Assembly: GCA_020353515.1 (NCBI GenBank)
Contig: CP070695.1
Coordinates: 246,458 to 256,505, forward strand
Length of the DNA: 10,048 nucleotides
DNA from: Candidatus Heimdallarchaeota archaeon
GTDB taxonomy: Archaea; Asgardarchaeota; Heimdallarchaeia; Hodarchaeales; Hodarchaeaceae
Reading direction: 5' to 3'
Every line of letters begins with the position of its first letter. Position 1 is the stretch's first letter. Below are positions 1 to 10,048 of the stretch, one piece after another. The notes under the pieces are model-generated. The model made no database searches. It was not told where the DNA came from and saw only the letters and a list, made by a program, of their open reading frames with translations. Made by a program: the position numbers and the translations under genes.

Positions 1-876
1 AACTGAAATATTCGGATTTTCTAAGACAGCTGCACAAATGTAGTGTCCATGAGTGATTCCTGCAGAGATTTTTTGAGTTTTGAGGGATTCAAGTTCCATA
101 ATAGTGGTTCTTATTGCCTCAGCGTTTTTTCGTCTTTTTTCTAACATTTTGGGAAGTTTTCGAAGCTGGATCAATCCAATGGCTGCTAGAGGATCAGCGA
201 GTCGAAAGTTGTACGCAATTAAATGATGATTGTAGCCTCCGCTCGGCCCCCTACCATGATTTTTGAGACTTCTTATTCGAGTGGCAATTTCCTCGTCATC
301 TGTAACAATCATTCCCCCTTCACCACTAATCATATTCTTTGTTGCATAAAAAGAAAAACAACCAATATCTCCAAATGTCCCCGCATGTTTTCCCTCAATA
401 CGTCCTCCATGTGCTTGACATGCATCTTCAATTATCAAAAGGTTATTATCTTCTGCTATGTCTGAAATAGCTTTCATATCAGACGGAAGGCCAAAGATAT
501 GGACTGGGACAATACATTTCGTTTTGGGGGTGATTAGAGCTTGTATATCATCAGGATTGATATTAAAAGTATCAGGGTCAATATCTGCAAAAATTGGGAT
601 TCCTCCTCCAAAACAAATTGCATTTGCAGAAGCTATGAATGTAAAAGCGGATGTAATCACTTCAGCACCAGGGGGAATATTCAATCCTTCCATTGCTAGA
701 TGTAGAGCAGCTGTTCCATTAGCCGTACAAATCGCATATTTAGCACCAACAAATTCCGCAAACTCTTTTTCAAGACTTTTTGCGTTTTTTCCCTCTACAA
801 ATCCCTTAGAGCGTATTGTTTGTGTGACTAAGGAGATTTCTTCTTCAGAAATTTGAGGTTGTGCAATATACTTCAT
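1..876 (-). CDS. DegT/DnrJ/EryC1/StrS family PLP-dependent (sugar) aminotransferase, 3' end beyond the left edge
   Basis: Not in the ORF track; translated by hand from ATG at 876, with the frame open to position 1. It reads MKYIAQPQISEEEISLVTQTIRSKGFVEGKNAKSLEKEFAEFVGAKYAICTANGTAALHLA...EVITSAFTFIASANAI...PIFADIDPDTFNINP...IVPVHIFGLPSDM...IIEDACQAHG...FSFYATKNMISGEGGMIVT...NHG...YNFRL. NGTAAL, EDAxQAHG (PLP-binding Asp) and SFxxxKN-x3-GEGG (Schiff-base Lys) are family hallmarks. AGGAG lies about 11 nt upstream. Confidence 0.95.
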   Translation of the reverse strand, partial: MKYIAQPQISEEEISLVTQTIRSKGFVEGKNAKSLEKEFAEFVGAKYAICTANGTAALHLAMEGLNIPPGAEVITSAFTFIASANAICFGGGIPIFADIDPDTFNINPDDIQALITPKTKCIVPVHIFGLPSDMKAISDIAEDNNLLIIEDACQAHGGRIEGKHAGTFGDIGCFSFYATKNMISGEGGMIVTDDEEIATRIRSLKNHGRGPSGGYNHHLIAYNFRLADPLAAIGLIQLRKLPKMLEKRRKNAEAIRTTIMELESLKTQKISAGITHGHYICAAVLENPNISV

Positions 877-1018
877 GGAGTGTTCTTCTCCTATAGAAAA
901 AATTCTGAAAGAACATCATTGAAAGACTCTTTATCTACTTTTAAGATCGATGAAATGGTAGAGAATTTCATGTAAATATAAAAAAAATTCTCTTTACTTC
1001 AGATAGCCGGGTTTAATC
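877..1018. promoter_or_regulatory. Divergent promoter region between the aminotransferase and yggS, with a TATA-like box and a 9-bp inverted repeat
   Basis: 142-bp AT-rich head-to-head intergenic region. TAAATATAAAAA at about 973-984 lies about 35-45 nt upstream of the GTG at 1019. It is flanked by AGAGAATTT (960-968) and AAATTCTCT (985-993). A minus-strand AGGAG is at 888-892. Confidence 0.5.
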
Positions 1019-1711
1019 GTGATAAAAGAAGATCGCGTGATCAAAAATTATCATAATATGCTCTCAATGCTGGAAAAATATTCATATAGCGGAGAGAAAC
1101 CTAAATTAGTCATGGTTACGAAGGATCAACCAGTAAATTTTGTTCAAAAAGTTTTAAATCAATTAGAAAGGCCTATCATTGGTGAAAATAGGGTTCAAGA
1201 GGCATTATCAAAGATCGAAATTTGTGGTTCTTCTAAAGCTGAATGGCACTTCATTGGACATCTTCAAAGAAATAAAGTCAAAAAGATTCTTGGGAAATTC
1301 TCATTAATCCACTCTCTTGACAGATTACCTTTAGCTCAAGAGATTGAAAAACGAGCTGCAAAAGAAAATCTAATGGTAAGATGCCTCCTTCAAGTAGATA
1401 TAAGCCAAAACGGGTCTAAATTCGGTTTTCATCCAAGTGATGATGCAATTAAGGATGTTTTACGTGAAATGGAGTCTTTCTCAAACTTAAAGATTGAAGG
1501 ACTTATGACTATCGCCCCTTTTGTTTCCCCAGAAGACACACGGAAATACTTTAAGCGAATGCGTTCACTTTTTGATAACATCATGCATTATGATGGTCTT
1601 CCACAAAATGTTGAGATGAAAGTATTATCAATGGGTATGAGCAATGATTATGTTATAGCCCTAGAAGAGGGATCCACGATGATTCGATTAGGAAGACGAA
1701 TTTTCGGATAG
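1019..1711 (+). CDS. yggS: YggS/PROSC (PLPBP) family pyridoxal-phosphate homeostasis protein
   Basis: Motifs LVMVTK (PLP Lys), IGENRVQEALSK, WHFIGHLQRNKVK, LIHSLDR, KFGF, IEGLMTIAP, LSMGMSNDY and EEGSTMIRLGRRIFG. The 230-aa length is typical. GTG start. Confidence 0.97.
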   Translation: MIKEDRVIKNYHNMLSMLEKYSYSGEKPKLVMVTKDQPVNFVQKVLNQLERPIIGENRVQEALSKIEICGSSKAEWHFIGHLQRNKVKKILGKFSLIHSLDRLPLAQEIEKRAAKENLMVRCLLQVDISQNGSKFGFHPSDDAIKDVLREMESFSNLKIEGLMTIAPFVSPEDTRKYFKRMRSLFDNIMHYDGLPQNVEMKVLSMGMSNDYVIALEEGSTMIRLGRRIFG

Positions 1712-1759
1712 TATGATTAAAATTTTACTTGATTATGTATAATGTAACAGAAAGAAAAT

Positions 1760-1766
1760 AGGAGTG
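1760..1766 (+). promoter_or_regulatory. Shine-Dalgarno site (AGGAGTG) of the 1398-aa gene
   Basis: AGGAGTG directly precedes ATG-TTG-ATG (1769/1772/1775). Spacing favours a true start at 1772 or 1775 rather than 1769. Confidence 0.6.
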
Positions 1767-1768
1767 TT

Positions 1769-4700
1769 ATGTTGATGTCAAATTCTGAAATTAGATATTC
1801 ATTATCTAAGTCTGAAAGTAAGCTGTTTTCATCATTAGTAAAACTTGGTGGTCAAACAAAACAAGAATTAGTACTCACTTGTAATATAAATGTTGAAAAA
1901 GCAGATGAAGCTCTTTTAACGTTAATTGATAAAGGATTTATCCAATTAGATGAGGATACAGGAATCTATTTAAAATCTCTTCCATTAGAAAGCGTTATAG
2001 CTCTTCTAAATGATAGCTCTGCAGATATTGAATCGAATAAAAAGGGTGTTGATGAAACTTTCCAAGGACATCGAAAATCAATCGATGAAAACTTAGGAAA
2101 ACTTCGTGAAACTCTTGAAAGCCAGTATGAGGAATTCAAAGCTTCAATTAATACACTACAAACTTCGTTGAAAGAAAAATTCGATGAAACAGAACAACAG
2201 AGAATAAAACAAACCGAAGAACTCACTGAAACATTACTATCGTCATTTTCTACGAATGTAACTGACTTACAAACCGAATTTCAAACCTCGGTGTCTACTG
2301 ATTCAGCAACATTCGAGAAAGAATGGATGAATGTTCTTGATGGTTTCCAAAGCATCCCTGAAACAGGTACACGTACTCTTAAAGGATCTATTACAAAATA
2401 TGAGAAAGAATTATCTGAAATTATCAAGTTAAGCGTGAAAAAAATAACATCTATTCAATCTCAATTATCAGATATTGTTACAGCAATTGAAACGGAATCT
2501 ACGAATCAGATTCAAGAATTCTTTGTTAATTCCAAATCATTTTCAGAAGAGTTCACAAAAAATGTAAACACAGGTTTACAAGAATCTAGGAAACAGGAAA
2601 GAGAATTTTTAAATGAGATTCGACAAAGATTGCAAGTGACATTGGGAGAAGAGATAATAAAAGCATTGGAGAGTGTTGTTAAAAATTTAGGGAAGGATAT
2701 TGACAAAGAAATCAACCAAGCTGTCGAAGAAGTTAAACAACAAACAAATAATGCCATCACTGATAGTTCAAACCAAATAAAGGCTGAATTTAAAGAATTC
2801 GTTGAAAATGCTTCTGAATTAATCCAGGAGCAAAAATCTTCTTTAGATGTCTTGAATACAGAACTAACGAAGTTATCTTCAGAGAAAAAGTTGACATCAC
2901 TTTCAGATACATTTAAGCGGCAATTACAGGCTCACTTGTCAGCAGATATGAATAGTTTGGAACTAAATTATCGTCGTGCACAAAAAGCAACTATTGACAT
3001 CATGGAAGAAATTCGTCGGGCAGCGAAAAAACGATTAATCCAGCAGAGTAAAGAGTTCGAAGGCCTCATTCATTCATTCAATACCATAATTGAGAAGTCA
3101 ATTGCGAGAAAAGATATGGATATTAGTCACCTCCAGCGATTATCTCAATCCATTGTCCAATTACTTGGAAATTTACTAATATCAGTTCCAATGCGATCTA
3201 ATAATTTTAAAACAATATTAAAAAACTCTATTAATAATTCTGTTTTGGAACTCAAGGAAGGAATGAGTGAAACATCATTAAATCCTGTTAAAGATATCTA
3301 TGATTCTTTATCAAGTACTCAGAAGAGAATTGAGACATCATTTAAGGAAACGAAGGAAGAGTGCCAAAAAGAGATTCGCAAAGCTATTAGTTCAACTACT
3401 CAATTGAACAGTACAGTCAATAATCTTCAAGAGGCTTTTTTAGAAAAAGTAGAACATAGATTTGAGCAAAGGGCAAAAGTTATGAACACAGAGCTAGAAG
3501 CTGTCGCCCGTAACTTTCAACAGGTTATAGACACAATGGAAGGAGGATTCGGGGATATCAATGATAGGTTCTCGGCTGAAAAAATCACTTTTAATCTTGA
3601 AACATCTCTTCAGAATTTAATCACTCAACTAAAGAATGATGTCGATCATGTTTTCACACAAAATCAAAAAGATTCTTCTGGATATATCACTCGGTTGGAC
3701 ACAACGTTACAAAGCCACCTTGATAGAACTCTTGATGTCATTAAAGAAGGTTTTAGCCAAATTAAAACCGAATTTACGATTGAATTGGAAGAACAGCTTA
3801 ATCAGATTAATAAAAGTAGTGAAAATCAACAGATCAACCTGAATACTATAATTGATTCGTTTTCTGGTCAAAATGTAGAGCAATTTACAAAATTTAAAAC
3901 TGATTTGAATAAGGCAATTGAAGAAAGTCAGAAAATAGTCACGGATTTCATTACCGAGAGTCAAAGGTCAACAACTGAAGTCGTAGATCTACAACAATCA
4001 AATATCGAAAAGTACCAAGAGAAAGGAACGAATGATATCTTATCTTTCATTAATCAGATCGAATCAGAAGTTTCAAATCAGAACCAGAAAGTGAAAGATG
4101 CGATGGATGAGCTTGAAACTTATTATAACACTTACTCTGATTCCACTTTTGGAGAGGTTAATAATCTATTTAGACAAGTTCAAGAAAGTGGAGACAAACT
4201 TACAGTATTAGTTACTGATTCTTTACAGAATGCTACTAGTTGTCTTGATAAGATCACAGAAGATCTCGATATTTATTATACAGACTCCTTTACAGATCTA
4301 GAAAACCAATTAAGCGTCACCACAGGTTTTGTCACCTCCGAAATTGAAAACTCTACCAAAACTGTTGAAGAGGAGGTAGTAACATTAAAAGGTGAGTTGT
4401 CTGAAGCTGTGGAAGGATTAAGTGCTGGTATCAGAGATCAGATCACTCGTCAAGATCAAGAATTCCAAACTAAAACCCCAGAACAGTCTCAGGAATTTAC
4501 TCAGGTCTTTGATGATATAATTCAAGAGCGCTCGCGTTCAAATCATGAGTTAGAGGAGAAAATCGATGAAAGTTTAGTAAAACTAATGCAGGACTGGAAT
4601 ACAGAGTTACAAAAGAGTAAATCGAGATTAAAGGATGTCTCAGACGCCATTAATAAAGCTATTGGAGCAAACCTCGAGAATTTAGAAATAATCGTGAAAA

Positions 4701-5965
4701 CCAACGTTGAAGAAACAATACAATCTTTGAGTGCAATCCTAGATCTAGAATCTTCCAAGGAAGATATCCTTGGATTACGTGAGATCCAAGAGAAAGTGAA
4801 ATTAGCAAATAAACGTCTGAAATCAGCAATATCTGAGAGTTTACAGTCACATATAGAACGAATTGACCAACAAATGGTTCCAGAATTGGTTACATCATAT
4901 GAAGCAGCCCATACCCAGACTGAGGAAGATCTCTCAACCTATCTAGAAGATTTGAGTGATTTAATATCTAGCTCACAAACGGCATATATTAATCAACTAC
5001 ATAAATATCTGAAGGAAGAACGTCAGAGCCTCGACTTCTCCGAGATGAAAGACGATCTAAATGAAATGTTAAGTGCTTTTTCGCAATCTACGACTGAGGA
5101 TGTTGAAGCTTTATCAGCAGACTTAGCTGATAGTATTCAACTGACCATCAAAGAGGTTGAAAAATCACGAGAACAGATTCAAAATCTCTTTTCCAAATTA
5201 TCGATATTAATGGTTGACCAGAATACAGCATTGCTAGAAAAACTAACAAAATTCAAGGAAGAGCTATCTACAACAGTTGATAACGTTAACAATGATTTTA
5301 AAAAGGATCTAGAAGCAAATCTCGACTCTTATAACACTGACCTCAATAAAAATTCCCTTGAGCTCACAGGAAAAGCCAACCAGATAACTCAGACTGTAAC
5401 AGAAGAGCTTGACGGTCAAATCTCGGAGGTACTAGATCGAACACATGTTCTTTTTGAAAATTTGATATCTACAAATGATCAACATATCAATACTTTACAA
5501 GAAATTGCTAGTGAGTTTTCTCGAGTTAAACCTGTTGATGTTATTCGATTGGTTAATTTACCTTCTGATGAGGCCAAAAATGAGTTTATCATCGAAATGA
5601 TCCATTCAGCATCTAAACAAATCTTCATTGTGACATCAAATCCGACATTCTTATCCGTAGCTGACTTGAAAGCAATTCCTTCAGAAAAGCGTATATTCAT
5701 AATCACTGACTTTGATTTTACTAAGAAGGGCAAAAAGTGGGTAACTGAGGTAGGTAAACAAGTTAACATTAATTTCTACAAATTAAAAACAAGTAAACTA
5801 TCAGGGATTCTAGTAATAAAGGATGAGAATTCAGTTTTAGTCTTACCCAATTCACTTGGTTTCACAAGCACAGATGAAAAACTTGTTTCCAATCTTTCTA
5901 GTATAACAAGTTTGCTTAAAGGGGCATCTCTTCGATTAAGAACACCAAAAAAGAAGAGCACTTAG
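1769..5965 (+). CDS. Giant coiled-coil protein with N-terminal TrmB-like winged helix-turn-helix and C-terminal PLD-like (TrmB effector-type) domain
   Basis: aa 10-75, LSKSESKLFSSLVKLGGQTKQELVLTCNINVEKADEALLTLIDKGFIQLDEDTGIYLKSLPLE, fits the TrmB wHTH pattern. aa 80-1255 is an E/Q/K/L/S-rich amphipathic helical region with only 5 internal prolines. aa 1257-1398, FIIEMIHSASKQIFIVTS...RIFIIT...GILVIKDENSVLV, fits the PLD-like fold of TrmB C-terminal domains. No Walker A/B motif, signal peptide or TM helix seen. Confidence 0.75.
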   Translation: MLMSNSEIRYSLSKSESKLFSSLVKLGGQTKQELVLTCNINVEKADEALLTLIDKGFIQLDEDTGIYLKSLPLESVIALLNDSSADIESNKKGVDETFQGHRKSIDENLGKLRETLESQYEEFKASINTLQTSLKEKFDETEQQRIKQTEELTETLLSSFSTNVTDLQTEFQTSVSTDSATFEKEWMNVLDGFQSIPETGTRTLKGSITKYEKELSEIIKLSVKKITSIQSQLSDIVTAIETESTNQIQEFFVNSKSFSEEFTKNVNTGLQESRKQEREFLNEIRQRLQVTLGEEIIKALESVVKNLGKDIDKEINQAVEEVKQQTNNAITDSSNQIKAEFKEFVENASELIQEQKSSLDVLNTELTKLSSEKKLTSLSDTFKRQLQAHLSADMNSLELNYRRAQKATIDIMEEIRRAAKKRLIQQSKEFEGLIHSFNTIIEKSIARKDMDISHLQRLSQSIVQLLGNLLISVPMRSNNFKTILKNSINNSVLELKEGMSETSLNPVKDIYDSLSSTQKRIETSFKETKEECQKEIRKAISSTTQLNSTVNNLQEAFLEKVEHRFEQRAKVMNTELEAVARNFQQVIDTMEGGFGDINDRFSAEKITFNLETSLQNLITQLKNDVDHVFTQNQKDSSGYITRLDTTLQSHLDRTLDVIKEGFSQIKTEFTIELEEQLNQINKSSENQQINLNTIIDSFSGQNVEQFTKFKTDLNKAIEESQKIVTDFITESQRSTTEVVDLQQSNIEKYQEKGTNDILSFINQIESEVSNQNQKVKDAMDELETYYNTYSDSTFGEVNNLFRQVQESGDKLTVLVTDSLQNATSCLDKITEDLDIYYTDSFTDLENQLSVTTGFVTSEIENSTKTVEEEVVTLKGELSEAVEGLSAGIRDQITRQDQEFQTKTPEQSQEFTQVFDDIIQERSRSNHELEEKIDESLVKLMQDWNTELQKSKSRLKDVSDAINKAIGANLENLEIIVKTNVEETIQSLSAILDLESSKEDILGLREIQEKVKLANKRLKSAISESLQSHIERIDQQMVPELVTSYEAAHTQTEEDLSTYLEDLSDLISSSQTAYINQLHKYLKEERQSLDFSEMKDDLNEMLSAFSQSTTEDVEALSADLADSIQLTIKEVEKSREQIQNLFSKLSILMVDQNTALLEKLTKFKEELSTTVDNVNNDFKKDLEANLDSYNTDLNKNSLELTGKANQITQTVTEELDGQISEVLDRTHVLFENLISTNDQHINTLQEIASEFSRVKPVDVIRLVNLPSDEAKNEFIIEMIHSASKQIFIVTSNPTFLSVADLKAIPSEKRIFIITDFDFTKKGKKWVTEVGKQVNINFYKLKTSKLSGILVIKDENSVLVLPNSLGFTSTDEKLVSNLSSITSLLKGASLRLRTPKKKST

Positions 5966-5977
5966 GATAATATCTAT

Positions 5978-7798
5978 TTAGATAGTGATTAATCCTAGTA
6001 ATCCCGCTTTTTTCAAGGTTTTTTTGTTTACTAATCCTTTCTGAGTCAGACCTTTTCTAGCGTAATATTCTGTAAGCAACTCATCTTGCATCTTGAAAAA
6101 GTCAGGCCTTTTTTTAAGAAACAGGGGAAAGCGATCCTCTTCTCTAGCCATCCCTGTTCGTGTGTTAAAAATTCGTTCTAAAAGTGTTATTCGATTGCCA
6201 ATTGTTAATAATTTATTAAAAGTCAGATCTTGATCAGAAATGTTCCTCAACAAAGGACGTAAATTGTGTAGTTCTAATCCGAAATTCCCAATTAAAATGT
6301 CAGGAATTAGATTGAAGAGGTTATTGCGGAGATTAGGTGATAACCATCTGAATATTCGACGAACATCTAGGAGAAAGGGGAGATATCTAGAACAAAGTAC
6401 AAGAGAATCGAGAACTGCAACTAATTTTTCAAGGAGTATGATAGTTTTAATTTTTCCTCGCTTAGAACTTGGATTAAGCTTGAACGGAAAACCTAGAAGT
6501 TCGGGAAAGATCATATAATCCGACCGAAAGTTATCAGCTCCGTATGGGGAAGTACTACTAGCCAAACTTAACCCTAAAATGTTAGGATAATAAAACATTC
6601 CTGCCATTTGACCTTTAATCATTGGAGATGGTTCACTGGTCTGTTGATAAAGATAAATCTCACCACGAGATAATTGATCGCCCATTTCTTCTCTTTTAAT
6701 GATTTTTTCAATCAAAGAATAGATTTTGGGATTACTCCAATTATACCCAAGATCAATATCTAATAATTTTCTTCTATCTTCTTGAATATTAAATAATGAA
6801 GCTAGTGCAGCTCCTGTAGATAATGGATCCAAAGCCTCCTGATCACAGGATTCAATAGCTTTTTGGATATTTTCTATGTCAACAATCTTTAAATTTGGAC
6901 CTAATGCCACGAAATCTTGGTATGAACAACGGAGACAATGTACAGGACATTGCCAACACTGAAGCGGTTCTCCATAACCTCTAAAAGATGATACTTTTTC
7001 TTGGGATATTTGTAATAAACGAGAACAATTTTTGGCTGGAAGAATAGTGTTTTCAATGATAGAAAACATTATTGAAAATGGTCCACGGTTACGAAGCATG
7101 TTATACCATTTTGATAGTTCAATTGATTTGTTAAATTGATCAGTATCTTCGTGTGATAACCCCTCTAGTTCTCGGGTCTCTGGGGTCTCAGTTATTACGA
7201 TTGCTTTGATGTTCTTTGAAGCCAAAACCGCTCCTAATCCTCCACGTCGAAAAAAATGAACACGGTCAACTGCTACGCCAGCATAAGTAACTTGGTTTAC
7301 AGCTGACATACCTATAACTGCAATGCTAGAGTCTTTCCCATATTTGGTTCGTAACCATTTATCCGCTTCCAATACATTTTTCTTCCAAATTGGCTCTGCA
7401 TTCTCAAGTGTTATATCAGAAAACTCATCTATTAAAATATATTTTGGAGTTTTGGCGCATCCTAAAATTTGGAAGAAATCTAAACCCACTTGCTTCAAAC
7501 TCGCGCCGAATCGCCCAGTAGCAATAGAAGTAAACAAAGTATTAGTCTGAGGAGATTTAAAAGTGGCAACAGCCATACCAGATGACGGAAACATCGTTGC
7601 AGTAAGAATTCCTGTCCCAAAAATTACCGAATTATCGGGTCCACGTGGACTAGCATCTGTAGGAATTGATTGATAACCAAGATAAACAGTAATTCCACGA
7701 CCACCAAGAAAATTTTCAATAATTCTTGTTTCAATTTTTACTGTTGGCAAAATTTTATCTTCTGTCAGGTCAAGTATTACTAATTGTGGGTTCCACAT
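5978..7798 (-). CDS. Aldehyde:ferredoxin oxidoreductase (AOR/WOR tungstopterin) family protein, divergent
   Basis: Motifs FLGGRG, FKSPQT, FGASLKQVGLD, RGGLGAVLASKNIKAI, CWQCPVHC (4Fe-4S), DPLSTG, GDQLSRG, DSLVLC (fourth Cys ligand), GNRITLLERIFN, EDRFP and EYYARKG. 606 aa is the normal AOR length. AGGTG lies upstream (about 7810-7814, minus strand). Confidence 0.9.
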   Translation of the reverse strand: MWNPQLVILDLTEDKILPTVKIETRIIENFLGGRGITVYLGYQSIPTDASPRGPDNSVIFGTGILTATMFPSSGMAVATFKSPQTNTLFTSIATGRFGASLKQVGLDFFQILGCAKTPKYILIDEFSDITLENAEPIWKKNVLEADKWLRTKYGKDSSIAVIGMSAVNQVTYAGVAVDRVHFFRRGGLGAVLASKNIKAIVITETPETRELEGLSHEDTDQFNKSIELSKWYNMLRNRGPFSIMFSIIENTILPAKNCSRLLQISQEKVSSFRGYGEPLQCWQCPVHCLRCSYQDFVALGPNLKIVDIENIQKAIESCDQEALDPLSTGAALASLFNIQEDRRKLLDIDLGYNWSNPKIYSLIEKIIKREEMGDQLSRGEIYLYQQTSEPSPMIKGQMAGMFYYPNILGLSLASSTSPYGADNFRSDYMIFPELLGFPFKLNPSSKRGKIKTIILLEKLVAVLDSLVLCSRYLPFLLDVRRIFRWLSPNLRNNLFNLIPDILIGNFGLELHNLRPLLRNISDQDLTFNKLLTIGNRITLLERIFNTRTGMAREEDRFPLFLKKRPDFFKMQDELLTEYYARKGLTQKGLVNKKTLKKAGLLGLITI

Positions 7799-7828
7799 AT
7801 TTTATCAAACACCTGGACTTATTACTAT

Positions 7829-9283
7829 TTATATGAGATTGGAATATTTCGTGGTGAATTGTCTTTTTGGACATGATATATCTTCGATATTTGTACCAAC
7901 AACTTCATTATTGAAAAGAAAGAGTTCTAATAACCTTGTTAATACAATTGAATCACACTCTTCCCGAGAACGATCTCTAAAGTCCCATAATGTTAAGTAC
8001 CATTTTTCTTGCTGGAATTTTTCTTTATCGATAGCACAATCTTCTTTTTCTTGTTTGGATTTACTTTTATAATTGAATTTTCCCTTTTGAAAAAGTAAAA
8101 CCTCGTAGAAGCAATGGTCAAATACTATTTTAGATTTAAATTGACTAATAACTTCCCACTGTGCTTCTGGCTGGTGTTGAATCGTTATTTTGTCACGGAG
8201 GCGTAATCCATGTTTCATAACATGATCTGTTAGTTTATTAAGAGACAAATTGGATACAGAATTATCTAAAGAGTCATGCATAACTGCTAAAATGCGGCCA
8301 GGAAATAGGTTGTCAATTAATTTTGAAAATTTTTCATTGAGGGCAGTATTAGGAATATTTCTGCAATTTAAGACTAATAAATGATAATTATAATTATTGA
8401 TGGGTTTATATTCATTTAAAGCTTGAGGTAGAAAGGAATAATTCGTTTTCTCTCTTTGGTTGTTGCTTTTTATTCGAATTTTCTCCAATTGTAAAATATC
8501 GTCACTTATAGGGTCTGAATCAAAGAAATTATCGAGATTTTTTATTGAAAATCCTGATTTCTCACGAATTACAGGGATAAGTTCTTCTAGGATTTCTACT
8601 CCAATTGAGTTTCGCTTGAGTTGCCGTGCGACTTTCATTGTAGTTCCTGAACCTAGAAATGGGTCACAAATCCATGCTCCTTTTTGGGTAAAAATCTTGA
8701 TAAGTTTGCTAGGTAGTTCATCTGGAAAAGCAGCAATATTAGTTTCAAGTCGTCCCTTCAGAGGTAAAACATTAGTTATTTCCCAAATATCCTGATATGA
8801 ATTTATTTCATCTTTAGTAAGTTTTAACGGAGATGGTTTCTGAAATATAAGAATATTTTCAAGCAAGTTGTCGGGATAATAATACATGGGATACGGATTT
8901 TGTAATAAGACACCACTTCGCCTACTAATACGAATGTATCCTTCAGGCTTCCTCCAAACAATCTTTCCTCTTAAGATATAACCCGTATTAAAGAATATTT
9001 TAATCGTATCAGAGATAATCGGATATTTAACACTTTTAATCAGCATATCATCGATATTAAGACCGATGATACCACCTGGCTTTAAAGCTTTGAAATACAA
9101 ATCCGCAAATTTATTCATCATATGTAAGAAGGCTTCATAATTTTCAAAAAGTTCATCATAATCAAAAGGAGCATTAAAATATGGAGGAGATGTCACTAAA
9201 AGGTCAATTGCTGGCAGATTGAGAATTTCAGTTGCTTTGGTACAATCTCCAATTAAAAGGTAGTGTTTTGTTGGGAAAGACAT
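7829..9283 (-). CDS. Beta-class amino-DNA methyltransferase (N6_N4_Mtase; SPPY suggests m4C) with a degenerate second MTase-like domain at the C-terminus
   Basis: Motif IV IDLLVTSPPYF (about 9179-9190), LKPGG, ENILIFQK, DIWEI, AAFPDELP, motif I ICDPFLGSGTT (about 8645-8665) and RNSIGVEI. Motif IV before motif I is the beta order. aa 300-484 echoes the same fold without the catalytic motifs. Confidence 0.92.
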   Translation of the reverse strand: MSFPTKHYLLIGDCTKATEILNLPAIDLLVTSPPYFNAPFDYDELFENYEAFLHMMNKFADLYFKALKPGGIIGLNIDDMLIKSVKYPIISDTIKIFFNTGYILRGKIVWRKPEGYIRISRRSGVLLQNPYPMYYYPDNLLENILIFQKPSPLKLTKDEINSYQDIWEITNVLPLKGRLETNIAAFPDELPSKLIKIFTQKGAWICDPFLGSGTTMKVARQLKRNSIGVEILEELIPVIREKSGFSIKNLDNFFDSDPISDDILQLEKIRIKSNNQREKTNYSFLPQALNEYKPINNYNYHLLVLNCRNIPNTALNEKFSKLIDNLFPGRILAVMHDSLDNSVSNLSLNKLTDHVMKHGLRLRDKITIQHQPEAQWEVISQFKSKIVFDHCFYEVLLFQKGKFNYKSKSKQEKEDCAIDKEKFQQEKWYLTLWDFRDRSREECDSIVLTRLLELFLFNNEVVGTNIEDISCPKRQFTTKYSNLI

Positions 9284-9654
9284 TGATCATCTACATATTG
9301 TAAAAGTGAATTATGAAACAAAATACTCTTTTTGTGTTAATGTGACAGAAAAATATCAAGATTCTTATAATTTGTCAATATTTTGAGTATTTGATATGTC
9401 GCCAAATCATGGTTTGAAGACTTATTAACTCGAATCAGAAATTTTTATCTAAATCATTCAAAAAAAATGGGTTAGTGATGTTTTAGGAAGATTCTAAGGC
9501 TTCAAAATTATTCTTTTGAAGACGATCTGCCAAGAAAAACGCTATTGTGAACAGTGAAAACAGTACTAGATGGATTGCAGGTCGTAAAATCAAGCTAGTA
9601 AAAGAAAAATTAGCGAGATTATGTTGAAATCTTCATCTATTTACAACGTTCTGT

Positions 9655-10047
9655 TTAAGGTGGGAAATCCTCATTTACAGAATCGATTCTTTGATTCCGT
9701 GATCCAAGATCAGTGGTTTGATAAACTAATAGAATTGTAAACAGAGATGAAACAACAAGAGAGAGCATGAACAACCCAAGAAACACCATCATGTCTCCGC
9801 TAAAACCAAGATAGGCACTAAAAGTATCTACCAGCCAATGACTAATAATACACGGTAATAAGCTATTTGTGCCCACACGGACGTAGCCCCAGGCGATACC
9901 AATGACTGAAGCCCACACAAGTTGTCCTAAAACGAAAGATGGAGTACTGATTAGCTCTGGAATGTCGAGTAAATGCGTTAATCCGAAAATGAAACCAGCT
10001 AAAAAAATGGCTTTGTGATGTTTTCCCTGCTCCTCTGGATATTTCTT
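9655..10047 (-). CDS. CPBP family (CAAX protease/Abi, Rce1-like) intramembrane metalloprotease, 5' end beyond the right edge
   Basis: The frame stays open upstream of the track's start at 9918: KKYPEEQGKHHKAIFLAGFIFGLTHLLDIPELISTPSFVLGQLVWASVIGIAWGYVRVGTNSLLPCIISHWLVD. FGLTH (FxxxH) and TNSLLPCIISHWLVD (HxxxD/N) are conserved CPBP motifs, with several TM helices. The EExxxR motif would lie outside the window. Confidence 0.88.
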   Translation of the reverse strand, partial: KKYPEEQGKHHKAIFLAGFIFGLTHLLDIPELISTPSFVLGQLVWASVIGIAWGYVRVGTNSLLPCIISHWLVDTFSAYLGFSGDMMVFLGLFMLSLVVSSLFTILLVYQTTDLGSRNQRIDSVNEDFPP

Positions 10048-10048
10048 T

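Follow-up and report, generated by a model that had tools for sequence, protein, structure and literature searches.

A TrmB/TrmBL2-type protein of Asgard archaea with a long hendecad rod that most likely folds back at its midpoint

The window analysed here, a stretch of 10,048 nucleotides, comes from Candidatus Heimdallarchaeota archaeon (Hodarchaeales; GCA_020353515.1, CP070695.1, positions 246,458-256,505 of the forward strand). It contains an intact ORF (1769..5965, + strand) encoding a TrmB-like rod protein of 1398 aa, in which two TrmB-type domains are separated by a helical region of more than a thousand residues. The locus raises the question of what such a protein does and whether its end domains lie together or far apart. 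No paper describing the protein or its family was found in the literature, in keeping with the original prediction that the system was undescribed. Based on the alignment, the translation start is probably the ATG at 1775 (M3; 1396 aa), which is used by most orthologues and by the database copy; residues 1-2 are missing from 20 of 26 aligned orthologues. A 57-bp A+T-rich spacer with TATA-like runs and GGAG at 1761-1764 (1712..1768, + strand) separates the ORF from the upstream YggS gene and, as read from the sequence, is a candidate promoter. The gene order DegT-YggS-rod gene-AFOR is syntenic at the genus level only, and this neighbourhood offers no informative operon partner. Full-length orthologues are encoded by 21 of 21 genomes of the genus, and the rod gene is single-copy in its own genome at this level of similarity.

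The N-terminus is a TrmB/TrmBL2-type winged helix-turn-helix (wHTH; aa 10-72, 1796..1984, + strand), as had been predicted. Pfam TrmB (PF01978; gathering cut-off: 25.6 bits) matches aa 10-64 with 28.0 bits when aa 1-110 are searched alone and with 23.5 bits, under the cut-off, in a whole-protein scan. The N-terminal family profile matches both TrmBL2 (5bpd, E-value: 3e-15) and TrmB (3qph, E-value: 6e-12). AlphaFold2 predicts three helices and a beta-wing for this region (H14-26, H31-38, H42-55, E58-61 and E66-69; pLDDT 75-80). The domain is unusually acidic: the median net charge of the HTH-wing is -4 over 27 orthologues, compared to +3 in the aligned TrmBL2 segment, and in this orthologue group the recognition helix and wing are without TrmBL2's basic residues. 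Because the winged helix of the Hodarchaeales paralogue has lost these residues, its role as a DNA anchor appears doubtful. Its acidity weakens the premise on which the original reading as a chromosome organiser or DNA bridge was built.

The C-terminus is a TrmB-type, PLD-like alpha/beta domain (aa 1256-1387, 5534..5929, + strand), again in agreement with the prediction. An AlphaFold2 model of aa 1259-1387 is folded (pLDDT about 90), and its top six Foldseek matches are all TrmB or TrmBL2 chains (TrmB 3qph and 2f5t, TrmBL2 5bpd, 5bpi and 5bqt; E-values: 2.5e-7 to 1e-6), followed lower down by NucT, F13, PLD and Zucchini. The catalytic HxK(x)4D motif is absent from the domain, whose sole histidine, H1279, is not conserved. 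TrmB's second, sugar-binding subdomain is also absent: the structural alignment spans 142 columns of the 233-residue chain 2f5t, and the chain stops approximately 10 residues past the PLD-like fold. Pfam Regulator_TrmB (PF11495) has no match to aa 1230-1398, even at E-values up to 10, and none in eight distant relatives. The earlier argument against a simple sugar-sensing repressor is supported. The PLD-like domain has a median net charge of approximately +5 and includes a basic loop, D-F-D-F-T-K-K-G-K-K-W (aa 1314-1324, 5708..5740, + strand), recognized in the orthologue alignment. F1317, K1319, G1321 and W1324 of this loop are invariant and K1320, K1322 and K1323 are at least 90% conserved; the loop is specific to this orthologue group and is missing in distant family members. 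The protein ends in a short basic tail (aa 1388-1398, 5930..5962, + strand; median net charge +3 over the 27 orthologues) that is poorly conserved and has low pLDDT.

Between these domains, aa 73-1252 are predicted by AlphaFold2 to be almost all helix, although confidence is low for the model of aa 1-1200 (pLDDT 60, pTM 0.24). The rod has a net charge of -79 and only 6 prolines in 1170 aa. Its hydrophobic period is 3.66 overall and 3.58-3.78 in each 110-residue window, and the alignment profile gives a period of 3.66 as well (power 265). The coiled coil of the original prediction, if taken as a heptad, is ruled out by the low power at 3.5 in every 110-residue window (0.2-24, compared to peaks of 65-187). 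The repeat is an 11/3 hendecad throughout: four of eleven positions (a-d-e-h, spacing 3-1-3-4) are hydrophobic in five of six segments, and in the sixth (aa 380-450) three positions exceed 0.35 and a fourth reaches 0.33. This amphipathic helix comprises an N-arm (aa 73-655, 1985..3733, + strand; helical throughout in AlphaFold2), whose phase is broken near aa 372, 454 and 602, and a C-arm (aa 667-1252, 3767..5524, + strand), whose phase is broken near aa 997 and 1088. These breaks, together with one at 656-662, are conserved, so that the predicted "continuous acidic helical rod" is helical and acidic, but not continuous. Length is fixed: among 27 orthologues with 41-83% identity there are only 1-3-residue indels, all at helix breaks, and the rod differs in length by no more than 3 residues. 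No Walker A, HKD or CxxC motif, transmembrane segment, or SMC or AAA Pfam match was found in the 1398-aa protein. The protein had been said to have no ATPase, hinge or membrane anchor; this is correct for the first and last of these, but a conserved hinge (E660-G661-F662) is located at the midpoint.

A survey of homologues, as originally proposed, places the rod gene in a much wider group. Of 268 Asgard genomes that are reasonably complete, 267 encode the family, which is present in all 67 sampled genera, usually as several paralogues per genome and with a rod length that is almost constant within each lineage. Its layout is a TrmB wHTH, a hendecad helix of several hundred to 1600 residues and a PLD-like domain. 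Twelve distant Asgard relatives, 747-1757 aa in length, have the rod (best period 3.65-3.68) and the aligned PLD-like C-terminus in common, and Pfam TrmB is above the cut-off in seven of the eight that were scanned. The family profile retrieves the 1398-aa protein with an E-value of 5.5e-77, and five further family members are encoded in its own genome. The rod gene is a divergent, genus-restricted paralogue of this Asgard-wide family. One paralogue is located within an smc-scpB cluster and another near a STAND-like ATPase.

The centre of the rod is marked by an apex, VIKEGFSQIKT (aa 656-666, 3734..3766, + strand), in which E660, F662, Q664 and K666 are invariant and G661 is found in 25 of 27 orthologues. 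AlphaFold2 breaks the helix at 656-662, with pLDDT below 50 over 653-666. The arms on either side are about equal in length (587 residues for the N-arm and 591 from G661 to the end of the rod for the C-arm). When the smoothed, detrended conservation profile is compared with its own mirror image over the sum register S (i + partner), the correlation peaks only at S=1321, where residue i is paired with 1321-i (r=0.64, 580 pairs). With 1000 phase-randomised surrogates, p=0.013 over all S; in a window fixed beforehand from the rod ends (aa 73 and 1252), none of the 1000 surrogates reaches the peak (p<0.001). The peak is robust to detrending and to asymmetric choices of region, and it recurs in three subclades and in all six 95-residue blocks along the arms. 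Its centre, 660.5, coincides with the EGF motif (E660-G661-F662), the exact midpoint of the rod. A second length class, comprising 22 Thorarchaeota-type proteins of approximately 1299 aa, has an equivalent register (S=1242, p=0.003 in the pre-fixed window); the four smaller classes have 5 sequences each. With 27 sequences, mutual information revealed no peak of covariation between the two arms, and the largest hendecad phase jumps (372, 454, 602, 997 and 1088) are not mirror-paired with each other. In a predicted complex of aa 1-300 with aa 1021-1398 the score is 0.34, against 0.00 for the best of 3 controls (among solved complexes 58 of 80 attain this mark, among mismatched pairs 2 of 110, and a pass at or below 0.60 counts as weak). 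The modelled fragments offer weak support for arm pairing; the runs have at least 79% contact agreement and a partner pLDDT of at least 68. Mirror-symmetric conservation about the midpoint indicates that the arms pair antiparallel. Most likely, the rod is folded back to approximately 88 nm and holds both end domains together, rather than extending for 175 nm with the domains apart; of the two lengths originally offered (~175 nm extended or ~85 nm folded), the symmetry about 660.5 favours the latter.

An antiparallel homodimer would give equally good mirror symmetry, with i again opposite 1321-i. Its chains would lie head to tail in an extended rod of approximately 175 nm, each end combining a wHTH and a PLD-like domain from different chains; with a binding head at both ends, it could bridge two sites. 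The hydrophobic stripe, which stays in phase and unbroken across the apex (residues 650-670), fits this arrangement, as does the a-d-e-h core, which leaves the strand number free. A two-fold axis needs no conserved glycine break, yet E660-G661-F662 is located exactly at the centre, where AlphaFold2 also interrupts the helix; furthermore, TrmB and TrmBL2 carry both end domains in one compact chain. Such a homodimer is therefore considered unlikely. A parallel in-register dimer or a single long helix, with the wHTH and PLD-like domain some 175 nm apart as a DNA bridge or DNA-linked filament, would suit a rod that is long, proline-poor and amphipathic, and in TrmB itself the linker is known as a dimerisation helix. 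This arrangement predicts no mirror symmetry, however, and the sharp midpoint peak, the equal arms and, for a DNA bridge, the acidic winged helix make it very unlikely.

Two further explanations were considered. The helices could coat lipid in the manner of apolipoproteins or perilipins, on a membrane protrusion or lipid droplet, with the TrmB-type ends as adaptors. The 11-residue repeat is shared with these proteins, and the exchangeable apolipoprotein domain PF01442 matches with 70.4 bits (below its cut-off of 90), with relatives above the cut-off at 114 and 103 bits; a profile of the C-terminal end of the rod plus the PLD-like domain also weakly matches apoA-I in the PDB through its rod part. 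Matches among helical repeats are prone to composition bias, though, and the rod lacks the proline-punctuated 22-mers of apolipoproteins, its helices running for hundreds of residues without a proline every 22. Its negative charge speaks against binding to anionic membranes, and mirror-symmetric conservation at strictly fixed length points to self-pairing. The resemblance most likely arose by convergence in composition and periodicity, and a lipid coat has only a very small probability. The least probable explanation is an ordinary sequence-specific transcription regulator of the TrmB family, in which the long helical insert would fold into compact bundles and serve in sensing or oligomerisation. 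Both end domains do belong to the TrmB family and relatives carry the database name "sugar-specific transcriptional regulator TrmB", but the recognition helix and wing have none of TrmBL2's basic residues, there is neither a sugar-binding barrel beyond the PLD-like domain nor a PF11495 match, one mirror register (not several local ones) covers the entire rod, and the family is nearly universal with several paralogues per genome. The annotation of the rod gene as a "TrmB regulator" is misleading, and the protein is most likely not a ligand-sensing repressor.

Among known proteins, TrmB (3qph, 2f5t) ranks first in Foldseek for the C-terminal domain (E-value: 2.5e-7), but its linker is 40 times shorter and the PLD-like domain of the rod protein, at approximately 130 aa, has no room for the second sugar-binding subdomain. 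TrmBL2, a nucleoid-associated protein of the Thermococcales (5bpd, 5bpi, 5bqt and 5box), has the same order of winged helix, helix and PLD-like domain and no sugar-binding barrel; it matches the C-terminal model with E-values of 7e-7 to 1e-5 at only 10-15% identity. At approximately 264 aa, it has a linker helix of approximately 30 residues, compared to a linker of approximately 1180 residues in two arms in the rod protein. On DNA, TrmBL2 forms stiff filaments, and it stalls SMC (PMC11840125). SMC, Rad50 and MukB are similar by analogy only, in having a long intramolecular antiparallel arm, terminal domains joined as a head and a conserved apex. They have an ABC ATPase head and a hinge domain or CxxC zinc hook, all of which the rod protein lacks, and their arms are heptad and approximately 50 nm long rather than hendecad and approximately 88 nm; there is no homology. 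Very long 11-residue-based a-d-e-h rods also occur in the tetrabrachion stalk and in Streptomyces Scy/FilP, where they serve as rigid spacers or cytoskeletal scaffolds. These are parallel homo-oligomers without TrmB-type ends, and the Scy/FilP unit has 51 residues (period 3.64, compared to 3.66-3.67 in the rod protein); neither has a sequence relationship to the rod protein.

The explanation favoured here, with slightly better than even confidence, is that of a structural protein from the TrmB/TrmBL2 family whose antiparallel fold-back rod acts as a fixed-length spacer or tether. The proposed model is as follows. The helix that links the winged helix to the PLD-like domain would have grown into two arms of matching length, approximately 590 residues each. 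These arms would pair antiparallel (i with 1321-i), turning at E660-G661-F662, to form a stiff, strongly acidic rod of approximately 88 nm with the TrmB-type domains as a joint head and the apex at the opposite end. As a fixed-length spacer or tether, the rod would most likely connect the target of the head with the target of the apex. Because the winged helix lacks basic residues, the head more likely binds through the PLD-like domain, which is itself basic and has the invariant KKGKKW loop and the basic tail; nucleic acid or an acidic surface might be the target. The head of the Hodarchaeales paralogue has probably changed its binding target. A more elaborate version, which is decidedly unlikely, makes the protein an ATP-independent counterpart of an SMC/Rad50 arm: heads would sit on the nucleoid or an acidic surface, EGF apexes would be joined to each other or docked to a partner to give a tether of 88 or approximately 175 nm, and together with the paralogues an Asgard-specific scaffold would space or compartmentalise the nucleoid. 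If that were true, the closest prokaryotic relatives of eukaryotes would possess a nucleoid scaffold of this kind. The near-universality of the family, its usually several paralogues per genome and its fixed lengths point to a core component of Asgard cell architecture that is uncharacterised and descends from a chromatin protein. If such rods tether or space DNA, membranes or scaffolds, they would bear on how cellular complexity grew before eukaryotes arose.

The ORF at window positions 1769-5965 (+) has 1398 open codons and encodes a protein with TrmB-like domains at both ends. Pfam TrmB (PF01978) is matched at the N-terminus with 28.0 bits if aa 1-110 are searched alone and with 23.5 bits in the whole protein (cut-off: 25.6). 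Searching PDB sequences with the N-terminus as a single sequence gave nothing useful, and a family profile was needed for a match: searched against solved structures, a profile of the protein and its distant relatives is most similar to TrmBL2 (5bpd, E-value: 3e-15) and TrmB (3qph, E-value: 6e-12), ahead of all others. The last 249 residues, modelled from 27 orthologues, have a mean pLDDT of 80 (~90 in the alpha/beta domain at aa 1259-1387). Foldseek ranks TrmB (3qph, 2f5t) and TrmBL2 (5bpd, 5bpi, 5bqt) first for this model, followed by NucT, vaccinia F13, PLD and Zucchini. Neither an HKD motif nor a PF11495 match was found in the PLD-like domain, and no Walker A, CxxC or transmembrane segment was found in the whole protein. 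The original prediction of a TrmB-type winged helix (wHTH) at one end and a TrmB-type PLD-like domain at the other is therefore correct.

Between these domains lies a rod (aa 73-1252) that is predicted to be helical almost throughout, with a net charge of -79 and six prolines. The hydrophobic period over the whole rod is 3.66-3.70; periodicity power reaches 141 for the single sequence (shuffled sequences: no more than 86) and 265 for the alignment profile. Every 110-residue segment has a period of 3.58-3.78, with a power of 65-187 at its best period and 0.2-24 at 3.5. When phase-continuous segments are folded modulo 11, four hydrophobic positions with a-d-e-h spacing are seen. The rod repeat is a hendecad, not a heptad. 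Sub-threshold Apolipoprotein matches of the protein reflect this periodicity, and a profile of the rod end and PLD-like domain finds only apolipoproteins in the PDB, matched via the rod part. The hydrophobic stripe is unbroken over stretches of 75-390 residues, with phase jumps near residues 372, 454, 602, 997 and 1088; these jumps largely coincide with AlphaFold2 helix breaks. Of the continuous coiled coil proposed earlier, the near-complete helicity stands, but the repeat is of a different kind and the rod has conserved breaks and phase jumps. Among the 27 full-length orthologues (41-83% identity), the rod has indels of 1-3 residues at only eight sites, all at Gly/Pro breaks, and net length changes by no more than 3 residues. 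A separate, Thorarchaeota-type class (n = 22; 1288-1302 aa, only 22-34% identity to its first member) aligns in 1308 columns. For aa 1-1200, AlphaFold2 predicts nothing but helices, at a confidence too low to settle the shape (pLDDT 60, pTM 0.24).

The rod midpoint, (73+1252)/2 or ~662, falls on an AlphaFold2 break (residues 656-662) and on the conserved residues E660-G661-F662, so the protein is not hingeless as originally described. The two arms on either side of this break are 587 and 591 residues long. In a mirror test, the smoothed conservation profile was correlated with its own mirror image at every possible centre, expressed as S, the sum of the paired residue numbers. The midpoint coincidence was noted before this test and an S window of 1316-1336 was fixed in advance. 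A sharp, unique peak is found at S = 1321 (r = 0.64-0.66 over 440-580 pairs), which is robust to detrending and to regions that were made asymmetric on purpose. Compared with 1000 phase-randomised surrogates, the maximum over all S has p = 0.013, and no surrogate (0/1000) matched the peak inside the fixed S window. Three subclades each independently give S = 1318-1323. When the arms are divided into six 95-residue blocks, every block has a positive correlation at S = 1321 (r = 0.28-0.78). For the Thorarchaeota-type class the peak is at S = 1242, near the 1248 predicted beforehand for its rod midpoint (p = 0.003 in the S window fixed in advance for this class); four smaller length classes of only 5 sequences each give p = 0.05, 0.06, 0.23 and 0.97. 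When aa 1-300 are folded with aa 1021-1398, the score is 0.34, compared with 0.00 for the best of three controls. Of solved complexes, 58/80 reach the mark used here, as do 2/110 mismatched pairs; passes of 0.60 or lower, such as this one, count as weak. At least 79% of contacts are shared between runs, with a partner pLDDT of at least 68.

The mirror symmetry, its replication in a second class and the fragment folding together favour antiparallel pairing of the arms, with residue i opposite residue 1321-i. Counting against this reading, the large phase jumps show no mirror pairing. Mirror correlation of hendecad amplitude, as against conservation, is not significant, and mutual-information covariation between the arms (27 sequences) does not peak at S = 1321; its largest z (2.07) falls at another S. 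The same mirror symmetry would be expected if two molecules paired as an antiparallel homodimer, but this arrangement is ranked lower than a fold-back because a conserved, glycine-containing break stands at the exact centre of the rod. From the register of the folded-back, antiparallel arms, the rod is therefore most likely ~88 nm long, with the winged helix adjoining the PLD-like domain. This is close to the ~85-nm folded-back option of the original prediction; the 175-nm alternative, with the end domains held apart, is not upheld.

The predicted head made up of these domains has features of its own. The HTH-wing segment has a median net charge of -4 in the 27 orthologues, whereas that of TrmBL2 is +3 and those of other Asgard members lie between -3 and +3; its usual basic residues are exchanged for E-K-A-D-E and D-E-D. 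The PLD-like domain is basic (median net charge +5) and is followed by a basic tail; its conserved loop, DFDFTKKGKKW, is absent from distant relatives. This combination of an acidic HTH-wing and a basic PLD-like domain with its own loop suggests that the binding mode of the head has probably changed. The assumption that the winged helix anchors this paralogue to DNA is weakened by the loss of its basic residues and is not safe.

The nearest database relatives of the whole protein (1389-1418 aa, down to 41% identity) all come from Asgard MAGs that carry the label Hodarchaeales or Heimdallarchaeota. With an orthologue profile, every genome of the genus (21/21) yields a full-length copy; two sister-family genomes have none, and long ORFs elsewhere in the phylum are matched in part. 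Twelve such ORFs (747-1757 aa) have the hendecad rod and an aligned PLD-like C-terminus in common with the window protein, and the TrmB winged helix is above the Pfam cut-off in seven of the eight that were scanned. In three orthologous matches (contigs G074:C52, G070:C12 and G069:C22), the matched stretch has a single in-frame TGA or TAG, which could reflect a sequencing error, a pseudogene or read-through. A family profile built on the last 250 residues of diverse members matches 781 clusters among 1.84 billion library proteins. Of Asgard genomes with at least 85% completeness, 267/268 have a match, as do 89/90 high-quality genomes and 67/67 genera. Among the best matches listed, most lie in ORFs of 750-1800 aa, and every named member is from a MAG of Hodarchaeota, Heimdallarchaeota, Thorarchaeota, Helarchaeota, Freyarchaeota or Baldrarchaeia. 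The homologue survey proposed in the original prediction thus gives an Asgard-wide range; rod length varies across the family, and hardly at all among the orthologues.

The window (G+C ~34%) is positions 246,458-256,505 of a single 4.94-Mb contig, in which a whole-protein search finds one copy only. The neighbours of the rod gene encode a DegT-type aminotransferase (1-876, -), a YggS-family PLP protein (1019-1711, +; GTG start) that ends 57 bp upstream, and an aldehyde:ferredoxin oxidoreductase (AFOR; 5978-7798, -). An N6/N4 DNA methylase follows (7829-9283, -; 484 aa), with a methylase domain at aa 26-239 only and no Pfam family match in its C-terminal 245 residues; no restriction enzyme partner is visible within the window. 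The YggS-rod gene pair is kept in 11/11 genus loci with flanks long enough. Functional linkage of the DegT-YggS-rod-AFOR order was set aside, as this synteny is conserved within the genus only.

The genome encodes five further family members: rod paralogues of 1535, 800, 774 and 715 aa and an ordinary 326-aa TrmB. Judged by its end domains, the window protein diverges most of all (31-55 bits to any non-orthologue; other paralogues reach 84-219). Three Heimdall-type genomes (loci L028, L029 and L030) have a tight operon in which the gene for a giant rod is joined by genes for a STAND-like ATPase and a hendecad protein. In the window's own genome, a 576-aa STAND-like ATPase (AAA_16, 34.6 bits) and a hendecad protein of 718 aa are encoded at ~895,296-899,197 (-; L038:6297-10198), 7.7 kb from the 1535-aa paralogue (882,946-887,553, +; L046:4947-9554), on opposite strands. 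As this pair is 650 kb from the window gene, and the closest own-genome relative of the operon-type rods by end-domain similarity is the 1535-aa paralogue, membership of the window gene in the ATPase system was dropped. The window gene is thus left without an informative gene partner. In genomes G116 and G113, from two different Asgard families, ~1300-aa members have a homologous DUF4139-type gene upstream in place of the ATPase/hendecad pair (L031:12500-13888, L033:8171-9190).

The 800-aa paralogue (4,608,767-4,611,169, -; L047:4768-7170; TrmB wHTH 35.5 bits, period 3.67) has smc and a 229-aa ORF on one flank, two ScpB-family genes on the opposite flank, and a Ras-like GTPase next door. At least one flanking gene is kept in 16/16 genus loci with a complete rod gene (both sides in 14) and in 0/12 loci from other families of the class. 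Ras/Rab-like small GTPase genes lie ~0.5-2.2 kb from the 800-aa (L047:9318-9854), 715-aa (L048:3612-4139) and 774-aa (L049:7732-8286) paralogues, only one being Pfam-confirmed (Ras, 164 bits); none is found near the window gene.

Literature searches on TrmB, coiled coils and Asgard archaea, archaeal hendecads, Hodarchaeales coiled coils, and apolipoproteins in Asgard archaea found no description of the family, which is thus undescribed in the literature searched, as had been suspected. The closest characterised protein, TrmBL2, is described in one study as forming stiff DNA filaments and stalling SMC in Thermococcus (PMC11840125). The original interpretation is partly supported: its DNA anchor and extended geometry are weakened, but the evidence supports its view that the window protein is not a simple repressor. 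We infer that the rod protein would act as a spacer or tether of fixed length.

Follow-up and report, generated by a model that had tools for sequence, protein, structure and literature searches.

A probable single-chain pseudo-dimer of a beta-class DNA methyltransferase in Asgard archaea

The Asgard archaeal gene located at positions 7829..9283 (minus strand, as are all features below) of the window, the whole 10,048-nucleotide stretch of DNA analyzed here, encodes two copies of a beta-class methyltransferase in one polypeptide, each copy having lost elements that the other retains. By analogy with solved enzymes, we consider it probable (roughly 70%) that its product is a beta-class DNA amino-methyltransferase in the form of a single-chain pseudo-dimer, with one composite site. 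The list of open reading frames and the translation give 484 amino acids followed by a stop codon, comprising an active-looking methyltransferase domain, a linker and a degenerate second methyltransferase domain. A protein search retrieved 23 full-length homologs of 483-531 amino acids, every one of them from Asgard archaea.

The N-half (aa 1-245; 8549..9283) constitutes a beta-class DNA methyltransferase domain of the N6_N4 type, complete as judged from Pfam, structure and conservation. PF01555 (N6_N4_Mtase) matches aa 26-239 with an E-value of 1.7e-38 and 133.2 bits against a cut-off of 26.7, the match spanning positions 1-219 of the 221 in the profile. The motifs follow the order IV...VIII - recognition segment - X - I, and both defining signatures are invariant in the 23 homologs: the catalytic motif IV, TSPPY (aa 31-35; 9179..9193), of the N4-cytosine methyltransferase type, and FLGSG (aa 209-213), the SAM-binding FxGxG of motif I (CDPFLGSGTT, aa 206-215; 8639..8668), within which D207-T215 are invariant and which aligns with motif I of solved methyltransferases. 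Structural matches found by VIA include TTHA0409 (Z 19.2), CcrM (18.8), M.PvuII (18.2) and M.BceJIV (18.0). Ortholog N-halves share 75% mean pairwise identity, with dN/dS values of 0.09-0.13. TSPPY has been described as characteristic of N4-cytosine methyltransferases (10.1101/2021.02.12.428880), whose motif IV is SPPY (PMC10406627); as the N-half carries SPP(Y/F) rather than DPP(Y/F) at this position, the motif makes 4mC its likely product.

The C-half (aa 292-484; 7832..8410) is far less readily recognized. It has no Pfam match at E <= 0.1, a PDB sequence search with it returned no match, and comparing it directly with the N-half gives no significant result (BLASTP E about 1; hhalign P 0.08), so that the evidence for homology between the halves is transitive, via single-domain intermediates. 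These are N6_N4 methyltransferases of 275-285 amino acids that match the C-half with BLASTP E-values of 2e-14 to 7e-13 and are also 50% identical to the N-half (E 9e-90). N6_N4 relatives of the C-half were likewise found at E 5.9e-6 in a search of 5.8 billion proteins, and comparison of the C-half profile with the single-domain profile by hhalign gave 99.3% probability and an E-value of 3.7e-20 over 143 columns. A preliminary description of this DNA had proposed that the C-half is a methyltransferase copy on the basis of six motif pairs shared in order with the N-half, and when N-halves, C-halves and single-domain relatives are aligned with MAFFT, the members of each of the six pairs share columns. 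The possibility raised there that the region has no methyltransferase fold is countered by its AF2 model: folded alone, the C-half reaches a pLDDT of 87.3 and its predicted structure has the beta-class methyltransferase fold, with VIA Z-scores of 13.9 to TTHA0409 (2zie_A, 173 residues aligned), 12.1 to CcrM and 11.8 to M.BceJIV, and a Foldseek E-value of 1e-8. The top 20 VIA matches are all beta-class or MT-A70 methyltransferases (Z 13.9-7.2), the next, an unrelated fold, scoring 5.6.

Hhalign, AF2, VIA and Foldseek together identify the C-half as a degenerate second methyltransferase copy, that is, a pseudoenzyme domain. Neither the (D/N/S)PP(Y/F) nor the FxGxG signature of an active enzyme is present (motif columns from 23 sequences, loop lengths from 12). 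The motif IV equivalent (aa 305-309, LNCRN; 8357..8371) reads D/N, C/F/L, R (23/23) and N/K/G in its variable and invariant columns, and the catalytic loop is deleted, from 23 residues to 1 in the 12 sampled C-halves. The motif I equivalent (aa 461-471, VVGTNIEDISC; 7871..7903) has likewise lost its glycine loop, motif I being reduced from 10 to 3 residues and the next 30 to 19, with G-T/S-N-I in the motif columns of all 23 full-length homologs. The loss of SPPY and FxGxG from the second copy, noted earlier for the single sequence, thus holds in 23/23 full-length homologs and extends to deletion of the surrounding loops. Residues N465, C471 and R474 near the lost motif I are invariant; a further, less likely reading is that these dead-pocket residues, together with R308, have come to bind a new ligand or a base.

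Measured against 24 single-domain relatives, the losses of the two halves are reciprocal (C-half lengths again being those of the 12 sampled sequences). The loop that joins strands four and five of the N-half (aa 112-142, KPEGY...DNLLE; 8858..8950), equivalent to loop-45 of M.BceJIV, has the 31 residues found in the single-domain relatives, is 88% identical to theirs and shows 96% mean identity among orthologs (measured over aa 112-140); in the C-half this loop is cut to 22-23 residues with an identity to the bacterial relatives of 0.22. Loop-6F, whose N-half equivalent precedes motif X (aa 169-187, ...NVLPLKGRLETNIAAFP; 8723..8779) and contains many invariant residues, measures 18 residues in the single-domain relatives, 19 in the N-half, where it is 68% identical to theirs, and 10 in the C-half. 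The catalytic loop (23, 23 and 1 residues in the single-domain relatives, N-half and C-half, respectively) and motif I (10, 10 and 3) follow the same pattern. The target-recognition segment shows the reverse. All that the N-half has of it is a short, poorly conserved remnant (aa 150-165; 8789..8836) of 16 residues, compared with 31 in 24/24 single-domain relatives, with 4% identity to them, 35% identity among orthologs (measured over aa 149-166), which is the level of the linker, and no helices in the AF2 model. The C-half segment (aa 401-431, GKFNYKS...KWYLT; 7991..8083) has the full 31 residues, is 44% identical to the single-domain relatives and, at 71% identity among orthologs, is the best-conserved stretch of the C-half; two short helices are predicted within it by AF2 (aa 410-415 and 420-425), and its position and shape match those of the M.BceJIV target-recognition domain. 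The N-half, in short, has lost half of its recognition segment and the C-half every listed element except the recognition segment.

The best solved relative of both halves is TTHA0409 from Thermus thermophilus HB8 (PDB 2ZIE/2ZIF/2ZIG), a putative beta-class DNA methylase that resembles the Asgard protein in its small size, its TSPPY motif and its sequence (E 6.1e-16 to the N-half). It is a single-domain protein forming a symmetric homodimer with two complete sites, whereas the Asgard chain joins two copies with complementary losses. Direct evidence for a division of tasks between the subunits of beta-class enzymes comes from a few crystal structures. TTHA0409 is homodimeric, and beta-class methyltransferases are probably active only as dimers (PMC7544214). 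In M.BceJIV from Burkholderia cenocepacia (PDB 8URK, 9C3S-U), a small orphan beta-class enzyme like the Asgard protein, a pair of short helices lying between motifs VIII and X makes up the recognition segment. Each subunit uses this segment to read the DNA that its partner methylates, a mode of recognition that the authors call unprecedented, and reads its own DNA through loop-45 and loop-6F, loop-45 also being part of the dimer interface (PMC11380664). This arrangement explains the reciprocal losses seen in the Asgard halves. M.BceJIV differs in methylating adenine at N6 (DPPY) and in forming a symmetric homodimer that has two active sites and binds two DNA duplexes, where a single site and a single duplex would be expected for the Asgard protein; the trans-recognition mode of M.BceJIV may also fail to hold for the subfamily to which the Asgard protein is related.

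That subfamily, SPPYFNAPFDY, includes single-domain bacterial enzymes from Type II-like systems, exemplified by four loci, that share 50-57% identity with the N-half and ~33% with the C-half, contain every element at its reference length and are likely to represent the ancestral form. They are proteins of 275-305 amino acids with one domain, followed by the gene for a ~350-residue putative nuclease, a partner that the doubled Asgard form lacks. The ancestor would accordingly have been a small Type II restriction-modification methyltransferase of ~280 amino acids, tandemly duplicated in one Asgard lineage. The N-copy would have kept SAM binding, base flipping and contacts to its own DNA (TSPPY, loop-45, loop-6F, FxGxG) while losing half of its target-recognition segment, and the C-copy would have kept the core of the sheet and a full-length, conserved recognition segment. 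We infer that the halves pack as the subunits of the dimer do and that, by analogy with M.BceJIV, the recognition segment of the C-half serves the N-half active site in trans, the substrate presumably being DNA. The reciprocal site would be dead twice over, in catalysis and in recognition, leaving one composite active site per chain and making dimerization unnecessary.

A different use of the second copy is conceivable. The C-half could be a conserved accessory domain, serving in DNA binding, in stability or folding, or in docking, with the canonical dimer not reproduced and the N-halves either dimerizing or acting as true monomers. Only one of five full-length AF2 models is confident (pTM 0.80, mean pLDDT 73), the other four having mean pLDDT values of 44-53, which leaves room for such an arrangement. 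The linker joining the halves (aa 246-291; 8411..8548) is variable, with 37% mean identity, and is predicted to be disordered, with pLDDT below 50 over aa 232-281 of the full-length model. The alignment further shows the C-half to be ~10 residues short where beta-class dimers insert a "tenon", an aromatic or aliphatic residue (PMC10406627); the loop that carries the tenon in solved relatives is thus missing and the interface cannot be fully symmetrical. There is also a precedent in RsmC, whose dead domain is required for the live one to fold (PMC1934991). Against this explanation, a homodimer of N-halves would have no intact recognition segment, an element kept at 31 residues by all 24 single-domain relatives, and it is precisely the recognition segment that is best conserved in the C-half. 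The C-half also keeps the core strands and the helix equivalent to the M.BceJIV dimer interface, including GLRLRDKIT, which in the alignment is closer to the single-domain GFRYRDRI than is the N-half version. We therefore hold the accessory-domain explanation to be unlikely, although it is the most serious competitor of the single-chain pseudo-dimer.

Phylogeny bears on how this pseudo-dimer may have arisen. The best tree found places the N- and C-halves together in a clade nested within one subfamily, with a lnL 39 higher than that of the free tree and a p-AU of 0.93, and the internal branching of the N and C clades is similar, which favors duplication within the lineage. The tree and the reciprocal losses support the earlier suggestion of a duplication followed by a division of labor. 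Tandem methyltransferase genes at two bacterial loci were considered as possible precursors and rejected, the extra genes belonging to other subfamilies (a DPPF beta-class and a motif-I-first type) and not being duplicates. The gene is confined to one Asgard genus, where it is present in 12 of 22 genomes; its absence from the other 10 indicates that it is not essential. Its position is conserved, upstream of a metabolic gene, and its neighbors are an AFOR-family gene and a CAAX-protease-like gene. A functional link to the downstream AFOR gene is unlikely, two related genomes having the AFOR and coiled-coil gene pair without the methyltransferase.

In the bacterial relatives, the gene directly downstream encodes the conserved ~350-residue partner, which carries a D...E-A-K motif. 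This family has >3,000 relatives, all annotated as hypothetical, and no match in Pfam, NCBIfam, the PDB or plasmids. No member is found beside the Asgard gene or elsewhere in the 4.94-Mb, 96%-complete genome and, judged by this partner family of the bacterial relatives alone, the Asgard enzyme does not belong to a Type II restriction-modification system. As no restriction partner lies nearby, the enzyme is classed as an orphan that probably marks the host's own DNA. The lack of a restriction partner and the conserved position upstream of a metabolic gene could also be read as signs that the duplicated enzyme has been recruited to methylate RNA or another substrate and no longer acts on DNA, as in M.EcoGII or METTL3/14; single-stranded DNA and RNA are substrates of some members of the class (PMC7544214). 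Such a recruitment appears improbable. The identities of the N-half loops and of the C-half recognition segment to bacterial restriction-modification enzymes argue for the same kind of substrate, perhaps even the same site, and occurrence in only some genomes of a genus is what one expects of DNA methyltransferases rather than of housekeeping RNA modification.

The preliminary description had also raised the possibility that the C-half is unconserved, decaying sequence. Its 59% mean identity among orthologs and its dN/dS of 0.16-0.21, compared with 0.40-0.55 in the linker, indicate from the alignments that it is under purifying selection. That it is a non-functional relic of the duplication on its way to loss, as its missing motifs and its stem branch (3.81 vs 0.91 for the N-half, four times longer) might suggest, is hardly credible given this constraint, the absence of stops and frameshifts from the 23 homologs and 13 genomic matches (open frames of 434-489 residues), the 28 columns invariant across 27 sequences and the confident AF2 fold.

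The pairing of a live with a dead copy invites comparison with METTL3-METTL14 and the ciliate MTA1-MTA9, in which an active beta-class subunit is joined by a dead paralog that aids substrate binding (PMC7544214). The preliminary description drew this parallel, and as regards the live/dead pairing the analogy stands; kinship does not. The fold is shared, with VIA Z-scores to METTL3/14 of 12.8 for the N-half and 9.3 for the C-half, which are lower than those to bacterial N6_N4 enzymes (19.2 and 13.9), and the Asgard protein has no Pfam match to MT-A70 at E <= 0.1. The eukaryotic systems differ in consisting of two chains, belonging to the MT-A70 Pfam family and being adenine-specific. Nothing points to direct descent, the Asgard protein nesting in the tree among bacterial-type N6_N4 enzymes and occurring in a single genus only. 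RsmC, responsible for m2G1207 of E. coli 16S rRNA, and PRMT7 are single-chain pseudo-dimeric methyltransferases: in each, the methyltransferase domain has been tandemly duplicated, one of the copies has degenerated, and the copies have specialized in complementary ways, in substrate binding and in catalysis (PMC1934991 for RsmC, PMC12595767 for PRMT7). Both belong to other families and act on other substrates (rRNA and protein arginine, respectively), the dead copy of RsmC is N-terminal, and neither is a beta-class DNA enzyme derived from an obligate homodimer with a trans-acting recognition segment.

A search of the open-access literature found no published fused active/dead beta-class DNA methyltransferase. 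We incline, on balance, to the view that the Asgard protein is the first beta-class DNA methyltransferase to be found in nature as a single chain, an obligate two-site homodimer having been turned into a one-site monomer by duplication and exactly reciprocal degeneration, and that a prokaryote has thereby arrived independently at the active/dead pairing seen in METTL3-METTL14 and MTA1-MTA9. The surprise is moderate, since RsmC and PRMT7 already illustrate the logic of a duplication whose copies then degenerate in complementary ways. What the Asgard sequence adds is a record of the division itself, with the parts that contact the enzyme's own DNA in one copy and the part that reads the partner's DNA in the other. 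If confirmed, it would support the trans-recognition model beyond M.BceJIV and, if true, would amount to a natural experiment showing that recognition in trans is general for small beta-class enzymes, while providing a compact, monomeric methyltransferase scaffold whose activity would be independent of concentration. It would also constitute a prokaryotic, DNA-level parallel to the active/dead writer pairs of eukaryotes, evolved independently in the archaeal group nearest to them.

The two-domain methyltransferase gene (484 aa; ORF and translation) lies on the minus strand at positions 7829-9283 of the window; the preliminary description had placed it correctly and gave no strand. Its N-terminal half (aa 1-245) matches Pfam N6_N4_Mtase end to end over aa 26-239 (E 1.7e-38), with motif IV (TSPPY, aa 31-35) ahead of motif I (FLGSG, aa 209-213), the order of the beta class, and both motifs unchanged across 23 homologues. 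TTHA0409 is its best solved relative by sequence search (E 6.1e-16) and, when the N-half of the full-length AF2 model is compared, scores Z 19.2, followed by M.MboIIA (19.0), CcrM (18.8), M.PvuII (18.2) and M.BceJIV (18.0). Because a serine in motif IV marks N4-cytosine enzymes (10.1101/2021.02.12.428880; PMC10406627), the motif makes 4mC the likely product, rather than that implied by the "adenine-specific" label of some sources.

The C-terminal half (aa 292-484, beyond a linker at aa 246-291) had been proposed to be a parallel copy of the N-half. Direct comparison of the two reveals no significant similarity (BLASTP E ~1, hhalign P 0.08), and the C-half as query finds no match in Pfam or among PDB sequences; the homology becomes clear through single-domain intermediates. 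Residues 246-484, searched against 5.8 billion proteins, matched 25 Asgard proteins with both domains; three methyltransferases of 275-285 aa with a single domain were matched as well (E 5.9e-6 to 5.9e-4). Pairwise E values for these three against the C-half run from 2e-14 to 7e-13, and one of them, P0027, is 50% identical to the N-half (E 9e-90); profile against profile, the C-half matches the single-domain group with 99.3% probability (E 3.7e-20, 143 columns). Predicted alone from 27 sequences (pLDDT 87.3, pTM 0.82), the C-half has beta-class or MT-A70 methyltransferases as all of its best 20 matches among 48,161 PDB representatives, headed by TTHA0409 (Z 13.9, 173 residues aligned) and including CcrM and M.MboIIA (both 12.1) and M.BceJIV (11.8); the first unrelated fold follows at Z 5.6, and Foldseek is consistent with the methyltransferase matches (E 1e-8). 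All six motif pairs named in the preliminary description share alignment columns. The parallel is confirmed.

Loss of SPPY and FxGxG from the second copy, likewise noted earlier, extends to 23 of 23 homologues, which carry D/N-C/F-R-N at the motif IV position and G-T/S-N-I at that of motif I. Decay of an unconserved remnant does not account for this half. Mean pairwise identity is 75% in the N-half, 59% in the C-half and 37% in the linker, with dN/dS of 0.09-0.13, 0.16-0.21 and 0.40-0.55, respectively (Nei-Gojobori, five pairs; values approximate, as dS is near saturation), and the 13 genomic matches have open frames of at least 434 aa with no stop inside the match. These sequence comparisons identify the C-half as a pseudoenzyme domain that has been conserved.

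What the two halves have lost is reciprocal. Element lengths were measured on an alignment of 24 single-domain relatives, 12 N-halves and 12 C-halves, with loop-45 and loop-6F named after their M.BceJIV equivalents. The catalytic loop (23 aa in the single-domain relatives, 23 in the N-half, 1 in the C-half), loop-45 (31, 31 and 22-23), loop-6F (18, 19 and 10), motif I (10, 10 and 3) and the stretch following it (30, 30 and 19) are all shortened in the C-half, whereas the recognition segment between motifs VIII and X (31, 16 and 31) is shortened in the N-half. Identity to the bacterial relatives divides in the same way: 0.88 in the N-half versus 0.22 in the C-half for loop-45, 0.68 versus 0.05 for loop-6F, and 0.04 versus 0.44 for the recognition segment. 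Orthologues share 96% identity in the N-half loop-45 and 71% in the C-half recognition segment, the best-conserved part of that half; what is left of the segment in the N-half varies as much as the linker does (35%). Two short helices are predicted in the C-half segment and none in the remnant.

In M.BceJIV-DNA structures, loop-45 and loop-6F read the DNA that their own subunit methylates, from the minor groove side, and the two short helices of the recognition segment enter the major groove of the duplex that the partner subunit methylates (PMC11380664). Activity in the beta class is held to require a dimer (PMC7544214). Were the halves to pack like such a dimer, the N-half pocket and the C-half recognition segment would form one intact site, and the C-half pocket with the N-half segment a site dead twice over. 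We infer that this arrangement explains the reciprocal deletions most simply. Only one of five full-length AF2 models is confident (pTM 0.80). At the place where a "tenon" residue is inserted in solved dimers (PMC10406627), the alignment shows that the C-half has lost about 10 aa, so any interface between the halves would be asymmetric. The preliminary interpretation, a single-chain pseudo-dimer, is thus supported by the fold of the C-half, its conservation and the reciprocal deletions, with packing and activity predicted, and we consider it probable (roughly 0.7).

Relatives with a single domain share 50-57% identity with the N-half and are spread across many bacterial phyla and some archaea. 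At most bacterial loci examined, the methyltransferase is directly followed by a conserved ORF of about 350 aa (alignment A3; related loci L020:8827-9876, L028:8847-9914, L031:8849-9922, L038:8873-9931, L040:8823-9872 and L026:5734-6795). Its copies are 41-56% identical to one another and share an invariant D-E...E-A-K, as in PD-(D/E)xK nucleases; the family has more than 3,000 metagenome relatives, all called hypothetical, and no Pfam, NCBIfam or PDB matches. The family probably consists of uncharacterised restriction endonucleases, and the gene pairs look like Type II restriction-modification systems. Two loci carry a second methyltransferase beside the SPPY enzyme and partner, making three-gene systems: a DPPF beta-class enzyme (L021:1699-2562) and a motif-I-first enzyme of 475 aa (L015:7713-9140). 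A search of the window's genome and the flanks of the examined Asgard genes yielded no relative of the partner, which makes the two-domain enzyme an orphan. In the tree, the N-halves and the C-halves (stems of 0.91 and 3.81, respectively) form two clades, each with 100% support, within the SPPYFNAPFDY subfamily. The best tree found makes them sisters (lnL 39 above the free search, p-AU 0.93); together with the similar internal branching of the clades, this favours a single tandem duplication within the Asgard lineage, the C-copy then changing in a burst; long-branch effects may contribute.

Close homologues all bear Asgard names (Hodarchaeales, Hermodarchaeota, Thorarchaeota, Promethearchaeota). 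A survey of 400 genomes from the phylum found the two-domain gene solely in the GTDB genus of the window, where 12 of the 22 genomes, the window's among them, carry it. Genome G073 has two copies (C216:2761-3357 and C8:28625-29212) with C-half identities of 72% and 53%, which suggests two diverged gene lineages or transfer inside the genus. The source genome, a single contig of 4.94 Mb, holds 17 stretches similar to the methyltransferase at E <= 1e-3 (e.g. C1:3381557-3382279, 3539869-3540576 and 490568-491254), indicating many other N6_N4-type methyltransferase genes; none of the 17 is a second two-domain copy.

The gene has unremarkable neighbours. Downstream, after a gap of 30 bp, comes a gene of the aldehyde:ferredoxin oxidoreductase (AFOR) family (5978-7798, also minus strand; AFOR_N E 4e-51, AFOR_C E 5e-46, with CxxCxxxC). 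Convergent to it is the gene of a 1398-aa coiled-coil protein (1769-5965, plus strand) with a weak N-terminal TrmB-like HTH (E 5e-5, under the cut-off) and with long helical repeats of an apolipoprotein-like kind. Homologues of the latter (1393-1396 aa) are kept as convergent neighbours in loci L009 and L011-L013 and in methyltransferase-less genomes. Upstream is a CAAX-protease-like gene, separated from the methyltransferase start by 370 bp (9284-9654) without an ORF of at least 60 aa. AFOR follows the methyltransferase in all six Asgard loci with downstream sequence, the window included. A functional link is nonetheless unlikely, since the AFOR/coiled-coil pair persists without the methyltransferase in genomes G070 and G058 (an apparent absence in G075 being a contig end), and the linkage looks positional.

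Active/dead pairing is known in trans from METTL3-METTL14 and MTA1-MTA9 (PMC7544214). The METTL3/14 parallel drawn in the preliminary description is an analogy; the likeness is convergent, as Pfam and structural scores place the two-domain protein outside the MT-A70 family. RsmC is a clear precedent, its tandem duplicates having degenerated in complementary fashion with respect to binding and catalysis (PMC1934991), and PRMT7 is another for the same evolutionary logic (PMC12595767). The open-access literature yielded no description of a fused active/dead beta-class DNA methyltransferase. If the pseudo-dimer reading is true, the protein would be a monomeric, one-site enzyme whose specificity was inherited from a restriction-modification ancestor.
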